In this document: positions 1-64,000 of the stretch, one piece after another
Numbering within the stretch: position 1 is the stretch's first letter
Layout of the letters: each line of letters begins with the position of its first letter
Source: a phage
Reading direction: 5' to 3' (one strand)
Length of the DNA: 64,000 nt
Sequence record: PZ445451.1
Program-made: the position numbers and the translations under genes
The notes under the pieces: model-generated
The model's input: the letters and a program-made list of their open reading frames with translations, nothing else
Told to the model about the DNA's origin: nothing
The model's database searches: none

Positions 1-1282
1 TAAATGTGCAACAGATATCCTTCATATATTGAAGGATGTTTTTACCCATTGCTTTTGGATTGGTGTTATTTGGGTATAAAATCTCCATAGCTTCTGCTAA
101 ACCTACATAACCGATACTAATAGAGGCATAACCACCTTCAAATAGTTTACCAATCTCTTCATTAGCTTCTAGTCGAGCTAAAGCCCCTTCCATAAACAAT
201 GTAGGGTTTTGAGATGCTTTGGTATGTCTAATACGGTTAACACGTAGCATATGTGCCTTATACGCCATCTCCATATGTTGTTCCAGCAGTTCAGTAAATA
301 AGATGCCCTTTTCACGGGATTCTGCTGCAATGATAGGTAAGTTTAAAGAAACTACGCCTAAATTGAAACGACCATCATATTTTTCACCTTGCTCTGTTGC
401 ATAGTATGACAAGAAACTACGGCAACCCATGCTTGTGACGCGACCATCTGAAGATCCTGTAACTTCTTTGTTTAAAGGTACAGAGATAAAATCAGGATAA
501 ATGCGTTCAGCACAACACTCCATTGCCAGTTGCTTCAGATCATAGTTTGGATCGCCAGCTTTCATGTTAACACCATCTTCCAAGAAGAAGATAACTTTAG
601 GAAACACAGGAGTTACCCTATCTTTTCCTAATCCTTGTTTGTGCACCATTAGGTAGTTTTTAGTGATCATTCTACCAAAAGCAGAGGTATCCAAACCTAA
701 ACTAATTGTTATAAAAGGTGACTGACCATTTACACTCATTAGGGTGTTCACCTGGTAGATTAAAGTTTGCATTGCATCATAGACCTGTTTATCTACCATA
801 CGCATAGCAATATCATAATCGCCAACATCGGCATATATTTTATTAAAACTTGCTTTAACGTATTGACTAAGCCCAGTATCAATATGTGCACAAGTTTGTC
901 CACCATATTGGCTAGAAGCTACTGCTTGAATAATTTGAGTTAGGACAGTAGTCGCTACACCGATAGACTTTGGTTTTTCAATATGTGCATTACCAATACG
1001 GAAACCGTTCTCAAGCATATCTTGGTAATTTACCAGGCAACAATTAGTTAGAGGTGAGAGTAAATAATCTAAATCGTGAATGTGACCATACCCACTTTTA
1101 TGCCATTCTGCCAGATCTTCCGGTAAAATATGGGTCATTGCCATGTGCTTGCTTAGGATACCTGCTAGTAAGTCTCGGTGAGTATTAACAATCATTGCAG
1201 GTTTGTTTGCATTTTCACGAGTAAATTCTTCGGATGTTTGTTCGAGGAATCCGATTACATCCTCATATAGTTTTTGGGTCAT
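1..1282 (-). CDS. nrdD: Anaerobic ribonucleoside-triphosphate reductase NrdD (class III RNR), N-terminal ~427 aa; 3' end lies beyond window start
   Basis: Manual minus-strand translation from ATG at ~1282 (GGAGGA upstream) gives RDLLAGILSKH..HIHDLDY..NCCLVNYQDMLENGFRIGNAHIEKPKSIG..SSQYGGQT..DPNYDLKQLAMECC..SMGCRSFL..GRFNLGVVSLNLP..FMEGA..YASISIGYVG, co-linear with E. coli NrdD. Absent from ORF track because it runs off the window. Confidence 0.9.
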   Translation of the reverse strand, partial: MTQKLYEDVIGFLEQTSEEFTRENANKPAMIVNTHRDLLAGILSKHMAMTHILPEDLAEWHKSGYGHIHDLDYLLSPLTNCCLVNYQDMLENGFRIGNAHIEKPKSIGVATTVLTQIIQAVASSQYGGQTCAHIDTGLSQYVKASFNKIYADVGDYDIAMRMVDKQVYDAMQTLIYQVNTLMSVNGQSPFITISLGLDTSAFGRMITKNYLMVHKQGLGKDRVTPVFPKVIFFLEDGVNMKAGDPNYDLKQLAMECCAERIYPDFISVPLNKEVTGSSDGRVTSMGCRSFLSYYATEQGEKYDGRFNLGVVSLNLPIIAAESREKGILFTELLEQHMEMAYKAHMLRVNRIRHTKASQNPTLFMEGALARLEANEEIGKLFEGGYASISIGYVGLAEAMEILYPNNTNPKAMGKNILQYMKDICCTF

Positions 1283-1371
1283 TAATCCTCCGTGGAAAAT
1301 AAAAGCCAGCATTAAGCTGGCTTTAGGGTGGATCTTTATTTTAAATCTTTTTCGTAAGATTGTCCTTGATC

Positions 1372-2322
1372 TTAGTCAAGGTTTTTGGTAATACGTGTAC
1401 AACCATCAGAAGTCAAACCGTCAACTTGAGTTTCCCAAGTGCCATGAATATTTCGGAACAATGTTGTTACACCTTTTGGTTCATTAATAATGATTGCCAT
1501 AACAAGTTTAGGATCGATAACAGACATAATCTTTTCCTCAATACCCTCTGTAATAACATTATTACGCACAATATTAATTACATCTTCTTGTACAGAAAGG
1601 GTACTTACGTTCTTAAGAGTATATACCTGCTGCGTAGTGTAAATGATACGAACATAACTTACAGAACGAGTAGGCACAGGTTTACGCGGTCGGCGAAAAC
1701 GTGGTTTTGGTGAAGATTCAGTCTTACTTTCATTTTTTGAATAATACTCCTCAAACAGTTTAGTAAATGTTTTTACATCAACTACAAACCGATCTTTCCT
1801 ATATGGAGAATTCTTATGTGCACCATTAATACCACTGTTTTCATCGAAGAAAGTAATGTTTTCTTCAGTTGAATACATTAGATAATGATCTGCATTTTTC
1901 CAATGTGGTTGTGGACAATGAGGATTACAAACGGAAAGCAAGTAATTAATATTTTCTTCCGTGGCCTCAGTATCAAGGAAACACGTATTATGCACAGTCA
2001 GTTGTACTTTTTCAGCCATATCTTTTTCTTTATCCTCTTTAGCAAGATATTCAGTACGAATAATCTCCAGAAAACCTTCAGGTGTTACTTCCATAAATTT
2101 ATATTCAGGATGAAGCTCCATATATTCAAATCCACAACCATCTAATTGCTGTAGAAAGTTAGGGTAGAAGAACAAATCATTAACACTGTGAATCAGATCA
2201 TTGATTTCTGCTTCAGTTGTGTAACCAAAACTCTTGTGAATTGCTTCGTTAAGAATATGCAGGATACCCATCTCTTCTGCTGCTTTTTTAACTTCCAGTT
2301 TATTAGCGTAAAATGCAATCAT
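1372..2322 (-). CDS. Hypothetical protein (316 aa)
   Basis: Track ORF with AAGGAG SD upstream of ATG; no recognisable motif. Confidence 0.55.
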   Translation of the reverse strand: MIAFYANKLEVKKAAEEMGILHILNEAIHKSFGYTTEAEINDLIHSVNDLFFYPNFLQQLDGCGFEYMELHPEYKFMEVTPEGFLEIIRTEYLAKEDKEKDMAEKVQLTVHNTCFLDTEATEENINYLLSVCNPHCPQPHWKNADHYLMYSTEENITFFDENSGINGAHKNSPYRKDRFVVDVKTFTKLFEEYYSKNESKTESSPKPRFRRPRKPVPTRSVSYVRIIYTTQQVYTLKNVSTLSVQEDVINIVRNNVITEGIEEKIMSVIDPKLVMAIIINEPKGVTTLFRNIHGTWETQVDGLTSDGCTRITKNLD

Positions 2323-2339
2323 TATGTTCTCCTTCTAAA

Positions 2340-2774
2340 TTAGTTTAAAATTTCTTTTGCAATGGTAGAAGCAAGTTTTCCATCATATTGATTCGGATAC
2401 TCTGCTTTAAGGTGTTTCATCATATCTGGCATTTTCTTGCCTGTCAAGGCAAATTCTTCAGCAATAGCTCGAAGATCATCTTCAGATAGCATTTCTGGTA
2501 AATATTTTTCCAGAATGGTGATATCACGCATAGCTCGCTCACATTTGCTAATGGAGGCATTAACTTTCTTAAGCGAGTCTAGTTCCTCTTTAGCGTGTGC
2601 AATACCAATCTTAACAATGTTAATCATAATATCATCTTCTGATTTATTCAGATTTGCCTTTTGAGTACGAGCAAGGTCAAACTCACCAATAATATTAGTT
2701 AACAAAGCAAAAGCACCCTTATCGGTTGTACGTGCTAAGATACGATCTGCTTTCATTTGTGTCACAATAGACAT
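2340..2774 (-). CDS. GatB/YqeY-domain protein
   Basis: Track ORF; C-terminal ..LEKYLPEMLSEDDLRAIAEEF..GKKMPDMMKHLKAEYPNQYDGKLASTIAKEIL resembles YqeY family signature (..YLP..LSE.E...I.... MG..M....G.ADG..). Confidence 0.6.
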   Translation of the reverse strand: MSIVTQMKADRILARTTDKGAFALLTNIIGEFDLARTQKANLNKSEDDIMINIVKIGIAHAKEELDSLKKVNASISKCERAMRDITILEKYLPEMLSEDDLRAIAEEFALTGKKMPDMMKHLKAEYPNQYDGKLASTIAKEILN

Positions 2775-2786
2775 TCTATTCTCCTC

Positions 2787-3359
2787 TTATTTGCTAATGC
2801 TTTGAATCTTATTTACAACACGGTTTATTGCCAGTGAAGCCCTAGGCTCCGCAATACCTGTTGCATAGATATAAGGATGACCTTTTGGAGACTCCCTCAT
2901 ACCGAATGAACCTAATTCTAAACCATATTCATCCTCTACGTCAACCCCAATATTAGTGGGTACTAAATATGTTTTAACTCCATAATAAGTAGAGAAGAAA
3001 CAGCGCATAGCGTTAGCATACTCTTCAATTGTAGCATCAGGGTAGAACTCAATCAACTCCAATTTCAAGAAAATATTAAAATGGGTATCATCTAAATTTT
3101 CTTCTGTGCGGTAACATGGTGTTAGTGCCATATACGGATTACCTACTGCAAATTCAAAACCATCCTTCTCCATTTGCAGGAAAGATTGTTCTGCACTAGC
3201 TACATAGTATTTACCGTTAGGATGCCCTAATGGGCGATCCTCTTTATTTTCTGGTAGTGTATACGCCAGTATATCAGCATCCACGAGATATGGAACTTCT
3301 AACATTTGTGCAAATCGACCATAGTAATCAATAGCTTGAGCTATTACTGCAACATTCAT
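2787..3359 (-). CDS. Hypothetical protein (190 aa)
   Basis: Track ORF in tightly packed co-directional block; no motif recognised. Confidence 0.55.
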   Translation of the reverse strand: MNVAVIAQAIDYYGRFAQMLEVPYLVDADILAYTLPENKEDRPLGHPNGKYYVASAEQSFLQMEKDGFEFAVGNPYMALTPCYRTEENLDDTHFNIFLKLELIEFYPDATIEEYANAMRCFFSTYYGVKTYLVPTNIGVDVEDEYGLELGSFGMRESPKGHPYIYATGIAEPRASLAINRVVNKIQSISK

Positions 3360-3607
3360 GATCGACCTCCATTGCGGAATGCACGTTTAGTAATGTTTGA
3401 CATAGTGATCAAATCTTGAAGCGTCATACCAGGAAAATGCTGTTCAAGAACACCTTCAACAGCGCCTACAATATCTGATAACTCAATAAGTTGCATCAGC
3501 TTGCAATCTTGATCAATAGCATCTTGAAGTTCATAAAGCTCTTCTTGAATCTTAGCAACAGAACCATATTCCTCTTTGCTAATCTCCTTCAAATGATACC
3601 CTGCCAC
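3356..3607 (-). CDS. Hypothetical protein (83 aa)
   Basis: Track ORF overlapping neighbour by 4 nt (translational coupling). Confidence 0.5.
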   Translation of the reverse strand: MAGYHLKEISKEEYGSVAKIQEELYELQDAIDQDCKLMQLIELSDIVGAVEGVLEQHFPGMTLQDLITMSNITKRAFRNGGRS

Positions 3608-3617
3608 TTTAACCCCC

Positions 3618-6392
3618 TTAGTTTATCAGTTTATTTATGTCTGGTAAAAGATTTATTTCACCTAAGAAATCACCTTCACCTTCCTCTAGCCAACTCTCAT
3701 ATGCTTGTGCATGATTATAGTTACCATCAAAAGAATCTGCAACAAATTTTTCTACAGTTTTTCGAGATGTGCCAGCGCCAAATACACCAAGTTTAATACT
3801 ATTGATCGGTAAAGTGGTGCTTGTTGGTACTTTCTCTGTTGCAACACGGTTGATATCTATAATCTCCTGTACGGTTGTGTTCCATTGTAAGCATTTAACA
3901 CAACGGGTATGCGCTACATACAGTAGGTTTCGCTCTGCCTCTTCCAGTCCTACCCATTCACCAGTTTTTTTATCATAATTGGAAGGAAAATCATTAGCAA
4001 CAATAACCTGATCCCACTCCAAACCTTTAGACTTGTGTGCTGTAGTCAATGTGACTTTTGCTGTAGGAGAATTTCTATGCGTTCTAAGTGTATGTGCTAT
4101 AGTGTTTGCCTTGCCAGAAACTACGATGTTTAACAAGCGTTTAGCATCTGGATCAGCCTCTGCACACTCAACAAATTCATTCCAGTCTGCGTAAGGTAAT
4201 ACAGTTTCATGTTTTACTTTCTCAATATCTCCTCTCCGAAGAGCATTAACACTATCTACCATAGAGATAAAATCCCTGGTATCTACGTTAATAATAATTT
4301 CTTCCCCATCTGCAATACGATCCATTGCCTCCATAAGCAAGGTTAAATTCTTGCGAAAGATGATAGTGTAAGGTTTTGTATAGTCTACAACATCTGATTT
4401 GTAGCTACCTACTACAGTATCAAAGCCTTTACCAACCAAAGGATGACGCAAAGGTTCTTTATCGCTTAAAATCATATTGGCAATGTTTGCCACTTTGGGG
4501 CCAAAACGGAAGCAAGCAGTTAATGGAAGCTCTGCCCCATACTTAGCTGTTTCAATCATCATATTAGAGCTACCTCTAAATTGATAAATGCAGTTGTGGC
4601 TAAGAATTTCATTGCCAAAGAAGTTAGCAGTATCCTCTACTTCAATATCATAATAGATACCCTCACTATCTACAATGTCCACAATCTCTTCTGCCGTTAC
4701 AGTATCACCATCTTTTACCAACACAGACATGCCTTTAAACAAACCCGCTGCCGGAATTAAGTTATATTTGGCACTGTTCACAGAGGACATGCATTCTTTT
4801 AAAGATGCAAACGGAACTATTTCAAGGATCTTTTGTGCAAAACTCAATGCTTCACGATAAGAATTGAAATATTTACGTACACGGTAACGACCTTCCAATT
4901 TAGCAGCACTTACGCTTACACCTGCTTTAATCAGTGAAGAATAGATCGGCATTTCACTTTCTGTCCACTCAAAACTAACTTGTGTTCCTTTACAACCTTG
5001 TGCTCGCAAAGTCACTGTTAGCATTTTTCTTTCATCTACTGCACAATTGATGCTGTGCCAGTGTGGATAAGCAAAATGATAATCTTTATCCTCTAAAAGT
5101 TTAAAACCATTTTGTCCGAATTGTTCAAAGATGTTATTGATCCTTTCTTGATTAATGCCGCGTGAACTTGCTTCAAATACACAAGTAGGAATGCCATATT
5201 GTAAACTGTATGCCATTTCTTTTTCCATAGCAGCTTCACGGTTTTCAACAATATCCAACACCCATAATTTCTGTGCTTTTTCAGAACGTGTACGTTGCCC
5301 CAGTTTAGAAAAACCTTCTTTATCATCGAATTTGTTAGTGATCCCTACTCGGAAACCTAAATCTTTCCTCCACATTAGGTATACCACCATCTGATCATCT
5401 TTCAGAACATAGGATGAAGCCCAAATACGATGGTTATGTGTCATATCTAAAGTTTTACCTGTGGCAGTAATAATATTCCTACCTTTTGTACGTGTAGATA
5501 AAGTCTTATTTGTTACTTTTCTAAATGTAATTTTACCATTAGAATAAGACTCTACCTTATCACCGATTTGTAGGTCTTTCATTGTAACCTGACCATTCTC
5601 GGTATTAAGTACCGTGTTTTCCGACACACATTGGAATTCATCGCCCACTACCACAATTTGTTTTGCAGATTTAGCATTTCGCAGAATAGACAAGAATGCA
5701 GGGTTAACATCCTGGAATTCATCACCAAAAATAATGTCATAACCAAGATCAGCACCTGATAACTCAAACAATTTTACATAGGTGTCATGCGTCATCAAAG
5801 TATCTGTGTTAGGATCAATGCGCTCTCGCCACAATTGTTTTGCATACTTAACTACTTCTGTAATTAGTTTGTGTTCGTTAATACCTTTTCTTTTAATATC
5901 TGCAAGATGTACACCAGGGAAATGTTTACGGCTGATAAAAGGATCATCCGAAAATTCAAACTTACCTACGGTTTGCTTGATCATTAAACCAATCATAGCA
6001 CGAGTTAAAAGTGTTTTCCCTCGTTTATCAATAAGATTATTAATCTTAAATTTCTTTGCTATCTCACTACCTGTACCTGCAACGTTAACATACTGTCCTT
6101 CTGGTCGTGACAGTTTTGCACGTAAACGATGATCCAGGAATTGATAGCAAATGGAATGCAATGTACGGCATTCTACATTTGGTGGCATCTTACGCCGTGC
6201 TTCTTCTGCCATGCTTTTATTGAAAGCTAAGTAAAGAATGCGATCTTCTGTACTGTTAGCCAGCAAATAAAGTGTTGACGTTTTGCCTGATCCAGATTTA
6301 GCTTGGATAGTTAAAAAACGATGGTCTGGAAAAGCCTCCTTAATAGCTGTTTGCTCTTCTGTTGGAGTAAAACTCAACTCTTTCTTAGCCAT
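3618..6392 (-). CDS. SF1 UvrD/PcrA-like DNA helicase, intein-containing precursor
   Basis: Track ORF; start moved to MAKKELSF (ATG 6392). Walker A AKSGSGKTSTL, motif II FGDEFQD, motif III GDEFQ|CIYQFRG split by an in-frame insert, C-terminal TTAHKSKGLEWDQVIV..LLYVAHTRCVK. Confidence 0.85.
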   Translation of the reverse strand: MAKKELSFTPTEEQTAIKEAFPDHRFLTIQAKSGSGKTSTLYLLANSTEDRILYLAFNKSMAEEARRKMPPNVECRTLHSICYQFLDHRLRAKLSRPEGQYVNVAGTGSEIAKKFKINNLIDKRGKTLLTRAMIGLMIKQTVGKFEFSDDPFISRKHFPGVHLADIKRKGINEHKLITEVVKYAKQLWRERIDPNTDTLMTHDTYVKLFELSGADLGYDIIFGDEFQDVNPAFLSILRNAKSAKQIVVVGDEFQCVSENTVLNTENGQVTMKDLQIGDKVESYSNGKITFRKVTNKTLSTRTKGRNIITATGKTLDMTHNHRIWASSYVLKDDQMVVYLMWRKDLGFRVGITNKFDDKEGFSKLGQRTRSEKAQKLWVLDIVENREAAMEKEMAYSLQYGIPTCVFEASSRGINQERINNIFEQFGQNGFKLLEDKDYHFAYPHWHSINCAVDERKMLTVTLRAQGCKGTQVSFEWTESEMPIYSSLIKAGVSVSAAKLEGRYRVRKYFNSYREALSFAQKILEIVPFASLKECMSSVNSAKYNLIPAAGLFKGMSVLVKDGDTVTAEEIVDIVDSEGIYYDIEVEDTANFFGNEILSHNCIYQFRGSSNMMIETAKYGAELPLTACFRFGPKVANIANMILSDKEPLRHPLVGKGFDTVVGSYKSDVVDYTKPYTIIFRKNLTLLMEAMDRIADGEEIIINVDTRDFISMVDSVNALRRGDIEKVKHETVLPYADWNEFVECAEADPDAKRLLNIVVSGKANTIAHTLRTHRNSPTAKVTLTTAHKSKGLEWDQVIVANDFPSNYDKKTGEWVGLEEAERNLLYVAHTRCVKCLQWNTTVQEIIDINRVATEKVPTSTTLPINSIKLGVFGAGTSRKTVEKFVADSFDGNYNHAQAYESWLEEGEGDFLGEINLLPDINKLIN
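4593..5630 (-). mobile_element. Intein (346 aa) inserted in helicase motif III
   Basis: Insert begins CVSENTVLNTENG (block A), has TxxH-like MTHNHRI (block B) and ends ..YYDIEVEDTANFFGNEILSHN followed by extein Cys. Removing it restores GDEFQCIYQFRG. Coordinates derived from track residue numbering (residues 268-613). Confidence 0.75.
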
Positions 6393-6393
6393 T

Positions 6394-6870
6394 TCAACCT
6401 CTCTTAATTTGTTTAACAAGCATAGGAACAAAATCTCGTTTTAAAATTTGTTCAATAATGTGATCAGGTAGCTGTTGGAAATTATAATTAAAAGCTACTG
6501 TCTCACCTTTAGGTGTTTCTACCCGCACATATAACATGTTACGAAGTTTATCCACTTGTGCTGTATATTCTAAACCACGTAATTGATGCATTGCAAACAT
6601 CAAATCATCAGGTTCAGTTTGGAATCTATCACTTGTCTGCATCAAGGATAAGGTAAAAGGTAGATTTTCCCTAAGAGCTACCTTCTTAGGCACTAATGAA
6701 GGGAAATACTCCCCAATAACTTCCTGTGTAAGCTGAATACACTCTTTTTCAAGCTGGTTTTGTTCCTTGAGTTCACAAACACTTTTTTGTAAAGTGTTAA
6801 CCTCTTTTTGCAAGGCTGCTAGTTGAGCATTTAACTTTCTTTTTTGATTACGACCAAAACGTTTAGACAT
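6394..6870 (-). CDS. Hypothetical protein (158 aa), coiled-coil N-terminus
   Basis: Track ORF; stop abuts helicase start. Confidence 0.55.
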   Translation of the reverse strand: MSKRFGRNQKRKLNAQLAALQKEVNTLQKSVCELKEQNQLEKECIQLTQEVIGEYFPSLVPKKVALRENLPFTLSLMQTSDRFQTEPDDLMFAMHQLRGLEYTAQVDKLRNMLYVRVETPKGETVAFNYNFQQLPDHIIEQILKRDFVPMLVKQIKRG

Positions 6871-6878
6871 ATTTCCCC

Positions 6879-7394
6879 CTAGTAAAACCCCTTAACAATT
6901 TGTATTAACTCGGCACAACGATTGACCAACTTTTCCTCGTACAATACACGTTGTGGCATATGTTGTATAATATACTCCATTTGCTCATGCCATGTCCACT
7001 TTTCTTTTTTGTCCGGGATAACATCACTAGCACGAGAATTATCTTTTAATGTTTGTATAATCCAATTGCTTGGAAAGTGCTCTCCACCTTTCTTAAATGG
7101 TTTATAGTGGCCTAGAGTGAATTGAGAATCCCCTGTTAGAGCACCCAATTTATTTAGATGGATAATCAAACTACGAAACACGTAGTATTCATAGATGTTA
7201 TCCACCGTATAGCAAGCATAATATTTCAAGATGCCCTTATCTCGCGGATACTTACCAACATCCAGATTGCACCAGTTGACATTTTCTGGATCATAGTGGT
7301 GTTCCTTAAGCCATATTTCTCTTTCATCAAAGTCTGGATATATTACCGCCCTGCTTACAGAGTCAACAAGTGGAGATTGAGCATCAAAAAACAT
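6879..7394 (-). CDS. Hypothetical protein (171 aa)
   Basis: Track ORF in tightly packed co-directional block. Confidence 0.55.
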   Translation of the reverse strand: MFFDAQSPLVDSVSRAVIYPDFDEREIWLKEHHYDPENVNWCNLDVGKYPRDKGILKYYACYTVDNIYEYYVFRSLIIHLNKLGALTGDSQFTLGHYKPFKKGGEHFPSNWIIQTLKDNSRASDVIPDKKEKWTWHEQMEYIIQHMPQRVLYEEKLVNRCAELIQIVKGFY

Positions 7395-7415
7395 TATATT
7401 TTCCTTATTGGTTTG

Positions 7416-7781
7416 TTAAACGTTTTCTAAATCTTTTAAGGCATTACCCAACGTTAGAACAATAACATCGTTTGCTGCCTCTTCCCCATTGATATTGGTG
7501 AAATTTGGTGTGACAAAAGTAACCATATAAAACTCGTCCACCTGGAAGATAGCAATAACACCATCCATCTTAACATCTTGACGAAAGGAAAAACCAATCA
7601 TCTTCTCTTGCAAAGGCATCTCCCCTTCCTTCATTACCGCTAGGGAGTTTTCAGGAATGTTATATTTATCTGCTCCGATGTAGATGTACGTAATGTTATC
7701 TTTATCGTGATGATACAGGGTTGCTTTTTCCATATCTAAACCTGACAGATCAAATACGTTAATTTCTTGTGTAGTCTTCAT
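7416..7781 (-). CDS. Hypothetical protein (121 aa)
   Basis: Track ORF; start moved to MKTTQ (ATG 7781) which has GGGAGGA SD and removes overlap with upstream gene. Confidence 0.5.
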   Translation of the reverse strand: MKTTQEINVFDLSGLDMEKATLYHHDKDNITYIYIGADKYNIPENSLAVMKEGEMPLQEKMIGFSFRQDVKMDGVIAIFQVDEFYMVTFVTPNFTNINGEEAANDVIVLTLGNALKDLENV

Positions 7782-8145
7782 AAATATCCTCCCAAATCCA
7801 ATAATCATCTGTGTAAGTAGGATGCCTTTTATCCCACTCTGTTCTAGCCCAAGCAACCGCTGCTACCAACACATCACCATGACAAGGTTGAGGTGAGCAG
7901 AAGCAAACTAAGTCTTTCCCTTCTAATTCTAACAAATCCTCAAGAGTGATTTTACCACAACGAATTTGTTCCCACAACCACTCTTTATATCTTTGTATAG
8001 TTGATCCTCGTGGTTCATCATCCTTTAACTTGAAAGGATTTGCAAACTTTGAGGCTTTTAACCCCATATGAGGCATAGCTCTGCCAATGTACACTGCACC
8101 TTCAGGTATTACTTTACCTAAGTGGTAAAAATTTAATACTTTCAT
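7759..8145 (-). CDS. DUF4326-like protein
   Basis: Track ORF; ..ANPFKL..YKEWLWEQI..GKDLVCFCSPQPCHGDVL resembles DUF4326 pattern (recalled, not searched). Confidence 0.5.
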   Translation of the reverse strand: MKVLNFYHLGKVIPEGAVYIGRAMPHMGLKASKFANPFKLKDDEPRGSTIQRYKEWLWEQIRCGKITLEDLLELEGKDLVCFCSPQPCHGDVLVAAVAWARTEWDKRHPTYTDDYWIWEDIYEDYTRN

Positions 8146-8146
8146 A

Positions 8147-8497
8147 TTAACCCAAACACATCTGCGCGATCAAGCCTTGTATAAATTTATTAGCTTCTTT
8201 ACTGTCGTAGTCAGTCTCTTCTGGATATCCATCTTCATCGTACACAACTGTACCTTCAATATACCCTGCCTCAATTAAGGCGCGGATCATATCAAATTGC
8301 CAGCATGAGTTACCAAATGGACGTTTACCATTAAAACACTCTTCTTCTCTCCATAACGTAGAGAGTAGTTGTCGGAAATATTCCCGTACAGTGACAGTAC
8401 CAAGATCTGAATCCTCAAACATAACATCCAGGGCATCAGGATTGCTTTTCTCTACATAAGGAATATATTTAACACCATTAATAGTTACATCAAGCAT
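8147..8497 (-). CDS. Hypothetical protein (116 aa)
   Basis: Track ORF in tightly packed block. Confidence 0.5.
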   Translation of the reverse strand: MLDVTINGVKYIPYVEKSNPDALDVMFEDSDLGTVTVREYFRQLLSTLWREEECFNGKRPFGNSCWQFDMIRALIEAGYIEGTVVYDEDGYPEETDYDSKEANKFIQGLIAQMCLG

Positions 8498-8869
8498 TTA
8501 TTTCTCCTTATCATCATATTCTAGGAACATATCTGCACGATATGCTTTACGCTCTTCAAACTTAGCAGGATCTACAACAATAAGCAATACAAGGTTAACA
8601 TCTAAATACTTTTTAACAAATAGAAATAAATCTTTTCCACAGTTAAAACCTACACCAGTATAGGCATCCCCATATTGATCTACTGATTTAATCTTCTTAC
8701 TAACCGTACATTCTATGCTATTCTTTTCTTCTTGGTATAAGGCTTTCCCACCCCAATATGTAAAGAATTTAGTACCGTCAGCACCAAGTTTAAAACCCTC
8801 TGTTGCATGTCCCGCAAATGAAAGTAAGCATAACCAAGTGATCATCAGGTACTTTAGCATTTTAACCAC
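8498..8869 (-). CDS. Putative secreted/periplasmic protein (123 aa)
   Basis: Track ORF; N-terminal MVKMLKYLMITWLCLLSFAGHA looks like a signal peptide. Confidence 0.5.
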   Translation of the reverse strand: MVKMLKYLMITWLCLLSFAGHATEGFKLGADGTKFFTYWGGKALYQEEKNSIECTVSKKIKSVDQYGDAYTGVGFNCGKDLFLFVKKYLDVNLVLLIVVDPAKFEERKAYRADMFLEYDDKEK

Positions 8870-9344
8870 CTAATTGCAAATGTTTAGAAAGAACAATATC
8901 CCACTGATCACCACAACCGTTATCTATGCGGAACATAATGTACGTATCATCTTCTTCTACGACATATAATACCTCATAGGAATTACAACAGCCTTCCCAA
9001 TTTTTAACAGCCTCTGGTGTATCATGTGTAAAAATTTCATTACCATCATATGACCAAAACAAAGGAGTAAGGTTTTCGAACGTCAGTGAAGTAGGGTTCA
9101 CTTCGTCTTTAACTGCTTCCTCATATTCCTTATGCGTTTGTACTGCTTTAGTTAGTGTACTCATGTCTATCTCCTTTTCTCCTTCTTGACTATGGAGGAT
9201 AGCGAACTCTCTAAACTCCACCTCACGCCATGTTTTCAGGTAGTGCTTTATAATTTGATCAACATCTGCCTGTTCAACGTTACTTTTCAAGCAATAGTAG
9301 TCATGGTCTTCACCCATTCTACCCCATATGCTATACATTGTCAT
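8862..9344 (-). CDS. Hypothetical protein (160 aa)
   Basis: Track ORF in tightly packed block. Confidence 0.5.
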   Translation of the reverse strand: MTMYSIWGRMGEDHDYYCLKSNVEQADVDQIIKHYLKTWREVEFREFAILHSQEGEKEIDMSTLTKAVQTHKEYEEAVKDEVNPTSLTFENLTPLFWSYDGNEIFTHDTPEAVKNWEGCCNSYEVLYVVEEDDTYIMFRIDNGCGDQWDIVLSKHLQLGG

Positions 9345-9612
9345 CTGATTGATCCTTCACATTGTTCTTGGCATACACAGGAATAACATCATGGTGATCT
9401 TTATTACTTTCGTCTGTTAAAGCCCAAAACAACTTACCTGCCGGATGTTTAAAGATGTAAGCAATAGGTTCCTCTTCCTGTGCTTCTTTGCTACGGATGC
9501 CATCCCGCCAGGCAAGCCAAGTGTAGATCATCATCTCTTGACGTTCTTCTTCATTAGGCCACAGATGGGGTAGAAAGTTTTTATCAAACCATTGCTTAAA
9601 CTCTTCAGTCAT
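9331..9612 (-). CDS. Hypothetical protein (93 aa)
   Basis: Track ORF in tightly packed block. Confidence 0.5.
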   Translation of the reverse strand: MTEEFKQWFDKNFLPHLWPNEEERQEMMIYTWLAWRDGIRSKEAQEEEPIAYIFKHPAGKLFWALTDESNKDHHDVIPVYAKNNVKDQSDDNV

Positions 9613-9622
9613 AGTCTACTCC

Positions 9623-9787
9623 TTAGCGTACAAAGTTAACTTCTGCTTCTTTCAGCTTTGACACTTCTACATAACCACCATGATCATCTTTAATCCATTC
9701 TTTTCCTTTACGGATGATAACAGGATATGTAGAGTGAGTAAGTTTAGGTACAGATCTTTTTGTTTTAGTGATAGAAATGTTTTGCAT
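9623..9787 (-). CDS. Small hypothetical protein (54 aa, MQNISITKTKRSVPKL..)
   Basis: Manually found ORF below track size cut-off; TAAGGAG SD 7 nt upstream of ATG; fills gap between neighbouring genes. Confidence 0.4.
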   Translation of the reverse strand: MQNISITKTKRSVPKLTHSTYPVIIRKGKEWIKDDHGGYVEVSKLKEAEVNFVR

Positions 9788-9847
9788 AGTAATCTCCTTA
9801 GTAAATTTTACATAGAGTCTAGATTATTTAGTAGGTAGAGTCAATAA

Positions 9848-10114
9848 CTAATTACTGTTAGATCTGTACTCTGTCTTCCATTCACAATGGTAAACTTCAA
9901 CAGGTTCTAACTTCCAGTGTTCAGGAACTAGTTCAGGACAATATCTACAAAAGAGAAATAGATAGATAACTAAGACAGGTATTAAATAGTAAAATGGTAT
10001 ACGATCATAACCATACTTACGAGATAACATGTAGACATATAGATAGGGTATAACAATTAATCCTATAACTATAAGTAAGAAGAGAAGTATAAACCTTAGT
10101 GTAGTAACATCCAT
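9848..10114 (-). CDS. Small membrane protein (88 aa)
   Basis: Track ORF; two strongly hydrophobic segments. Confidence 0.5.
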   Translation of the reverse strand: MDVTTLRFILLFLLIVIGLIVIPYLYVYMLSRKYGYDRIPFYYLIPVLVIYLFLFCRYCPELVPEHWKLEPVEVYHCEWKTEYRSNSN

Positions 10115-10278
10115 AGTATTCTCCTATACAGTAATATACTCTGTTCCTGCCCCTCCATGAGTGACAGGAACAATATCTATAGAGAATACTAACTCGCTTC
10201 GCTCGTCACCTTTCAGGTTTAGGGTAGCATGTTTTTCTGAAAAAGTCAATACTCTCCACAAAACTTTACAAAATACTT

Positions 10279-10551
10279 TTACATAGGTACAACAGAGTCT
10301 GTTTTGAAGTCGTACATATGATTTACACCTGTGATTTTTGACATAGAGATCGCACGTTTAGCACCTGCAATTACCTGGTCTGTCTTCTTAATCTCTTCAC
10401 GGAACTTACGCACAGTTAGAGAGAAGAAACGATGATCCATCCATTGACGATTCACACGATCACGCTTGAAGTGACGGAAATCTTCAATCTGTTTATTGCG
10501 CAATCGGCGCAGTACATGCAATAATTTATAGTAAGGGTGTTTATTTTTCAT
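10279..10551 (-). CDS. Hypothetical basic protein (90 aa)
   Basis: Track ORF. Confidence 0.5.
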   Translation of the reverse strand: MKNKHPYYKLLHVLRRLRNKQIEDFRHFKRDRVNRQWMDHRFFSLTVRKFREEIKKTDQVIAGAKRAISMSKITGVNHMYDFKTDSVVPM

Positions 10552-10554
10552 AAT

Positions 10555-10983
10555 TTATTCTCCAAATCGAAAATCGTCAATATCATCAAACCATACACAA
10601 TGGCGAGTCCTTTCTTTTTCTGTTGCAGACATTGTTTCAACAGCTTTAGGACTAAGCACAACAGGAATGTAACGAACAGGTCGTTCATAGTAGTAGCCAT
10701 ACTTTTCTGTATTAGCTGCCTCAAAGACTTTACGGCGTTCTTCAAGATCTTCTATGGTGAATCCTACCATATAACCATCATGTTTGCTACCCCATCCTTC
10801 CTCACTTTCAACAATCGGGATATAAAAGCCGTTACGCGTCCCTGACGCTGGTTTTTCTTGAGCCTGAAGGCAAGCCTCCCATCCTGCTTTAAAGACGTTA
10901 TAGAGCGATTTACGCACGTTATGAGTGCCGCTTTCGCTTGCTGGATAGAGTTCATTAAATTTATCTTGGATTTGTTGTGTCAT
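10555..10983 (-). CDS. Hypothetical protein (142 aa)
   Basis: Track ORF. Confidence 0.5.
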   Translation of the reverse strand: MTQQIQDKFNELYPASESGTHNVRKSLYNVFKAGWEACLQAQEKPASGTRNGFYIPIVESEEGWGSKHDGYMVGFTIEDLEERRKVFEAANTEKYGYYYERPVRYIPVVLSPKAVETMSATEKERTRHCVWFDDIDDFRFGE

Positions 10984-11126
10984 ACTCGCCCCTTAGTGAT
11001 TATTTGACCAGCTAAACAAATAGCTTGTAGTACAATAAAGAAGTAGCCTAATTTTACACTACCCAATACCCAGAATGCAATGTTTGCAAACAAACAAAAA
11101 GCAATATTAAGTCTAAAGAATAACAT
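10980..11126 (-). CDS. Small hydrophobic peptide (~48 aa)
   Basis: Manual ORF MLFFRLNIAFCLFANIAFWVLG.. whose ATG follows AAGGGG at the stop of the upstream gene and whose stop overlaps the downstream ATG (ATGA). Confidence 0.35.
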   Translation of the reverse strand: MLFFRLNIAFCLFANIAFWVLGSVKLGYFFIVLQAICLAGQIITKGRV

Positions 11127-11327
11127 TTAATCCCCTTCATATTTAGGTAAAGGCATATATGCCACAATAGGAGGGTAATCAAAGTGAAAATGATGGTTCA
11201 CCACAATAATCTTACCAGACATACTTTTATGCACTTCACAATACCCTTTTTCACCATCTTCCATTACCACCACATACTCACCTAGTGGGATATCGTATGG
11301 ATCTTCTACTTTTACCCATTCTGTCAT
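11127..11327 (-). CDS. Hypothetical protein (66 aa)
   Basis: Track ORF. Confidence 0.5.
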   Translation of the reverse strand: MTEWVKVEDPYDIPLGEYVVVMEDGEKGYCEVHKSMSGKIIVVNHHFHFDYPPIVAYMPLPKYEGD

Positions 11328-11593
11328 TTTGGAAATACCTCTTGTCCATCTTCATGCATTTGTAGTAAAGTTTCACAGATTTCATACACATTCTGGTATG
11401 TTACAACTGAGAGATCAGATTCTTGATCTTCGACAAGCATAGCACAAAGAGCTTTAATGTCAATACCTTTACAATGTTCCGTAGCTACACGGTACATTTC
11501 ACCATCCTCCCAAACAATTGGTTGCGGGAGCAAAACATCTGTACCATCTTCACAAGTTACAATGTAGTCTGCAATATTATCACGAATTTTCAT
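11324..11593 (-). CDS. Hypothetical protein (89 aa)
   Basis: Track ORF, 4-nt overlap with neighbours. Confidence 0.5.
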   Translation of the reverse strand: MKIRDNIADYIVTCEDGTDVLLPQPIVWEDGEMYRVATEHCKGIDIKALCAMLVEDQESDLSVVTYQNVYEICETLLQMHEDGQEVFPK

Positions 11594-11847
11594 TGTACTA
11601 CCCCCTTAAATCCAGATGTACTGCCAGTTTTAACTTTTGCTTTAAGATGTTCCAACTCTACCATAGGTGTTGCTACTTGTATAGGATTTTCCTCAACCTC
11701 ATAAATATAATATTCATAATAAGCATACTTACCAATAGAGTGCAGATACTTAATTGCATGTTCAGGCGAATCTGCTTCAACATACCCTAAATCTTTTGTG
11801 GTACGACCTTCGCAATCACCTTCGGTAGTTACATGATAAAGTGTCAT
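11590..11847 (-). CDS. Hypothetical protein (85 aa)
   Basis: Track ORF. Confidence 0.5.
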   Translation of the reverse strand: MTLYHVTTEGDCEGRTTKDLGYVEADSPEHAIKYLHSIGKYAYYEYYIYEVEENPIQVATPMVELEHLKAKVKTGSTSGFKGVVQ

Positions 11848-11996
11848 AAAACCTCCTCATAGTAAGGTAAAGCCTTGATCAGTTGTTCTGAAGTGCCATT
11901 TTGCACCCACGTAACACCATTGTCAACAGAAACATACCCTTTTTTGTCAATAAATTTACGCAGACAGTCAGTGAACTTGTTTTTGTAGATAACCAT
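11844..11996 (-). CDS. Small hypothetical protein (50 aa, MVIYKNKFTDCLRKF..)
   Basis: Manual ORF below size cut-off; AAGGAG SD upstream; stop overlaps downstream ATG (ATGA). Confidence 0.45.
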   Translation of the reverse strand: MVIYKNKFTDCLRKFIDKKGYVSVDNGVTWVQNGTSEQLIKALPYYEEVL

Positions 11997-12010
11997 GTTT
12001 ACTCCTTTGT

Positions 12011-12196
12011 CTATTGTTCTTTCTCAACTTTACGCAGTTCATCTCGGCAATTGTTTTGATATTTTTGATCATTTAGTTCCTCCTTTGTAAGGACTGTAAT
12101 TAGTAGTTCATTAACAAGTTTTGGAATTGATTTCCCTTCTGCCTTTGCGCGATTTAACAACGCGTTATAAGTTGCAGAGTCAAAATTAATATTCAT
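12011..12196 (-). CDS. Small protein, possibly ribbon-helix-helix DNA-binding
   Basis: Track ORF; 61 aa, N-terminal beta-strand-like segment then helices (..NRAKAEGKSIPKLVNELL..); fold assignment is a guess. Confidence 0.45.
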   Translation of the reverse strand: MNINFDSATYNALLNRAKAEGKSIPKLVNELLITVLTKEELNDQKYQNNCRDELRKVEKEQ

Positions 12197-12211
12197 TTGG
12201 TTTTCTCCTTA

Positions 12212-12568
12212 TTACATCCACAGATTATGGAAATACTTAGCAAACAAAATACGACCTTCTAAACGATCTTGCCGTTGTTTTTCATTAACTTCTTCCGGTG
12301 GAGTTGAGTCCTTAAAAGAAGACTCCATTTTTTCAAGAATTTCTAACCAGTGTTCTGCTGCTCGTTCTTCCATATAAGGTAGATAGTCACCTTTAGCGTG
12401 TGGGTACATCCGACGAAGTAACCCACTAGGAATTTTAATATTGTTTGTGGCTATCACTTTTGCACGATACGCAGAAAGTGCATTGTAGATCAGTTTACTT
12501 AGTGTCACATCTAGATCAAGAAGATCACTCTCTTCAAATTGAATTTCATCGTGTACAATTTTCATCAT
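12212..12568 (-). CDS. Hypothetical protein (118 aa)
   Basis: Track ORF. Confidence 0.5.
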   Translation of the reverse strand: MMKIVHDEIQFEESDLLDLDVTLSKLIYNALSAYRAKVIATNNIKIPSGLLRRMYPHAKGDYLPYMEERAAEHWLEILEKMESSFKDSTPPEEVNEKQRQDRLEGRILFAKYFHNLWM

Positions 12569-12849
12569 GCCTTCTCCCGATCTGCGTCTAATTTCAACAA
12601 GAAAGCTGTATACTCTTCCGAACCTTGGTGTAAAAACATGCGATAAGAGCTTACCAGTTTTTTCGTTGTTGTATAACGTTCCATTTCCCCAACAATACCT
12701 CCACCCAGTGTGTAGAGCACAACACCCTCAAACCCAACATGAGTTACTACTTCAACCAAATCTGTGTTATCCCAATGGTAGTTAGGTGACACAATAAGAT
12801 CGCCAACTGTCAGTTTAATGTTTGCTGCTTCGTCTTGTGAATAGTACAT
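12565..12849 (-). CDS. Hypothetical protein (94 aa)
   Basis: Track ORF. Confidence 0.5.
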   Translation of the reverse strand: MYYSQDEAANIKLTVGDLIVSPNYHWDNTDLVEVVTHVGFEGVVLYTLGGGIVGEMERYTTTKKLVSSYRMFLHQGSEEYTAFLLKLDADREKA

Positions 12850-12861
12850 TTTGTTCTCCTC

Positions 12862-13152
12862 TCACATTAAGACACGTTTTGTACCGATGGGAGCATTGTC
12901 GAACATGTTTATCACTTTGTCAAGTTTGTGTACTAACTCGTTCGTAATGTTCCACTCTTTGTATGATCTCCATTGTTTCTTATTCTCACCTACCTGGTGT
13001 AAAACTTTGATTGGTGCATTCAAACGTACATTGCGTTCTTTGTCCTCTTCAAAAGAGGCTAACCATTTTTCGTTATGCCCATGAACAGCAATAATAATGC
13101 CAAAACCATCAAAAGTTTCTGTAATATTCTTAGTTGCTAGTGTGATGTTCAT
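12862..13152 (-). CDS. Hypothetical protein (96 aa)
   Basis: Track ORF; first gene of the minus-strand block, divergent from 13272. Confidence 0.5.
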   Translation of the reverse strand: MNITLATKNITETFDGFGIIIAVHGHNEKWLASFEEDKERNVRLNAPIKVLHQVGENKKQWRSYKEWNITNELVHKLDKVINMFDNAPIGTKRVLM

Positions 13153-13271
13153 ATCTAACCTCTTTTGTTACGATACACACAGAGTACCAGAAATTAATTT
13201 CAGATCAAGTATTGACATACTGTTTTATTGTGCTAATCTTAATGCATACACAAACGAGAGGAGATAAACGA

Positions 13272-13823
13272 ATGCAAAACACCGATCTGACTTGGATAGA
13301 AGCTAAAGAAGCCATGTTAAAAGGCAAACGCGTTAAACATAAATACTTTTGCGAAGGAGAATGGTTTGAAATGCGTAACCGATCCCTTGTAGATGAAAAA
13401 GGGAATGACATGGGACAATGGTTCAAAAATGAAATTTGGCAGGGAACAGGTTGGTCTATAGTTGAAGAGCAGCCTAGCCCAAGCGCACTGTTTAGCCCTA
13501 TTATGTATCGCGTTATCGGTGCTTTAGTTGTTGATCACGGGATTGCAGTGGAAAAAGAATGCTGGGAAGAGGTATCTTTTTTCAACCTGGCTTCTTATGC
13601 AAAAAGCCATATGCACTTGTTTGAAGAAGGGGATGAATTTGTTCTTCGTATGCGATATGGCAAAGAATTCAGATTACCACTTGATAATGATGTAGACACT
13701 GTTGTAAAATGGTTAGCAGAGCATTACGCTTACGATGCAATTTGTGGTCGCAGCTTCGGCAACGAACGCTGGGACATGATTTGTGAAAAATATGATTTTG
13801 AGCCGGAGTACGGAGTTTTATAA
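13272..13823 (+). CDS. DUF2829 (Tad2-like) domain protein with extra C-terminal domain
   Basis: Track ORF; start moved to MQNTDLTW (GGAG SD). N-terminal ..WIEAKEAMLKGKRVKH..W(5)..GTGWSIVEE matches the DUF2829 pattern (..EAL.LLK.GKKV.R.GW ... DWEVVE) recalled from Thoeris anti-defence Tad2. Confidence 0.55.
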   Translation: MQNTDLTWIEAKEAMLKGKRVKHKYFCEGEWFEMRNRSLVDEKGNDMGQWFKNEIWQGTGWSIVEEQPSPSALFSPIMYRVIGALVVDHGIAVEKECWEEVSFFNLASYAKSHMHLFEEGDEFVLRMRYGKEFRLPLDNDVDTVVKWLAEHYAYDAICGRSFGNERWDMICEKYDFEPEYGVL

Positions 13824-14074
13824 TGTTAAGTATCAAACCTAAAATGATAACAGCAGATGAAGCAGACTTTATTTTCAAATGTGGACGTGTATGGAGAGAA
13901 TTCACAAAAGGGAATGAAGTGGTGGTTGTTGTCGAACACAAGATATCTATCCAGGATCTGTTTGGACAATATGTTGATGTTATTAAATTAGGTATTGACA
14001 AGGGTTTAGTTGAGGTGTTAACATTAGATCAAGTTGAAGCAGAGCACCTCGATAAAGTGGTGGTTGAATTTTAA
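13823..14074 (+). CDS. Hypothetical protein (83 aa)
   Basis: Track ORF, start overlaps upstream stop. Confidence 0.5.
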   Translation: MLSIKPKMITADEADFIFKCGRVWREFTKGNEVVVVVEHKISIQDLFGQYVDVIKLGIDKGLVEVLTLDQVEAEHLDKVVVEF

Positions 14075-14094
14075 AATACAGACGGGAGAAAGGT

Positions 14095-14268
14095 ATGAGT
14101 TTCTTTGTTACAGTATTTATGGCTATCTGGATTGTAGTCTCACTCGTTCTTTTCCTGGTGGGTTGTCTGGAAGAGATTAAGAAAGCGGTTATTTGCGGTT
14201 TCTTTGGCTTTATTATCTCTCCTGCCTGGATGTGGTTCTTCATTATGATTGGTTTCCTTAAAAGGTAA
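14095..14268 (+). CDS. Small membrane protein (57 aa, MSFFVTVFMAIWIVVSLVLFLVG..)
   Basis: Manual ORF below size cut-off; GGGAGAAAGG SD; two hydrophobic helices. Confidence 0.4.
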   Translation: MSFFVTVFMAIWIVVSLVLFLVGCLEEIKKAVICGFFGFIISPAWMWFFIMIGFLKR

Positions 14269-14282
14269 GTGAGGAATAAAGA

Positions 14283-14720
14283 ATGAGTAAAACAAACGCA
14301 ATCGCAGATAAAGCAACGGATGTACTTCTGAACATGGTTAACGTCACTATTCAAACAATGAGTGATGTTGTGGAGTTTGGAAAACAACAAATTCCAGAAG
14401 TAATCCATCAATTATTAGTGTGGAAAGCAGTATCCGCAGGTTTATGGCAACTTTTTAGTATTTGCTTTATGCTTATTACTTTTATTGCTGTGCGGAACAT
14501 CGTAAAAGCAATTAAAGATAAAGAATGCCTGTGGTCACGAGATCGTTATGGTGAAGTATCTGCTTTACCTATTGTTGGTCTTGTTGTCTGTGCTTTCTTT
14601 TTCTTTTTAGGGTTTGTTATTTTCTTTTCGAATTTTGATTGGCTAAAAATCATTATTGCACCAAAAGTGTATCTGATTGAATTTGCTGCTGATTTAATTC
14701 GTTCATCTCAACAAAGATAA
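14283..14720 (+). CDS. Membrane protein (145 aa)
   Basis: Track ORF; several hydrophobic segments. Confidence 0.5.
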   Translation: MSKTNAIADKATDVLLNMVNVTIQTMSDVVEFGKQQIPEVIHQLLVWKAVSAGLWQLFSICFMLITFIAVRNIVKAIKDKECLWSRDRYGEVSALPIVGLVVCAFFFFLGFVIFFSNFDWLKIIIAPKVYLIEFAADLIRSSQQR

Positions 14721-14732
14721 AAGGAGTTTAAA

Positions 14733-15860
14733 ATGAAATACACGATTTATGGTGATATTGTAAGTGTAAATAAAGATATGGGCGTGGAATCTAACTATCT
14801 TCCACCTGGATTCTATACTGTTAGTCGTGATCCCCTTGGCAATTATTTTTTAAGCCGTGGTAATCTGACAGGTGTACCGGATGTTCTGTATGGTGAAACA
14901 GAAAAACGAGCAAATCACGTTATTCGTACATTCCATCGCCGGAGTGCACAAGGTAAAAATACAGGCTTGCTTCTGACAGGAACTAAGGGCAGTGGTAAAA
15001 CTATGTTAGCCAAACTCATTAGTCGTGACCTTGTAGAAGAAGGTATTCCAACTATTATGGTTACTCAAGCCTACAGTGATGCTAATTTCATTGAACTTAT
15101 TAGCAAGATCACAGACAAAGCAGTCATTATTTTTGACGAGTTTGATAAAGTATATGAGAAGAAACAAGATCAAGAAGCACTTCTCACTTTATTAGATGGT
15201 ACTGGCAGTGGTAATAAACTGTTTATTCTGACTAAAAACAGTGGTTTTATCTCTGAATTCTTTTTAAATCGTCCTAGTCGTGTGTTTTATAATTTTAATT
15301 ATGATAAAATCTCACTAGAAACTATGATTGACTATTTAGATAAAAACCTGGATAACAAAGCACACTTTGATAATTTCCAAAGACTTTGGGATGTAAGTTT
15401 AGAGTTGTCCTTTGATGTGATCCAAGGTATAGTAGAAGAACTTAATTTCTATCCTGATTTATCCTTTAAAGAATGCATCTCTATGATGGGCGTTTCTTTG
15501 GGTGGTGGTAATAAATGGGATATCAGCAGCGTTGTTATTAATGGAAAACTTCAGAAAGTTAGCTGGGTATCTAGTTGGCATAACTTCACACCTGCAATCT
15601 TTTTAGGTGGTTCGTGCACACTAGACGTGTACTTGTCATCTCCAAGTGATGCAGACTCTAAAGAAGCCCTTGCTAATAGCTCTTACGTGGTTTTTGATGA
15701 TGAAGGCGATGCTCGAATTCCATTGAATGCGACAAAAATGAAAGCAGATCTTATTACAGGCGGTAAAATAGTTGTGTTTAGTGATGATCCAGAAGATTCT
15801 TTCCGTATTGTTCTGGAACCAACTATCACCAATGGTGCAACTTTGGCAAGTGTGTTTTAA
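14733..15860 (+). CDS. AAA+ ATPase
   Basis: Track ORF; Walker A LLLTGTKGSGKTMLAK, Walker B VIIFDEFDKV; followed by rho-independent terminator. Confidence 0.7.
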   Translation: MKYTIYGDIVSVNKDMGVESNYLPPGFYTVSRDPLGNYFLSRGNLTGVPDVLYGETEKRANHVIRTFHRRSAQGKNTGLLLTGTKGSGKTMLAKLISRDLVEEGIPTIMVTQAYSDANFIELISKITDKAVIIFDEFDKVYEKKQDQEALLTLLDGTGSGNKLFILTKNSGFISEFFLNRPSRVFYNFNYDKISLETMIDYLDKNLDNKAHFDNFQRLWDVSLELSFDVIQGIVEELNFYPDLSFKECISMMGVSLGGGNKWDISSVVINGKLQKVSWVSSWHNFTPAIFLGGSCTLDVYLSSPSDADSKEALANSSYVVFDDEGDARIPLNATKMKADLITGGKIVVFSDDPEDSFRIVLEPTITNGATLASVF

Positions 15861-15876
15861 GTAAGCCAGCAAATAA

Positions 15877-15900
15877 AAACCCGCTTCGGCGGGTTTTCTT
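15877..15900 (+). terminator. Rho-independent terminator (CCCGC-TTCG-GCGGG-TTTTCTT)
   Basis: Seen directly after AAA+ ATPase gene. Confidence 0.7.
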
Positions 15901-15934
15901 GTATTAATACCAGATTTAATAAGAGGAGTAATAG

Positions 15935-17338
15935 ATGACAGCACCAAAATCATGGGAACAATATAAAGAAGAATTAACACCCCTTGCTAAAAATCACAAT
16001 ATTCAAATCCTGGGTTATGTTGGGGAATGGAAAGGGAGCAAGACTAAACTTAAACTATCTTGCCCTGATCATGGAGAGTGGGAAAGTACCACAATCGCTA
16101 AATTTAAAACTAAAGGCAGTAAATGTTGCCCCGATTGCAATGGTCGTAGAAAAGTAACAGAAGAAAAGGAATGTATTTCCCTTGTTGATATTGCTAAAGA
16201 AAGAGGGTTTACTTTTATAGGTCTTGCCGAGGAGTGGCGAGGTGTGCGAACAAAAATTCGCATAGTTTGCCCTAAACATGGAGAGTGGAACACCACGCAC
16301 ATTATTGATTTTAGGAATGGACGTGGTTGTCCTATCTGTTCTGGTAAGAAGCCGTTAACATGGGAAACAGAATTACCGATCTTGGCAGAGATAGCACAGA
16401 AGAAGGGGTATCAGGTGTTAGGGTACGTTGGAAAATGGAAAGGGTGTTACACAAAACTTGATTTGTTGTGTCATTGTGGGAACAGATGGGATACTACAAG
16501 TATTAACAGTTTTAAAAATGGCAATGGTTGTCCTTTATGTAGGAGGGAGAATATAAGGAAGGCAAAAACAATATCCGACGATCAACATATTGCAGATTTC
16601 TTTTCTACAGGGAAATTTAAGGAAGGCACTATCTTCACCAATACAGGGAAACGTAGTTGTAGTAAATCAGGAGATATTATCTGGATGATCGAGTGTCCTG
16701 TTTGCTCCCATGATGAATATGTTCAAGCAGGTGTTTGCGATGGTAAATTTTACTCTAGAGGAAGTGATCTTAAACAAGGAAGTATCCCTTGCCGCTGTGC
16801 AACTAGCTATCATTATACAGAAAATCAGATTACCTACAAAGTGAGAAAGGAAATAGAAAAGAAAGGGTATGTCTGGGTAGATTGGATTACCAAACCATCT
16901 TCTATAGGTAAGTTTAAATATCTTTGTCTTGTACATGGGGAGCAGATAGGGAGTGCTCGTAACTTATTAACTCAAGGGTGTGGGTGTTCACAGTGTGCTG
17001 GTCATAGTCAACAGCAATTATATATTAATATTGTTAAAGATAATGATATTACAGTTGCTCTTAAGTTTGGCATAGCTAAAGATAGTGACAGGCGATTAAA
17101 CAGTCAAAATAGCCGTAATCTGTTTTTTATGGAGCGTATTTGTTTATATGATTTTAGTACAGTGAAACAGTGTAAGGCTGCTGAAAGAGCTATAAAGAAA
17201 AAATTAAAAACTGGTATCTTAACAGCAAGAGAGTTGAAAGATGGTTATACAGAAACAGTAAGTGTTTCTGATTTGGAAAATCTTCAAAAAATTATTACAC
17301 AATATGGTGGCAAATTAGTATACAGTAAGGAGATGTAA
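15935..17338 (+). CDS. Multi-zinc-ribbon repeat protein with C-terminal GIY-YIG/T5orf172-like putative nuclease domain
   Basis: Track ORF; about 6 tandem repeats of CP.HGEW.TT.I..F..G.GCP.C.G; C-terminus ..LYINIVKDNDITVALKFGIAKDSDRRLNSQN..FMERI..AERAIKKKL..GYTETVSVS resembles the GIY-YIG-like T5orf172 fold (inference). Confidence 0.6.
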   Translation: MTAPKSWEQYKEELTPLAKNHNIQILGYVGEWKGSKTKLKLSCPDHGEWESTTIAKFKTKGSKCCPDCNGRRKVTEEKECISLVDIAKERGFTFIGLAEEWRGVRTKIRIVCPKHGEWNTTHIIDFRNGRGCPICSGKKPLTWETELPILAEIAQKKGYQVLGYVGKWKGCYTKLDLLCHCGNRWDTTSINSFKNGNGCPLCRRENIRKAKTISDDQHIADFFSTGKFKEGTIFTNTGKRSCSKSGDIIWMIECPVCSHDEYVQAGVCDGKFYSRGSDLKQGSIPCRCATSYHYTENQITYKVRKEIEKKGYVWVDWITKPSSIGKFKYLCLVHGEQIGSARNLLTQGCGCSQCAGHSQQQLYINIVKDNDITVALKFGIAKDSDRRLNSQNSRNLFFMERICLYDFSTVKQCKAAERAIKKKLKTGILTARELKDGYTETVSVSDLENLQKIITQYGGKLVYSKEM

Positions 17339-17890
17339 ATGCGGATTACTGATAAGTATGTGTTCTTCTTTTCAGCAAAAGATGAATTTAGCAACTGGTA
17401 TCTATCATCTTTTATTGAACCTTTAGCACCCAAGTATAATAATTCTATTACAAGTTCTGTTGAATTTACTTGTGTGGAACAATATATGATGTGGAGAAAA
17501 GCATGTTTGTTTTATGATTACAGTATTGCATCTTCTATTTTAACCGGAGATCTAAGATATACAGGAGAAAAAGAACAAGCATATTATAAGCGACTAGGCA
17601 GATTAGTTAAAGATTATGATGAAGATACCTGGACTTCTTTACGGGAGAAGATTGTCAAACGTGGTTTGTATCTTAAATACACACAAAATGAAGATCTCAA
17701 AAATAAACTTATAGCCTACGCAGATAAGGAGTTCGTAGAGGCAAGCCCCTATGATTCTATTTATGGTATCAAAATGGGGATGTGGGATCGTGATGTGGAA
17801 AATAAGGACTGTTGGAAAGGACAAAATCTTTTAGGAAAATGGCATACAGACCTTGCTGTTTATCTAAAAACACAATCTGATATTTCCTGA
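17339..17890 (+). CDS. NADAR (YbiA/DUF1768) family protein
   Basis: Track ORF; FFFSAKDEFSNW..EQYMMWRKA..W..REKIVKRGLYLKYTQNEDLKNKL..EFVEASPYDSIYGIK..CWKGQNLLGK matches NADAR signature. Confidence 0.8.
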   Translation: MRITDKYVFFFSAKDEFSNWYLSSFIEPLAPKYNNSITSSVEFTCVEQYMMWRKACLFYDYSIASSILTGDLRYTGEKEQAYYKRLGRLVKDYDEDTWTSLREKIVKRGLYLKYTQNEDLKNKLIAYADKEFVEASPYDSIYGIKMGMWDRDVENKDCWKGQNLLGKWHTDLAVYLKTQSDIS

Positions 17891-18101
17891 TATTTTGAAA
17901 ATTTTTATTTTTATAAAAAGGGGTGTGGGTTTCATGTACGGAAATTCACCCTCTGCACAGTATATCCAGAGTAAGTAGTATTCTACACCCTGTTAATAAA
18001 GTATTTAATTTGTTTGTTGGACTATGGTATCTGATCTTTAAAAGGCATACTATCTCTTAACTACTACTTATAACAAAACAGTAAAATCATTTTTATAAAA
18101 A

Positions 18102-18307
18102 GGACAAAATTATTTAAAGTTTTTACAGATTTTTGGATACAAATTTTGAAAATGAAAAGTTCAAGTTTGGTCAAAATTATTTAAAGTTTTTGTACGTATT
18201 TCTATCCAGATTTTGAAAATGAAAACTTCAATTTTTTAAAAATTCCCCAGTTTATTTAAAGTTTTTTTGCCTTTTTCCGTAGAAAAATCAAAAATGAAAA
18301 GTTCAAT
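18102..18307. repeat. Three tandem ~65-70 bp direct repeats (TATTTAAAGTTTTT ... TTTTGAAAATGAAAAGTTCAA)
   Basis: Seen directly: copies start near 18109, 18176 and 18249, in a convergent intergenic region. Confidence 0.7.
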
Positions 18308-18330
18308 TTCGTGTTTTTATAGGTGTGCGT

Positions 18331-18442
18331 ATGATAATCATTCTCATTTGTAAATGAGAATCATTATCATTTAATTATGTAAGTGATAATCATTCTCAGT
18401 AAGAGAATGAGAATCATTAGCAAATGAGAATTTTTCTCATTT
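18331..18442. promoter_or_regulatory. Array of 5 alternately oriented Fur-box-like palindromic motifs (TGATAATCATTCTCATT / AATGAGAATCATTATC)
   Basis: Seen directly; motif shares GATAATCATT core with the Fur box consensus GATAATGATAATCATTATC. Confidence 0.55.
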
Positions 18443-18703
18443 AGAGAATAACGCGCAGGGGCGGTGTTTGTCTCGCGCTCCCGTGTCCCCTCGCCATACA
18501 ATAAGAATAGCATAACCAACAACAAAAGCAAGCGATTATTTTTATCTTTACATTTCTTTACAAATTTATTTTAGACGAGCTACCGGCGATCAACCTTCCA
18601 ACCAGTGCCCCCTGGTATGTTAGCCCCGCCTTTACGCCGTGGGGGTGGCGTTTCCTCTTCTGTATGTAAAACAGTATAAGCCCGATCCCTGGGCTTGTCA
18701 AGA

Positions 18704-18970
18704 TTATTTTTTGTTTTCTTGCCAGGAAAGGACACCTAACCAAAAATACATATCGCCCCGCGCCCCTGGCGGGATCTTGCTTTCCCCGCCGCCACTGCAA
18801 GCCCATAAATAACCATCAGCGAACGGATCAAAATGTTCTATCTCTTCCACCTTATGATCGCCCAGGTTGAGAACGGTTTCAATCTTTAAGCCCGTTGCGC
18901 TTGCTACCTGGTGCACCGTGCCGCCTTGCCAGCCCAATGAGTGCATGAGATGTAAAGGAGTATTTGTCAT
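18704..18970 (-). CDS. Hypothetical protein (88 aa) in a GC-rich segment
   Basis: Track ORF with AAAGGAG SD; local GC content clearly higher than the rest of the window. Confidence 0.45.
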   Translation of the reverse strand: MTNTPLHLMHSLGWQGGTVHQVASATGLKIETVLNLGDHKVEEIEHFDPFADGYLWACSGGGESKIPPGARGDMYFWLGVLSWQENKK

Positions 18971-19234
18971 GGTATCGCCCTTTCTTTGATGTGCGCCCTG
19001 GTTGGCGCGGTAGAAAGATAATAGCCGTTTCCTTTATAGATAGCAAGCAAAAAAGAAATGAAAAAAGATTAAAAATGGTTGACGTTACCAGGATAATAAC
19101 ATATTATTCATCTTGTCGAGGGGGGCAAGGCACAACGACAATAAATAAAAGGCGGGTGCAATGCAGGACGGGCAAAGGTGAGGATCTCCATAATCCACCG
19201 TCACAATAACATTACTTATAAAAGGTTGATAACG

Positions 19235-19330
19235 ATGATCAAGAAAGAAAACAGCTTGACGGTTGGAACGATTAACGCTATCATTCTAGCCGTTCCATTT
19301 TGGATTGTAGTAGCGGTTGTTATTTTCTAA
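19235..19330 (+). CDS. Small hydrophobic peptide (31 aa, MIKKENSLTVGTINAIILAVPFWIVVAVVIF)
   Basis: Manual ORF; single TM-like segment; weak SD. Confidence 0.3.
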   Translation: MIKKENSLTVGTINAIILAVPFWIVVAVVIF

Positions 19331-19339
19331 AAAATATTC

Positions 19340-19397
19340 TTGACAACGTTTTTTAATCTGATAAGATGTATCACATAGGGCGGCAATAGTGCCGCTC
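19340..19397 (+). promoter_or_regulatory. sigma70-like promoter (TTGACA/TAAGAT) plus conserved 5' leader hairpin (GGGCGGCAATAGTGCCGCTC)
   Basis: Seen directly upstream of gene 19420. Confidence 0.6.
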
Positions 19398-19419
19398 ATA
19401 ACAGAAGAGAGAAATAATC

Positions 19420-19692
19420 ATGGCATCATATAGCGCATCAATGATCGTAACGGGCATGACTGGTAAACCTATGCGCGGTGGCGGATCTTTCGCTAACATC
19501 AATATTGATGGGCGTTTATCCCTGGATGCAGCGATCACCGTGGCACGGGAAACATTTAAAAAAGAATGTAATTTCAATAAACAAGATTATCTCGGCTTCG
19601 TTATTGAAAAAACAGCGCGCTTTGTTGATTATAAAAGCCCGAAAATGATCGACACTACACTAAAAGCGCAAGATGTAGCATTTTTGCTTTAA
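19420..19692 (+). CDS. Hypothetical protein (90 aa)
   Basis: Track ORF preceded by promoter-hairpin-SD (AGAAGAGAG) unit. Confidence 0.55.
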   Translation: MASYSASMIVTGMTGKPMRGGGSFANINIDGRLSLDAAITVARETFKKECNFNKQDYLGFVIEKTARFVDYKSPKMIDTTLKAQDVAFLL

Positions 19693-19695
19693 GGC

Positions 19696-19755
19696 TTGAC
19701 ACTGAAAAATAATTTAGTAATATATACCACATAGGGCGGGAAATGGTTTCCCGCC
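19696..19755 (+). promoter_or_regulatory. sigma70-like promoter (TTGACA/TAATAT) plus conserved leader hairpin (GGGCGGGAAATGGTTTCCCGCC)
   Basis: Seen directly upstream of gene 19778. Confidence 0.6.
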
Positions 19756-19777
19756 AAATCAAAGAAAGGGTAACACA

Positions 19778-20140
19778 ATGAGCAAGCAAATCAATACTAT
19801 CATGTTAAACCTGGTATCTTTCCGCGATGACGTGAAAAATCTTTCGCGTGATGCAGTGGATGCACGGATCGAAAGCTATCGCACACAGATCGCAACATTA
19901 CCGTTAAAACGTGATCAACATGCCGCTAATATGATGCTTGGTGCTATGATTAAAAAGATGATTCAGTGTGATCTTACCCTGGCTTATGAATATGCTGGCG
20001 ATCTCTTTGTAACGTATAATAAGCCCGTTCCAGGTATGAGCACCACGGAAGAATTGCATGCCTTAAATTTGCGACAAGATGCATGGGATAACATGCGCCG
20101 TGTTATGGTATGGGCCGAAAGCGGTAAAATTTACGAATAA
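19778..20140 (+). CDS. Hypothetical protein (120 aa)
   Basis: Track ORF after promoter-hairpin unit. Confidence 0.55.
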   Translation: MSKQINTIMLNLVSFRDDVKNLSRDAVDARIESYRTQIATLPLKRDQHAANMMLGAMIKKMIQCDLTLAYEYAGDLFVTYNKPVPGMSTTEELHALNLRQDAWDNMRRVMVWAESGKIYE

Positions 20141-20146
20141 AAACGG

Positions 20147-20200
20147 TTGACATTGCACTAAAACCTGATAAGCTATCTTAAAGCGGGAATTGTTCCCGCT
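20147..20200 (+). promoter_or_regulatory. sigma70-like promoter (TTGACA) plus leader hairpin variant (AGCGGGAATTGTTCCCGCT)
   Basis: Seen directly upstream of small gene 20219. Confidence 0.55.
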
Positions 20201-20218
20201 TACATAGGATAAAACTTT

Positions 20219-20365
20219 ATGAAACAATATGTAATGAGTATCCACACCAAAAACGGCGCTACTGTTACGACTCCGGCACGGTTTGCACTTGTAAACCGTT
20301 GCAAGAGACTAAAACGAGAGTTAAAAAATAACCGTGCAACGGGCTTTAAACGCTGGGGAGGATAA
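20219..20365 (+). CDS. Small basic protein (48 aa, MKQYVMSIHTKNGATVTTPARFALVNRCKRLKRE..)
   Basis: Manual ORF below size cut-off; follows promoter-hairpin unit; stop 2 nt before next start. Confidence 0.4.
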   Translation: MKQYVMSIHTKNGATVTTPARFALVNRCKRLKRELKNNRATGFKRWGG

Positions 20366-20367
20366 TC

Positions 20368-20628
20368 TTGTTTTTTCTAAAAGTTTGTGATAATGTGATC
20401 GCTTTTGAACATGCTACAACGTTCGACCTGGCGAGATACGCTATCAGGTTTAAAGATAATGTTTATCCCCGTGCTGGCGGCGGTTACACTATTTTTAATC
20501 ACCGTAACGCTCAATTAACGGATATAACTAATCCAGATCCTGGAGTGTATCGGATAGGCTGGCTACCGTCAAAAGACGCTGCAAGCATGTTTAAGGTGTG
20601 TAAACTACTAACAGAAGAGGCGAACTAA
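20368..20628 (+). CDS. Hypothetical protein (86 aa), probable TTG start
   Basis: Track ORF; start codon TTG preceded by GGGGAGGA SD. Confidence 0.45.
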   Translation: MFFLKVCDNVIAFEHATTFDLARYAIRFKDNVYPRAGGGYTIFNHRNAQLTDITNPDPGVYRIGWLPSKDAASMFKVCKLLTEEAN

Positions 20629-20629
20629 C

Positions 20630-21184
20630 ATGGGGCGTGAATATGTGATCCAGTCCTGGGTAAAGCATGATGCTAATGATCCGCGCATAATACCAGATGA
20701 CATGATCGATCACATGGTAGGGTATAGCGGGGAGCAGATAGGAAATCGAGCGGCAAAGAGCAACGGCAACACCAGGACGCGATCCGTTCGTCCTGGATGG
20801 CTGGCGAATGGTAACGCTGACATTGCAAGCGCCGCAGATCCAAGCGATGACGCTAAAAATAATCCCTTGTACAGCATTGATCCGGCTTTTAAGGTGTTGG
20901 AAGAGTATCCCGCTAAATTAGCCGCACTAGATAAGGCATACGAAGAAAAGCGCATGGCCTGGACTGTATACAACACCGCTAAAATGGTGCTAGATGCAAA
21001 ACTAATTAAAGCCCAGGAGAAGATCAATAAACTTGTTACCATAGCGCAAGAGGAAGACCAGGGCGACCAGGAGGAAGAGGAAGAAATCATGCCTACCCTG
21101 GAAGAGGAAGAGATCCAGCCATACATGCCGACAGAAGAGGAAAAAAGACAAGCCCTAAAAAATTATGAAAATTGCATTGTGTAA
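20630..21184 (+). CDS. Hypothetical protein (184 aa) with acidic C-terminal tail
   Basis: Track ORF; C-terminus EEDQGDQEEEEEIMPTLEEEE. Confidence 0.55.
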   Translation: MGREYVIQSWVKHDANDPRIIPDDMIDHMVGYSGEQIGNRAAKSNGNTRTRSVRPGWLANGNADIASAADPSDDAKNNPLYSIDPAFKVLEEYPAKLAALDKAYEEKRMAWTVYNTAKMVLDAKLIKAQEKINKLVTIAQEEDQGDQEEEEEIMPTLEEEEIQPYMPTEEEKRQALKNYENCIV

Positions 21185-21187
21185 GGC

Positions 21188-21244
21188 TTGACATATGCAA
21201 ACAAGCCCCGTAATATGTACCACATAAAGCGGGGCAACGCCCCA
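21188..21244 (+). promoter_or_regulatory. sigma70-like promoter (TTGACA-N17-TAATAT) plus leader hairpin variant (GCGGGGCAACGCCCC)
   Basis: Seen directly. Confidence 0.55.
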
Positions 21245-21265
21245 TAAGGTGAAATAAAAAATCAC

Positions 21266-21293
21266 TTGACACCTGAAATCAGTAAGCTATAAT
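21266..21293 (+). promoter_or_regulatory. Near-consensus sigma70 promoter (TTGACA-N16-TATAAT), second of a tandem pair
   Basis: Seen directly, about 40 nt upstream of gene 21331. Confidence 0.6.
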
Positions 21294-21330
21294 GCTTATA
21301 TAGATTGAAACATTACTAAGGAATAAAAGC

Positions 21331-21510
21331 ATGGCTATTATTGCAAAGACTGAGATCGTAGGTTTAGATTCTATCATCCTGGCATATGAGGAAGCTATAG
21401 AAATGTATGTGGTTTCCTATGGTGATTATATCCGTGAATATAAATCTATTGATCTAGCTTTTGAATGCTATATTCGCCAGGTCAATAAAGCATATGATGA
21501 TTATCGTTAA
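21331..21510 (+). CDS. Small hypothetical protein (59 aa)
   Basis: Manual ORF just below size cut-off (MAIIAKTEIVGLDSIILAYEE..), downstream of tandem promoters. Confidence 0.45.
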   Translation: MAIIAKTEIVGLDSIILAYEEAIEMYVVSYGDYIREYKSIDLAFECYIRQVNKAYDDYR

Positions 21511-21529
21511 AAGTTTTAGTCTTGTGCTA

Positions 21530-21558
21530 TTGACAACGAACGATAGTACAAGCATAAT
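21530..21558 (+). promoter_or_regulatory. sigma70-like promoter (TTGACA-N17-CATAAT)
   Basis: Seen directly upstream of gene 21606; no leader hairpin in this copy. Confidence 0.5.
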
Positions 21559-21605
21559 AACTTTTATCGGGAATACTCCTAACTAATCAAAAGAGATTAA
21601 AGACT

Positions 21606-21971
21606 ATGGCTAAAAATATCAATGTTTCTGCTTATGCTACCCTGGCTAACACTGCTAAAATTGAACTATCCAGCATTGAAGCGGTACATATTAGCGCCCG
21701 TCGCTGGTTTCAAAAGTCTTATGGTAATACTTATTTCTCTTTGATGGTTGACGTTGAGATCGGCGGTAAACTGATCGAAGTAGTTAACGTTCCGTTTCAA
21801 TATGGTTATGGGGATCATTTTGATACCGTTGCCCTAGAAGAGTTTAGCAAGGTTATCAACCTGGAAGGTAAAGAGTTTTCAAATTATGCTTACCTTTCCC
21901 GCTTTTGCCGTGATAATGGGATCGCTGTATACAGTCATGCAAGCGATGTAAAACGTAAAAAAGATTTATAA
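21606..21971 (+). CDS. Hypothetical protein (121 aa)
   Basis: Track ORF. Confidence 0.55.
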   Translation: MAKNINVSAYATLANTAKIELSSIEAVHISARRWFQKSYGNTYFSLMVDVEIGGKLIEVVNVPFQYGYGDHFDTVALEEFSKVINLEGKEFSNYAYLSRFCRDNGIAVYSHASDVKRKKDL

Positions 21972-21977
21972 AAAGCA

Positions 21978-22036
21978 TTGACAGCACGAATAAAAAGCAT
22001 ATAATACTTATATCGAGAGCGGGAATAGTTCCCGCC
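21978..22036 (+). promoter_or_regulatory. sigma70-like promoter (TTGACA/TATAAT) plus leader hairpin (GCGGGAATAGTTCCCGC)
   Basis: Seen directly upstream of gene 22060. Confidence 0.6.
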
Positions 22037-22059
22037 TCACTGAAAAAGAGATTAACATC

Positions 22060-22299
22060 ATGGCTAAATCTAAAATGTACAACGGTCACAAAAATAAAAC
22101 TCATTGGAATGTAAGCCTTTGGATTAATAATGATGAATCGTTATACTTATACGCTGTAGGTTTAATAAATGAGTGCGGCAATAAAGATAAAGCGGCGGAT
22201 CTGATGTGCTACAGATTAAAACAGGATGGAATCACTCATACACCTGATGGTTTCAAGTATAGTAAAACTGCAATCCGTGCCGCTATGGTAGGAATGTAA
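22060..22299 (+). CDS. Hypothetical protein (79 aa)
   Basis: Track ORF after promoter-hairpin unit. Confidence 0.55.
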   Translation: MAKSKMYNGHKNKTHWNVSLWINNDESLYLYAVGLINECGNKDKAADLMCYRLKQDGITHTPDGFKYSKTAIRAAMVGM

Positions 22300-22308
22300 T
22301 AAAAGCAG

Positions 22309-22368
22309 TTGACAACGTTTTTTAATCTGGTATAGTTTATCGCATAGGGCGGGAAATGGTTTCCCGCC
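22309..22368 (+). promoter_or_regulatory. sigma70-like promoter (TTGACA/TATAGT) plus conserved leader hairpin (GGGCGGGAAATGGTTTCCCGCC)
   Basis: Seen directly; identical hairpin to 19734 copy. Confidence 0.6.
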
Positions 22369-22390
22369 AAATCAAAGAAAGGTTATCATT

Positions 22391-22618
22391 ATGGCTATCG
22401 TTATTGTTCGCGTATCCGGCACGGTTGGAATCTCCCAGGTAGTAGCAGTTATCACCGAGAAGAAAGGGGATGATCTTCACTCCTCATTGAATAGCTGGGC
22501 GGTCGCTAACTTTGGGCAATGGTCGAGCGTTGAGTACATCGAATCCTACCAGGTGCCAACGATTAGCCTGACCGATCTCAACGTTGATCGTCTGTTATGC
22601 CTGGATCAATTAAACTAA
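22391..22618 (+). CDS. Hypothetical protein (75 aa)
   Basis: Track ORF after promoter-hairpin unit. Confidence 0.55.
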   Translation: MAIVIVRVSGTVGISQVVAVITEKKGDDLHSSLNSWAVANFGQWSSVEYIESYQVPTISLTDLNVDRLLCLDQLN

Positions 22619-22626
22619 AAATAATA

Positions 22627-22684
22627 TTGACAAGACAACTAAAATTAGTAAAATGTAATTCATAGGGCGGCAATAGTGCCGCCC
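22627..22684 (+). promoter_or_regulatory. sigma70-like promoter (TTGACA/TAAAAT) plus leader hairpin (GGGCGGCAATAGTGCCGCCC)
   Basis: Seen directly; perfect 8-bp stem. Confidence 0.6.
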
Positions 22685-22705
22685 CTAGTAAGAGAGATTA
22701 TCAAA

Positions 22706-22921
22706 ATGGCTAATATCCGCACCTTGTTAAAAAATGCAAAGCAAGTTTTATTTTCAGATGACGAGTATTTCAACAAAGACATTACAGGCGTGAAAAATTT
22801 AAAAGACGTGAAGGATGTTATCGGTATCCGTGGATCTTTACGTAAAGGTGACATATACGGTAACAAGGTGCAATATAAACTGTCAAAAGATTATGATTTT
22901 ACTTTGACAATTATTTCATAA
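22706..22921 (+). CDS. Hypothetical protein (71 aa)
   Basis: Track ORF; start moved to MANIRT (ATG 22706) because the track start lies inside the leader hairpin. Confidence 0.55.
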   Translation: MANIRTLLKNAKQVLFSDDEYFNKDITGVKNLKDVKDVIGIRGSLRKGDIYGNKVQYKLSKDYDFTLTIIS

Positions 22922-22927
22922 AACTAC

Positions 22928-22988
22928 TTGTAAACCTGGTAAAATAAAGTAAACTATATTCATCAAGGCGGTGGAATAGCCCACCGCC
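22928..22988 (+). promoter_or_regulatory. Weak promoter-like sequence plus leader hairpin variant (GGCGGTGGAATAGCCCACCGCC)
   Basis: Seen directly; stem arms co-vary relative to other copies. Confidence 0.5.
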
Positions 22989-23012
22989 TAACAAAGAGAA
23001 GAGGAAAACATC

Positions 23013-23183
23013 ATGATCACTTTCACTACCCGTGAAGCCGCTCGCAACGTTGCACGTAAAGTTAACGCCGCCAACCTGGGCGCTACGCTTAAAGCCCCGG
23101 TGAAAGATGAATCAGGAAAATGGATCTTTCCTGGTCTGCGTCACGCTGATAAGCTGGGAACATTAACGTTAAAAAATAAATAA
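23013..23183 (+). CDS. Small hypothetical protein (56 aa, MITFTTREAARNVARKVNAANLGATLKAP..)
   Basis: Manual ORF below size cut-off; AGAGAAGAGG SD after hairpin. Confidence 0.45.
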   Translation: MITFTTREAARNVARKVNAANLGATLKAPVKDESGKWIFPGLRHADKLGTLTLKNK

Positions 23184-23190
23184 TATCCGC

Positions 23191-23249
23191 TTGACAGTAG
23201 CATCGTTTATAAGTAAAGTAACAACAACGGCGGGAAATGGTTTCCCGCC
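23191..23249 (+). promoter_or_regulatory. sigma70-like promoter (TTGACA/TAAAGT) plus leader hairpin (GGCGGGAAATGGTTTCCCGCC)
   Basis: Seen directly upstream of gene 23270. Confidence 0.6.
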
Positions 23250-23269
23250 ATCAATAAAGAGATAAGATT

Positions 23270-23629
23270 ATGAAATCAGTAAAAGCAATTAAAACTTACA
23301 TTGTGTCGGCTATTTCTTTTGATGGTACTACAACCGAAAAAGAAAAAATCACCGAACTGATGCGCCGTTTTAACTCTGAATACTGGTATCAATCTAATCG
23401 TGATCGTTATAATAACAATATGGTACAAGCTGTTAAAAGCTGGTTACAAGGTTTACCGTCAGATATCAATATCGCTTTTAATTATAACGAGATCGATCAA
23501 TTATTAATTGAATGGAAGTACATAAAAGAAACAAGCAAAGAAACAACCGTTACCCGTGAGCGGGAAAATTATTGGTTATATATTGCAAGCATGATCGTAA
23601 CTTTGGCAAAATATCATAACGTAGCGTAA
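23270..23629 (+). CDS. Hypothetical protein (119 aa)
   Basis: Track ORF after promoter-hairpin unit. Confidence 0.55.
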   Translation: MKSVKAIKTYIVSAISFDGTTTEKEKITELMRRFNSEYWYQSNRDRYNNNMVQAVKSWLQGLPSDINIAFNYNEIDQLLIEWKYIKETSKETTVTRERENYWLYIASMIVTLAKYHNVA

Positions 23630-23643
23630 TCGAGAGGAAAAAC

Positions 23644-23781
23644 ATGAACGCATCACAGCAGATCGAAAAATTCAACCGCAACAAAGCGAGTAAAGATTGG
23701 AACGAAGAGATCACCAAGAAAGGCGACAAGCGGAACAAAACAAAAAGAGATCGCAGCAGCAAAAGATACTGGAACGAATAA
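23644..23781 (+). CDS. Small basic protein (45 aa)
   Basis: Manual ORF; GAGAGGAAAAAC-ATG SD; followed directly by terminator. Confidence 0.4.
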   Translation: MNASQQIEKFNRNKASKDWNEEITKKGDKRNKTKRDRSSKRYWNE

Positions 23782-23782
23782 C

Positions 23783-23809
23783 AAAAAAGGGCGCAATAAG
23801 CGCCCTTTT
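23783..23809 (+). terminator. Rho-independent terminator (GGGCGC-AATAA-GCGCCC-TTTT)
   Basis: Seen directly. Confidence 0.65.
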
Positions 23810-23899
23810 AGCTTATATAGAGGCTTGTTGCTTATAGGCAAGGGTAACGCCAGGATAAGCCTATAAACCACGTTAGACGGCTTTACAGGAGCTTTAAAA

Positions 23900-24082
23900 A
23901 TGAAATTAGAGGAAATAAGCAAGGCACTAGCCCAGGGGCAAAGGTTATGCGCCCGATATCGTGATCAATATGGCTTCATAACTAGCGGCGTGATCCTGGG
24001 GATGGAAGGCAATAAGATTTTTATTGACACGTTGAAAAACGTTGTATATAGTGACAATATAATCTCAATAAAACATATATGA
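23900..24082 (+). CDS. Hypothetical protein (60 aa)
   Basis: Track ORF; GGAG SD. Confidence 0.45.
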   Translation: MKLEEISKALAQGQRLCARYRDQYGFITSGVILGMEGNKIFIDTLKNVVYSDNIISIKHI

Positions 24083-24090
24083 GGCAAGAA

Positions 24091-24492
24091 ATGAAAAAAT
24101 TATTGATCGCTGGTTTACTCTCTTTTGGCATGGTTGGAACATCTAGCGCGGCGATATCCTCCACAGTAGCAGAATTAAGCGCCGTTGATGCAATGGAAAA
24201 CGTCATGATCATTAATAATGCGATCCCCGATGAAATCATGGAGGATTCACACATGATCGCTTATGGTGCTGTTACACAACTAACGGCAAAAATAGATAAA
24301 TCTATTGTTAATGGCTTAAATGAAGATGTACCATGTGAAATTATTACCAGTGTGCTCACTACTCAAAATTTTACGCCGTGGCTAAAAAGTATTCAAAAAG
24401 TACACAGTACAGCCGCAGATCGTAGCAATGAAAAACTAGTGTCAGCACTTGCAACGTATACCCTAGCAAAATGCACCGAAATAAAAGATTGA
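24091..24492 (+). CDS. Putative secreted protein (133 aa)
   Basis: Track ORF; start moved to MKKLLIAGLLSFGMVGTSSA (signal-peptide-like) with GAGG SD. Confidence 0.55.
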   Translation: MKKLLIAGLLSFGMVGTSSAAISSTVAELSAVDAMENVMIINNAIPDEIMEDSHMIAYGAVTQLTAKIDKSIVNGLNEDVPCEIITSVLTTQNFTPWLKSIQKVHSTAADRSNEKLVSALATYTLAKCTEIKD

Positions 24493-24517
24493 CAACATAG
24501 AAAGCACGTTATAAGAT
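24489..24517 (+). promoter_or_regulatory. sigma70-like promoter (TTGACA-N17-TAAGAT)
   Basis: Seen directly; -35 overlaps stop of upstream gene. Confidence 0.5.
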
Positions 24518-24539
24518 ACACACAACAAAGGAGAACTAC

Positions 24540-24842
24540 ATGAACGGCATAGCTAAAACGTTTTTTCTTTTTTCTGGTGTAAATGATCCATCAATAAAAG
24601 TCGATAGCGTAAAAGAAAACAATACTATCACCGCTAAATTGTTTCAAGATGAAACAAATAACGTGCTAATCATTAATCTTAAAGAAATAACAAAAGGTTA
24701 TTATACTATTGCTTACCATGCGATCTATAATGCTGGTACTAGTGAGGAAGTGCAAACAAGCAACAACGAAAGCGCGGCGCTACCTGGTGATCTGGTGCTG
24801 GGCGTTATCAGTTTAATTGTCAATGATTTTTTTAAGGAGTAA
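24540..24842 (+). CDS. Hypothetical protein (100 aa)
   Basis: Track ORF; AAAGGAG SD. Confidence 0.5.
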   Translation: MNGIAKTFFLFSGVNDPSIKVDSVKENNTITAKLFQDETNNVLIINLKEITKGYYTIAYHAIYNAGTSEEVQTSNNESAALPGDLVLGVISLIVNDFFKE

Positions 24843-25100
24843 AACCATGCCCTATTTACATTTATTTTTCGGTATCTTATTGACAGGATCTTTTTTCTTC
24901 TGTATGCTTGTTTCTATTGTAAACCACGTTTTAAAACATTAAGGAAACAGCATGAAAATTATTCCCGTACAGTATAGCGTAATAAATCCAGCATATGAGG
25001 AAGGAAGGAAAACAAGCATGGCTTTATGTTGTATTGCTACTATAGCCATGTTATTATACACTGTGTTTTAATAGGTTTTATAGTTGTACGCTTTAAAGGC

Positions 25101-25153
25101 TTGACAATTTTTTGTTATGCTTTAAAATATATCTTGAAAACGGCAAAGGCCGC
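25101..25153 (+). promoter_or_regulatory. sigma70-like promoter (TTGACA/TAAAAT) plus short leader hairpin (CGGCAAAGGCCG)
   Basis: Seen directly upstream of gene 25172. Confidence 0.5.
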
Positions 25154-25171
25154 AAACAAAAGGGTAAAATT

Positions 25172-25495
25172 ATGAAATCTGTGATCGGTGTTTATTTGGA
25201 TAATTCTGATTTTTTCTATCATCGCGCTCGTTTCCTTGATGCTATTGATATGATAGAATCAGGCTTTAAAGAATACCGCCTTGCACATGATGACCTGGAA
25301 GCATTACAGGGCAATAGTGTTTTTACATTGCAAGCGAAAGCACTATGTAAAAGCCGGATCGACATTGCGAGCAAAAAGATAGAACGCGGCATGTCCTGGT
25401 TGCGCACCGCAGAAATCAACATGGGGCAATGGTACGGCAAAAACTTAGAAAATAAACATACCTTTGTCAATGTAGAAAATATTGAAGATTATTGA
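25172..25495 (+). CDS. Hypothetical protein (107 aa)
   Basis: Track ORF; start moved to MKSVIGVY downstream of the promoter. Confidence 0.55.
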   Translation: MKSVIGVYLDNSDFFYHRARFLDAIDMIESGFKEYRLAHDDLEALQGNSVFTLQAKALCKSRIDIASKKIERGMSWLRTAEINMGQWYGKNLENKHTFVNVENIEDY

Positions 25496-25558
25496 TTGAC
25501 AGCACATCTAACGAGTAGTATATTGTATCTCATAGAGCGGGGAAATGGTTTCCCCGCC
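25496..25558 (+). promoter_or_regulatory. sigma70-like promoter (TTGACA-N17-TATATT) plus leader hairpin (GCGGGGAAATGGTTTCCCCGC)
   Basis: Seen directly; stem lengthened by one compensated G-C pair. Confidence 0.6.
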
Positions 25559-25577
25559 TTAAAAGAAGAGATAAGCT

Positions 25578-25862
25578 ATGAAGATCACAAAAGCACTTTC
25601 CAACTATGCAGCACGTCGCGGATTATGCTTATCCGTTGAAAACTTAGGGAAAGAAGATTTTTTGTGTTTTTGGGAGCTTGAAAATGAAAGTGAATGGTTG
25701 TTCTCTTATTCTATCTGCGAAGATCAAAACGGTTGTTTGTTAACCTGGCGCGGTAATATCTATCTACCGGAAGAAATCAAAGAAGAATTGCCAGGCACGA
25801 TCATGACTGAGAAACAGCTTAAGGAAGTGATTAATTTTGTAGGGCAAAACATTAAAAAATAA
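25578..25862 (+). CDS. Hypothetical protein (94 aa)
   Basis: Track ORF after promoter-hairpin unit. Confidence 0.55.
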   Translation: MKITKALSNYAARRGLCLSVENLGKEDFLCFWELENESEWLFSYSICEDQNGCLLTWRGNIYLPEEIKEELPGTIMTEKQLKEVINFVGQNIKK

Positions 25863-25863
25863 T

Positions 25864-25922
25864 TTGACACTAGGCAAACAACGTAGTAAAGTTTATCACA
25901 TAGGGCGGCAATAGTGCCGCTC
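25864..25922 (+). promoter_or_regulatory. sigma70-like promoter (TTGACA-N17-TAAAGT) plus leader hairpin (GGGCGGCAATAGTGCCGCTC)
   Basis: Seen directly; same hairpin variant as 19379. Confidence 0.6.
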
Positions 25923-25943
25923 ATAACAGAAGAGAAACAAATC

Positions 25944-26114
25944 ATGATCCCGACTATGTTTTATGTATCGCGCAAAGGTCACAATATTTTTTGGTCTGAA
26001 GATTTAAATGAAGCCATGACGTTTGCCCGTGATCGTGTTGCTATCGGTGGCGTTAACATTACTGTAACCGATGAAAACGGCATTGAATACTATAACGGCG
26101 ACGATGAAGAGTAA
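25944..26114 (+). CDS. Hypothetical protein (56 aa)
   Basis: Track ORF; start moved to MIPTMFYV because the track start lies in the hairpin. Confidence 0.5.
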   Translation: MIPTMFYVSRKGHNIFWSEDLNEAMTFARDRVAIGGVNITVTDENGIEYYNGDDEE

Positions 26115-26121
26115 TTAATAA

Positions 26122-26142
26122 GGCGGGGGAGTATTCCCCGCC
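26122..26142 (+). promoter_or_regulatory. Leader-type hairpin (GGCGGGGGAGTATTCCCCGCC) without an upstream promoter
   Basis: Seen directly between genes 25944 and 26162. Confidence 0.5.
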
Positions 26143-26161
26143 GTCAATAAAGAGGTAAATC

Positions 26162-26431
26162 ATGAAAATATCTTTGGACGTTGCAATCAAGGCCATCGAA
26201 TCCGGTTACACCCTGGTAAAAGATGATAAGGCTAAAATAGTGCATCATGTTAACAAGGAAACAGGCGAAAGCATGATCACATATAAAGCCGCCTACTTTC
26301 TCCAATCAGTAGCAGATCCGCGCGTACAACGCCAGGTTACAGCGGCTATTGCTAAAAAATTATGTGCTTTACAGGGCACAAGTTTTAACGAGATCGCCCC
26401 GTGTTTTGACTGGTCGAGCTTGAAAAAATAG
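26162..26431 (+). CDS. Hypothetical protein (89 aa)
   Basis: Track ORF; AAAGAGG SD after hairpin. Confidence 0.55.
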   Translation: MKISLDVAIKAIESGYTLVKDDKAKIVHHVNKETGESMITYKAAYFLQSVADPRVQRQVTAAIAKKLCALQGTSFNEIAPCFDWSSLKK

Positions 26432-26432
26432 T

Positions 26433-26494
26433 TTGACAATATGCTGTTATCTGGTAAAGTGTACGACATAGGGCGAGGCAATAAGGCAACGCCC
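26433..26494 (+). promoter_or_regulatory. sigma70-like promoter (TTGACA/TAAAGT) plus divergent leader hairpin (GGGCGAGGCAATAAGGCAACGCCC)
   Basis: Seen directly. Confidence 0.5.
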
Positions 26495-26513
26495 ATTAAT
26501 GAGGGGTAGAATC

Positions 26514-26618
26514 ATGTTAGAGAAAATTTTCACGGTTGTAATAGTGGGCCTGGCGTTATCGGTTGGATTGGTTGCAACTATGGCTAACATGATCCTATCT
26601 TCCCACGGTATTGGATAA
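26514..26618 (+). CDS. Small hydrophobic peptide (34 aa, MLEKIFTVVIVGLALSVGLVATMANMILSSHGIG)
   Basis: Manual ORF; GAGGGG SD; first ORF after the promoter-hairpin unit. Confidence 0.3.
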   Translation: MLEKIFTVVIVGLALSVGLVATMANMILSSHGIG

Positions 26619-26628
26619 GGTGAATCAA

Positions 26629-26844
26629 ATGATCACGAATAAGACAGGTAAAACAGAATTTTTACGCAGCTTGCAAATAGGTAAACCTGAGATCTGGCAT
26701 TGCACTAAATCCGCGCATAATGAAATGAAAGATTTTACCGCTACTTTACAACGTGTTAAAATATCTATCACACAGAAAAAAGCCTTGTTAGTAGTAGAAA
26801 ACGAGATCCCGCAAACCATTATTATTGTCGAGCGTACAGCATGA
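26629..26844 (+). CDS. Hypothetical protein (71 aa)
   Basis: Track ORF; start moved to MITNKTGK (AAGGTGA SD). Confidence 0.5.
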   Translation: MITNKTGKTEFLRSLQIGKPEIWHCTKSAHNEMKDFTATLQRVKISITQKKALLVVENEIPQTIIIVERTA

Positions 26845-27227
26845 AAACTGAAATCATTAACGAAATGATCAACGGCTATAAAGAAGCCTTTATTTTTGCC
26901 GAACCAGCGACGGATCACAATGGGGAATATATTGAGAATCTAGACGATTATGATTTTTCTCCTAGCGCCCTGAAACGTATTACCAGCGATGTGACCGCCT
27001 TTTGTAGTGCCAATGTTGCCGCTATCTCTGAGGCAATGAGCGACGGCGCTACAGCAAACCAGATCGGGAATGATTTACATTTTACCCGTAACGGTCACGG
27101 CGTAGGTTTTTGGGATCGCCCTGAAATATACACTACTAACACCGCCAACCGTTTAACTGATGCAGCTAAATTAATGCCATTGGTGCATGCTTACATTGGT
27201 GAAGATAATTTGATTTATATTGACTAA
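26841..27227 (+). CDS. Hypothetical protein (128 aa)
   Basis: Track ORF; ATGA overlap with upstream gene. Confidence 0.55.
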   Translation: MKTEIINEMINGYKEAFIFAEPATDHNGEYIENLDDYDFSPSALKRITSDVTAFCSANVAAISEAMSDGATANQIGNDLHFTRNGHGVGFWDRPEIYTTNTANRLTDAAKLMPLVHAYIGEDNLIYID

Positions 27228-27232
27228 AAGTG

Positions 27233-27291
27233 TTGACACCGATCCCCAATATGTTATTATTTACCACGTAAGCGGGAAATGGTTTCCCGCC
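27233..27291 (+). promoter_or_regulatory. sigma70-like promoter (TTGACA/TATTAT) plus leader hairpin (GCGGGAAATGGTTTCCCGC)
   Basis: Seen directly. Confidence 0.6.
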
Positions 27292-27314
27292 AGGTAATCA
27301 AAAAGGTAAATACT

Positions 27315-27704
27315 ATGCGCAACCTGGTTTCTGTTTCTAACGTTGAAAAATTTCAATCTTTACAGGGTATCGTTAACAACGTAGCGCCTTTTTTAGTCAA
27401 CGGCTTGATTGCAAAGATGAAAAATAAACATCATGCGGCATGGTCTGCTTACTGCTTTGATAATGATGAAAAAGCGGCTGAAATGATGCTAAATATGCTG
27501 TTAGACAGTGTAGAATCATCTTTACCGGAAAACATCGCAGAAGAGATCACCTATCGTTATAATATGGCGATCACTTACCAGGAGGTTGCGCAATTTAATA
27601 TGATGGACGATGACGAACAACAGGATCAGGAAATGTTTTGGGAGTATGCTGATCGTCAATCGGCTTTTGATGAAAAATTAGCGATGTATTATAACGAATA
27701 TTAA
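27315..27704 (+). CDS. Hypothetical protein (129 aa)
   Basis: Track ORF; start moved to MRNLVSVS downstream of hairpin. Confidence 0.55.
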   Translation: MRNLVSVSNVEKFQSLQGIVNNVAPFLVNGLIAKMKNKHHAAWSAYCFDNDEKAAEMMLNMLLDSVESSLPENIAEEITYRYNMAITYQEVAQFNMMDDDEQQDQEMFWEYADRQSAFDEKLAMYYNEY

Positions 27705-27714
27705 TACACGGTAA

Positions 27715-27745
27715 AAGAAAGGGGCGCACTAAGCGCCCTTTTTTG
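27715..27745 (+). terminator. Rho-independent terminator (GGGGCGC-ACTAA-GCGCCC-TTTTTT)
   Basis: Seen directly. Confidence 0.7.
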
Positions 27746-28089
27746 TATTCTTTTTTCACGATGGAAACAACACGTAAAGAATAGGCGTAAAGGTGGCGTA
27801 AAACCATCTAAAACCGACTGTAACCGCTTAAACAAGGTAGGAATGATTAATCACCTTACCAGGGTGAAAAAGCTGTTATAAAGCTACCTAGAGCGTTTAA
27901 AGCACATAGGGAATAATTTGCTTTTTATCTTGCCTTTTATCCTGCTTTTGATTATTATTATGGAACGGGCGGCACCTGGGGACAGGGGAAGATAATCACC
28001 GGAAGATCCCGCTATATATTGATAGCTAATACCTATTAAACAACAAAACATCAAAGGAATAAACTATCAAATCTTTACAATCCTACCTA

Positions 28090-28150
28090 TTGACACAGGA
28101 TCACCCTTATACTAATATGTATCCCGTAGGGCGGGAAATGGTTTCCCGCT
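28090..28150 (+). promoter_or_regulatory. sigma70-like promoter (TTGACA-N17-TAATAT) plus leader hairpin (GGGCGGGAAATGGTTTCCCGCT)
   Basis: Seen directly. Confidence 0.6.
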
Positions 28151-28168
28151 TGATATAGGAATCATACC

Positions 28169-28402
28169 ATGATCGAACAAATTAAAAGCACTACACCAAA
28201 TGTTAACGGCAATGTTTCACACTTTATCGGTGATAATGAAAGGGGCACACCATACGCCGCCGTAACCGTGCAACCTAATGGCGATTATTGGTTTACCGTG
28301 TACGGATCATACTCTTTCGGACGCCCGGCACATGATAAGATCTTGCAAGCGGTTAAACCTGCGGGGAAGAATATCACAGCAGAAAAATTTTATAAAAAAT
28401 AG
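28169..28402 (+). CDS. Hypothetical protein (77 aa)
   Basis: Track ORF after promoter-hairpin unit. Confidence 0.55.
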   Translation: MIEQIKSTTPNVNGNVSHFIGDNERGTPYAAVTVQPNGDYWFTVYGSYSFGRPAHDKILQAVKPAGKNITAEKFYKK

Positions 28403-28403
28403 C

Positions 28404-28432
28404 TTGCTTTATTTCTTCTGTTAACTTATAGT
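28404..28432 (+). promoter_or_regulatory. sigma70-like promoter (TTGCTT-N17-TATAGT)
   Basis: Seen directly; leader hairpin degenerate here. Confidence 0.45.
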
Positions 28433-28477
28433 TATCGCGTAGGGCAAACAATTTTAAACGGTAAACGAGGAATCACC

Positions 28478-28861
28478 ATGAGCAATATCATCAACCTGGC
28501 AGCGACTGTAAACGGTAAAGATTTTAACGGCGCTGTAGACCGTGATCCTATGTGGTGCTTATCAGTGTTTAAAGGCGACCTGGTTGAAGTTAGAACAACC
28601 GAAGGCTATAGCGATGATTATAAATGCGAGATCCATTTACATAACTGGTACACGGGGAAAACTTATGCGCTGAATCACGCATTTATCGGGAAAATTGAAT
28701 ATCGCGAAATGATCGACGAAGAAACGGGGCAAGATTTTAGCGATTATGTTTATATCCGTTCAGAAACATTAGCCGAACGCTTGATCGAGAAAATGAAAGC
28801 AAAAAATAAAATTAATTTAGCTCATTGGCTTGATATAACAAATGATCCGGCTTACAAGTAA
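28478..28861 (+). CDS. Hypothetical protein (127 aa)
   Basis: Track ORF; ACGAGGAA SD. Confidence 0.55.
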   Translation: MSNIINLAATVNGKDFNGAVDRDPMWCLSVFKGDLVEVRTTEGYSDDYKCEIHLHNWYTGKTYALNHAFIGKIEYREMIDEETGQDFSDYVYIRSETLAERLIEKMKAKNKINLAHWLDITNDPAYK

Positions 28862-28876
28862 ATAACATTTCACACC

Positions 28877-28903
28877 AGGGCGCACAAAGCGCCCTTTCTT
28901 TTT
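28877..28903 (+). terminator. Rho-independent terminator (AGGGCGC-ACAAA-GCGCCCT-TTCTTTTT)
   Basis: Seen directly; ends the small-gene array. Confidence 0.7.
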
Positions 28904-29106
28904 ACCTAAATAAAGATGATAGCTTTTACCTATCAAAAACGTTCACCGAAAAAAGTGAATAGATCGCGGTATCGAGCTAATCAAGGAGCAGATGAACAAC
29001 CATACCATGAAGATCATAAGGCGCTTACAACGTGTTTTAGACCGCTTATTTTTAATTTCTCAATGTAACTATCGGGCAAAAACAGCCTTTTTCTTGTCTT
29101 TCCTCT

Positions 29107-29184
29107 TAAATGATAATCATTCTTATTTATAGCTGATTATTTATGCAATAAACTGCATAATGCAATAATGATAATCATTCTTAA
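29107..29184. promoter_or_regulatory. Two Fur-box-like sites (AAATGATAATCATTCTTA; ATAATGATAATCATTCTTA)
   Basis: Seen directly; second copy matches 16 of 18 positions of Fur consensus ATAATGATAATCATTATC. Confidence 0.55.
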
Positions 29185-29542
29185 CTTATGACCATCTAAC
29201 CTATAAAATAATAAGTTATCTAACTAAATTAAAACTAATTATCCCACCTTTATTTATAACTTACTTTTACTATCTCATTGATAACCTTATATTAAACAAC
29301 AATAACCAATATAAATCATTACTAAGCTAACTATAATCTATCTAACCCTTAAAACTATAACTATAATCTATCGAATTGTTGCACAAAGTAACTATTAAAT
29401 TGTTAGTAACTTTACTAAATAATTAATATCCTATCTATTTATGATCTAATCTTTACCTTACTATCTATTACCTAAATAACCATTTCATACAGAAATTATT
29501 TCATACAATAACTATAACAAGAAATATAATTCGCAAGCGTAT

Positions 29543-29703
29543 CATTAGCAGCCTATGCCGGACACATAGGCGGCTAATAATAACGCAACTACACACCCCA
29601 CATAATAACCATCACCGATAGTTATTATTTGTGCTTATGTAGCTTGCAACAATTGCAAGCGCAACAATATACATGGTATATTGTATCCCTTACATTGTTG
29701 CGG
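29543..29703. repeat. Cluster of nested inverted repeats (13-bp stem ATTAGCAGCCTATG/CATAGGCGGCTAAT; CTTGCAACAATTGCAAG; CGCAACAAT...ATTGTTGCG enclosing ATATAC-ATG-GTATAT)
   Basis: Seen directly in the 1.8-kb non-coding region. Confidence 0.6.
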
Positions 29704-30042
29704 TGCGTTATTATTAGCTAATGTTTGGAACATTGGCTATAATATAAGCTACATATAATAAGCTATACAATAATAAACATAATGAATAATGACACTGATG
29801 ATCATAATGCGCCACCTTCCAGGGGGCGCTATGTGAACACAAAGAAATCTTTCTTGTCAAGAAAAATATCACCATTATTGCGCAAAATTATTTATATCTG
29901 AACAGATGATTTTTCATACTATTGCCCCCTATAGTATCCCTATTTGTTGTAATGTATTCCCCTATTTGTTGAGCCTACTCTCTTAAAAGCGCAATAAATT
30001 AGAATTATCTTGATTTTTAGGTAGTTTTATAGTATAGAAAAT

Positions 30043-30066
30043 ATGCAAATGATAATCATTATCAGC
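30043..30066. promoter_or_regulatory. Fur-box-like site (GCAAATGATAATCATTATC)
   Basis: Seen directly; AATGATAATCATTATC is a 16/16 match to the 3' part of the Fur consensus. Confidence 0.6.
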
Positions 30067-30229
30067 TATCTTCCACAGGTGGCACTATTTCACGCCAGAT
30101 CATTTCATTTGGCAAGGTGTATATAGATGTTTAGAAATGCCAAGCCATTGATTTACTTAGAATTTATCTGTTTTGTTGTGAGTAGTGCCTTTCTTGCTCA
30201 GAAAATAATCAAAAGTCTTATAAGTCATT

Positions 30230-30264
30230 GAATGATAATGCAAATGATAATTATTCTCATTGAT
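30230..30264. promoter_or_regulatory. Fur-box-like site (GAATGATAATGCAAATGATAATTATTCTCATT)
   Basis: Seen directly. Confidence 0.5.
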
Positions 30265-30378
30265 ATTTGAGGGGGACGGTCGGCAGAAATCGGGGGCGCT
30301 AAAAATCGCGTTAAGCACCTCTCGCAAGCGAGCAGTATTTTGCGGCAAGTTATTGATATTATTGGCTTTACGCTTATG

Positions 30379-30485
30379 GAAAGGGGGTGTGTCGAAATAA
30401 ATCGGGTATACCGGAAAATTTTTGTGGCATAGATATTTATTTGTCTATATTATGTACAAAGGGGTGTGTTAAAAATAATAGGTAT
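30379..30485. repeat. Two copies of AAAGGGGTGTGT..AAATAA..GGTATA motif about 73 bp apart
   Basis: Seen directly; third partial copy at ~17919. Confidence 0.45.
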
Positions 30486-30717
30486 ATATAGAATAATTGA
30501 TAGGGAAATCCTATACTAATCCCTCCATTAATGATGTTCCTAGGTTGCTGTTCTTGTAACAGATGAAAAGACGCTGTATGATGTGTGGCATGAGACGTAA
30601 ATTTATAAGATGCAAATAATGCTTGCATTGAATAGAAATGTCTGTATAGTGGTTTGCATACCGCGCACGACGCGTTTCCATTTTCAATAAAATGTTAGCA
30701 TTATGGGGAGGTAGAAA

Positions 30718-31179
30718 ATGAGACAACTATCTATACTGGAAGCACATGTGCAATGTGTTGCAGATTATGTCAAAGAACACTCAAGTTTGTTGGATGTAAC
30801 CTGTGCAGTGCAAAATGATGTAGGTATTGTCTGTGTGCGACATATCTTATCTGAAACTCGTTATGAAGTATTTCGTGCCAAGTTGTTTGGATGTGATCAA
30901 GTGCATGTAAACTTCTTGGATTCCAATTTTCGTTATGCTTTAGAAAATATTGATGATTATCTTCCTTGCTCTCCGACCGGATATGTGATGATAGCAGCAA
31001 ATGAAGTAACACCAAACAACAGTGAGCGGGAAACTTTGTTACGGAAGAAAATACGCCAACTGCAAGTGTTGAATGAACTGAAAGAAGAGATTGAAAAAGA
31101 ACTGAAAGAAGATTTTGGTATGCTTCCAAAAGACGCTTTGAAATGGTTTGATGAACTAGGAGAGGAAAGTTATGAATAA
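30718..31179 (+). CDS. Hypothetical protein (153 aa); N-terminus paralogous to 36932 gene
   Basis: Track ORF; GGGGAGG SD; shares ..H.SLL.V...V....G.V.V.H.LS.T.Y.VF....... with 36932..37183. Confidence 0.55.
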   Translation: MRQLSILEAHVQCVADYVKEHSSLLDVTCAVQNDVGIVCVRHILSETRYEVFRAKLFGCDQVHVNFLDSNFRYALENIDDYLPCSPTGYVMIAANEVTPNNSERETLLRKKIRQLQVLNELKEEIEKELKEDFGMLPKDALKWFDELGEESYE

Positions 31180-31348
31180 AGAAACTACTGTGTACTTAGT
31201 AACAAAGAATACCCCAGGCTGGAGCCAATGCAGCACTGTCCCTTACAAGATCTGTGCAACATTAGAACTAGCACAACGTGCAGAAGCAGAAGTGAATGCC
31301 ATGCAATACAGCTATGGTGAAATCATTCCTTTTACTCTTGAACAATAA
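31172..31348 (+). CDS. Small hypothetical protein (58 aa)
   Basis: Manual ORF below size cut-off; GGAGAGGAAAG SD; overlaps upstream stop. Confidence 0.4.
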   Translation: MNKETTVYLVTKNTPGWSQCSTVPYKICATLELAQRAEAEVNAMQYSYGEIIPFTLEQ

Positions 31349-31359
31349 GGAGTTGTGTA

Positions 31360-31812
31360 ATGTTTGAAATTGGTAAAGTGTATCGTTTTAAAAACCCATC
31401 TTATATCCGTAAGTTTGCTAACGTGTCTGAGTGCAATAGCAGGATTGCTTCTTTTTTAGGTGATTCATATTTTCGTGTATTAGATGTGGATGATTGGTAT
31501 GGTGTCACTGCTTTGCAATCCTTAGCAGGAGAACAAGAAATTATCGCTCAAAATGAAGGAGACTTTCTTCAGTGTTACACGTTGCTTGCAAAAAGTGAGT
31601 TTGAGTATTTTGTAGAAGTCTTAGAGGAAGCACCAAAAAGTAAACACGAAGAGAAATACCTGCTTGTAGTGGATGGAGTTCCGATCATGGAAACCATCTC
31701 CCGTGAGGAAGTTGAAAAAGAGGCGAAACGTTACAAGCTGGATCGTACACAGAGTGTAGTTGAAGTCTATTCTCTTGTTGGTGTTGCAGATATTAGTGTG
31801 AACATCGTATAA
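31360..31812 (+). CDS. Hypothetical protein (150 aa)
   Basis: Track ORF; AAGGAG SD. Confidence 0.55.
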   Translation: MFEIGKVYRFKNPSYIRKFANVSECNSRIASFLGDSYFRVLDVDDWYGVTALQSLAGEQEIIAQNEGDFLQCYTLLAKSEFEYFVEVLEEAPKSKHEEKYLLVVDGVPIMETISREEVEKEAKRYKLDRTQSVVEVYSLVGVADISVNIV

Positions 31813-31815
31813 TAT

Positions 31816-32028
31816 ATGTGTAATGACAGATACATTCTTCGTGTATCTGATAAGTCTCCTATGTTTGACTGGCGGGGTTGGTGGCTACTAGCTCCGATGC
31901 AAGGTCTGACAGACGTGGAAAAGGAGGCTTATGTGTATACAAAAGAAGAGATAGAAGATAGCCTTTATTTGACAGATAACATTAAGAATGGTATCTTTGA
32001 GTGTAAATTGAAAGGAGAGGAAGAATGA
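31816..32028 (+). CDS. Hypothetical protein (70 aa)
   Basis: Track ORF. Confidence 0.45.
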   Translation: MCNDRYILRVSDKSPMFDWRGWWLLAPMQGLTDVEKEAYVYTKEEIEDSLYLTDNIKNGIFECKLKGEEE

Positions 32029-32324
32029 CTATTACAGAAAAACTGCGCTGTATTGCAAAGCAAAGTGGAGAAGGTTTATGGTTTCCTATTGAGGAAATTA
32101 TTCAGGACTGTTATGATCAGGCTAAGACTGGCAAATACTCCAAAGCATTTAAACCATCTGTTTTCGGTTTGGATGACTATCCAAAAAATGAACAAGCAAA
32201 GAAACGACAAGTTGATTTGATTGATCTTGCTATGGAAGCACTACGAGAGCATGGGCTTAGTAAGGTGTATGCTTTAAACACCAAAGAGGGCTTTGTAGAT
32301 TCAGTGATCGTAGACTGGTATTAA
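32025..32324 (+). CDS. Hypothetical protein (99 aa)
   Basis: Track ORF, ATGA overlap. Confidence 0.5.
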   Translation: MTITEKLRCIAKQSGEGLWFPIEEIIQDCYDQAKTGKYSKAFKPSVFGLDDYPKNEQAKKRQVDLIDLAMEALREHGLSKVYALNTKEGFVDSVIVDWY

Positions 32325-32333
32325 GGAGAAGTC

Positions 32334-32702
32334 ATGCAAGAAAATAATAAAGTGTGTAGCATGAAAAGCAGCCCATATTTGCTACAATTTTATGAGTGGT
32401 GGTTAGAACAAGAAGATACAAACTTTAGCAAAAAGCATTATGGTCTTTGCACGTGTCTTGTAGACTTCTTATACAATATTGCTTGGATAAAAGATGTTGA
32501 GAATGTATCAAAGCTCCAATCCTCTGTACGAGAGGAAATGAAGGAACAATTTAAGAAAGCGGGTTTGAACCATTTACATCCGTTTAATACGGATTTCTCG
32601 CACTACTTTACGGAAACAGAGCTAGGCATTGCACACCTTAATAAAGAACGTGTACAATGGGTGATTGATCGTATTCGTGATATGGAGGAATACAATGGTT
32701 AA
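32334..32702 (+). CDS. Hypothetical protein (122 aa); paralog of 33326 gene
   Basis: Track ORF; shares LLQFY..W, LHPFN and HLNKERV.WV motifs with 33326..33910. Confidence 0.55.
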   Translation: MQENNKVCSMKSSPYLLQFYEWWLEQEDTNFSKKHYGLCTCLVDFLYNIAWIKDVENVSKLQSSVREEMKEQFKKAGLNHLHPFNTDFSHYFTETELGIAHLNKERVQWVIDRIRDMEEYNG

Positions 32703-32913
32703 GTTTAAAACTTTCTGTGCAATCACTGTTTGTCTTATTCTTGCATACGTGTTATTCTCTGGTATCGTTCGTTTAGGTGAGTATATGGCAAGAGAAGCTC
32801 GTGAAAGTGCAGCTAAAAAAGAACAGTGTATTGTGTTCAAGCATCAAAGAGATGCTGAAAAGTTTCTCGCACTTGATTGCAATCGTTATGTATCATATCA
32901 AATGTATGAGTAA
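32698..32913 (+). CDS. Small membrane-anchored protein (71 aa); paralog of 37407 gene
   Basis: Track ORF; start moved to MVKFKTF (GGAGGAA SD); shares KE.CI..KH.R.AE.FL...C..Y..Y with 37407..37631. Confidence 0.5.
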   Translation, partial: VKFKTFCAITVCLILAYVLFSGIVRLGEYMAREARESAAKKEQCIVFKHQRDAEKFLALDCNRYVSYQMYE

Positions 32914-32922
32914 GGAGAATTT

Positions 32923-33147
32923 ATGGTAAAACGTTTGGAATGGGATGCGTGTACTGCTCACGCTTGTCACTGCGATATTGTTGAAGATCCTAATGGAGAA
33001 ATGGTGTATTATGAAGATTACGAAGCATTGCACAATGCTGTGATTGCTTTACTGGATGATATTAGCTCACGCTATCCAGGACAACAATTCACGTGTCCAC
33101 ATATCCAACTATTAGCCGAACTTACGGAGTATCCAAGTGTTCCATAA
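32923..33147 (+). CDS. Hypothetical protein (74 aa); weak paralog of 38292 gene
   Basis: Track ORF; shares CDIV.DP.G..V...DY..L. Confidence 0.5.
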   Translation: MVKRLEWDACTAHACHCDIVEDPNGEMVYYEDYEALHNAVIALLDDISSRYPGQQFTCPHIQLLAELTEYPSVP

Positions 33148-33148
33148 T

Positions 33149-33316
33149 ATGGGTGTCCCTGAACAACTGCTCTTTATTGTAGGATTAGTAGGCTTATTGG
33201 CGGCTGGCGCTAAAGCCGCTTCTCACACGCATCACATAATGTTAAGATTTCTATTCCTGCTCCCTTCTATCCTCGTACTACTAGTCATACTGATCGATAA
33301 CATTTTGCATAATTAA
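33149..33316 (+). CDS. Small membrane protein (55 aa)
   Basis: Manual ORF (MGVPEQLLFIVGLVGLLAAGAKAASH..); two hydrophobic helices. Confidence 0.35.
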   Translation: MGVPEQLLFIVGLVGLLAAGAKAASHTHHIMLRFLFLLPSILVLLVILIDNILHN

Positions 33317-33325
33317 GGAGAGGTT

Positions 33326-33910
33326 ATGAGTAAAATTATACCAAGCAGTTATGAATTATTACAGTTTTATGTGTATTATATAGACTGGGTTAGTAGATTG
33401 AATGTTAAAGACAATGCGATGTTTAGTAAAAACATCTGTTTAACAGAAAGTATCTTCCGTTACTGGCACACAGGTAGAAAGTGTACACACAGTGAAGCTA
33501 TGCGCATTGTAGGAGAATATCTGGAGCAATTGCAAAAAGCAGAACTTCCTGTCCTTCACCCATTCAATGAATCTAAAGAAGAATTAGAACAAGAATGTAG
33601 GGAAGGTAAGTGCCATTTGAATGAAAAACGTATCGAATGGGTGAGGCAACGTTTAGCCGATGCAGGGAATCCTCCTAGTGACTCTGACTATACGTGGTAT
33701 GATGTAGAGGGTTTAGTTCAAGGTTTTGAGGCTTGTGCTATAGGTAATACCAACTTTGCCAAAGTTTTATGCGAGGTTTATGATCTGGCAGATAAAATCC
33801 GAAATCACGGATGGAAACAAGAGCATAAAGAATCATATGAACGCCTTGACAAGATTTTCAAACAGATCTATTCTAACCACAAAGAGATGTTCCAAATGGA
33901 GGATGTGTAA
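33326..33910 (+). CDS. Hypothetical protein (194 aa); paralog of 32334 gene
   Basis: Track ORF; AAGGAGAGG SD. Confidence 0.55.
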   Translation: MSKIIPSSYELLQFYVYYIDWVSRLNVKDNAMFSKNICLTESIFRYWHTGRKCTHSEAMRIVGEYLEQLQKAELPVLHPFNESKEELEQECREGKCHLNEKRIEWVRQRLADAGNPPSDSDYTWYDVEGLVQGFEACAIGNTNFAKVLCEVYDLADKIRNHGWKQEHKESYERLDKIFKQIYSNHKEMFQMEDV

Positions 33911-34596
33911 TGAAAGAGATTATGTTTGAAGGGCATCGTTACGAAGTTCCAGACAATGCAAATTTCATGGCTCGTGATATCACTGGAGATGTGTTCTGGT
34001 TTGAAGATGAACCTGTGTTTTCTTCGAACAAACACTGGTTTTCACAACAATCTTCTTCGGAAAATATGACTTTTGGTTATGTAGAACCTAAAGTACGTTG
34101 CAAAGCAGCTTCTTCTTTGGTAAAAATTTCCCAAGATGACCAAGAAAATACTCAAGATGTTGTTAGTGCACTACTGAAGTACATTGCAGAACTTGAAAAT
34201 AAAATTAAAGAAGCAGAAACTAAGGTGAAAGCACGATCAGCAATCATTGAAGCTATGTCTGAACGTATTTTAGAACTAGAAGATTTGTGTGGAGAGGCTT
34301 ATCAAGTGGTTGGGGCACTGGCTTGTGAAGCACAAATGTTTGAAACTTCAGAACAAGTTTCACATATGTTAGATAATTTGAGTGAATGTAAAATGATTCA
34401 TGATGATGTATTGCCATTTTGTTGCAATGTTAACAAAACAGAGCAAACAGAAGATTCAGAAACAGTTTATGTTCCGCTAATGTGTGTTCCAGATCATCTG
34501 AAAGGTGTATTCTCTTGTAAATGGTCACTGTTGAGCGTTAATAATTGTGGTGAAAACTATTCTGCTAACATTGAATTGCTAAAACACGTTAAATAA
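33910..34596 (+). CDS. Hypothetical protein (228 aa) with central coiled coil
   Basis: Track ORF. Confidence 0.55.
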   Translation: MKEIMFEGHRYEVPDNANFMARDITGDVFWFEDEPVFSSNKHWFSQQSSSENMTFGYVEPKVRCKAASSLVKISQDDQENTQDVVSALLKYIAELENKIKEAETKVKARSAIIEAMSERILELEDLCGEAYQVVGALACEAQMFETSEQVSHMLDNLSECKMIHDDVLPFCCNVNKTEQTEDSETVYVPLMCVPDHLKGVFSCKWSLLSVNNCGENYSANIELLKHVK

Positions 34597-34606
34597 GGAG
34601 AGTGAT

Positions 34607-35011
34607 ATGTGGTCTGTTAAAATCAAATATAATGCGCAGTATTATGGTGGAAAACCTTACGAAGTTGTTATTTGTGATTGTATCTCTGAAGAAGTTGCAC
34701 AGCTTTGTGGCGCTGGTGTTAGTGAAGCTATGAACAAAATGCATAACTCGACTGTGCGTTACCTGGATCAAGATATTCCAGAAGATGTAAATGACTATGC
34801 TTACGAAGTTATTTATAGTGAAGGTAAGAAGCTCTCTATTGAAGATGCACTTAAAGCACTACCTGCTATGTGCAACCCGACACCAGAAGCAGTTAAAGAG
34901 ATTTTACCAGAATCCAACCCCGATGAATATGCTGCTATGGTTGCTTCAGACATGTGGAATCTCTGTCGAGAAACTATGATTAAAAATCTGGTGGAAATGG
35001 CACATGAGTAA
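34607..35011 (+). CDS. Hypothetical acidic protein (134 aa)
   Basis: Track ORF; AAGGAGAG SD. Confidence 0.55.
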   Translation: MWSVKIKYNAQYYGGKPYEVVICDCISEEVAQLCGAGVSEAMNKMHNSTVRYLDQDIPEDVNDYAYEVIYSEGKKLSIEDALKALPAMCNPTPEAVKEILPESNPDEYAAMVASDMWNLCRETMIKNLVEMAHE

Positions 35012-35222
35012 AACGCACTTTATACATCCGTTTGATCCAAGGAACAAGGCGGTTATACACCGCCGTTGGACTGAAACGCGCATTACAAAATGTCCTGTGC
35101 CAGCAGCACAGGAATATAACAAAACATATAAAGCAGAATTTGTGGAGTACACCTTTGTAAATAACAAAGGGAAGGAGGTTTATGTTCCAGAATACTGCCT
35201 TTGGATAAAATGGGAGGAATAA
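35004..35222 (+). CDS. Hypothetical protein (72 aa)
   Basis: Track ORF. Confidence 0.5.
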   Translation: MSKTHFIHPFDPRNKAVIHRRWTETRITKCPVPAAQEYNKTYKAEFVEYTFVNNKGKEVYVPEYCLWIKWEE

Positions 35223-35389
35223 TGCAAACATTTTTTATCGACAAGTTCAATAAAAATATGAACACGTGGATGGCAACATTCACTATGCAATTTGCATCGT
35301 TTAAAGAAGCTCAAGAATGGTGCGATCAACACAAGGATTTTGACTTTTACTATCAAATCAATCCGAATCTCTCTCCAGAGGAGAAATAA
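35222..35389 (+). CDS. Hypothetical protein (55 aa)
   Basis: Track ORF; start moved to MQTFFIDKF (GGGAGGAA SD). Confidence 0.45.
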   Translation: MQTFFIDKFNKNMNTWMATFTMQFASFKEAQEWCDQHKDFDFYYQINPNLSPEEK

Positions 35390-35390
35390 T

Positions 35391-35735
35391 ATGTTGGCTG
35401 ATATTGAAATCCTTATGTACCGACAAGGTATGATCAAAATGTGGCTAGATTCTTTTAGCAACATATACTGCACAGTACGATCAGCAGACGAGCGTAAAAC
35501 GCTTATTTTATCTGCTATTGTTGATAAACAACGTTTCTTCAAAGAAATTTTGCAAACAGGCTTCTCCGATGCAGGAGTAGAGATTGCAACGCTTAGTCTT
35601 GGAGTGCTGTCTTACTTGGAATCCGTTGTTTTATATGTCTTCTCTTTAGAAGAACACTTGCAATTTGAAGCATTAAAACTTATCTTAGATGCTGCAATTG
35701 ACATAGAACAAAATCGAATTGATTCTTTTGAATAA
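35391..35735 (+). CDS. Hypothetical protein (114 aa)
   Basis: Track ORF; start moved to MLADIEIL (GAGGAGAAA SD). Confidence 0.5.
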   Translation: MLADIEILMYRQGMIKMWLDSFSNIYCTVRSADERKTLILSAIVDKQRFFKEILQTGFSDAGVEIATLSLGVLSYLESVVLYVFSLEEHLQFEALKLILDAAIDIEQNRIDSFE

Positions 35736-35751
35736 AAATAAGGAGGAAACT

Positions 35752-36210
35752 ATGCAAGAGGTTAAACATTATCCACATGGTCGTAGTTTTGTAGCTGTAT
35801 GGCATGTTCCTGCTCGTAATGAACTATTTTGTGCATCTTTTCATTACAAAGATGGACAATATTTCACCTATGACGAGACGATGGATGATTTTATCCCAGA
35901 GTGCGATCATGGGTATACACCAATGTTCTTTAAACGTATGAAAGCTCGTTTCTTCGTTACAGATGTTGATGGTGAACCTACTTGGCACATCGAAGAAGAT
36001 TGGCAAGATTCTGTGGATATTAAAGAAGCCCCAGAATGGGCTACATTACTGGTACACGTCAAAACCCCTACTCTTGACGTTATGGCGTGGGTTAATCATG
36101 ATGATACCCATTACCAATACATAAATGGTAGCACAGAGATTTCTGGTGAGATTATTGGTCGTTGGAAGCCTACGAATCAGGTTGCTATTGTCGGGTATAA
36201 GACAGTATAA
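35752..36210 (+). CDS. Hypothetical protein (152 aa)
   Basis: Track ORF; start moved to MQEVKHYP (AAGGAGGAA SD). Confidence 0.55.
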   Translation: MQEVKHYPHGRSFVAVWHVPARNELFCASFHYKDGQYFTYDETMDDFIPECDHGYTPMFFKRMKARFFVTDVDGEPTWHIEEDWQDSVDIKEAPEWATLLVHVKTPTLDVMAWVNHDDTHYQYINGSTEISGEIIGRWKPTNQVAIVGYKTV

Positions 36211-36211
36211 T

Positions 36212-36406
36212 ATGAAAAAGAGTGTAGATTGGGATGATTTATCCGATTTTGAAAAATGGTTCTTAGGTAGTGGTTGTTATGCAGATGGGGATCTCGAAAG
36301 AGATCCTTCTGGAAACTACACTATGCCATTAACCCAAGGTTTTTATGAGTGCTGGTGCGCAGCACAAAACAACGTACTGAATAAGGAGACAACACAATGC
36401 AATTAA
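36212..36406 (+). CDS. Hypothetical protein (64 aa)
   Basis: Track ORF; start moved to MKKSVDWDD to remove overlap with upstream gene. Confidence 0.45.
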   Translation: MKKSVDWDDLSDFEKWFLGSGCYADGDLERDPSGNYTMPLTQGFYECWCAAQNNVLNKETTQCN

Positions 36407-36636
36407 ACATCGGACAACCAATTTTTGATGCAGATACTGGTCAATATGCAGTGATTGTTGCTCGTATGAGCGGTGATGACCTTATTGTTTCAGAACTACT
36501 CGGATCCGATCCGCAACTGCGCGTAGTATGTGACCTATATCTTCGAGACGAAAGTGATCGCATTGCACTGAAAGAAGATGGTATGCTCTACTACACCTGG
36601 ACTAGAGATCCTGGGGTAACGGAGGTAGAGGTATAA
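36397..36636 (+). CDS. Hypothetical protein (79 aa)
   Basis: Track ORF. Confidence 0.5.
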   Translation: MQLNIGQPIFDADTGQYAVIVARMSGDDLIVSELLGSDPQLRVVCDLYLRDESDRIALKEDGMLYYTWTRDPGVTEVEV

Positions 36637-36935
36637 TGGTAAGGAATAGGGGTTTACATAAAAGAAGACACCTTACTTACTGGCATCGTAAAGTACATGA
36701 ACCTGTATCAAAGAAAGAATGGCAATATCTGCCTTATGGGAAGGAGCGAAGAAAGTATTTGTTAGCTCATTTAAGGGTACATGGTTCTCTTCCTGTTAAC
36801 AGTAAGTGGCAATTGCAAACAGCTTATGACGAAGATATGAAATATCTGTTAAAGAGAGGCATTATTTGCCTTGTTAAGATTGGACGATGGAAATCTCGTC
36901 AATCTTATATCGTACTTAAACAGGAGAAACGATGA
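36636..36935 (+). CDS. Hypothetical basic protein (99 aa)
   Basis: Track ORF. Confidence 0.5.
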   Translation: MVRNRGLHKRRHLTYWHRKVHEPVSKKEWQYLPYGKERRKYLLAHLRVHGSLPVNSKWQLQTAYDEDMKYLLKRGIICLVKIGRWKSRQSYIVLKQEKR

Positions 36936-37183
36936 ATATCAAAGATGTTGTAGCATACGTAGAAGATGAAGTTAAAAACCATACAAGTTTACTGAAAGTA
37001 ATGGTTGTGGTTAAAGATGGTATTGGACAAGTAAACGTACAACATGTCTTATCTGACACTGTATATAATGTGTTTGAATGTAAAGAAACACCTCATGGAG
37101 TACGTGTGGTTTATATTGATAACAATTTCAAAGAATGTGTGAGACATACCTTAGAAAATGAACTAAGGATCACAATCTTATGA
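36932..37183 (+). CDS. Hypothetical protein (83 aa); paralog of N-terminus of 30718 gene
   Basis: Track ORF. Confidence 0.5.
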   Translation: MNIKDVVAYVEDEVKNHTSLLKVMVVVKDGIGQVNVQHVLSDTVYNVFECKETPHGVRVVYIDNNFKECVRHTLENELRITIL

Positions 37184-37353
37184 GTTATTATGTTGTACCT
37201 TATGCCAATAAGTGGAGAGTAAGAGAAACTTGTTTTCTATTCTCCTGGTGGGCTACGTTCGGAGATGGTTGTGGGAATGATACAGGAAAGCCTGTAGAGT
37301 ACGACACAAAAGAAGAATGTGAACAGTGGATAAAATTAACACAAAGATGTTGA
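37180..37353 (+). CDS. Small Cys-containing protein (57 aa)
   Basis: Manual ORF (MSYYVVPYANKWRVRETCFLFSWWATFGDGCGND..); ATGA overlap with upstream stop. Confidence 0.35.
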   Translation: MSYYVVPYANKWRVRETCFLFSWWATFGDGCGNDTGKPVEYDTKEECEQWIKLTQRC

Positions 37354-37406
37354 CACGATCTTAACTTCTTGTTAGTATCAATGTGTACTAACGATAAGGA
37401 GGGTTT

Positions 37407-37631
37407 ATGAAGTCTGTAAACAAGTTGCAACAATTTTTGTTATCAACAGCAATCTTTTTGCTTTTGTTGATTGGTATTCTGTATGGTGCATCTAATTTGT
37501 ACAATCTACATAATGATGTAGAACAGAACAAAGAGAAGTGCATCATTCTGAAACACAAGAGACAAGCAGAAGATTTCTTAAAGAATAAGTGTTACAACTA
37601 CATTGATTATGAGGAGACAAACAATGATTAA
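37407..37631 (+). CDS. Small membrane-anchored protein (74 aa); paralog of 32698 gene
   Basis: Track ORF; AAGGAGGG SD. Confidence 0.5.
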   Translation: MKSVNKLQQFLLSTAIFLLLLIGILYGASNLYNLHNDVEQNKEKCIILKHKRQAEDFLKNKCYNYIDYEETNND

Positions 37632-37866
37632 AGAATTAGGTATGCGAGTATACAGTGAGTGGACTCCAAGCAATGGCCCAGGAGTTGTTGCAGCTAAATG
37701 TATCAATGGTCGTATTGAGTACCTGGAAGGGTATGAAGATAATGAAGAGTTAGTAGATTATGCTAAATCTTTTATTGAAGATGATACAGACTTTATTGTG
37801 TTATATGATACAGGAGAGTTAGAGTATGGATATGATGGAGATGGGGATATCTTTGAACTTCAATAA
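37624..37866 (+). CDS. Hypothetical acidic protein (80 aa)
   Basis: Track ORF; start moved to MIKELGMRVY. Confidence 0.5.
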   Translation: MIKELGMRVYSEWTPSNGPGVVAAKCINGRIEYLEGYEDNEELVDYAKSFIEDDTDFIVLYDTGELEYGYDGDGDIFELQ

Positions 37867-38073
37867 GAGTAGTAAGTAAGGTATAAAGAGTATATAGTTA
37901 GTTATAGAGTTAGTAACATTACATATACTCTTTCCATGTATAACATGGAATATTCTCTACCTCGCTATCGCTCGGTATATAAGATTAGGGTAGCATGTTT
38001 TTTACGAAAAGTAAAACTGTTTATACCGATTGATAGCAGGTTTTTAATAGATTCTATCTATGAGGAGTAGAAA

Positions 38074-38292
38074 GTGTACAAATTATATAAAGGAAAAGAT
38101 AAGTTTACGGGTAATACATCTGGTTTCTATGTAACACCACGTGGTGTTGCTGTGTTCGATTGGATCTCTGGTACGCCAGATCGTGAAATGATCTCTCTTG
38201 TAAAACTGTCAGAACAAGATTATACTTACGGTGACATTACAACATTCTATTCTCGTGCAGAAAATCCAAAACTGATTGCGGAGTGGGAATAA
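38074..38292 (+). CDS. Hypothetical protein (72 aa), GTG start
   Basis: Track ORF; GAGGAG SD before GTG. Confidence 0.5.
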   Translation: MYKLYKGKDKFTGNTSGFYVTPRGVAVFDWISGTPDREMISLVKLSEQDYTYGDITTFYSRAENPKLIAEWE

Positions 38293-38555
38293 TGGTTACA
38301 CGATATGATTTAGAGGTGTACAGCCAAGGTGCTGCTGGTCAATGTGATATTGTACCAGATCCAGAAGGAGACTATGTTCTTCTTGCTGATTACAACAAGC
38401 TAGAAGAAAGACTTCTGGCTGTGTATGCTAAAGAGAACAAAACAATCTGCCCTTATTGCAATGGAATGGGTTGGGTGGTTGCAGATGTTGGACAAATGTA
38501 TGAATGTGTACCGTGTAAAACCACAGGATTTATTGAAAAGGATACTGACAAATGA
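38292..38555 (+). CDS. Cys-rich hypothetical protein (87 aa); weak paralog of 32923 gene
   Basis: Track ORF; start moved to MVTRYDLEV (ATG 38292); CPYCNG..C..C motif. Confidence 0.5.
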   Translation: MVTRYDLEVYSQGAAGQCDIVPDPEGDYVLLADYNKLEERLLAVYAKENKTICPYCNGMGWVVADVGQMYECVPCKTTGFIEKDTDK

Positions 38556-38800
38556 CTGTAGCAGATAAAATGAGAGAACTGGCAGAAAACGCAGAACTTA
38601 ACAAAGCAAAAGAGAGTTTACAAAGCATCTACGCGTATATTGAAAGAGCAGCTAAAGATGGAGACAGAGAAGCTGCTATATACACGCTTTATCCAACTTT
38701 CGTAAAAGTTAGCTTGGATGCTGAAGGTTTTTCAACTTTTATTGATACAGAAACATCTCATTACGATGAAAACTTTACTCGAATAGTTATTCGATGGTAA
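38552..38800 (+). CDS. Hypothetical protein (82 aa)
   Basis: Track ORF. Confidence 0.5.
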   Translation: MTVADKMRELAENAELNKAKESLQSIYAYIERAAKDGDREAAIYTLYPTFVKVSLDAEGFSTFIDTETSHYDENFTRIVIRW

Positions 38801-38905
38801 ATTTCTGATATTTATGCGCCCTGGCTACCTGGGCGTAATAAATTCAGCTTATATTTGATCCGCGCCTTCGGCGCTTAGGCAAAGCCACGCCACACAGGAG
38901 AGTTT

Positions 38906-39316
38906 ATGTTCAAATGGTTAAAAGAGTTTCTAACATCTTTGGCAGAACCTAAGCAAGATGTTATTAAAAGCTCTATCACAGGAAAACCGCTTGTTATAGT
39001 TACAGGCGGCTTTGGTCATGGGTTTTCTCTTAAACAAACAGATATAGGTTTACAGGGATCTTTGATTAGTTTTAGAATCACCCAACTAGGAGATAATAGA
39101 CAAACAATCTTAGACCTTTTCAATGGGGAATTTGATGACTATTTATCTAAGAGTGGTAAAGAACGTCTGATCGAGCATATAAAACACCGCTATGAGCATG
39201 GTGGTTACTACTTAGATACAAAACGTAATGCACAAGGTGATCTTGACATAGTTCGTATAGCGTGGGATAATGAATTTAAAACTAAACTTGGTAAACTTCT
39301 GGAGGAGTTATGGTAA
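38906..39316 (+). CDS. Hypothetical protein (136 aa)
   Basis: Track ORF; GGAGAG SD. Confidence 0.55.
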   Translation: MFKWLKEFLTSLAEPKQDVIKSSITGKPLVIVTGGFGHGFSLKQTDIGLQGSLISFRITQLGDNRQTILDLFNGEFDDYLSKSGKERLIEHIKHRYEHGGYYLDTKRNAQGDLDIVRIAWDNEFKTKLGKLLEELW

Positions 39317-39492
39317 ATATTAAAACAGGTGATATTGTACGTCTTGCCAGTGAAGAAATGTTAATGACTGTAATGGTATCTACTTACGATACTTGCGAAG
39401 TGGTGTGGTTTGATGTTAATGAGCAACTACAGAAAGCTACATTTGATAAACGTATGCTTCGTAAAGTTGAAGAAGTGAAGGAGGAAGAATAA
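39310..39492 (+). CDS. Hypothetical protein (60 aa)
   Basis: Track ORF. Confidence 0.5.
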   Translation: MVNIKTGDIVRLASEEMLMTVMVSTYDTCEVVWFDVNEQLQKATFDKRMLRKVEEVKEEE

Positions 39493-39493
39493 T

Positions 39494-39706
39494 ATGGGAA
39501 TGTTGCTTCGTGTTTTTGTGTTTCTTATGTTCTGGATTATCGTTGGTAACGGTATTGTATTTTTGATTTTTCCTGAAGTGATGACAGGTAATGAAAATAA
39601 GGCAGTGCCTTACATTATGCTTATCGGTTACGGTATTGGTACACTTGGACTACTGTTTGCTGATTGGTTAATCAATACTTTGTTCTCTAAGTACAGGAAC
39701 AACTAA
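39494..39706 (+). CDS. Small membrane protein (70 aa)
   Basis: Track ORF; two hydrophobic helices. Confidence 0.5.
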   Translation: MGMLLRVFVFLMFWIIVGNGIVFLIFPEVMTGNENKAVPYIMLIGYGIGTLGLLFADWLINTLFSKYRNN

Positions 39707-39707
39707 T

Positions 39708-39980
39708 ATGTCGGAAAACTTACCTAATGTTTTCTTTTGTTTTGTAGATTGTGTTACACAAGAAATTATAGTTGACGAAGAAGGTATGTTTACTTATTTT
39801 GCATCTGAAGAAGAGGCAAAACTATCAGTTATGAAATGTATAAGCCAACTATCAGTACCTGCTGTCAACAGGTTCGGTATTGCACAGGTGTATAAAACAG
39901 TAACAGAGTTTACACCAGATCGAAAACTAACTTTTCTTAACGTTCACTTTGTTTGTAAGTTTAGTGAACTACGACATTAA
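39708..39980 (+). CDS. Hypothetical protein (90 aa)
   Basis: Track ORF. Confidence 0.5.
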   Translation: MSENLPNVFFCFVDCVTQEIIVDEEGMFTYFASEEEAKLSVMKCISQLSVPAVNRFGIAQVYKTVTEFTPDRKLTFLNVHFVCKFSELRH

Positions 39981-39993
39981 ATCAGGAGTAAAA

Positions 39994-40593
39994 ATGAAAG
40001 AATATTGGAGTGGTGAGAAGGGCTTACTAAAGCCAGGAATGCTTTTACGAGTAAAGAACATGTTGATCACACAAGATTACATAATGCCTAATCCTGGAGC
40101 ATTAGTAGAATTCCTTACTGCGCGAGATCAACCTGGGATTGGTGAAATGTGGATTGTAACGTGGATATCTCTCGATGGTAAATTGCGCGTTGCTCCTATT
40201 GACCCAAAACACTTAGAATCTCCTTACGCCAGTATTGATCCTCGGATCATAGATTTGGCTAGAGTTTATAAAGCTCGGACTGGTGTAGAATTAAATGTGG
40301 AAATTTTAAATCAATGTATTGACTTCTTACCGGAAAAAGTGCATAATGCTCAACAAGAAGGTAACGGTTTAGAAGTTGTTCTTCTTAATGATGGGATGTT
40401 CTCTGGTTTGGCATCCGTAGATTTTCCAATAACATTAAGATTGTTACCTGGAGAATATGTACTGGATGAAGATACTATTGCTATATCCTCTAAAATTTTA
40501 GAACTCATTCCAGGTGCAAGGTGTGTTGGTGATACATCTTCCTTGCTGTTTACTCTGAATGAAGAAGCCATTATAGTTAAAAAGGAGAAGTAA
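39994..40593 (+). CDS. Hypothetical protein (199 aa)
   Basis: Track ORF; start moved to MKEYWSGEKG (CAGGAG SD). Confidence 0.55.
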   Translation: MKEYWSGEKGLLKPGMLLRVKNMLITQDYIMPNPGALVEFLTARDQPGIGEMWIVTWISLDGKLRVAPIDPKHLESPYASIDPRIIDLARVYKARTGVELNVEILNQCIDFLPEKVHNAQQEGNGLEVVLLNDGMFSGLASVDFPITLRLLPGEYVLDEDTIAISSKILELIPGARCVGDTSSLLFTLNEEAIIVKKEK

Positions 40594-40698
40594 ATGATGA
40601 CGTTTATTGTTGGTGTTGTTGTTGGTTATTTTGGTCACAAGTACCAAGATGTTATCATCGATAAAGTTGACGAAGTAATCGAAAAATTTAAACACTAA
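40594..40698 (+). CDS. Small hydrophobic peptide (34 aa)
   Basis: Manual ORF (MMTFIVGVVVGYFGHKYQDV..); AAGGAGAAG SD. Confidence 0.3.
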   Translation: MMTFIVGVVVGYFGHKYQDVIIDKVDEVIEKFKH

Positions 40699-40748
40699 TT
40701 TTTAAAAGGCTGTACTGCTGTGCAGCCTATCTTTCAAAGGAGAGTAAA

Positions 40749-40922
40749 ATGTTCAAAGATACCCATTATAAATGTGTACATTGTGGTAAATCTTTTGGTG
40801 ATCACAAAGCTAAAACATTCAATTGTCCACGAAAAGGGCGAGGTAGCTTTAAAGGTTTTAATCCATCCCACGTTTATTCTCCCAACTACGAGAAACCAGA
40901 AGAAGAAAAATTTGTAATCTGA
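40749..40922 (+). CDS. Small zinc-ribbon-like protein (57 aa)
   Basis: Manual ORF MFKDTHYKCVHCGKSFGDHKAKTFNCPRKG.. with AAAGGAG SD; preferred over overlapping track ORF 40720..40917 in another frame. Confidence 0.45.
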   Translation: MFKDTHYKCVHCGKSFGDHKAKTFNCPRKGRGSFKGFNPSHVYSPNYEKPEEEKFVI

Positions 40923-40931
40923 GGAGGCAAT

Positions 40932-41219
40932 ATGGAACTAGTGCAAGAAGTTTATGAAAAACTGAAAGAAGAGAATCTTGATTGGCCTGAACATGCTCTT
41001 ATTGTCGTCAAAGATACTAATGGTGAAATAAAATTCTCAAGTGTAAGTGAAGATGATGTTGTTTTAAGTCCTACAGGATATTATATGAGAGGTGTTACGT
41101 GTCTATTCAACACCAAAGTGTATCCTGAAATTAAACTTAGTTACGGTGAACCTGATCATCCAGAAATCGTTACACGTAATGAATATGAAAATTATTATTT
41201 TGCTCGTGAAAGCAAATAA
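40932..41219 (+). CDS. Hypothetical protein (95 aa)
   Basis: Track ORF; GAGGAGG SD. Confidence 0.55.
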   Translation: MELVQEVYEKLKEENLDWPEHALIVVKDTNGEIKFSSVSEDDVVLSPTGYYMRGVTCLFNTKVYPEIKLSYGEPDHPEIVTRNEYENYYFARESK

Positions 41220-41227
41220 GGAAAACT

Positions 41228-41551
41228 ATGCAAAAAATAAACACTGGTTCTCGTCCTAAACAGAAGCAAACAAAAGCAAGGGTATCTTATGTTGACAACT
41301 CTTGTTATAATTTCAAAAATGTTAAAGAAGTTATCATTGATGAAAAAGAAGGTTTGATTCACATTTCATCTGAACGTTTGAAAGGTAGTGTTACTCTTCG
41401 TGAGAATGTATCTATACCTATGAAATTTGTGGCTACACTCTGTGTTGATAAACCAGATGTTGTTAACTACTATGTGTTCCGTGATAGTTGTATTTCATTA
41501 CATAATAAGATTTTTAAATCTTCGCACGTTAAAACAAAACACATTGTATAA
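41228..41551 (+). CDS. Hypothetical protein (107 aa)
   Basis: Track ORF. Confidence 0.55.
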   Translation: MQKINTGSRPKQKQTKARVSYVDNSCYNFKNVKEVIIDEKEGLIHISSERLKGSVTLRENVSIPMKFVATLCVDKPDVVNYYVFRDSCISLHNKIFKSSHVKTKHIV

Positions 41552-41556
41552 CACAT

Positions 41557-41580
41557 AAACCCGCTTCGGCGGGTTTTCTT
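41557..41580 (+). terminator. Rho-independent terminator (CCCGC-TTCG-GCGGG-TTTTCTT)
   Basis: Seen directly; same ~26-nt sequence as terminator at 15877. Confidence 0.7.
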
Positions 41581-41625
41581 GTATATGTGTTTTTATTTGT
41601 CTTAGCCTAAATAATAGGAGGTATT

Positions 41626-41847
41626 ATGTCTGTAGTTGTAGAAGGTAGTATTGGTTTCTTAGTAGATAACCCTCACCCTTTCGTGGTTAAGGTTCATATT
41701 CAAGAAAAGGTAAGCAACAATACGTGGTTGTGCTTGTTAGATAGTAAGATACACTCTTATACAGAGGTTTATCTTCATACTTGGCAAATTGGTACGATAA
41801 CAGCAGAGGATGAATTGATAATTGAATTATATGAACGAGATCTATAG
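41626..41847 (+). CDS. Hypothetical protein (73 aa)
   Basis: Track ORF; AGGAGG SD. Confidence 0.5.
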   Translation: MSVVVEGSIGFLVDNPHPFVVKVHIQEKVSNNTWLCLLDSKIHSYTEVYLHTWQIGTITAEDELIIELYERDL

Positions 41848-41926
41848 ATGACTTTACTAGAGAGTATCGTAGTGTTAATCATCTTTATCATTGTTGTCAT
41901 AGGATATTTTACAGAAGACTAAAATA

Positions 41927-41960
41927 AAGCCCCTAGAATCGCTTCTAGGGGCTTTTGTTT
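41927..41960 (+). terminator. Rho-independent terminator (AGCCCCTAGAA-TCGC-TTCTAGGGGCT-TTTGTTTG)
   Basis: Seen directly; end of plus-strand block. Confidence 0.65.
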
Positions 41961-42022
41961 GCATTAGATAGGGAAACGTATTACTAAAATAAAAAGTGCG
42001 TTAGAATTCGTTACAGGAGGTT

Positions 42023-42280
42023 TTAGGAATGCATAAAATCTTCTTCAGGGCAGGTTGAGAGATAAGAGATGCACGTTGGGACAACAACAACATTGTCTTT
42101 AAGGTTTTCAACCAAGCCTTTTGTAATCCCAGCCACTGCCCCGTTAATATCTGCTTGACGGATACCAAAGCCTTGTTGTGCGGATAGATAACAAAATCCC
42201 TCACCTTTCTGTTGATTGTTATTGAAGTAATAAACGTAGTGCATCATAAAATGGTCTTTAACGATTTGTTCTGTGGTCAT
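42023..42280 (-). CDS. Hypothetical protein (85 aa)
   Basis: Track ORF. Confidence 0.5.
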   Translation of the reverse strand: MTTEQIVKDHFMMHYVYYFNNNQQKGEGFCYLSAQQGFGIRQADINGAVAGITKGLVENLKDNVVVVPTCISYLSTCPEEDFMHS

Positions 42281-42286
42281 AATATT

Positions 42287-42312
42287 CTCCTATAAGAAAA
42301 GGGGCTTTCGCC
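42287..42312 (-). terminator. Rho-independent terminator (GGGGGCGAAAGCCCC-TTTTCTT on minus strand)
   Basis: Seen directly downstream of Sir2-like gene. Confidence 0.6.
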
Positions 42313-42324
42313 CCCTTGGTTAAG

Positions 42325-43137
42325 TTATTTAGTCAAATGATCTTCTATCATTTTTATGAAAGCAGGATTGCTAAAAGCATCTGCGGCCTTTTCTCGATAA
42401 ACAAAAACTCCTCTATCTTCGTAAAGAAGAGTTTCTTCGTAATTAATTCCTGGGTTAACAACAATCATTTTTGTACCCATACTAAGTGCAGGGAATAATT
42501 CCCAATTAAAATTGATAACTTGGTTTGAACATCCTACTACAACAACCAAATCTTGCATGGTCAAAGTATCAAACAAGTGAGCCATATCTGCATACAAAGG
42601 TGCAGCCTCACCAAAAAATACAACATTAGGCTTCACCCAGTTGTAATCATCTATGTTTATACTGTTGTAACCAATATCTACCAGTGTTTTGTAGTCCCCA
42701 GGATGCATACGGTAAACTACTTCAGGAAGATATCCGTGCACGTGGATAACAGAATCCCTGTCTACACCTGCTCGCTCTAGTAGATCATCAACGTTTGTTG
42801 TCAAGTTTACTACTTGGTTAGGATATTCCTTAAACCACTTTGCTATTTGAATATGTGCAGCATTAGGTTGTACATCTTTAAGCTCAACACGTCTTTTGTT
42901 ATAAAATTCGTGTGTTTTGGCATACAAATCCATACCGTTTTCGTCTACACCACCAACCACTGGAAGATCTGGTGATGTTCTCACACGATAACCTGCTTGG
43001 AAAGCTCCAATATCGCAGATCTCTTCTAAATCCCATTCTTCCCATAGGGCACGACCACTATCTGTGTCTGTTCGGAATGTTCGAATCCCACTGTCTGCAC
43101 TTAAACCAGCTCCACTAACAAAAATTACTCTTCGCAT
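42325..43137 (-). CDS. Sir2-family (sirtuin-like) NAD-dependent deacylase/ADP-ribosyltransferase, zinc-less
   Basis: Track ORF; VIFVSGAGLSADSGIRTFR (GAGIS..SGIP.FR), TTNVDDLLERAG (QN.D.LH..AG), IHVHG (catalytic His), KPNVVFFGE, VVVGCS; no CxxC zinc ribbon between HG and FGE. Confidence 0.75.
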   Translation of the reverse strand: MRRVIFVSGAGLSADSGIRTFRTDTDSGRALWEEWDLEEICDIGAFQAGYRVRTSPDLPVVGGVDENGMDLYAKTHEFYNKRRVELKDVQPNAAHIQIAKWFKEYPNQVVNLTTNVDDLLERAGVDRDSVIHVHGYLPEVVYRMHPGDYKTLVDIGYNSINIDDYNWVKPNVVFFGEAAPLYADMAHLFDTLTMQDLVVVVGCSNQVINFNWELFPALSMGTKMIVVNPGINYEETLLYEDRGVFVYREKAADAFSNPAFIKMIEDHLTK

Positions 43138-43694
43138 TCAATATCCTCTTCGTAATCATCATCCCAAGAAGATGCGTCGTAACGCTCTTCCTCTTCGAAA
43201 TCCCAGTTAATTTCTACCCCAAAATCTAAAAACAATTTAACAATGTTTTCTGTAGAGTAGTATTTATCATAAGCATTAGCTAGTTCCCAATACTTATCAC
43301 TCAATTTTTTATAAGTAGGATCATTATAGTCATAATCTACTTTATAACTATAGTCATACATCTCTTGTTCAGCTTTAAGCATAGCTTCTGGTGTAAGAAG
43401 ATTAGGGGACGGACGATTTCTTTCTTTTAACTTAGAAGCGATCCAGTTTGCAACATTCGCCACTTCACCATCTCGATTATCACCTAAACAACTTGCATAA
43501 TCTCCATCTTCGTAAGTGCCTAAATCCCCATTTACTTCATGTACAATAGATGAATACGATCCACACGTTTCACAATCTGAAAAAGTGTCTACTGTTGTAA
43601 TATCAATAGATAAAACTGGTAAAGCCATAGCTTCTTTCACACAAGCCTCCTCATATAATAACATATCATCAAAACCCATATATCCTCCACACAA
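43125..43694 (-). CDS. Hypothetical acidic protein (189 aa)
   Basis: Track ORF. Confidence 0.5.
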   Translation of the reverse strand: MCGGYMGFDDMLLYEEACVKEAMALPVLSIDITTVDTFSDCETCGSYSSIVHEVNGDLGTYEDGDYASCLGDNRDGEVANVANWIASKLKERNRPSPNLLTPEAMLKAEQEMYDYSYKVDYDYNDPTYKKLSDKYWELANAYDKYYSTENIVKLFLDFGVEINWDFEEEERYDASSWDDDYEEDIECEE

Positions 43695-43733
43695 ATAAAG
43701 CCCCTGATTGGGGCTTTGGTTAAGTTTTACGGA

Positions 43734-44342
43734 TTATACCAGACTTTTAAGGTACTTGTCAAGGGCTTCTTGATCACCTTGACAAACATAGCAACGGAAG
43801 TCTTGAGCAGAAGGTTCTTTGTCCTCGTCCCAATCCCAATAAACCGTACCTTTATAACGTGAACCTGGGAACTCGAAATATGCTGTATGAGTAATATGAT
43901 GTGGGCCACCCCAAAACTGTGTAAAAGTAAATTGAGGATACGCTGCTTTAACTGTATTTTCAAACCAAGTTTTACGATCTAATGCTTCGTTTATAAAATA
44001 AGCATGGCGTTCCATTTCATCCCAGTTTTTCCAAACGCATTTTTCATCCAGAGAAAAAACAAAATCTTCACTGTTGAATTCATCTGTATCTTCCAAAGTA
44101 TCATAATCATGTGCACTAGGTATCCACCATCCAGCTTCTAATAGTGCTTTCACGGGTACAAAACCTTTTTCAGCATATTGATCAAATTCTTTTACTCTAC
44201 GTACAGTGCAGTATTCATCTTCACCACCAATGTCCAGTAGACAAGCGCCTCTGCGTCTTGCTGCAAGACCATGTGTATCAAAAACTACAACGCTACCTTC
44301 ACCATCTTCACGATCTACTTGATATGCAACTTTTTGAGTCAT
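43734..44342 (-). CDS. Hypothetical protein (202 aa)
   Basis: Track ORF. Confidence 0.55.
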   Translation of the reverse strand: MTQKVAYQVDREDGEGSVVVFDTHGLAARRRGACLLDIGGEDEYCTVRRVKEFDQYAEKGFVPVKALLEAGWWIPSAHDYDTLEDTDEFNSEDFVFSLDEKCVWKNWDEMERHAYFINEALDRKTWFENTVKAAYPQFTFTQFWGGPHHITHTAYFEFPGSRYKGTVYWDWDEDKEPSAQDFRCYVCQGDQEALDKYLKSLV

Positions 44343-44343
44343 A

Positions 44344-44466
44344 TTACCCCCAATGTATATGGGAAATTACCCAAAAGATAAATTCCCAAAAACACCAACC
44401 AAGAAAAGTTAATGGAATTATAAAAGCTATCAGAGCAGTCTTCCAGCCTTTCCACAATGTTTCCAT
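44344..44466 (-). CDS. Small hydrophobic peptide (40 aa, METLWKGWKTALIAFIIPLTFLGWCFWEFIFWVISHIHWG)
   Basis: Manual ORF; start overlaps stop of methyltransferase gene (TAATG), stop 2 nt before next ATG. Confidence 0.35.
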   Translation of the reverse strand: METLWKGWKTALIAFIIPLTFLGWCFWEFIFWVISHIHWG

Positions 44467-45455
44467 TATTCCCCCATAGATTTAAGAATATGTGCAATGA
44501 CAGGTATAGTCCAACCGTTGCCTAACATCTTATATGCTTGTGTGTTACTACTCACTTTAAAGTAATCATCTGGAACACCTTGTAAGCGGCAACACTCTTT
44601 AACCGTTAACTTTCTATAATGTACGCCTTCACTCAATTTTTCAAAGGCATCTAGATATTTTCCAGGTGGAATGTAAGCTAGTAGTACGTCTTTAGGCACA
44701 GTCGTGAGGCAACGAGTTTTTTCACTGTCCTGAACTTCCAAACAATGTACCAAACGATCAGTTTTAGATGTACTACGTTTGCCATTTTCATTAATTCTAC
44801 GCCCATATATTGCTGCCGGATAAAAAACCAGTTGTCTGCGACTCTTTTCAAAATACTGTTCTATATTACCACCTTTGGCATAATTTGCATCTATGCAATA
44901 AGCCTTATCTCTGTCTACAATACTATCATCTTCAATGATATCTTGCAACACTTCATTGGTAATATTCCAAGGTTTTATTTCCCAATTGCACCAGTATAAA
45001 CGTTGCCTATTCTGTGCAGTGAAATCTGCGGAGTTAATGAATACGGGATCAACACCTAAGTAACTTGTGATCACGTTTTCCCACTCCACCTTCATCTTAA
45101 CGTTCTCAAGCATGAACTTAACATTAGGGTTAAACTTTTTAATATGTTCAAGAATTTCAACATACTCAAAGAACAGTTTAGATCGCGGATCTTGAAAGTT
45201 CAAACCCTTACCAGAAGAAGAGAAGCCTTGGCACGGGCTACCACCTAACAAAAGATCAATTTCTCCCCACGGGATATTCCATTCTCTCCATTTTGTAACA
45301 TCACCTAATTGAACAATATCTGGAAAATTGGCTTGGCTTTCAGCTATGGCAAATTTGTCTAATTCTGAAGCATAATACTTATCTACTTCAATACCTGCGC
45401 TTTTTAGTGCAAGCATTCCTCCTGACATACCATCAAAAAGACTTAAAACTTTCAT
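44466..45455 (-). CDS. DNA (cytosine-5)-methyltransferase
   Basis: Track ORF; motif I LSLFDGMSGG, motif IV GGSPCQGFS, motif VI FMLENVK, motif VIII QNRQR, motif X GNGWTIPVIAHI. Confidence 0.85.
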   Translation of the reverse strand: MKVLSLFDGMSGGMLALKSAGIEVDKYYASELDKFAIAESQANFPDIVQLGDVTKWREWNIPWGEIDLLLGGSPCQGFSSSGKGLNFQDPRSKLFFEYVEILEHIKKFNPNVKFMLENVKMKVEWENVITSYLGVDPVFINSADFTAQNRQRLYWCNWEIKPWNITNEVLQDIIEDDSIVDRDKAYCIDANYAKGGNIEQYFEKSRRQLVFYPAAIYGRRINENGKRSTSKTDRLVHCLEVQDSEKTRCLTTVPKDVLLAYIPPGKYLDAFEKLSEGVHYRKLTVKECCRLQGVPDDYFKVSSNTQAYKMLGNGWTIPVIAHILKSMGE

Positions 45456-45868
45456 TATTGCTTCTTCTCCTTAACACTAGCTGGTAACTCTACCTTGAGG
45501 CAGAAGTTTAAACGGTAAGCCTCATTCTCATTTAAAAGTACAGATTCACACGATAACCAGAACAAGAGATCCTCAATACCAGGGCTGTTAAGCCAACAGT
45601 GCAGAAGAGAATGTTGTTCTATATCAATGTAATTTAGTAACAAGGCTTGTAAGGCATAACTAGTTCCTGTCGTTTTTGCTTTTTCAAGGATGATATTGTG
45701 TTTACTAACAACTTTCTTCCTAAGACCAAACCATTTATTAACAACAACAGTCTCCTCTTGTAGTTGTTTTCTTATTTTCTCACATTCTTTAACTACAATC
45801 TGCATCTTATCCACTGCTGATTGAAGTTGTTCTTTTGTTGGGTTTACAAAATAGTCACTATAGTACAT
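45455..45868 (-). CDS. Hypothetical protein (137 aa)
   Basis: Track ORF. Confidence 0.5.
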   Translation of the reverse strand: MYYSDYFVNPTKEQLQSAVDKMQIVVKECEKIRKQLQEETVVVNKWFGLRKKVVSKHNIILEKAKTTGTSYALQALLLNYIDIEQHSLLHCWLNSPGIEDLLFWLSCESVLLNENEAYRLNFCLKVELPASVKEKKQ

Positions 45869-45925
45869 GCTAATCTTCTCCTCTTCTGTTTTTCTGTAGT
45901 TTATTTGAAAAAACTGGTCTTGTCA

Positions 45926-45952
45926 ACAAAAAACCCGCCGAAGCGGGTTTAT
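45926..45952 (-). terminator. Rho-independent terminator (CCCGC-TTCG-GCGGG-TTTTTTGTT on minus strand)
   Basis: Seen directly. Confidence 0.6.
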
Positions 45953-45953
45953 A

Positions 45954-46211
45954 TTATTCTACAGGAACTTCTTCACCAAGAGAAACTTCTAAACGGAATG
46001 CTTTACTTTCAATACACTCACTACCTTTTAGAAAATCAAATTGCACTATAGACTGACTTAATAGAATAGATAGAATCACATCGCAATCTTCACTAGGAGC
46101 TAGATGTTTGTATTCTTCCTTCAAGGTAACATCATAAAAACATAAATCCCCTACTCCTAGTTCATCCCATCCTTCCCACGCATCTACAAAGTTAAACTCT
46201 AAACCTTTCAT
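45954..46211 (-). CDS. Hypothetical protein (85 aa)
   Basis: Track ORF. Confidence 0.5.
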   Translation of the reverse strand: MKGLEFNFVDAWEGWDELGVGDLCFYDVTLKEEYKHLAPSEDCDVILSILLSQSIVQFDFLKGSECIESKAFRLEVSLGEEVPVE

Positions 46212-46732
46212 ACAACCTCCTCGTAATTGTTATTGTGTTTTACTGTCTCAACATACAATAAAGATTCCATCTGTAATACATTACCAGAAATAATAAACCC
46301 ATAAGCCATTTCAGATGTGTCTATATCATATGCCCCGTCTTCCGGTTTAGCAAAGTGTAAAACTATTTCATCTGGGTTTTCTTCATCCCATATTTTAGAA
46401 ATTTTTCGAACCAGAATATTAGCTAAAATAGTTGACATTCGGGATAAAGCTGTATCCTCGTATCTTTTAAAACCTAACCAATAGAGGTTAAGAATTTCTA
46501 CTTCTTCTTGTGTTAAGTTTTTGTCTAAAGTAATCAGATCTGTAGGATACATCGTTTTTGTTGAACCTACTATTACAAAACCTGGAGTGTTATGAAAAAC
46601 AATCTTAACTTTATCACGTATGAAGTTTAAACCTTGTGCCTCAACTATATATTGTATTGTAGGTACAATATCGTTTGTTACATCAATAAAGCTATCTTTA
46701 ATGACGCTTATATTATTTCTGGACAAGACCAT
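46208..46732 (-). CDS. Hypothetical protein (174 aa)
   Basis: Track ORF. Confidence 0.55.
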   Translation of the reverse strand: MVLSRNNISVIKDSFIDVTNDIVPTIQYIVEAQGLNFIRDKVKIVFHNTPGFVIVGSTKTMYPTDLITLDKNLTQEEVEILNLYWLGFKRYEDTALSRMSTILANILVRKISKIWDEENPDEIVLHFAKPEDGAYDIDTSEMAYGFIISGNVLQMESLLYVETVKHNNNYEEVV

Positions 46733-47291
46733 TCTCCTCTAAAATAGGTTTAATAAATTCGAAGATTTGTTTTTTACTTTTACCTCGAATATTAAAACAA
46801 GGAACATTAAACTTTTTAGCCAACATCCAAGCTGTTCTTGTACCACCTAAAGGATCTCCATTTTTATCTGTATTTGCACAAGCTAAAAGAAAACAAGATG
46901 GTTTTGGATTCTCAAGATCTCTGCCAAGAACTTGGTGGATATTTCTTTGATGTAATTTTTTAGCACCTTGAGATAATCTGTCCCAAGCTGGATGCAATTC
47001 TTTTGCATATTGCAAGGTTAGAGCATAGTTTACACTATCTGGTCTGTCAAGAACAATAACCTCTCCTTCTATCTCATTACCTTTAAACGAAGGCCAAGGA
47101 ATGTATATTTCTTTCTTTGTATTGTTTCCACTATCATATACCCCGCATTCAAATGCGGAATCTGCACCTTCTGCTTTACCAGATCGCAAAATGAACCATG
47201 TAGATAACCATTTTGCAACAGCTACCATAGTGTCCCATTCTTCGTCTGTAATATCTCTGCTACCAACACCTGTGTAGAATAAATCGCTCAT
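46713..47291 (-). CDS. DprA/Smf-like (SLOG superfamily) Rossmann-fold protein
   Basis: Track ORF; start moved to MSDLFYTGVGSRD (AAGGAG SD). YTGVGSRDIT..LRSGKAEGADSAFECG resembles DprA core (GSR..Y...SG.A.GID.A.H). Confidence 0.55.
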   Translation of the reverse strand: MSDLFYTGVGSRDITDEEWDTMVAVAKWLSTWFILRSGKAEGADSAFECGVYDSGNNTKKEIYIPWPSFKGNEIEGEVIVLDRPDSVNYALTLQYAKELHPAWDRLSQGAKKLHQRNIHQVLGRDLENPKPSCFLLACANTDKNGDPLGGTRTAWMLAKKFNVPCFNIRGKSKKQIFEFIKPILEENGLVQK

Positions 47292-47301
47292 GGTTTTCTC
47301 C

Positions 47302-47622
47302 TTAACAAGTAATATTGGGAATAATACTGGGAGTAACAATTGGAGTAATAGGGTACGTAAACCAAGGGCTTCCAATTTCCCAAGGACTATAAGGTGTACG
47401 AGGATCAAATGGAGGCGTTACTTGAGGCTTTTTCCAAATCTCCGCTAGTTGTTTCTTCCATTTATCCCTTGCTGTATCGTTATCTTCATCCAACTGTTCG
47501 TCATTATCTTTTATTTCTGATTTTGGAAATAAAAGCTCTTTGACTAACTCAACGTCTTCCGTTTCAATAGTAGTTTCTTTCGTAATATTCCCTACCGTCT
47601 CTTTAATTGTGACTTTATACAT
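47302..47622 (-). CDS. Hypothetical protein (106 aa)
   Basis: Track ORF. Confidence 0.5.
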   Translation of the reverse strand: MYKVTIKETVGNITKETTIETEDVELVKELLFPKSEIKDNDEQLDEDNDTARDKWKKQLAEIWKKPQVTPPFDPRTPYSPWEIGSPWFTYPITPIVTPSIIPNITC

Positions 47623-48368
47623 TAGTCCTCCTCTAAAGTAGAATAAAATTGTAACGTATTTGAATCATCAAAATATGCAAAGGTTAAATTACCATTGAAG
47701 CAAGATCCTGTATCCATATATACCCTATTACTGCTAATTACAGGTTTAGGAACATAAGAATGCCCGTGAAATACATAATCTACTCCTGAAACTCTAGGAA
47801 GAAGAATCCCTTCAAGGGCGCAATCTATCATATCACGATCCCACATTAAAGATTCTGTGAATCGAGATACTTGCTCTTTATTCATATTCAAACAAAATGG
47901 CAAAACTTCTGTCACTGGTAAATGTTCCAAAACTGAAGGATACCCACCGTGAATAAAGCCTAGTTTCATATCACGATAATTGACAACAAGTACAACAGGT
48001 AAATCTTCTAGCATCAAAGCAAGAGCAGTTGCACCCTCTTCTCCACACTCGTCTAGAACTGTATGGCCTCCGTTCTGAAACCAACATTCGTAATATCGTC
48101 TATCACCTTCTAGCAACCCTTTAATCATCATATCTTCATGATTTCCACGAATACCATAACGATTTAGCTTTCTGGTGAATTCAACAACACAACGAAAATT
48201 CTGCTTGCCGCGATCTGTAAGATCTCCTAAAGATACAACAACATCTTGATCTCGGATACCTAAAGTATTAACACCTTTCTGGTACAAATCAAAGCAACCA
48301 TGTAAATCACCAATAATAAACAGGTCTTGATCATCTTTTACACTAATTTCTTGATATACTAGCATCAA
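47622..48368 (-). CDS. Ser/Thr protein phosphatase (PPP/metallophosphoesterase family, lambda-PPase-like)
   Basis: Track ORF; GDLHG, GDLTDRG, GNHE motifs in canonical order. Confidence 0.8.
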   Translation of the reverse strand: MMLVYQEISVKDDQDLFIIGDLHGCFDLYQKGVNTLGIRDQDVVVSLGDLTDRGKQNFRCVVEFTRKLNRYGIRGNHEDMMIKGLLEGDRRYYECWFQNGGHTVLDECGEEGATALALMLEDLPVVLVVNYRDMKLGFIHGGYPSVLEHLPVTEVLPFCLNMNKEQVSRFTESLMWDRDMIDCALEGILLPRVSGVDYVFHGHSYVPKPVISSNRVYMDTGSCFNGNLTFAYFDDSNTLQFYSTLEED

Positions 48369-48691
48369 CTCTCCTCAAAATCCATAAGTATAAAGATATT
48401 AACTTTACCTTCTATATTATGTTCTACAACAAGATCTGCAAATTCTTTGTAGGCTTTTTCTTCTATTTGTTCAATGTGAGACGCTACATCTTTGTATATA
48501 GCGTCACCATCTACTTTAACAAGGAGGAATAGAGATCTTACTTCAATCTCTTTATTTTTACGGGGTAGAAAATCGACGGCTTCTTGTATACGCCAGCCGA
48601 GATACCCTGGAGTCCTTTGAATATCCTCCAAATGACTTTCTAAGATTTCCCTTCCTTTGTCTATTAAAGCCTGTTCTGTCGTTATTTTCAT
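48365..48691 (-). CDS. Hypothetical protein (108 aa)
   Basis: Track ORF. Confidence 0.5.
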   Translation of the reverse strand: MKITTEQALIDKGREILESHLEDIQRTPGYLGWRIQEAVDFLPRKNKEIEVRSLFLLVKVDGDAIYKDVASHIEQIEEKAYKEFADLVVEHNIEGKVNIFILMDFEES

Positions 48692-48701
48692 CCCCTTCTC
48701 C

Positions 48702-49274
48702 TTAATGTGTTAATGAAACTGCATAACTAAACACAGGTTCAGATATTACATCGGCTACAGTAATAAAAACGTCCTCGTCTTGCGTTGTTTCTACACGACA
48801 TACAGTTACACCATTTACCACGAATTCAACGCAATGTGGAATATCTTCACAAACGAAGGTAGTGTAAGTAACACCCAAAGCATCATACAAAGATTTAACA
48901 GTGTTTGCAAGTGCCGCAGTTTCTTCTTTTTCTGAGACAATGAATGCTGTAACAATAAGATTGTTTGCATAGTTTAGACTGTCCTCTATAGCCAATGATT
49001 TACAAGGTAGTAATGCAAAATATTTACCTGGTTTAATCAGACCTGCTTCCCATTGATTCAAAATTGCCTGGGATGGTTTAGTAATATAAAATAGATTTTC
49101 ACTTGGGTTATCAATATTACTTCTGGCGATACAACGTGAAGGATTATTAATATCAAATACATGATCAAAATCTACACAAACAGGTAAACTGAAAGGTGTA
49201 AATTTTTTACCTAATAATCCTATGGCTGATAATATGTTTGCTGTGCTTATCTTCCCGTTAAAAGCTAAACGCAT
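48702..49274 (-). CDS. Hypothetical protein (190 aa)
   Basis: Track ORF. Confidence 0.55.
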   Translation of the reverse strand: MRLAFNGKISTANILSAIGLLGKKFTPFSLPVCVDFDHVFDINNPSRCIARSNIDNPSENLFYITKPSQAILNQWEAGLIKPGKYFALLPCKSLAIEDSLNYANNLIVTAFIVSEKEETAALANTVKSLYDALGVTYTTFVCEDIPHCVEFVVNGVTVCRVETTQDEDVFITVADVISEPVFSYAVSLTH

Positions 49275-49285
49275 ATTTAACTCCT

Positions 49286-49489
49286 TTAACTAGCGACCGT
49301 AACTTCCGAACTTTCTTCTTTCGTACTGTCTACGATATGCCTGGTGGCAATATACGAGACTTGCCAGTTACCATCTGGTGTAGTCTCAATAAGTACCCTA
49401 TCTACTTCGAGAAAATGCAAAAATTCCACCATCGCTCGCTTCGATAGGAATTGTTTTTTAACAGTCTCCTCAAAAGATTGAACTGCCAT
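49286..49489 (-). CDS. Hypothetical protein (67 aa)
   Basis: Track ORF. Confidence 0.5.
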   Translation of the reverse strand: MAVQSFEETVKKQFLSKRAMVEFLHFLEVDRVLIETTPDGNWQVSYIATRHIVDSTKEESSEVTVAS

Positions 49490-49498
49490 GTTTCCTCC

Positions 49499-50161
49499 TT
49501 ATTTAATATTCAATTTTGCACAAAGACGTTGTACCGCTTTGGCATCGAACAAACTCCCACGAATAGTTCTCTTTCCTGATTCATTCAGATGCTTTGCAAT
49601 CGTCATATATGGCGTTTTACAAGCTCTGTATGCAACTAAAGAATCTTTTAAAGAAAGCGCAAACTCTCTTGAGCGTTTTGCTTCTTCCGTTTTCGTATAG
49701 TCTGTTCTTTTGTATTTAGGGTTTGCTGCACCAAGAAGCGTTCCCTTCGCTTTTGCTACCTTAAGGCTCTTCTTAACACGATCAGATATTGCACGAGCCT
49801 CTTCTTCTGCCAGAACTGCTAAAATATTTATTATCATATTTTCAGCGGAGGGCATAGTTGCTATTCGTACATTAATCATCTCTAACAAGGTTGCAACAGA
49901 AGCTGTGTTACGTCCAAGACGGTCAACCTTAGCAACAACAAGTGTAGCACCTGTTTCTTTGCAAAGATTAACAGCTTTTACAAGCTCTCTACGTTGCTTC
50001 CAATCGCCTTTACCCGAATAAAACTCTGCAAAGCTACCTACAATAGTATAATTTTCTTGTGAATCCAGGAAGCGTTGAATATCTGCTTCCTGTGATTCTA
50101 TACCATACTGGTTGCCTTGTTGTTTCTTCTTAGAAAGTCGATGATATAGTACAAACTTCAT
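49499..50161 (-). CDS. Small serine recombinase (resolvase/invertase family) with C-terminal HTH
   Basis: Track ORF; N-terminal YHRLSKKKQ (catalytic Ser), VAKVDRLGRN, EEEARAISDRVK, C-terminal HTH ..YMTIAKHLNESGKRTIRGSLF. Confidence 0.8.
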   Translation of the reverse strand: MKFVLYHRLSKKKQQGNQYGIESQEADIQRFLDSQENYTIVGSFAEFYSGKGDWKQRRELVKAVNLCKETGATLVVAKVDRLGRNTASVATLLEMINVRIATMPSAENMIINILAVLAEEEARAISDRVKKSLKVAKAKGTLLGAANPKYKRTDYTKTEEAKRSREFALSLKDSLVAYRACKTPYMTIAKHLNESGKRTIRGSLFDAKAVQRLCAKLNIK

Positions 50162-50218
50162 AATACCCTCCTGTTCTGTTACAGGAAGTATGCACTACCT
50201 TAATGTTAAAGTCAACAG

Positions 50219-50434
50219 TTAAGTAGTGGTAATATCATCCTCTTGAATACCAGGGTCAACTTCTGCAAAGATAGCCTCTACAGGAATTTCTTCACCTGCT
50301 ATTCTAGAAAGAAGCACTGAACCAATAGCTTTTGCGTGTTCTTCGGATTCCGCATAAACATTAGTTCCTGTGTCTTTTTTCTTAGTTTCGTTAAAATATA
50401 CCAGATAGTAATTGTATGCCATTATTCTTCCCAA
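50219..50434 (-). CDS. Hypothetical protein (71 aa)
   Basis: Track ORF. Confidence 0.5.
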   Translation of the reverse strand: MGRIMAYNYYLVYFNETKKKDTGTNVYAESEEHAKAIGSVLLSRIAGEEIPVEAIFAEVDPGIQEDDITTT

Positions 50435-50673
50435 TCGTTGTTACGAGCACTTTCAAGAACCTTGACAACTTCTGCATACTCTACAGCTAAACCAGCACAC
50501 ACTTCAGCTTGTTTTGCAATTGCTTGTTTAAAGAACATAGCGATTGCAACACTCTGTGTTGTGTGAATGTTATCTGCTTTAGTTGATACATGAAGATCAA
50601 AATCTTCTTCATCAAAGGTGAGTTCCATAGTAACAATAAATTTCTCGGTCATAAAAATGCTCCTCTTAAACAA
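50422..50673 (-). CDS. Hypothetical protein (83 aa)
   Basis: Track ORF. Confidence 0.5.
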   Translation of the reverse strand: MFKRSIFMTEKFIVTMELTFDEEDFDLHVSTKADNIHTTQSVAIAMFFKQAIAKQAEVCAGLAVEYAEVVKVLESARNNDWEE

Positions 50674-51175
50674 AATAGAAAGGTTGAGTTAAACCCAGCC
50701 TGTTTTTTGGGTCGTAGACGTACCAAGCATATGCTGTCTTATCAGTACCACCTGCAACAAAAGATGGTCGTTCAGCAAGAACAATCAAATTTGTTGGTGG
50801 ATTCTGTTTATGGAATTCCCTTCGTTTAATAGACTCTAGGAACCCAAGACGCAACAAGTATATGCAAACGTCTGCTTCTTTTAAGCTCTTTTGCAAGAAC
50901 TCAAGTGCAAGTCTGAATGGTGGATTTGTGATTATAATATCCGGCTTAGTATGCCATTCGTGGTTAAAATAATCCTTCCCTTCTTCTAACTCACAATATT
51001 CTGATCCTTCTGGAAAATGTTGATAAATTGCAGCAGCAGCGCCTTTACACGGTTCTGCAAAAATAAAACCTTCTTCTTTAAGGTTATTAAAATCTATTAC
51101 ACTAAATAATGCATTTATACATTTTTGTGGAGTAGGATAGTAATCAGTTGGTGGACGATCATACTTATTTGCCAC
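50666..51175 (-). CDS. Putative DNA amino-methyltransferase (N6-adenine or N4-cytosine)
   Basis: Track ORF; DYYPTP near N-terminus, AdoMet-like FAEPCKGAAAA, catalytic IIITNPPF (D/N-PP-F/Y) motif. Confidence 0.65.
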   Translation of the reverse strand: MANKYDRPPTDYYPTPQKCINALFSVIDFNNLKEEGFIFAEPCKGAAAAIYQHFPEGSEYCELEEGKDYFNHEWHTKPDIIITNPPFRLALEFLQKSLKEADVCIYLLRLGFLESIKRREFHKQNPPTNLIVLAERPSFVAGGTDKTAYAWYVYDPKNRLGLTQPFYFV

Positions 51176-51593
51176 TATTTAAAATCTCCTCTTTTGTGAT
51201 TTCAGGGTTTTCTTCAAAAACCATAATATCTCTTAAGAACGTTAATTCTTCCATAGATACTGGTATTGTATCTTCTTCTGTTTTTCGTTTACATAAATCG
51301 TCAAGAAAGTTTTTAACGCTTTCTGACACATCGTAAAATTTCAACAGTTGATAATCACAGGAGAAGATCCTATCTAGTTCTAACATTCTTTCTAAGATAT
51401 TTTCTGTGTTGCCGTACAACACACGAACCTCTCCGAAAGGGTTGACTAAATATTGTGAATTTCTGAACCATCCCTTTTTAGATACAGTGTAACGCTGTTC
51501 TGCTAAACTTTCAATAAAATTTTTAGCCCTTTTACAGTTTTGTTCTAAAGAGTAGTAGGCTTTTTCTACAAAGATTACAGGTACTGGTAACAT
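51165..51593 (-). CDS. Hypothetical protein (142 aa)
   Basis: Track ORF. Confidence 0.5.
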   Translation of the reverse strand: MLPVPVIFVEKAYYSLEQNCKRAKNFIESLAEQRYTVSKKGWFRNSQYLVNPFGEVRVLYGNTENILERMLELDRIFSCDYQLLKFYDVSESVKNFLDDLCKRKTEEDTIPVSMEELTFLRDIMVFEENPEITKEEILNSGK

Positions 51594-51633
51594 ATCTCCT
51601 CCTAATAACCCCCGTGAGGGGGTTTATGTTAGA

Positions 51634-52287
51634 TTAATTATCAGAGGATACTTTATCAAGTTTTTCAGAGACTGTCAATACTTTTTCTTGTGATTCTTTC
51701 ATTTCTGCTAAAATACTTTCAGCTTCATCACTATCAGGATCACCAGTCAACAGCATACTAATTAGTTGCTCCTTGCTGAAGTTCAGAATATCTTCCGCTG
51801 TTAGCTCCAGTTGTTCTTCAATCTCTTCGACAAAAGTTTCACCGCCTGAAAAAGCATCTCGTAGTTTTGCAACTTCCATCGCTTCTTCTGGGGTTGCCCC
51901 AGCGTCTAAAGCTGCTAAAGCAAAATCTGCCCCACTACCAACAGCATAGTAATCTTCAGTTAAAGGATATGCTCGCGTTGGATTATTACCCTCGTGCATA
52001 TAAATTTTACCGTCTGGGTGAACAACCAATGCCACAAACTCTTCATCTTCTTTATCAGGATCTGACTGGATCACCAAACCTGGGATTGTCTCTTGTGCTG
52101 CCTGGCACTGTAAGTTTTGTTCGAACCAAGAAAAGAAAGTCAGGATAGAAGACAGACGTCCTGCACCACCAACAAGGTAATCCCCAATTTTACGCACTTT
52201 CTTAAAATTTAAAGTGTCTACTCGATTACCTACTGTTACTTTACCGTCAGATAGAATTTTGTTATGTGTTGCAATAATTGTTGTCAT
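51634..52287 (-). CDS. HslV-like / proteasome beta-type Ntn-hydrolase peptidase with acidic C-terminal extension
   Basis: Track ORF; MTTIIATHNKILSDGKVTVGNRV..KKVRKIGDYLVGGAG..AVGSGADFALAALDAG parallels E. coli HslV (MTTIVSVRR..GDGQATLGNTV..KKVRRL..AGFAG..AIGSGGPYA), N-terminal Thr after Met. Confidence 0.7.
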   Translation of the reverse strand: MTTIIATHNKILSDGKVTVGNRVDTLNFKKVRKIGDYLVGGAGRLSSILTFFSWFEQNLQCQAAQETIPGLVIQSDPDKEDEEFVALVVHPDGKIYMHEGNNPTRAYPLTEDYYAVGSGADFALAALDAGATPEEAMEVAKLRDAFSGGETFVEEIEEQLELTAEDILNFSKEQLISMLLTGDPDSDEAESILAEMKESQEKVLTVSEKLDKVSSDN

Positions 52288-52778
52288 TGTACTTCCTCCT
52301 GTAGTGTTTTAAGGACTGCTTTACCACCGCTTACATACTTACGGAGGTAATCAATAGCTCTTAGTGTTTCTTTATCCACAAGAATTTTATTAGTTCTTGT
52401 CAATGGATGATTCAGTAAGTCACTGCAATTTCTTACTAACATAGATTTCTTGTGAAAGATACTGCTAAGAAAAAGAAGTTTAGAATCTTCTTCATCAATC
52501 AGGAGTAATTCTGAATTAGACCCAGCTACATTTATTATACACTCAAACAAGCCTTCTTGACTATCAGATAATTCCTGGTAATATTTAGTTAGCCAATCCT
52601 CTCCTTTTAACCAACTAAAAAACATCTGAACTTTTTGCAAAGTTGTCATGTTCTCTAAACGAAGAGATATTTCTTTTTCAATCTTGTCAATATAAATCTG
52701 TCTAAACTCATTCGGCTTAACTAAGCCAGCTTGATAGCATTCATCAATACCATTGCGATCAATCTCAATTAGCGTCAT
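52284..52778 (-). CDS. Hypothetical protein (164 aa)
   Basis: Track ORF. Confidence 0.5.
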   Translation of the reverse strand: MTLIEIDRNGIDECYQAGLVKPNEFRQIYIDKIEKEISLRLENMTTLQKVQMFFSWLKGEDWLTKYYQELSDSQEGLFECIINVAGSNSELLLIDEEDSKLLFLSSIFHKKSMLVRNCSDLLNHPLTRTNKILVDKETLRAIDYLRKYVSGGKAVLKTLQEEVQ

Positions 52779-52814
52779 TTAACCTCCATAATAGGCATCC
52801 TTGCCTTGTAATTA

Positions 52815-53567
52815 TTAATATACTTCCGTGATGAACTGAGACAAACGGGAACGTTGGTTATCAGCAGTTGTCATTTCAACATAACCAATAAAATCTACAA
52901 TAGCTTCCCTTTCTCCTTCTTCGTTAATAGGAACAACACGATCTAACAAATCACCTAACCCGTTAGCTCTTCGTTTAATTGCATATGTTTGATTAACATC
53001 GCCCATAATGACAATACGTGTATTAAGACCTGCTCGCTCAAGGAGAAGTTTTACTGTGTTTGGTGACATAAGTTGAACTTCATCAATAAGAATAATGCTG
53101 TTATCCCACGTAGCACCTAGTGCATAGTTCGGAATATTAAGTTCAATTTTGCCACTTGCAATATCGTTTTCCAATTTATTTGCAGTCATAAACTGTTGGA
53201 AAATTCTTTTAGTTGACTCGTAGTGTGCTGCTAGTTTATCAGTCTTATCTCCAGATAAGAAACCGATTTGGTCATCACCTACTTCTGTCGGGTTTTTAAG
53301 GAAAATCAACTTTCTGAAGTCACCAGCTTTAAGCATTTGCAATGCTTTCCATAGTGCTGTTGTCGTTTTTCCTGTTCCTGCTGGGGCATTAACAATGGTT
53401 AAATCATTCCAAACCATGCTTCTTACAATAGCTTCTTGATTCCCAACAGGGGTAAATTCATCAAGACGGTAATCATCATTTCCTACTGCTTTAGCCGCAT
53501 AACGACTGGCACGTTTGTCATCATTGGCTGCTGATTGACGACGAGCCTTTGCGGTTTTATTTCCCAT
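52815..53567 (-). CDS. phoH: PhoH-like ATPase
   Basis: Track ORF; Walker A NAPAGTGKTTTA, Walker B/PhoH motif IILIDEVQ..RIVIMGDVNQT. Confidence 0.8.
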   Translation of the reverse strand: MGNKTAKARRQSAANDDKRASRYAAKAVGNDDYRLDEFTPVGNQEAIVRSMVWNDLTIVNAPAGTGKTTTALWKALQMLKAGDFRKLIFLKNPTEVGDDQIGFLSGDKTDKLAAHYESTKRIFQQFMTANKLENDIASGKIELNIPNYALGATWDNSIILIDEVQLMSPNTVKLLLERAGLNTRIVIMGDVNQTYAIKRRANGLGDLLDRVVPINEEGEREAIVDFIGYVEMTTADNQRSRLSQFITEVY

Positions 53568-53583
53568 GTTTGCACTCCTTATA

Positions 53584-53606
53584 AAAGGGGCTTTCGCCCC
53601 TTTGTT
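53584..53606 (-). terminator. GC hairpin plus T-run (AGGGGCGAAAGCCCCT-TTTAT), bidirectional terminator-like
   Basis: Seen directly between lysozyme and phoH. Confidence 0.5.
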
Positions 53607-54106
53607 TAGTTATAAGCGTCTAATGTTCCAGTTTTAAGCACCTGAATTACACGCTCTGCGCGATTAGGCGTTTGGCGATACCATTTACTTTTACGTAAAT
53701 TTATAGAGGCTTGAGTATAATATGAATTACTCACTAAAGTCAAGCTATTTTTGAAAGATTCTGCACCTTTCAATCCCATTTGAAATACCATATTAATAAT
53801 AGCCATTTTACGATTAGAACTTACTTTATCGTAAATAGGAGATAATATGGTGCTTGAATGGATTTGTTGTATCGCTTTCTTTACGTCACTCTCAAAGATT
53901 CTTCTAGCTTCCGCTTCAGTAATAACTCCATTGGTTTTTCTACCTACTAAGTTATCAAGAATGCGTATAGCTTCTGCTTTATCTTTGAGTTTTGTCAGAA
54001 GGTGTCCAATACCAACTGTCCAATACCCTTCGGTATCAGGATATACAGTTAGCTTTAGTCCTTCATCAAAACGTAACATATCAAACACATCAACTACTTT
54101 AGCCAT
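53606..54106 (-). CDS. e: T4-type lysozyme (endolysin, glycoside hydrolase family 24)
   Basis: Track ORF; [66 protein letters not shown] is near co-linear with T4 gpe ([32 protein letters not shown]...NQTPNRAKRVI..GTWDAY). Confidence 0.9.
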   Translation of the reverse strand: [166 protein letters not shown]

Positions 54107-54118
54107 GTTTTCCTTATA

Positions 54119-54262
54119 TTAGTCGCCATCCCCATGATCTAGCTCTTGAAACAGTAGGTGTTCAGGAGACATTTCACGTTTAGGCTTCGTCTTTTTAGTT
54201 TGGGACTTAAGCTCTGTTGCCAAAGCACGAGAAAAGATCTTACGTTTCTGTTTACCTTTCAT
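54119..54262 (-). CDS. Small basic protein (47 aa)
   Basis: Manual ORF MKGKQKRKIFSRALATELKSQTKKTKPKREMSP..; GGAG SD. Confidence 0.35.
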   Translation of the reverse strand: MKGKQKRKIFSRALATELKSQTKKTKPKREMSPEHLLFQELDHGDGD

Positions 54263-54266
54263 ATTG

Positions 54267-54533
54267 TTACTCCGCAATCTGAGCCATGAATTCACGTAGT
54301 TCAGAAAAACCTCCTACGTGGGTTAGCTGTTCACCATCTTCCACAAAAATCTGAGGAAATGTGCGTGGTAGAACACCTGTTTTCTCTAAAACCAGATTCT
54401 GAATCTGATCTAAAGAATAGTCTTCATCTAAGGTAAGGTATTTAAAATCCTGTTCACGCTGTTCCAGTAGAATCTTAGCGTTAGTGCAGAAAGGACAATT
54501 TGGTTTACCGTAGATAATAAAATTCATTTTCAC
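54267..54533 (-). CDS. nrdC: NrdC-like thioredoxin/glutaredoxin
   Basis: Track ORF; 88 aa, IIYGKPNCPFCTNAKILL..FPQIFVEDGEQLTHVGGFSELREF parallels T4 NrdC (VYGYD..CVYCDNAKRLL..QVFAPDGSHIGGFDQLREY). Confidence 0.8.
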   Translation of the reverse strand: MKMNFIIYGKPNCPFCTNAKILLEQREQDFKYLTLDEDYSLDQIQNLVLEKTGVLPRTFPQIFVEDGEQLTHVGGFSELREFMAQIAE

Positions 54534-55360
54534 TCCTTGTTTAAAAGTATAGTTAAAGTTCTTACAATACCGCTATCAACACTTCGCGGATTTAAAGTAG
54601 GATCTGTTTTTAAATAAGATGTTGCTGGTCTGACTGCTTTGGAATTATAGGTTGAAGCAGATACAGGATTAACTGTAACAGACAAATCTATAACAAGAAA
54701 TATCTTTCGTGCAAAATCATACCAAGAAATATAATCTGCACCTGCATAGTGTACAATTTTACTATTTACACCATCTTTTACAAGTTTAAAAATTGTTTCT
54801 GCAAGATCAGGTGCATAAGTAGGACATGATAAATGATCACATACTACATTAAATTCTTTTTGACCACCGTTGTAGCGTTCCAACATAGTTTTCAAAAAGT
54901 TATGTCCAAATTCACTATAAACAGAAGCTGTTCTGATAATAAGTGCTGTAGGACAAACTGCTTGTACTAAAGTTTCACCTAATTGTTTACTGTAACCGTA
55001 GGTGTTCAAGGGGTTTGTTTTACTCTCTTCTGTGCCAGCAACATGTCCATCAAAAACATAGTCTGTTGAAATATGTACAAACTGTATCAGTAAATCATTA
55101 CATGCTTTGGCAATGTTTGTTGCACCGTATGCATTAACATTTATACAGGTGTTAACATCTTCTTCAGCTTTATCTACTGCCGTGTAAGCCGCACAATTCA
55201 CAACAACATCAGGCACGTGCTGTACAAGACTATTCATAACATCTTTAAAGTTGGTAATGTCTATATCACTTGCTTCAATCAAAATAACATCTTCGGGCGC
55301 AACTTTTGCCAAAGACTGTCCTAATTGACCTTTTGAACCAAAGACTAAAAATTTTGTCAA
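54530..55360 (-). CDS. rmlD: dTDP-4-dehydrorhamnose reductase
   Basis: Track ORF; N-terminal LVFGSKGQLGQSL Rossmann motif, size and operon position after rmlC. Confidence 0.8.
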   Translation of the reverse strand: MTKFLVFGSKGQLGQSLAKVAPEDVILIEASDIDITNFKDVMNSLVQHVPDVVVNCAAYTAVDKAEEDVNTCINVNAYGATNIAKACNDLLIQFVHISTDYVFDGHVAGTEESKTNPLNTYGYSKQLGETLVQAVCPTALIIRTASVYSEFGHNFLKTMLERYNGGQKEFNVVCDHLSCPTYAPDLAETIFKLVKDGVNSKIVHYAGADYISWYDFARKIFLVIDLSVTVNPVSASTYNSKAVRPATSYLKTDPTLNPRSVDSGIVRTLTILLNKE

Positions 55361-55911
55361 AATATGATCTCCTTTAGTGTTTTGGCTTCCTGATCTTTTT
55401 GTGACAAGATAGGTTTAAAATTAATATCATTAAAGATTAAATCAAAACCCCAATCTATATTGATATCTGGATCATTCCACGCAAGACTACACTCTGAAGT
55501 CGGATCGTAATATTCCGTACATTTGTATTCAAAATCAGCAATATCACTAATCACAACAAAACCATGAGCGAAACCAGGAGGAATCCAAAATTGTGTTTTA
55601 TTCTTTTCAGATAAGAGAACACCTACCCATTCTCCAAATGTTGGACTACCAACTCTAATATCTACAGCAACATCATAAACTTCACCACGAACACAACGTA
55701 CTAACTTCCCTTGTGGGTTTTTCTTTTGAAAATGAAGCCCACGTAGAACTCCTCGGATAGAACGTGAATGGTTATCTTGGACAAAGTTTTGTTTACCTAT
55801 GTATTGATCATATAAAGCCTGATTAAAACTTTCTAAGAAAAAGCCACGTTCATCTCCGTAAACGTCAGGTTGAATGATCAACAAATCTTCGATTTTTGTT
55901 GCTTGAATCAT
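55357..55911 (-). CDS. rmlC: dTDP-4-dehydrorhamnose 3,5-epimerase
   Basis: Track ORF; ..DERGFFLESF..RGLHFQ..QGKLVRCVRGEVYDVAVDIR..PPGFAHGF typical RmlC cupin motifs. Confidence 0.85.
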   Translation of the reverse strand: MIQATKIEDLLIIQPDVYGDERGFFLESFNQALYDQYIGKQNFVQDNHSRSIRGVLRGLHFQKKNPQGKLVRCVRGEVYDVAVDIRVGSPTFGEWVGVLLSEKNKTQFWIPPGFAHGFVVISDIADFEYKCTEYYDPTSECSLAWNDPDINIDWGFDLIFNDINFKPILSQKDQEAKTLKEIIF

Positions 55912-55923
55912 TTAATTCCCCCT

Positions 55924-56793
55924 TTATTTTAATTTAAGTAAATACTTACCGTAGTCTGTTTTACTTAAAACCTCTCCAGAACTTTTTACAGAGTCTAAAG
56001 TAATCCATTCATTTTTAAAAGCAATCTCTTCCAGGCATGCAACCTTCATACCTTGTTGCTTCTCTATTGCATGAACAAATTGAGATGCTTCCATAAGACT
56101 TTCATGTGTTCCTGTATCCAGCCAAGTGAAACCTCTTCCTAGTTTACAGACACGTAAAGTCTTTTCTTTCCAGTACATCTCATTTATATCCGTAATCTCT
56201 AACTCCCCTCTAGCAGAAGGTTTAACGCTCTTAGCTTTCTGTATAACAGAATTATCGTAAAAGTACAAGCCTGTGATTGCGTAGTTGCTTTTTGGTGTTT
56301 TTGGTTTTTCTTCAATACTCACCACTGTACCTTCAGAATCAAACTCAACAACACCAAATCTTTCAGGATCATTTACGTGATACCCAAAAATATTAGCTCC
56401 ACCATTCTTTTCAATATGTTCTTTAGCAGAATCTAAAATGCTACCAAAACTCTGACCAAAGAACAAATTATCACCTAGAACAAGTGCTACAGAATCTTCA
56501 CCAATAAAGTTCTCACCAATAATAAATGCTTCTGCTAAACCTTTTGGGCTGTTCTGTACTGCATACTGTAGGGAAATACCAAAAGAAGAACCATCACCTA
56601 AAAGATTTACAAAATTAATTTGATCTTCTGGTGTTGTAATTATTAGTATTTCCCTAATTCCAGAAAGCATTAGGACAGAGAGTGGATAATAAATCATAGG
56701 CTTATCGTAAATTGGTAATAGTTGTTTACTAACCCCTTTAGTAACTGGGTAAAGTCTTGTTCCGCTACCACCTGCTAAGATAATACCTTTCAT
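55924..56793 (-). CDS. rmlA: Glucose-1-phosphate thymidylyltransferase
   Basis: Track ORF; [36 protein letters not shown]. Confidence 0.9.
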
Positions 56794-56801
56794 ACTCCTC
56801 C

Positions 56802-57791
56802 TTAAACTTTATTTTCCCACCACTCTTTGTTATCTACATACCAATCAATGGTTGAATAAAGTTTTTCTTCAAATGTGCCTTTAGCTTTCCACCCTAATTC
56901 CTTTTCAATCTTATAAGGATTCACTTCATATCTTAGATCATGTCCAGGTCTATCTGTAACCATCTCAATTAGGCTACAAGCATCTGTTTCAGATGGATAC
57001 ACCGCATCCATATAATCACAAATCATATAGATTACATCAATATTAGTTCTAGGGTTTCTGCTCCCAATATTATATGTTTCTCCAGATTTGCCTTTAGTTA
57101 CTACTAGGTGTAATGCTTCTGCGTGATCGTCAACGTATAACCAGTCTCTTACTTGAAGACCATTGCCATAAACAGGGATTGGTTTATTCATCAAGATATT
57201 TGTTATCGTTTTAGGTATCAGTTTTTCTGGATGATGATATGCTCCAAAATTATTTGAACAATTTGTTATAACTGTCGGAATACCATAAGTACGATGCCAC
57301 GCTCTTACCAAATGATCGCTTGCTGCCTTAGATGCAGCATATGGACTACTTGGCTTATAAGGATTCTGTTCTGTAAACGGATAATCCCCTTCTTCCATAT
57401 CACCATACACTTCATCTGTTGAAATATGATGAAACATTTTAAGATTTGATTTATCTCCCATTAAACGAACAGCTTCTAGAAGATTAAATGTTCCAACAAT
57501 ATTTGAATTTATAAAAACACTCGGTGATGCTATTGAATTATCTACGTGACTTTCTGCTGCAAGATGCATTATATAATCTGGGTTAACATCTGCCACAATC
57601 TTAGCAGTTAACTGAGCATTTGTCAAGTCAACACGACAAAACTTTACATTAGGTGTTTCTGATAAATTTCTAGGGTCTGAAGCGTAACCCCATTTATCTA
57701 TAACGTAAATATCATTCTTAGTATTTTTAGCCAGGAAACGAACTACTGCACTTCCAATAAAGCCTAAACCACCTGTTACTAAGTATTTCAT
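56802..57791 (-). CDS. rmlB: dTDP-glucose 4,6-dehydratase
   Basis: Track ORF; [31 protein letters not shown] (YxxxK), HISTDEVYG. Confidence 0.9.
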
Positions 57792-58078
57792 TTAGTCTCC
57801 TTCCAATTATTCCCTTCAGTAAAAATAATACCTTCATAAAACAACCATCTGGAACCTTTTTCAACAGGAACAGGAATCTCTTCTTCAGTAAAGTTATAAA
57901 CCTCTCTAGCATCTTCTAAAAGTGATGCAAATGTTTTTGGACTTACTGTTACGCGAGGAGCATTGATCAGTTGATCTAGCATCATTCTACTATCCTCCTT
58001 ACCAAACGTGTTGAGAAATAATAGTTTCCGTTTCAATGTTATATTTTTCAAGAAGTTGTGCGTAGGCTTCTTTTGCAT
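57788..58078 (-). CDS. Hypothetical protein (96 aa)
   Basis: Track ORF. Confidence 0.5.
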   Translation of the reverse strand: MQKKPTHNFLKNITLKRKLLFLNTFGKEDSRMMLDQLINAPRVTVSPKTFASLLEDAREVYNFTEEEIPVPVEKGSRWLFYEGIIFTEGNNWKETK

Positions 58079-58325
58079 TCTTATTTAGTTGCTCAAGATC
58101 TACAGCTATACTTCCTTCGCCACCTTCTAAATAAATGCCATATATGCAATAAGATTCATCAGCATCATAGAAAGGAGAGATACGGCTTAAATCAAGACCT
58201 TCTTGTAAGAACCAATTAAAATCTCCATCAAATTCTTCTTCAATTCTAGGATCTTCTCCTACAGCCTCTTCCCATTTATTAAAAGGTGCACCCTGTAACA
58301 TACGCCATTCAGTGGCAACTCCCAT
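57999..58325 (-). CDS. Hypothetical protein (108 aa)
   Basis: Track ORF; GAGGAGG SD 5 nt upstream of ATG 58325. Confidence 0.5.
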   Translation of the reverse strand: MGVATEWRMLQGAPFNKWEEAVGEDPRIEEEFDGDFNWFLQEGLDLSRISPFYDADESYCIYGIYLEGGEGSIAVDLEQLNKNAKEAYAQLLEKYNIETETIISQHVW

Positions 58326-58461
58326 TATCTTCCTCCTCTTCTTTTTCTTCCGTGTGAACGAAGCCTAAACCGTTACAATTCCAACACGGAATAAATTGTT
58401 CCATACTAACAATAAAATTCCCAGTACCACCGCAGATAGGACAAATACTTACATCATCCAT
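58309..58461 (-). CDS. Mini zinc-finger protein with DnaJ-type CxxCxGxG repeats (50 aa)
   Basis: Manual ORF MDDVSICPICGGTGNFIVSMEQFIPCWNCNGLGFVHTEEKEEEEDNGSCH; GAGGAG SD; overlaps next gene by ~17 nt in another frame. Confidence 0.45.
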   Translation of the reverse strand: MDDVSICPICGGTGNFIVSMEQFIPCWNCNGLGFVHTEEKEEEEDNGSCH

Positions 58462-58463
58462 TA

Positions 58464-58646
58464 TTAAAGCTCCTCAATCTTTTCTAACATCTGTTTTAAC
58501 TCATTCTCTGTTAACAGAATTTCTGTGATACCATCATAAGTTTCTACCATCAGAGTAAAACATTTTTCTCCATCTGAACACACAAAAGCACCACCTTCAT
58601 CTTCTGTTAAGTCAGAATTAATATCCACATCAACAAAATCAATCAT
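58464..58646 (-). CDS. Hypothetical acidic protein (60 aa)
   Basis: Track ORF; start moved to MIDFVDVD (AAGGAG SD). Confidence 0.45.
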   Translation of the reverse strand: MIDFVDVDINSDLTEDEGGAFVCSDGEKCFTLMVETYDGITEILLTENELKQMLEKIEEL

Positions 58647-58857
58647 CTTTTTCTCCTTTGATAATTTCAAACTTGGCTACACCATTAACTATAATGTGAC
58701 CGCAAGACATAACTCCTAGCCAATGATCACCATTCTTTTTTAAACGTTTACCGTAAACATCACAGAAACCATTCTGTAATTCGGAAGCCTCATAAGAGGC
58801 TCCCTTTTCGAAAACGTCTTTGAAGTCAGAAATTAATCCAACACAAAGTAGTTTCAT
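58639..58857 (-). CDS. Hypothetical protein (72 aa)
   Basis: Track ORF immediately downstream of nrdB. Confidence 0.5.
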   Translation of the reverse strand: MKLLCVGLISDFKDVFEKGASYEASELQNGFCDVYGKRLKKNGDHWLGVMSCGHIIVNGVAKFEIIKGEKDD

Positions 58858-59942
58858 TAGAAGTCTAACTCCTCGTCATCACTTACATCTTTATTTGCTG
58901 AATTCAGTTTGTAAGCTGTAATTTGGATCTCCTGTGCTGCTGCTTGAATTTGATCTGGATTTAACCAAACATCCATCCAAGGCAGTGGACTTTTCTTCGG
59001 TGCACGGAATTTGTGTTTCATTTTCAGTCTGCGATAGATAGGCGCGGCATTGAAGTAAACCCAAAGTTTGAACAACTCTGCGTTACCACCAACGATAACC
59101 CTTCCTTCACTAAACAGATAGTCACACCAATCTTCCTCTTGTCCAACTACCGTATCAAGAATTTCTGTCAGAACGTCGATATTATCTTCGTATACTTTTC
59201 TCCAGACAGGATCTTTCAGCAGTGCATCAATAATAGCATAATCCATTTTAACGTGCAATAGTTCATCCAACATAATTTTTTGAATAAGTTTAGCTGCACC
59301 TACAAACAGTTGCTGCTCTGCTAAGGCAAATGTTGCAGCAAAAGATGATATGAATTGAATGCCTTCCAGACCGATAAGTGCAATCATTCCTTTCAGAATC
59401 AGTAGACGAAGGTTATCATCCTTCTCAATCAGACCTAGAGCATATTTATGTCCTGCCTCTGCCAGATCACTCATTATCTCTTCAACTATACCCATCCTCT
59501 GGAAGATTCTTTCGTTCTCCATAATCTGATCGATAACTTCATTTGGATTAGGGATACACTGACGAATAATTTCAGAATATGTCAAAGCGTGTAAAACTTC
59601 CATTTCTGATTGCTTCATCATCATTGCACATGCTTCGTTGTTGCTTAAAAATGGTGCAAACAAAGTGATGATTGATTTAGCAAGTGAATCATTTTCCCAC
59701 TGGAAAGATAGGTTTTTGATCATAACATCATAGTTGCTTTTAGAACAAGCTACGAAATCTTTTCGTGTCTGATCTAAGTTTACTTCGTTTTCATCCCAAT
59801 CTTGCTGTTTTTGTAGTTTGTACAGGCGATGCATTTCTGGGTATGTTACGTTAATAGAATCAAAAATACCTAACTGTTCGCCCAAAAATACAGGGTAGAA
59901 ACCTTCTTTGTAAGTGTCGTTGTATAAATTAATTGCTGCCAT
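58857..59942 (-). CDS. nrdB: Ribonucleoside-diphosphate reductase small subunit (class Ia NrdB)
   Basis: Track ORF; 361 aa, ferritin-like di-iron ligand helices (..EVLHALTYSEII.., ..LEGIQFISSFAATFAL..), acidic C-terminal tail DDEELDF; continuous ORF with no intron. Confidence 0.9.
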   Translation of the reverse strand: MAAINLYNDTYKEGFYPVFLGEQLGIFDSINVTYPEMHRLYKLQKQQDWDENEVNLDQTRKDFVACSKSNYDVMIKNLSFQWENDSLAKSIITLFAPFLSNNEACAMMMKQSEMEVLHALTYSEIIRQCIPNPNEVIDQIMENERIFQRMGIVEEIMSDLAEAGHKYALGLIEKDDNLRLLILKGMIALIGLEGIQFISSFAATFALAEQQLFVGAAKLIQKIMLDELLHVKMDYAIIDALLKDPVWRKVYEDNIDVLTEILDTVVGQEEDWCDYLFSEGRVIVGGNAELFKLWVYFNAAPIYRRLKMKHKFRAPKKSPLPWMDVWLNPDQIQAAAQEIQITAYKLNSANKDVSDDEELDF

Positions 59943-60264
59943 TTAAATCCTCCACAATATCACACATTGCTTTTATTGTATCAATGTGTTCTCTCTCCAT
60001 ACCATTCTCTATGTAAGCCTTCTCTAATGCGTTCCATACACTCTTTGTGAGTAGTACAGTAACCTCTCCCTCATATCTTGCCCTGGTTAAAGCATACCAG
60101 GTAGCTTCGGGATCATTGGAAGCCCATATTTCAACACTGGAAAATTGAAAACCTGCAATATGATGACAACACCAATCGAATGTAAAATCTTTACTATCTA
60201 CCAGTGTATAATTGCCCCAACGCCTTTGTGGTGTTGCCCCAGGTAATACAACTAATGTAGGCAT
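59929..60264 (-). CDS. Hypothetical protein (111 aa)
   Basis: Track ORF; start moved to MPTLVVLPG (AAGGAGG SD) so that the GC hairpin after nrdA is not coding. Confidence 0.5.
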   Translation of the reverse strand: MPTLVVLPGATPQRRWGNYTLVDSKDFTFDWCCHHIAGFQFSSVEIWASNDPEATWYALTRARYEGEVTVLLTKSVWNALEKAYIENGMEREHIDTIKAMCDIVEDLNGSN

Positions 60265-60305
60265 ATTCCTCCTTAAGAAATGGGGGACAAAGCCCCCTAG
60301 CTTCA

Positions 60306-62567
60306 TTACATCTTACAAGACTCACAACCGGATTCTTCATCCTCTTGAGCGAGTGAGGTTGCTGATTTTGTTCGACTATTTAGATAGTACAAAGATTTAC
60401 CACCAAGTTTTGCAAACTGAAGGATATATTGCATTTCTGATTTAATGGATAAACGACCACCTTCCATCTTAGAATAGTCAATCCACTTGTCACATGATGC
60501 ACCTTGATCTAAGAATTTAGTCAACAGTCCATATGCTTCAGCCATATCTTTATCTGGCGTATCCCAAGCCGATTGGTAAATATCTTTTAGTTTATCGTAA
60601 TCTGGCACAATAAACAAGACATTACCTTTTTGGCTTTGTTTATAAACTATAGTATCACGTACAGGATACACAGAGTTAGTCGTATTACTTACAAGACTAC
60701 TGGACTCATTCGGAGCAATAGCTGCTAATACACTATTTCGGATACCACCTTGTGCAATTATATCTTGTCGTAAACCTTCCCAATCCATTTTAAGTTTAAA
60801 ATTGCCAATATCGTCTACAGCTTTAGCGTAGGTATCAATAGGCAACCATCCTTCAGGCCATTTGGTTTTATGCATCCATTCTGCATTACCTTTCTCTTTT
60901 GCCAAACGAAGAGAAGCTCTTGCTAACCAGTAATAATGTATTTCTGCTAATTCGTGAATTAGTTTTTTGCCGTAAGGATCTGAATAAGTAACAAAATTAC
61001 TTGCCAGATAATGTGCAAGGTTTGTAATACCTACACCGATAGACCTACGTGCTTTAGCAGTGATTTCGTTATGTTTAAACGGATACTGCATTGTTTCAAT
61101 CACATTATCAATAGTTAGAACGGTATAATATGCAACATCTTCATATTCTTCTGGTGTAACACGACCAGCTACAATAGAAGACAGGAAGCATAATGCCAAT
61201 TCTTGGTCTTCTGTATTCTCACCTGTGAAAAGATCAGTCATATTGTGAAATGCTTTCGTAGGTAAGAAAATTTCTTGGCACAAGTTTGACTGGTAAATAA
61301 CATCCTTAAACGGAGTATGCTTATTAACATTATCCGCAAAGAACATATAAATACGTCCTGTTTCTGCTCTTTGTGTAATAATTTCTGCCAGAAGATCTCG
61401 TGCTTTTACAAACTTCTTCTTAATTCGTTTGCGACTAACTTTTTCATATACTTCTTCAAACTCTTCCTCGCTTTTATAAAGCGCCTCATAGAGTTCTGGT
61501 GCTTCGTCATAACTGACTAGCATCCAATCTTTACCTTTTGCTGCACGGCGCAGGAAAGCATTGTTTACTACAATAGAGTAATCAAGTTTATCTACTCGTT
61601 TTTCACTAACAGTAGTTGGATTTTTCAAACGTACCAGATCTTCAAAATCAGGTTCCAATATTGTAAACGTTACTGTTGCACTTCCACCACGGCTTGCTTG
61701 TTTTGATGCTCCAACACTTGTTTCCATCCATTTCAGATATGGTAAAAGACCACCGTGAACTATACGGTTGTTCTTAACACCTTGTCCTGTAGCACGGGTT
61801 TGGAGGTTAACACCAATACCTGCATTATTCAATGTATATTCATGAGCAAGATAGTTAGCAATTGCTAAAGATTCTGCTGTATCATCTGCTCTAAACAGAC
61901 AACAAGAAGCACTACCTTTAATCTTAGTACGCAAAGTTGTTAAATAAGGTGATGGTAAATTAATCTTAAGATCACTTACGTAGGTATATAGACGTTTAAT
62001 GTCTTCTACTCTGCGATCTTTTGGTTGAATTTCCATTACCTTCATTGCTACACCAATGAATAAAAACTGTGGTGATTCAAAAACCACATCATTGATCGCA
62101 TCTTTCACAAGATACTTATCAACCATCTGGCGCAGTACGGAATAACCATAAGTTAGGTTTTTATCATGATTGATAATTTTACCAATCTCAATAATTTCTT
62201 CTTCTGTATAATCCATTTTCCCCCAATAGCCTTTACTTACAGACATATTGTAGAAATCCAGGAGGGAGGGGATATTGTGATATCCCCCATGAGCCTGTTT
62301 ATAGATCATACCAAGAAGTAACCGACCTGCCATATCACTATATGCCTGATCTTTCTTATCAATACATGCTGCTATCATAGCTTTATGTAAATCACGAGTA
62401 GGCACACCGTCGTAACAACGTTTAACAGCTTCGAGTTCAATTTCAGACCAATTTAATTTACCAGCAGCAAACTCTGACCATTTACGAAGTTTTTCTGGAT
62501 TAAATTCTTCTTTCTTGCCGTTTGTTTTTGTTACATAACGGATAGATTTGCTTAGATACTGAGTCAC
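60306..62567 (-). CDS. nrdA: Ribonucleoside-diphosphate reductase large subunit (class Ia NrdA)
   Basis: Track ORF; 753 aa, N-terminal ATP-cone-like segment, C-terminal Cys pair ..SGCESCKM, gene order nrdA-nrdB. Confidence 0.9.
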   Translation of the reverse strand: MTQYLSKSIRYVTKTNGKKEEFNPEKLRKWSEFAAGKLNWSEIELEAVKRCYDGVPTRDLHKAMIAACIDKKDQAYSDMAGRLLLGMIYKQAHGGYHNIPSLLDFYNMSVSKGYWGKMDYTEEEIIEIGKIINHDKNLTYGYSVLRQMVDKYLVKDAINDVVFESPQFLFIGVAMKVMEIQPKDRRVEDIKRLYTYVSDLKINLPSPYLTTLRTKIKGSASCCLFRADDTAESLAIANYLAHEYTLNNAGIGVNLQTRATGQGVKNNRIVHGGLLPYLKWMETSVGASKQASRGGSATVTFTILEPDFEDLVRLKNPTTVSEKRVDKLDYSIVVNNAFLRRAAKGKDWMLVSYDEAPELYEALYKSEEEFEEVYEKVSRKRIKKKFVKARDLLAEIITQRAETGRIYMFFADNVNKHTPFKDVIYQSNLCQEIFLPTKAFHNMTDLFTGENTEDQELALCFLSSIVAGRVTPEEYEDVAYYTVLTIDNVIETMQYPFKHNEITAKARRSIGVGITNLAHYLASNFVTYSDPYGKKLIHELAEIHYYWLARASLRLAKEKGNAEWMHKTKWPEGWLPIDTYAKAVDDIGNFKLKMDWEGLRQDIIAQGGIRNSVLAAIAPNESSSLVSNTTNSVYPVRDTIVYKQSQKGNVLFIVPDYDKLKDIYQSAWDTPDKDMAEAYGLLTKFLDQGASCDKWIDYSKMEGGRLSIKSEMQYILQFAKLGGKSLYYLNSRTKSATSLAQEDEESGCESCKM

Positions 62568-62578
62568 TTCCTCTCCTA

Positions 62579-62839
62579 TTAATTGTGCATGTTTAGAACA
62601 TCTACATCATAACCGCCACGCATCTCATTATATAAGCCATTTGCGTATAGAAAACCTTCAAAATGATCTATACCTTCAAAACCTTTTGCCTTTGCTTTGC
62701 GGTCTGCTTCTTGTCTTTTTGGGGATAATCTTTTAGATGTATCAAGGATAACTGTTACATTGCAACCTAATGTTTCATCAAAATAGACTTCAATTTCACA
62801 GCCTTCATATTTATTACTTTCTGTCATTTGGCCTCTCAA
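62579..62839 (-). CDS. Hypothetical protein (86 aa)
   Basis: Track ORF. Confidence 0.5.
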   Translation of the reverse strand: MRGQMTESNKYEGCEIEVYFDETLGCNVTVILDTSKRLSPKRQEADRKAKAKGFEGIDHFEGFLYANGLYNEMRGGYDVDVLNMHN

Positions 62840-63250
62840 TTAGAATTCAGAATCATCATCTCGTGATGGATCATGTTCATTTCCGAAGTCTTCCATTTTG
62901 ATATGAGAGCTACCCCAACCTGTAAAATCTTCTTCTCCAAAGTGCAAAATATCTACACCTTGATAGATTCGCTTATATTTATAGTCTTGTCGAACTGGGA
63001 AAGTATACAATGTAGTATTTGCAAACACCACACGTCGATTGTTGTTACTACGAATATTAACACCACGTTCTACTGTATAATGTCCATCGGTAGACATACC
63101 AAGCATTACTAATGCTGCTCGCAATGTAGTGTTATGATACTCGTGAGGAATTTTTCCTCCGTGTTTTTTAGCCATTTCTTTCCAGATCGGTGTAGCCTTA
63201 ATGGTAGACATACTTACGGTCGCCCAAACGGTTGTATTAATTAGTGACAT
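62840..63250 (-). CDS. Hypothetical protein (136 aa)
   Basis: Track ORF. Confidence 0.5.
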   Translation of the reverse strand: MSLINTTVWATVSMSTIKATPIWKEMAKKHGGKIPHEYHNTTLRAALVMLGMSTDGHYTVERGVNIRSNNNRRVVFANTTLYTFPVRQDYKYKRIYQGVDILHFGEEDFTGWGSSHIKMEDFGNEHDPSRDDDSEF

Positions 63251-63348
63251 AAATTCTCCTTCTCTCTTTTTAAGGAGAGCTACGCTCTCCTAACGTTAGC
63301 CTATACTACACGAATCTCAATTAAAAGTCAACTATAATTTTAAGTTGA

Positions 63349-64000
63349 TCACCATTTTGTATGGTTAGTCAAAAGTTGACGATGTTGAATCCAACCACAG
63401 AAGTTTCCACTCCACAAACGATGTTTACGATCCATATGTGTAATACCTTCTTCCCAAGAGGTAGGGAACGGAGGAATATTAATACCACCTTTCTGTTGTT
63501 TTAATCCTGACAAATCCATTTCTTTCATTGGCGTTGCCTGGTGTTCAAACGGAGATGCATGTACCTTTTGTCCAGACAGCAAACGAGAATAGATATCCAA
63601 TGCTTTATCTTTGGTATCATTCAATTTACGATAACTTACCTGAGCGCAACAAGAAGCTGAAATAGCTTTTGCTTCCTCTTCTGTCAACATTTTCTCGTTG
63701 GAGAAGGTTTCACCCAAGAAATAACGGATCATACCAGTTTCTGGATCTCGATCACGATTAACGTAAGGTGTATGCCATTCCCCTGGGAAAAGAAGATATG
63801 GTTCAGAAGATTCATACAGTTTTTTAATTTCTTTAGCAAGAGCCTCAATAGTAGGATCTGCATCAGCATCTACGCGCAACCACAAGAAGTTTTCTAGCTC
63901 TGTAGTGGTTACTACAGTCTTCATACGCTGGAATGGTTCTAGTAGGCGGTTTGCAACCTGTTTATGATAACCAGCAAGGGCAAACTCTTCTGCAAAACGT
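63349..64000 (-). CDS. Putative flavin-dependent thymidylate synthase (ThyX-like), 5' end beyond window
   Basis: Track ORF stays open in-frame to the window edge (..RFAEEFALAGYHKQVANRLLEPFQRMKTVVTTTELENFLWLR..). Segments resemble ThyX motifs (ANRLLEP..TVVTT..NFLWLR; HASPFEH; RKHRLWS) but order and spacing are atypical; no ThyA motifs. Confidence 0.4.
   Translation of the reverse strand, partial: RFAEEFALAGYHKQVANRLLEPFQRMKTVVTTTELENFLWLRVDADADPTIEALAKEIKKLYESSEPYLLFPGEWHTPYVNRDRDPETGMIRYFLGETFSNEKMLTEEEAKAISASCCAQVSYRKLNDTKDKALDIYSRLLSGQKVHASPFEHQATPMKEMDLSGLKQQKGGINIPPFPTSWEEGITHMDRKHRLWSGNFCGWIQHRQLLTNHTKW

Follow-up and report, generated by a model that had tools for sequence, protein, structure and literature searches.

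The gene examined here lies in a phage genome, in a window of 64,000 nucleotides (the whole stretch of DNA that was analysed), to which all positions refer unless stated otherwise. The 5-kb stretch around it matches Escherichia phage PaulScherrer (MZ501100.1; window position equals MZ501100.1 position minus 64,675) with 100% identity, and the bas60_ locus tags of that record identify PaulScherrer as phage Bas60 of the BASEL collection. Bas60 is a 150-kb virulent myovirus of E. coli, in the genus Justusliebigvirus of the Stephanstirmvirinae. The open reading frame of interest starts with ATG and runs through 183 codons and a stop, at the coordinates listed for it when the sequence was first read without database searches; its start follows immediately on the TAA (17336-17338) that ends the endonuclease gene upstream. 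The gene and its upstream neighbours are as follows:

14733-15860, plus strand: AAA+ ATPase of 375 residues, bas60_0109 (Pfam/PHROG; PHROG 2376)
15876-15897: strong hairpin terminator between the ATPase gene and the endonuclease and NADAR genes
15935-17338, plus strand: 467-aa protein with four CapR repeats and a T5orf172 domain (Pfam/PHROG; PHROG 681, 'endonuclease')
17327..17332, plus strand: Shine-Dalgarno motif AAGGAG, 6 bases 5′ of the NADAR ATG, read from the sequence
17339..17890, plus strand: NADAR coding sequence (183 aa, stop codon included in the coordinates), bas60_0111 / QXV83846.1, published as AdfN(Bas60)

The ATPase is annotated as an 'FtsH-like protease', yet it matches AAA+/STAND-type ATPase models only, with no peptidase domain anywhere in its 375 residues, and the label therefore looks unfounded. 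The CapR/T5orf172 protein is probably a homing-type endonuclease. Its orthologue in phage Bas62 has 390 aa and is about one repeat shorter, a length difference that explains why many relatives give two-piece BLAST matches with 96% coverage. According to the sequence-only reading, the NADAR gene shares its block with further genes that look anti-defence-like. When the neighbours were scanned with Pfam, PHROG and PADLOC, the results were the AAA+ ATPase, the CapR/T5orf172 endonuclease and small ORFs without a family, which leaves that description unsupported, though not disproved. Further, the flanking genes gave no DarT or ART match, and PADLOC gave no match to a DarG or DarT model. The gene thus encodes a phage NADAR without a neighbouring cognate DarT, as expected of an orphan antitoxin.

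The order of ATPase, endonuclease, NADAR and a non-coding gap of ~1.3-1.5 kb is kept in Justusliebigvirus. It is also kept in Phapecoctavirus, with two extra small ORFs and a NADAR protein that is 57-59% identical. Among the Vequintavirinae (Mydovirus), a ~42%-identical homologue sits among DNA-repair genes. Homologues occur in 725 phage records altogether, mostly from large myoviruses and including Staphylococcus K-like and Listeria A511-like phages, a distribution that matches the one reported by Iyer et al. 2022. The closest relatives outside the Stephanstirmvirinae (40-46% identity) are encoded on three metagenome contigs of 300-455 kb with phage-like gene content. Some database labels in this group are misleading. 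The NADAR genes of relatives are recorded as 'GTP cyclohydrolase II' (SF1-1, EFLK1) or 'swarming motility protein' (UPEC06), and the records of 'Campylobacter phage C3/A150' are ~98% identical to E. coli Justusliebigvirus in the NADAR region, which makes their Campylobacter host label doubtful.

Assignment of the bas60_0111 protein to the NADAR family is unambiguous. All five motifs quoted as a NADAR signature in the sequence-only reading are present in the translation, and the Pfam NADAR model (PF08719 / DUF1768) matches with E=3.5e-36 and 125.4 bits (gathering score 35.1), over profile positions 9-154 of 163. The protein also matches PHROG 1017 (E=6e-50), which is annotated as function unknown, and NCBIfam TIGR02464 (COG3236; 109.4 bits, cut-off 73.7). 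Its GenBank product name is 'putative YbiA-like N-glycosidase'. Against PDB sequences, the best match is 8BAU, the complex of a Phytophthora nicotianae NADAR (PnNADAR) with ADP-ribose, at E=2e-12, improving to E=3e-35 when a profile of 63 homologues is used. The corresponding values for E. coli YbiA (2B3W) are E=0.035 in phmmer and 2e-17 with the same profile. PADLOC reported a sole match, PDC-M42C, the NADAR component of a candidate defence system, and the NCBIfam model 'NADAR family anti-phage protein' scored 26 bits, far under its cut-off of 240.

An AlphaFold2 model of the protein, built with the 63 homologues, has a mean pLDDT of 97.4 and a pTM of 0.91, and shows the NADAR alpha+beta fold. 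In the PnNADAR active site (Schuller et al. 2023, PMC11543638), E43 and E125 lie at the distal ribose, and the diphosphate and adenine are contacted by K50, K75, R79, W89, R93, D130 and W133. A HMMER alignment to 8BAU, whose chain index equals the numbering of PMC11543638 plus 2 (allowed for in the mapping), places E43, E125, K50, K75, R79, W89, R93, D130 and W133 at Bas60 E47, E134, K54, K84, R88, W98, R102, D139 and Y142, respectively. Each of these ADP-ribose contacts is therefore kept, apart from the change of W133 to Y142. Across the 63 homologues, the invariant residues are F10, S18, E47, K54, K84, G87, W98, E134 and D139. Three codons of the predicted active site stand out:

17477..17479, plus strand: Glu47, predicted catalytic glutamate, equivalent to PnNADAR E43, C7 DarG1 E88 and T4 AdfN E36 (HMMER alignment to 8BAU, PMC11543638, invariance in the 63 homologues, hhalign to gp30.3)
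17498..17500, plus strand: Lys54, predicted catalytic and pyrophosphate-contacting lysine, equivalent to PnNADAR K50, C7 DarG1 K95 and T4 AdfN K43 (HMMER alignment to 8BAU, PMC11543638, invariance in the 63 homologues, hhalign)
17738..17740, plus strand: Glu134, predicted second acidic residue at the distal ribose, equivalent to PnNADAR E125 (HMMER alignment to 8BAU, PMC11543638, invariance in the 63 homologues)

The roles of E47, K54 and E134, and the chemical step in which they would take part, are those suggested by homology to PnNADAR and C7 DarG1. E36 and K43, the residues that were mutated in T4 AdfN, align with E47 and K54 in an hhalign profile comparison. At the position of PnNADAR E125, Bas60 has Glu134, T4-type phage NADARs have His (...KVLKH... 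in T4 gp30.3) and DarG1 uses a shifted Asp.

The 1.5 kb that lie 3′ of the NADAR gene (17891-19420) are almost without convincing ORFs and end in a GC-rich segment. They hold the following features:

18089-18309: three AT-rich direct repeats of ~70 nt, 23% GC
18440-18705: conserved non-coding element, ~550 bp 3′ of the NADAR gene, with a core of ~125 nt at 18545-18670
18701-18673, minus strand: near-consensus sigma-70 promoter TTGACA-17-TATACT, directly after the stop codon of bas60_0113
18704-18970, minus strand: bas60_0113, 88 aa, PHROG 19316, no Pfam match, within the GC-rich segment (46-50% GC)

The direct repeats share the motif TTATTTAAAGTTTTT...TTTGAAAATGAAAAGTTCAA and may be iteron-like or promoter-array-like; the equivalent region of phage alia carries a 'repeat_region' annotation. 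Beyond them, a 17-bp palindrome, ATGAGAATCATTCTCAT, occurs in five copies at 18331-18440 and in four further copies in a second non-coding gap at 29110-30260. The nine sites are confined to these two non-coding gaps and amount to 14 strand-matches, where 0.34 would be expected; one copy is kept across six genera of two subfamilies. The sequence is similar to the E. coli Fur box (GATAATGATAATCATTATC), and with up to three mismatches (<=3) the Fur consensus itself gives 6 matches against 0.03 expected. The palindromes could be binding sites for host Fur or for a regulator of the phage. The small ORF bas60_0113 is nearly identical between genera at the nucleotide level over its first ~30 codons, and in Shigella phage SF1-1 its C-terminal half and the downstream sequence are replaced.

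Between Bas60 and Phapecoctavirus ukendt, ~18234-19086 is 85% identical in DNA sequence, against only 57% for the adjacent NADAR proteins. A 266-nt query (18440-18705) found matches in 237 phage records, with identities of 97-100% in Justusliebigvirus and ~91% in Phapecoctavirus, and the core (18545-18670) is 82-85% identical in Vequintavirinae of Klebsiella, Cronobacter and Pectobacterium. The element is thus better conserved than the neighbouring proteins and spans two phage subfamilies. In an alignment of six genera it resolves into four conserved blocks in a fixed order. The palindrome comes first and a GC-rich block second; TCTTTAC, present twice, makes up the third, and the fourth consists of CTACCGGCGATCMACCTTCC, then a variable hairpin and a T-rich tail. 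Indels whose lengths are not multiples of three argue against a coding function. A structured RNA was considered and rejected, as the element contains no tRNAs, matches nothing in Rfam at the gathering score (noise only at E<=1) and gives a weak RNAalifold consensus. Folding energy is not in excess on either strand, with z-scores of about 0 to +1. The element may have a regulatory function, act as an origin or in packaging, or be an unstructured small RNA. The searchable literature contains no description of the conserved element or the palindrome array, and nothing relevant that connects these phage subfamilies with Fur boxes or small RNAs. To us, the element and the array of Fur-box-like sites are more intriguing than the NADAR finding itself, and the element merits a separate entry.

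Bas60, Bas61 and Bas62 carry a distinct NADAR that has been named AdfN(Bas60) (Johannesman, Awasthi, Carlson & LeRoux, Nat Commun 2025, PMC11825919). That paper places the three phages in the Vequintavirinae, where the GenBank record of Bas60 gives Stephanstirmvirinae. Because the genome is that of Bas60 and holds a single NADAR locus, we infer that bas60_0111 is the AdfN(Bas60) that was tested, the same protein with no difference at the sequence level. A second Bas60 NADAR as the published protein was considered and rejected: tblastn finds one locus in the record, and an HMM of the 63 homologues, which would miss a very divergent T4-type copy, matches bas60_0111 alone among 1,995 six-frame ORFs from record positions 1-145,999. 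Of the 183 residues, 3 are changed in the Bas62 orthologue.

Consequently, the counter-defence role of this protein is already known, having been published in 2025. Ectopic AdfN(Bas60) neutralises the toxicity of DarT1 to E. coli cells in which no phage is present, and it brings RB69, T5 and Bas25 back to full titre on DarTG1 hosts (PMC11825919, Fig. 5b-e). It gives T5 no help against DarTG2 (PMC11825919). These in vivo results support the proposal, made from the sequence, that the gene encodes a candidate reverser of DNA ADP-ribosylation with a counter-defence function. The broader wording of that proposal, activity against DarTG-type systems, stands for the guanine-modifying DarTG1 and falls for DarTG2, which acts on thymine and is not countered (PMC11825919). 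All AdfN(Bas60) assays in the Results of PMC11825919 are in vivo, the purified-enzyme assay being of AdfN(T4). As the sequence-only reading reached a function that had been validated experimentally, it serves as a positive control and adds little as a discovery.

Among the known NADAR classes, AdfN(Bas60) clusters with bacterial NADARs that are neither DarT-associated nor YbiA (PMC11825919). It is closest to the generic stand-alone family represented by PnNADAR, from which it differs in the eukaryotic source of the latter, in having Tyr142 for Trp133, and in carrying additional residues around the N-terminal hairpin (183 aa, compared with 161 positions of the family profile). The NADAR antitoxins DarG1 (E. 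coli C7; G. lovleyi, PDB 8BAT) belong to the same superfamily and remove the same DarT1-made modification, but they are extended at the N-terminus, and their catalytic Asp (D171 in C7) lies two residues ahead of the conserved Glu. Membership of the DarG1 type is rejected, since the Bas60 protein has no such extension and no DarT neighbour, carries Phe132 at the Asp position, and bears only distant structural similarity.

AdfN(T4), or gp30.3, performs the same job as a phage orphan NADAR against DarTG1 (PMC11825919), yet shows no significant pairwise similarity to the Bas60 protein (BLASTP E=2.3; hhalign E=0.003, probability 10%). Given these scores and the retention of Glu134 in place of His, membership of the gp30.3 clade is also rejected. 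The two proteins further differ in what they require: AdfN(T4) needs the T-even infection context and does not by itself neutralise DarT1, whereas AdfN(Bas60) does (PMC11825919). AdfN(T4) and AdfN(Bas60) were acquired independently, and the dissimilarity of the Bas60 protein to T4 fits the conclusion of PMC11825919 that phages have acquired NADARs several times.

Combining these lines of evidence, we consider AdfN(Bas60) to be an orphan, antitoxin-like NADAR ADP-ribosylglycohydrolase that counters DarTG1 in Bas60, with a probability of roughly 0.9. DarT1 joins C1″ of ADP-ribose to N2 of guanine in DNA, and NADARs hydrolyse that bond (PMC11543638). On infection of a DarTG1 host, DarT1 would ADP-ribosylate the guanine N2 amino groups of phage DNA and block replication. 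AdfN(Bas60) would then cut the N-glycosidic bond, releasing ADP-ribose and restoring guanine so that replication could resume. Its target would be the modification and not the toxin. It needs no other phage factors, and it does not remove the thymine-linked ADP-ribose made by DarT2. The gene is probably expressed early, as it belongs to a rightward run of small genes that carry sigma-70-like promoters. It presumably protects Bas60 itself. In T2 and T4, adfN deletions show that the gene is required for the resistance of its own phage (PMC11825919); the main text of PMC11825919 describes neither a Bas60 adfN deletion nor the DarTG1 sensitivity or efficiency of plating of Bas60-62.

Other substrates have to be weighed against this reading. 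First, the protein might be a housekeeping N-glycosidase of the YbiA type, destroying reactive intermediates of the riboflavin pathway or other nucleotide intermediates, much like the repair of a phage-made nucleotide intermediate that the sequence-only reading had offered as its alternative. The protein does pass the NCBI cut-off of TIGR02464, 'riboflavin biosynthesis intermediates N-glycosidase', but this model is domain-wide, so passing it does not separate NADAR subfamilies. E. coli YbiA, the riboflavin-intermediate N-glycosidase, has a metabolic role, is encoded in a LexA-controlled operon and is only weakly similar in sequence to the Bas60 protein, which is closer to the generic NADAR of 8BAU by every measure. 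Further, YbiA gives cells no protection from DarT1, unlike AdfN(Bas60). The Bas60 gene stands alone, and no riboflavin gene (RibA/RibD) is fused to it, lies near it or is annotated in the examined portions of the Bas60 record. An apparent riboflavin link through homologues labelled 'GTP cyclohydrolase II' or 'ribA/ribD-fused' was dismissed, as these labels trace to fused relatives and not to local context. The repair alternative is consequently without contextual support, and we regard a YbiA-type role as highly improbable.

A second possibility is that the enzyme acts mainly on soluble derivatives of ADP-ribose (immune signals or by-products), together with the NAD+ salvage genes of the phage, and that removal of ADP-ribose from DNA is a side activity. 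Such a role has been proposed for phage NADARs, whose genes are found beside NadV/NadM in phages (Iyer et al. 2022). On the three metagenome contigs, which are jumbo-phage-like, the closest relatives of bas60_0111 lie a few kb from genes for NAMPT, an NMNAT-like CTP_transf_like protein, a PRTase and a nucleoside deoxyribosyltransferase, and in one contig also from an Anti-Pycsar Apyc1-like gene. Such an arrangement suggests that jumbo phages carry islands of counter-defence or NAD genes. Bas60 itself carries, besides the NADAR, a dispersed set of NAD/ADP-ribose genes:

42325-43137, minus strand: SIR2-family sirtuin (Pfam SIR2 E=3e-22)
Bas60 record 59888-61454 and 143141-145839 (outside the window): macrodomain protein adjoining a phosphoribosyltransferase; PRPP synthetase and NAMPT

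However, these Bas60 genes lie about 20 to 60 kb from the NADAR gene and are not adjacent to it. AdfN(Bas60) suffices against a DNA-modifying toxin and rescues three phages, which is a direct macromolecular phenotype (PMC11825919), and every NADAR class tested to date hydrolyses guanine-ADPr on nucleic acids. A primary action on soluble substrates therefore seems very unlikely; the NAD-gene neighbours of relatives point, at low probability, to an additional role in NAD/ADP-ribose metabolism or in signal degradation. The Bas60 macrodomain protein could be an AdfM-like anti-DarTG2 factor.

The activity of AdfN(Bas60) might extend beyond guanine. A 2026 paper reports that cytidine-linked ADP-ribose is removed from DNA and RNA by generic and YbiA-type NADARs, and not by DarG1 or the T4 NADAR. 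The retained Glu and the PnNADAR-like structure, which set the Bas60 protein apart from DarG1 and gp30.3, are compatible with a broad substrate range. We tentatively raise the possibility, still on balance a doubtful one, that NADARs of the AdfN(Bas60) type are broad nucleic-acid de-ADP-ribosylases that also act on cytidine-linked and RNA-linked ADP-ribose. If so, these enzymes would shield these large myoviruses from ADP-ribosylating toxins beyond DarT1, and in Bas60 the NADAR would be part of a scattered NAD/ADP-ribose kit for counter-defence, together with the macrodomain protein, the sirtuin, NAMPT and PRPP synthetase.

Follow-up and report, generated by a model that had tools for sequence, protein, structure and literature searches.

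The three tandem direct repeats at positions 18105–18307 of the window (the whole 64,000-nucleotide stretch of phage DNA analyzed here) may be repeated recognition sites for a lineage-specific factor within a transcribed control region, most plausibly a transcription-activated replication origin, a reading that we put forward as tentative. The window matches Escherichia phage PaulScherrer (Bas60, MZ501100.1) at 100% identity; this phi92-like phage belongs to the genus Justusliebigvirus in the subfamily Stephanstirmvirinae, and record coordinates are the window coordinates used below plus 64675. The rV5-like and phi92-like phages are broad-host-range therapy candidates, and the literature searched contained no report that maps a replication origin, an early control region, or a packaging signal in them. 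The analysis delineated, to exact coordinates, a gene-free module that is deeply conserved and whose parts can be tested: the three repeats, the Fur-like boxes and the CpxR-type box, three promoters, and the conserved core of the GC-rich element. The repeats and the elements around them are as follows:

17877–17895, plus strand: CTGATATTT(C) motif pair directly after the NADAR stop (Tandem Repeats Finder period 10, 1.9 copies).
17921–17955, plus strand: GC hairpin after the plus-strand operon, without a good U tail (4.6% variable columns within the genus).
17956–18088: fast-evolving spacer between the hairpin and the array (17.3% variable columns).
18105–18171: repeat unit 1 (67 bp), with box A at 18111–18124, a spacer, and box B at 18149–18164.
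18172–18246: repeat unit 2 (75 bp), with box A at 18178–18191, box B at 18216–18231 (one mismatch), and a TTTTTTAAAAATTCCCC linker.
18247–18307: repeat unit 3, with box A at 18253–18266, a spacer, and box B at 18291–18306.
18326–18449: five Fur-box-like 7-1-7 palindromes (TGAKAATnATTMTCA), starting at 18332, 18355, 18384, 18408, and 18425.
18450–18502, minus strand: GC-rich segment with a possible hairpin followed by TTATTCTCT, from an alignment of 17 phages.
18504–18566, minus strand: P2 region, a predicted weak promoter (−35 at 18531–18526, −10 at 18509–18504).
18570–18666, minus strand: most conserved core of the GC-rich element, just downstream of P1 (80–85% identity across subfamilies).
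18673–18701, minus strand: P1, a predicted sigma-70-type promoter (TTGACA-17-TATACT, 11/12 consensus matches) that points to the palindromes and repeats.
18704–18970, minus strand: annotated 88-aa ORF (bas60_0113, phrog_19316).

A preliminary description of this DNA had claimed three tandem repeats of about 67 bp at 18102–18307. Their presence was confirmed by two repeat finders and by exact boxes that are unique in the genome. Tandem Repeats Finder reported 18105–18235 with a period of 67, 2.0 copies, 82% matches, and a score of 185. A gapless repeat finder returned three 79-nt copies starting at 18089, 18156, and 18231, and copies 2 and 3 showed 73% and 71% identity to copy 1. The claimed period describes the first spacing (67 bp) but not the second (75 bp), and it is therefore not uniform. 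The three units are bipartite, and each consists of two conserved boxes flanking a 24-nt spacer, which is less conserved and differs between units. Box A (TATTTAAAGTTTTT) is exact at 18111, 18178, and 18253, and box B (AAAATGAAAAGTTCAA) lies at 18149, 18216, and 18291, with a mismatch in the second copy; the distance from the start of box A to the start of box B is 38 nt in all three units. Unit 3 has diverged at the left part of or before box B, where it reads ATCAAAAATG in place of TTTTGAAAATG, and its spacer contains the inverted repeat TTTTTC-CGTA-GAAAAA. No other copy of either box was present at 0–1 mismatches in the window or in the 150-kb genome, and looser matches to the two boxes occurred in the genome at the level of shuffled sequence, i.e., of chance. 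Between the end of the array and the first Fur-like palindrome lie 24 nt.

We aligned the 570-bp gap that contains the array from six Justusliebigvirus genomes (PaulScherrer, alia, phi92, muut, A150, and SD2). The variable columns amounted to 2.9% in the repeat array (6/204), 17.3% in the spacer at 17956–18088 (23/133), and 12.1% in the Fur-like palindromes, and the comparison of the array with the adjacent spacer gave a Fisher p of 1e-5. Only one of the 126 box columns was variable, namely the outermost one (18105, at the outer edge of the array), and the other five changes within the genus all fell between the boxes, in 5 of the 78 spacer columns. The substitutions were confined to 18105 (edge), 18126, and 18137 (both spacer) in unit 1, to spacer positions 18195 and 18204 in unit 2, and to the single spacer position 18269 in unit 3. 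These substitution patterns indicate that no other part of this non-coding region is as constrained as the array, that the constraint acts on sequence, and that the array is under strong selection. The earlier judgment that the array is not a CRISPR agrees with the two different boxes of each unit and with spacers that are conserved across genomes.

The same layout was found in phAPEC8 (Phapecoctavirus) and two Klebsiella relatives, in the Vequintavirinae (PVP-SE1, CR3, KB57, ChuuTotoro, SalP219, Erwinia Henunavirus, FENT2, GAP31, phiTE, and Ro1), and in uncultured viral contigs. From the left, the upstream gene is followed directly by GATATTT motifs, and then come a hairpin, a variable segment, and three tandem units, after which lie 1–5 Fur-box-like palindromes, a GC-rich element, a small minus-strand ORF, and early genes. 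The number of units was three in every directly read locus (Justusliebigvirus, Phapecoctavirus, the Klebsiella relatives, Seunavirus, Mydovirus, Certrevirus, Henunavirus, and uncultured contigs), and the RUS_R7 record was the sole exception. Tandem Repeats Finder gave a period of 66–68 bp in nine of the loci. Across the lineages, a period of 66–67 bp is combined with one longer spacing of 74–78 bp. The unit spacings were 67 + 75 bp in the Stephanstirmvirinae (the window phage and Klebsiella phi1_175008) and 74–78 + 63–67 bp in the Vequintavirinae, and the distance from the first to the third unit was 140–143 bp wherever it was measurable.

The box sequences themselves are lineage-specific and read GGTWCTCGATCG ... 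TTTTCAAAATCGAAAACGTATTTTTT ... GAAAAAATTTTT in the Vequintavirinae. Only an A-tract pair, [C/G]AAAA[T/C](C)[C/G]AAAA[C/G], and an A/T-tract junction look shared between the units of the Vequintavirinae and those of the phi92-like phages. In the Erwinia phage, all three units have changed together and read ...AAAATGGATTTTC.... The mean unit identity was 0.73–0.76 within a genome versus 0.68–0.71 for non-orthologous units between genomes (p = 0.002–0.005), and units at the same position in different genomes were slightly more alike (0.72–0.74; p = 0.007–0.04). These results indicate that the triplication is old, that each position is partly individual, and that the boxes change together. A joint change of this kind is what would be expected if the sites co-evolve with a trans factor specific to each lineage.

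The array sits within a gene-poor stretch of ~1.3–1.5 kb. On the left, the gap is flanked by a plus-strand operon with a NADAR gene as its last gene, and on the right a long run of small plus-strand genes, each one with a sigma-70-type promoter, starts at ~19.08 kb. Only two ORFs are annotated inside the stretch, both of them small and on the minus strand. The minus-strand ORF at 18064–18174 (TTG start), which overlaps repeat unit 1, looks spurious. The description of the gap as convergent proved accurate, since the plus-strand NADAR gene ends at 17890 and the minus-strand 88-aa ORF ends at 18704. The neighbors of the array are an AAA ATPase, a CapR/T5orf172 endonuclease-like protein, the NADAR protein, and small ORFs of unknown function. 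None of the flanking genes is conserved between the two subfamilies, and no initiator, ParB-like, or small-terminase gene is adjacent to the array. An ORF is common at the position of the 88-aa ORF, yet it is non-homologous between the subfamilies; the 88-aa ORF was rejected as the cognate binding protein because it is swapped for unrelated ORFs while the boxes remain unchanged. The phage encodes a T7-type primase/helicase and a PolA-type polymerase, and no initiator was annotated in the 150 kb of the record examined.

No function for the region was found in the literature searched, which covered Fur boxes in phages, rV5-like origins, and subfamily transcriptomes. The map in the rV5 genome paper shows an unexplained "non-coding" box, and the skew in that paper did not place an origin. 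The GenBank records of two phages contain bare repeat_region features, which correspond to units 1–2 and part of the palindromes in alia and both lie within the palindrome region in muut.

The array belongs to a module of ~0.8 kb that is conserved across the two subfamilies. On the minus strand, the order is P1, the GC-rich element, the CpxR-type box with P2, the Fur-like palindromes (with P3 in the Vequintavirinae), and the three repeats. At the other end of the array, GATATTT occurred 2–4 times at the place of the motif pair in every relative examined (phAPEC8, KP2025, PVP-SE1, CR3, KB57, ChuuTotoro, Erwinia, and FENT2). The hairpin at 17921–17955 gave a folding energy of −17.3 kcal/mol (z −2.2) on the plus strand and −9.3 kcal/mol (z −0.26) on the minus strand. 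A minus-strand terminator at this site was rejected because the hairpin folds better on the plus strand, and for the same reason the hairpin is probably the end of the upstream operon, ahead of the array. The hairpin and spacer (17922–18088) are bracketed by the two copies of an exact 15-bp direct repeat (ATTTTTATAAAAAGG), at 17907 and 18089. With regard to the palindromes, nine Fur-like boxes were found in the genome in two non-coding gaps, five beside the array and four at 29.1–30.3 kb. The same box motif occurs in T5-like phages, where it fills the DRC/palindrome part of T5 Repeat Region 3.

All sigma-70-like sites of the module lie on the minus strand and face the array. The −35 and −10 elements of P1 are conserved in 17 phages, and the spacer between them is variable. 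In the modules of PVP-SE1 and KB57, every promoter-like site is on the minus strand, and P1, P2, and P3 stand in series upstream of the array. P3 is located between the last palindrome and repeat 3 in these two phages and reads TTGACA-18-GAAAAT or TTGACT-17-GATACT, in each case with an extended −10 TG. The window phage has only weak versions of P2 and P3, and TTGTAA-17-AATAAT at 18563–18535 is an alternative for P2. An invariant GTAAA-N5-GTAAA at 18547–18561, just upstream of P2, is one of only two in the genome and corresponds to the CpxR-box consensus (PMC9603713). Between this CpxR-type box and the −35 element of P2, three of the four aligned Stephanstirmvirinae carry an insertion of 9–10 bp, which is roughly one helical turn and is absent in Klebsiella phi1_175008. 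Downstream of P1–P3, neither a minus-strand terminator nor an ORF was found.

The GC-rich segment at 18450–18502 is a possible leader or terminator, and its single-sequence fold was not better than that of shuffles (z 0.05). The core at 18570–18666 contains a variable hairpin with compensatory and G-U changes that favor the minus strand; it had no match in Rfam and is a candidate for a structured RNA or a protein-binding platform. The GC skew of the plus strand falls to −0.19 at 18350–18950, where the transcribed strand is G-rich, the sole hint of a persistent RNA–DNA hybrid that could serve as a primer. The idea that the GC-rich segment or the repeats derive from the host was rejected, as no match was found in E. 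coli genomes. DnaA boxes (TTWTNCACA) and IHF sites (WATCAANNNNTTR) were absent from 17850–19120, versus 30 and 19 genome-wide, respectively.

We calculated the curvature with a wedge model, whose angles are reportedly those of Bolshoy et al. from 1991. The 200 bp from 18089 were the most curved segment of the 150-kb genome at 21.5 degrees, against a mean of 11.1 degrees (sd 5.9) and a runner-up of 18.5 degrees. The array ranked second to fourth among the least stable non-overlapping segments of 100, 200, and 300 bp, and its GC content was 22%. Across the relatives, extreme curvature was limited to Justusliebigvirus; phAPEC8 and KP2025 had moderate values, and the Vequintavirinae were near background. 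The GC content of the array was 22–23% in the three Stephanstirmvirinae measured, 32–38% in Seunavirus, Mydovirus, and the Erwinia Henunavirus, and about the genome average in Certrevirus and ChuuTotoro. Intrinsic curvature was accordingly rejected as a conserved property, and so was AT-rich unwinding, which fails in Certrevirus and ChuuTotoro, so the function conserved in the array itself cannot be melting. Since neither curvature nor AT-richness is universal, the conserved property is the set of phased recognition boxes. The cumulative GC skew tracked gene orientation and gave no signal at the array, in agreement with what the rV5 authors concluded.

To characterize the units as RNA, 27 units from nine phages were folded without pseudoknots. 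The mean z values were −0.06 on the plus strand and −0.42 on the minus strand, and the folding was not better than that of dinucleotide shuffles on either strand. Several T-rich/A-rich inverted repeats with variable loops occur in the units; RNA hairpins were rejected because the overall folding was at the shuffle level. The units matched no Rfam family and no tRNA. Small peptides were rejected as products of the units, which contain only short UUG/ATG frames that lack ribosome sites and are unconserved in other lineages. A sigma-70 promoter inside the units was also rejected: the consensus scan gave a single weak site in unit 2 (TAGAAA-17-AATAAT, 9/12, minus strand), and reading each unit on both strands by eye gave no acceptable −35/−10 pair. 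Searches of E. coli genomes with the repeats gave no match, and those of plasmids gave matches at chance level only. The idea that box B pairs in antisense with some other sequence of the phage was rejected, as there is no second copy on either strand.

In the origin reading that we prefer, the three units would be DNA recognition sites bound by a sequence-specific, lineage-varying factor, most likely a phage-encoded protein. Host RNA polymerase would transcribe from P1–P3 into the repeat array, and the bound factor together with the transcript would help to open the DNA for the T7-type primase-helicase and the PolA replisome. We infer protein binding, promoter firing, and the start of replication at the array. 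Predicted promoters directed into a gene-free segment, as in a transcription-primed origin, are present here (P1 with 11/12 matches; P1–P3 in PVP-SE1 and KB57). The precedents are the ori of lambda, with curved iterons and transcriptional activation, the primary origin of T7, oriF and oriG of T4, which combine a promoter with an unwinding element, and the ori of the lactococcal phage c2, with its non-coding transcript. The origin-type reading stays below even confidence because the unit length, helical phasing, DnaA and IHF sites, and adjacent initiator were tested and did not fit. As to the phasing, none of the spacings (67, 75, and 38 bp) amounts to a whole number of helical turns, which argues against an iteron origin. 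The term "iteron-like" in the preliminary description is thus apt in one part: several direct repeats are conserved as a set, their boxes are invariant in the genus and change together, and they behave as selected sequence-specific cis elements. It is not apt in another, because the units measure 67/75 bp versus 17–22 bp and come without a helical register, a DnaA/IHF consensus, or an adjacent initiator. Membership in the classical iteron family is not supported.

The array could instead be the body of a non-coding RNA, an alternative that we regard as possible but doubtful. Minus-strand transcripts from P1–P3 would carry three repeated, largely unstructured modules, serve as a sponge or decoy for an RNA-binding protein, a toxin, or another RNA, and have their output tuned by host signals at the Fur-like and CpxR-like sites. 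Three tandem minus-strand promoters indeed face the array with no ORF after them, and the plus-strand operon closes with a hairpin upstream of the array, but no minus-strand terminator follows the array, and P2 and P3 are weak in the window phage. Conservation of sequence rather than structure is what is expected for a single-strand-binding target; the units, for their part, give no structure signal, no complementary target was found elsewhere in the genome, and E. coli genomes and plasmids yielded nothing similar. In the related phage phiTE, tandem RNA repeats (pseudo-ToxI) counter a type III toxin, but units of 67–75 nt with 71–73% identity over 79-nt copies are unlike the 36-nt ToxI repeats. 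A common locus was rejected, because pseudo-ToxI adjoins tRNA and spanin genes and the array lies elsewhere. The features of type III antitoxin arrays (near-identical repeats of ~34–45 nt, a defined fold, and host/plasmid similarity or an adjacent toxin) were not found here. A more specific version is unlikely: the three units would be the modules of a phage non-coding RNA whose three tandem promoters read host iron status through the Fur-like boxes and envelope stress through the CpxR-type box, and which would sponge up or decoy a host factor or a defense system. This RNA would be conserved as a triple module in the Vequintavirinae and Stephanstirmvirinae and would be one of a wider class of non-coding hubs, studded with host-regulator sites, that is shared with T5-like phages.

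It is rather improbable that the array is architectural or regulatory DNA, i.e., a set of operators that block or time transcription from P1–P3, or an insulator between the upstream operon and the early genes at ~19.1 kb. The array does stand at the boundary between the plus-strand operon and small early genes with their own sigma-70 promoters, adjoins host-regulator sites, and is strongly curved in the window phage, but the nearest early promoter is ~800 bp away, no obvious gene is under the control of P1–P3, and no other promoter region in the genome contains the boxes. Because the relatives are circularly permuted and terminally redundant, there has to be a pac site at some position, and three co-evolving direct repeats on bent DNA fit terminase-binding sites. 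Binding of the small terminase to the three repeats, as at the R sites of lambda cosB, nevertheless has a very low probability, as the large terminase gene (record 676–2760) and the array (record ~82.8 kb) are ~80 kb apart and no small-terminase-like gene is adjacent. A few GenBank records start less than 1 kb from the array, but the record starts are otherwise scattered. The end of the Salmonella phage RUS_R7 record falls within the array; the record has an end overlap of 80 bp and only two units, and this overlap and the collapsed unit look like an assembly break at the repeats, so record starts were rejected as evidence and the pac idea loses its only hint. The chance that the array is a neutral, functionless leftover of a tandem duplication in AT-rich spacer DNA is negligible. 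The array is AT-rich and of low complexity, and its only annotation is a bare repeat_region, but its conservation exceeds that of the neighboring non-coding DNA six-fold, and three units of the same period persist across two subfamilies with otherwise unalignable sequences. These conservation data exclude a neutral duplication.

If the array is an origin, it would represent an unusual iteron type with long-period, bipartite units, and it would offer a handle for phage engineering and for plasmid-borne resistance traps made from the cloned origin. If it is an RNA, phage regulatory RNAs would gain a new class, linked to the iron and envelope signals of the host. The Fur-like boxes common to both connect the module with the long-unexplained injection-stop region of T5.

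We compared the array with known repeat systems. The centromere-like sopC array of F (43-bp repeats) is similar in its long-period tandem direct repeats, which are protein-binding sites in sopC; it differs in that the array here has no ParA/ParB-like genes and three copies only and belongs to a virulent phage that needs no partition. The ToxI and pseudo-ToxI arrays are likewise tandem non-coding direct repeats, present in a related phage and, like the array here, probably transcribed, but the ToxI repeats are 36 nt, nearly identical, and form pseudoknots, in contrast to the 67–75-nt units with 71–73% identity and no structure signal. T5 Repeat Region 3, a putative injection stop, is also a long untranslated region with direct repeats and palindromes that occurs family-wide, and it contains the same AAATGAGAATCATT(A/C)TCATTTGCA Fur-like boxes. 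The T5 region, however, lies in a fixed terminal repeat and has DnaA boxes and 14-bp DRD repeats, and the 67-bp units have no counterpart in T5. Since the phages analyzed here are circularly permuted, a signal for two-step injection is unlikely. The iteron origins (lambda ori and the oriR of pSC101 and P1) share curved direct repeats of one site beside DNA that is easily melted in the window phage, predicted transcription toward the repeats, and repeats that co-change within a lineage; they differ in their 17–22-bp iterons from the 67–75-bp bipartite units, which show no phasing, DnaA/IHF sites, or nearby initiator. In regard to the transcription-primed origins of T7, T4, and c2, these lack long tandem repeats, AT-richness is not found in all genera with the present module, and the module has promoters that resemble those of host sigma-70, with Fur-like and CpxR-like sites alongside. 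They resemble the present array in having tandem promoters directed into a gene-free, AT-rich segment and in the use of a T7-type replisome (primase-helicase and PolA) that works without a dedicated initiator.

The features of this part of the genome, in window coordinates, are as follows.
18450-18701, minus strand: GC-rich conserved element, directly downstream of the strong promoter P1
18547-18561, minus strand: GTAAA-N5-GTAAA, a match to the CpxR consensus, upstream of the weak promoter P2
18326-18449, 29109-29185 and 30046-30264: Fur-like palindromes, 7-1-7 motif TGAKAATnATTMTCA
29090-30715: second non-coding gap, about 1.6 kb
19340-19420, compared with 25894-25944, 22309-22355, 22649-22697 and 26423-26483: promoter and 5'-leader cassettes

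The GC-rich element was found in 237 phage records, and its core is 80-85% identical between two subfamilies. Its indels do not come in multiples of three. In one variable hairpin, compensatory and G-U changes speak for the minus strand; the single-sequence fold was no better than those of shuffled sequences, and a search of Rfam gave no match. The element is a candidate for a new phage RNA or for a protein-binding platform. The CpxR-type box is invariant, and the genome has just one other site of this kind. A 9-10-bp insertion, about one helical turn, separates the box from the -35 hexamer in three of the four aligned Stephanstirmvirinae sequences, and is absent from Klebsiella phage phi1_175008.

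In Raoultella phage Ro1, an ORF of about 600 bp lies on the minus strand inside the element, 70-690 nt upstream of the anchor, and the core of the element is partly duplicated. This arrangement suggests an insertion of the homing-endonuclease type. The three repeats are kept, farther upstream than the ORF. On the left flank of the array, the 467-aa upstream protein (15935-17338) contains a T5orf172 domain and four CapR homology domains and is called an endonuclease by both RefSeq and PHROGs. An HNH endonuclease occupies the corresponding position in PVP-SE1, and mobile nucleases therefore seem to home beside the module formed by the array, the palindromes, the CpxR-type box and the GC-rich element. 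An exact 15-bp direct repeat, ATTTTTATAAAAAGG, at 17907-17921 and 18089-18103 brackets a 167-bp segment made up of the hairpin and the variable stretch; the repeat occurs only in Justusliebigvirus and may have been left by an insertion.

The record of Salmonella phage RUS_R7 (PQ002170.1) both starts and ends within the repeat array, and its ends overlap by 80 bp and are annotated as attL/attR. Its array has only two units, one of which is a hybrid of the second and third (R2/R3), as a result of either assembly collapse or a natural deletion of one unit.

Many of the small early genes are preceded by repeated cassettes of a promoter (TTGACA...TAAGAT) and a 5' leader with the hairpin GGGCGGCAATAGTGCCGCTC. 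The hairpin part is annotated among the PHIRE 'promoters' of phAPEC8. The leader that follows the first early promoter (19108-19234) contains GGGCAAAGGTGAGGATCTCCATAATCCA, which recurs in KB57 (locus L012, about 2585-2615), and could represent one more conserved leader RNA.

The second gap, where the genome's 200- and 300-bp windows of lowest stability lie (21% GC), also has four Fur-like boxes and several short repeats, and could equally well serve as an origin or control region. All nine Fur-box-like palindromes in the genome are confined to the two non-coding gaps. T5-like phages share AAATGAGAATCATT(A/C)TCATTTGCA boxes with the window phage, and these include boxes in T5 Repeat Region 3 (4960-5150 of the T5 locus, L019), a putative injection-stop region.

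Follow-up and report, generated by a model that had tools for sequence, protein, structure and literature searches.

Fur-box-like palindromes beside a conserved RNA-like element in the strictly lytic coliphage PaulScherrer, with counterparts at terminal repeats and in other phages

A palindrome array in a non-coding gap of phage PaulScherrer

The stretch of DNA analyzed here (64,000 nt; hereafter, the window) is 100% identical to Escherichia phage PaulScherrer (Bas60, MZ501100.1), a phi92-like, strictly lytic myovirus of E. coli K-12 (Stephanstirmvirinae, Justusliebigvirus) that is available, with this host, as Bas60 of the public BASEL model collection. The locus of interest is a gap of ~800 nt between a NADAR/YbiA-like gene on the plus strand, which ends at 17890, and a small ORF on the minus strand (18704-18970), so that the convergent orientation of the flanking genes given in the first-pass annotation is upheld. 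Besides the palindrome array noticed in that annotation, the gap contains further conserved non-coding features. The array's neighbors are the NADAR protein, an HNH/CapR endonuclease, and small ORFs without an assigned role. The endonuclease gene (CapR/HNH-type with a T5orf172 domain; 15935-17338, plus strand) lies two genes upstream of the gap and possibly encodes a mobile homing endonuclease. Three direct repeats of ~67 nt each occupy 18102-18310 (plus strand), immediately upstream of the array; they are 69-82% identical to the reference copy, contain ATTTAAAGTTTTT and GAAAATGAAAAGTTCAA in each copy, and are annotated in phage alia merely as repeat_region. A search of the window for tRNA genes found none.

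The array consists of five 15-bp palindromes of 7-1-7 form (TGAKAATnATTMTCA) at 18332-18439, three of them exact and two with one mismatch. Scored as overlapping 19-mers on a Fur matrix derived from E. coli promoters, box 1 (TGATAATCATTCTCA, 18332-18346, 0 mismatches) reaches 19.5 and 21.6 bits, box 2 (TGAGAATCATTATCA, 18355-18369, 0 mismatches) 24.0 and 19.0 bits, box 3 (TGATAATCATTCTCA again, 18384-18398, 0 mismatches) 18.8 and 15.0 bits, box 4 (TGAGAATCATTAGCA, 18408-18422, 1 mismatch) 18.2 and 15.8 bits, and the promoter-proximal box 5 (TGAGAATTTTTCTCA, 18425-18439, 1 mismatch) 20.1 and 19.4 bits. Five alternately oriented motifs had been described at 18331-18442, and five palindromes with their halves in the order A-B-A-B are indeed what is found there: boxes 1-4 each have one TGATAAT and one TGAGAAT half, and box 5 has two G-type halves. 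The alternating orientation arises because each palindrome pairs a TGATAAT half with a TGAGAAT half. Matches to TGAKAATNATTMTCA with at most two mismatches number 12 in the window against 2.1 expected, a count reached in 0 of 100 shuffles, and the textbook 19-mer GATAATGATAATCATTATC with at most three mismatches is matched six times against 0.03 expected. All five array sites have the 7-1-7 inverted-repeat architecture of Fur sites (TGATAATnATTATCA) with 0-1 mismatch each.

The 19-bp Fur matrix was refined solely from 13 Fur-regulated intergenic regions of E. coli K-12 (fepA-fes, fepD-entS, fepB-entC, fhuA, cirA, ryhB, fecI, fecA, tonB, exbB, fhuF, fiu, and fhuE), and its consensus is GCAAATGATAATCATTATC. 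Scoring of this kind had been asked for in advance, and it sustains the proposed resemblance to Fur boxes: the array boxes, at 18-24 bits, match or exceed the genuine E. coli sites, which score 16-24.5 bits in-sample and 10.7-22.7 bits when left out one at a time. Across the window, 18 positions score at least 15 bits where 2.5 are expected per 64 kb under a first-order Markov model; 11 of the 18 fall within 18327-18444, and the top score over 200 random sequences was 22.7 bits. Judged by sequence, the array boxes rank as top-grade Fur sites, down to the GCAAATGA flank that is common to many host sites.

Multi-box Fur operators of E. coli (fepA-fes, fhuF, ryhB, and cirA, as well as iucA of the aerobactin system) offer the closest comparison. 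They share with the phage array the 19-bp consensus and the 7-1-7 inverted repeat, the GCAAATGA flank and the GAGAAT variant, perhaps a box placed over a -35/-10 region (that of a putative promoter in the phage), and adjacent boxes at which extended cooperative binding is possible. The phage array differs from them in lying in non-coding DNA of a strictly lytic phage with no iron gene downstream, in having, instead of contiguous hexamers, five separate palindromes at intervals of 17-29 nt, and in being accompanied by additional predicted boxes in the terminal repeat.

A conserved block with an RNA-like element between facing putative promoters

A sensitive search with the gap sequence matched 253 phage records. 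Eight phages from two subfamilies, Stephanstirmvirinae and Vequintavirinae, have boxes at this position, and the hosts of the box-bearing relatives span Escherichia, Klebsiella, Cronobacter, Salmonella, and Erwinia. Comparison of representatives (Phapecoctavirus, an unclassified Klebsiella stephanstirmvirus, Seunavirus, Certrevirus, Mydovirus, and Henunavirus) revealed that the box number in the conserved array varies from one to five, with one box in Hena1, two each in 4MG, KpS8, and SalP219, and four each in CR3, Schickermooser, and phi1_175008, and that the spacing is often exactly 29 nt. The box sequences diverge among relatives while the palindrome is preserved. Only the right-hand box, box 5, is found in every box-bearing relative; in the alignment it corresponds to the last, or sole, box of 4MG, CR3, KpS8, Hena1, SalP219, Schickermooser, and phi1_175008. 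This last box runs without a break into a ~250-nt non-coding block that is conserved (18423-18700 of the window), part of which is 82-88% identical across phage genera with indels of 1, 4, and 8 nt, and because of these indel lengths the block is not coding. Some Vequintavirinae records begin near the array; these were checked as possible physical ends, and no terminus is annotated there.

Two putative promoters face each other across the block. The rightward one, P(+) (18420-18449, plus strand), has a -35-like hexamer at 18420-18425 (GCAAAT here, TTGAAT in most relatives), an 18-nt spacer that holds box 5, and a -10-like hexamer at 18444-18449 (GAGAAT here, xAGAAT in the comparison); its GAAT and the downstream GCA are invariant in the alignment, and transcription would start near an invariant CA at 18456-18457. 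The placement of box 5 between these hexamers is possibly the classic layout of a Fur-repressed promoter, reading rightward. In a scan for consensus promoters P(+) was not among the matches, and weak 9/12 matches inside the array were returned at 18341-18370 (plus) and 18360-18331 (minus). The Mydovirus, L028, and L032 types have a base other than A at position -11 of P(+) (CTGAAT or CGGAAT), and P(+) may not be a promoter in all lineages. The leftward promoter, P(-) (18673-18701, minus strand; TTGACA-17-TATACT, 11/12 consensus match), faces the array, and its -35 and -10 hexamers are retained in all homologues examined, including four (L041, L042, L044, and L039) that have neither boxes nor P(+). 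P(-) probably drives the RNA-like element described below on the minus strand. The first-pass annotation had reasoned that an array between convergent genes is unlikely to be an ordinary promoter operator; that argument fails here, because box 5 lies between a -35-like and a -10-like hexamer at the head of the conserved block and is faced by a consensus promoter.

Two metagenomic homologues without Fur boxes retain CTGAAT together with the GACGCGCAGGGG / GACGCGCAGG segment and have a different repeated motif in place of the boxes. This suggests that the operator has been swapped, and that the same putative promoter may be gated by a different factor in other hosts. In the box-less contigs L032 and L049, the motif GTGATAGTT / GTTACTA lies ~60-200 nt upstream of a conserved CTGAATGAC segment.

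Within the block, the RNA-like element at 18580-18654 combines an invariant single-stranded CTACCGGCGATnnACCTT with two hairpins, P2 (18599-18619) and P3 (18635-18650), and a pseudoknot in which GCCCC at 18623-18627 pairs with the P3 loop. We scanned IMG/VR with CTACCGGCGATNNACCTT and kept matches with conserved flanks; once these were added, 19 distinct versions of the element could be compared. Among these, P2 has compensatory changes from C-G to G-C and from A-T to G-C, P3 has changed from CGCC/GGCG to GAC/GTC in one lineage, and the pseudoknot covaries as GCCCC/GGGGT, GCCAG/CTGGT, GCCAA/TTGGT, and GCCAT/ATGGT. Single-sequence folding of the element is no better than that of shuffled sequences on either strand (z 0.3-0.7), and for this reason the case for an RNA structure is made by covariation alone; RNAalifold on MAFFT alignments was uninformative, with the variable hairpin misaligned. 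Searches with Rfam 15 gave no match at gathering thresholds in the array gap and none up to E = 10 within 18450-18700, the sub-threshold matches being confined to the palindromic array and to other parts of the scanned stretch, and no counterpart of the element was found in 5,426 E. coli genomes. The element is a candidate new phage small-RNA family of Stephanstirmvirinae, Vequintavirinae, and several uncultured phages.

The cues for its strand conflict, with one wobble pair favoring the plus strand and two the minus strand, and the stem energies are likewise divided. A leftward (minus-strand) small RNA is the more likely reading because the minus-strand promoter is universal among homologues. 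A conserved GC-rich hairpin region at 18453-18495, with CGGTG.TT invariant in its loop in the alignment, folds at -16 kcal/mol on either strand (z ~0); it would form the 5' end of a plus-strand transcript or the 3' hairpin of a minus-strand one. Convergent-promoter antisense switches are familiar from ColE1 RNA I/RNA II, P22 sar, and lambda OOP. The phage locus likewise has facing promoters, here ~250 nt apart across a structured RNA-like element, and differs in that one promoter would be gated by a host metal sensor, both transcripts being predicted.

Boxes at the terminal repeat and in other phages

Four further boxes start at 29111, 29169, 30050, and 30245 in a second, ORF-free gap of 1.85 kb (28862-30717). 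The first two (29111-29125 and 29169-29183, feature 29111-29183; 1 mismatch each, 17.8-18.6 bits) lie upstream of a segment equivalent to a direct terminal repeat (DTR) and are also found in Salmonella phage UAB_1, a close relative whose annotated 343-bp direct terminal repeats align with 29972-30313 of the window (plus strand) at 97% identity. A 342-bp DTR was determined with PhageTerm for BME3, a phage of the same genus (PMC12210895). The two strongest boxes lie inside the repeat, at its positions 74 and 269, because the UAB_1 DTR maps to 29972-30313: the box at 30045-30063 scores 26.4 bits and is 19/19 identical to the consensus GCAAATGATAATCATTATC of the E. coli-derived matrix, and that at 30240-30258 (GCAAATGATAATTATTCTC) scores 25.0 bits on the same matrix. 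As predicted from this alignment, both boxes would occur at both ends of the virion DNA. The PaulScherrer record does not start and stop at the physical genome ends, the left one of which probably falls near 29972 of the window. In the distant Phapecoctavirus Mt1B1_P17, boxes lie at 54 and 233 of the record start with a third at 981, and this arrangement of boxes at the record start has outlived the surrounding sequence. A sigma-70 scan around the terminal-repeat boxes gave no more matches than shuffles and no convincing promoter.

Other repeats occur in the same region. The stretch 29200-29970, directly before the terminal-repeat-equivalent segment, is ORF-free with ~30% GC and has many short direct and inverted repeats, among them a perfect 15-nt inverted repeat (29573-29587 / 29704-29718). 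A motif, AAGGGGGTGTG, recurs at 30269-30293, 30381-30405, and 30458-30482, that is, just inside and after the terminal-repeat-equivalent segment, and again directly after the NADAR gene (17919-17930).

The same palindrome is found in T5-like phages, in arrays of 29-nt units that the Fur matrix scores at 17-24 bits and of which each genome has two copies. These arrays occupy the large non-coding part of the terminal repeat, between paired DnaA boxes and nine DRD repeats. Examples of Fur-grade box arrays in 29-nt units are those of vB_Sen_H9 (L003:2455-2665) and EC100 (L004:2495-2690), and one 25-mer, GCAAATGATAATGATTCGCATTTAA, is identical in a Phapecoctavirus and a T5-like phage. Repeat Region 3 of T5 has been described as palindromes and "DRC" repeats beside the injection stop signal, with no function assigned (10.1101/866236), and these DRC/palindrome repeats are, to judge by their position, presumably the Fur-like array. 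They were not interpreted as Fur boxes in that preprint, by Davison (10.1101/866236). In contrast to the PaulScherrer array, the T5 boxes are flanked by DnaA boxes and direct repeats, with no RNA-like element nearby.

When IMG/VR was scanned for pairs of boxes with 6-22 nt between them, 81 loci were obtained on unrelated contigs of very different sizes; their arrays have up to nine boxes with periods of 29-38 nt, and the contigs range from 21 to 63% GC. Tandem arrays of five to nine boxes lie, for instance, at L125:6650-6948, L109:272-475, L088:3487-3743, L108:10736-10960, and L082:2218-2354, the last of which is ~650 nt upstream of a terminase large subunit gene. In 11 of the 41 contigs that were covered in full, the array is at most 400 nt from a contig end, a suggestive proportion that is confounded by the tendency of assemblies to break at repeats.

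It is conceivable, if rather doubtful, that evenly spaced arrays of consensus Fur boxes form a widespread and unrecognised phage cis-element located at terminal repeats, genome ends, and small-RNA genes, by which lytic phages (phi92/rV5-like, T5-like, and uncultured) would sense or rewire the host iron regulator. If so, the palindromes beside the 50-year-old T5 injection stop signal would be Fur sites, and the motif in T5's terminal repeat would point to a specific protein as candidate for a region that has so far defied interpretation.

Host Fur sites on phage DNA are in themselves not new: the stx1 promoter has a Fur box on a prophage cargo gene. Fur boxes also precede sitABCD on temperate lambdoid coliphages (PMC6969025). 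Those are, however, single operators before iron-related cargo genes expressed in lysogens, whereas PaulScherrer has arrays, no cargo gene, and a lytic lifestyle; the element is familiar, and its carrier, arrangement, and location are unfamiliar. In the full-text literature, we found no report of Fur boxes in lytic coliphages, T5, or phi92-/rV5-like phages, an earlier mention elsewhere being possible, and a Fur-box array in a strictly lytic phage thus appears not to have been described previously. The finding comprises about nine consensus-grade boxes in non-coding DNA of a strictly lytic phage, conserved in two subfamilies and five host genera. If Fur binds them, such phages would either couple part of their program to host iron status or drain the Fur pool, and in either case phage infection would be tied to iron homeostasis in a new way.

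Candidate binding proteins and possible roles of the boxes

When E. coli Fur served as a tblastn query against 50,697 phage records, Stephanstirmvirinae, Vequintavirinae, and T5-like phages yielded no homologue, and Pfam and PHROG scans of eight neighboring proteins found no Fur-family or known DNA-binding domain. Because unrelated phages share the motif, a conserved host protein, here Fur, is indicated as the binder. With no phage Fur homologue found and the motif present in unrelated phage families, the suggestion that the boxes are operators for a phage repressor loses ground. Of the other roles offered in the first-pass annotation, an iron-sensing switch and a Fur decoy are both still candidates. 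A Keio collection screen of a V5-like phage, which may itself not carry the boxes, recovered LPS genes alone (PMC7229145), and Fur is not likely to be an essential host factor on rich medium; this outcome of the screen fits Fur as a dispensable repressor or as the target of a titration device and does not fit an essential architectural factor.

Our preferred reading, which we put forward tentatively as quite possible though short of probable, is that the array acts as an extended iron-responsive operator for host Fur at a small-RNA locus and that this control extends to the terminal-repeat boxes. In this proposal, the five palindromes would be high-affinity sites for the host ferric uptake regulator Fur that jointly form one extended operator, with box 5 (18425-18439) filling the spacer of a rightward sigma-70-like promoter (-35 at 18420-18425, -10 at 18444-18449) and boxes 1-4 upstream allowing cooperative Fur occupancy. 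The rightward promoter would fire into the conserved ~250-nt block with its pseudoknotted small-RNA-like element, which itself would most likely be transcribed leftward, starting from the consensus promoter at 18701-18673. As long as iron is plentiful, Fur-Fe2+ would keep the rightward promoter silent; under iron starvation, this promoter would become active and counteract the leftward RNA, either through antisense pairing or through transcriptional collision. The locus would thus work as a switch that responds to iron and balances convergent transcription, and through the boxes in and before the terminal repeat the same sensor may govern other early transcription or the genome ends. The Fur-site match, the positional conservation, the lack of a phage Fur homologue, and the covariation of the RNA-like element are observed; from them we infer Fur binding, the existence of both transcripts, and the direction of regulation. 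Class I ribonucleotide reductase uses an iron cofactor, and the phage encodes subunits of this enzyme class (NrdA/NrdB), so that host iron status is plausibly relevant to it.

Several observations count against the operator. The scan for consensus promoters missed P(+), the terminal-repeat boxes have no convincing sigma-70 promoter around them, the wobble pairs give conflicting cues to the strand of the RNA, and its single-sequence folding does not exceed that of shuffles. Other viral contigs have up to nine evenly spaced boxes, beyond what an operator needs, which points towards titration or architecture. The -10-like hexamer has no critical A at -11 in several clades. Finally, some homologues have the RNA-like element without any Fur box, and the RNA therefore does not need Fur.

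The titration to which the longer arrays point would take the form of a Fur sponge with no local target, in which the boxes of replicated genomes titrate the Fur pool and derepress host iron uptake and RyhB, thereby feeding iron-dependent enzymes of the phage such as NrdA/NrdB; we consider this main rival of the operator rather unlikely, yet worth weighing in some detail. Fur boxes on multicopy plasmids derepress the Fur regulon, as used in the Fur titration assay, and, if the sponge were true, these plasmids and the DnaA-binding datA locus of E. coli would be its counterparts as site clusters that act by copy number. We know of no phage example of a Fur titration locus. Each virion genome would have ~11 predicted high-affinity sites (5 + 2 + 2 in each terminal-repeat copy), and replication would bring the genome to hundreds of copies. 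Consistent with a sponge, the boxes form several separate non-coding clusters, and virion DNA would have the two best sites twice, since these fall in the terminal repeat; box number varies from one to five among relatives, as expected of a dosage trait, and unrelated viral contigs have tandem arrays of four to nine near-identical boxes with 29-38-nt periods. A pure sponge does not, however, require the invariant box fixed beside the conserved block, and titration would be of use only where host genes are still transcribed and translated late in infection. In T5-like phages, host DNA is degraded early (10.1101/866236), so a sponge would leave their arrays unexplained.

Less probable still, and in our judgment distinctly improbable, is that the sites bind a protein other than Fur, of phage or host origin, as iteron-like or centromere-like sequences for replication, genome-end handling, or injection control, their likeness to Fur boxes being convergent. 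The regular 29-nt spacing would suit such a role, as would the 21-bp palindrome AAATGAKAATnATTMTCATTT, which is more symmetric than most host Fur sites, and the motif is tied to terminal repeats in both phi92-like and T5-like phages, its T5 counterpart lying beside the injection stop region. A gene annotated as "putative DNA-binding protein" also starts at 30718, just past the terminal-repeat-equivalent segment. However, one box is 19/19 identical to the E. coli Fur consensus, including the GCAAAT flank typical of host sites, and the motif occurs in phage families that share few proteins and on contigs of 21-63% GC, which a conserved host factor fits better; moreover, the array has no initiator gene beside it, and DnaA boxes are as frequent as chance would make them.

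Very improbable, finally, is a role of Fur as a roadblock or architectural protein independent of iron sensing, which would halt the leftward RNA ahead of the NADAR and endonuclease genes, to which it would otherwise become antisense, and could insulate or organise genome ends. The array begins directly past the hairpin at the 3' side of the leftward unit, a hairpin without a clean U-tract, and the box-less homologues L042 and L044 have a proper bidirectional terminator at that place; boxes also lie at most 300 bp from the genome end. Yet Fur occupancy would still depend on iron, making such a roadblock hard to tell from the switch, and a minus-strand RNA is required, for which the wobble pairs conflict. 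To our knowledge, no Fur roadblock terminator has been described.

Proposals that the array is an origin or a packaging site find no support: the window has 11 DnaA boxes against 11.5 expected, with none in the array gap, and the UAB_1 terminal repeat aligns ~11.5 kb away, at 29972-30313. An iteron-type origin was rejected, the array sites being palindromes rather than same-orientation repeats with no initiator gene adjacent, and so was the array as genome terminus, although the separate boxes at 30045 and 30240 do fall inside the repeat. Elsewhere in the window, an ORF for a UvrD-like helicase (3618-6431, minus strand) is split by an intein (Hint / Intein_splicing domains), and a Fur-like site at 5072-5090 (18.9 bits) that touches a DnaA-box match at 5062-5070 lies inside the intein-coding part and is probably there by chance.
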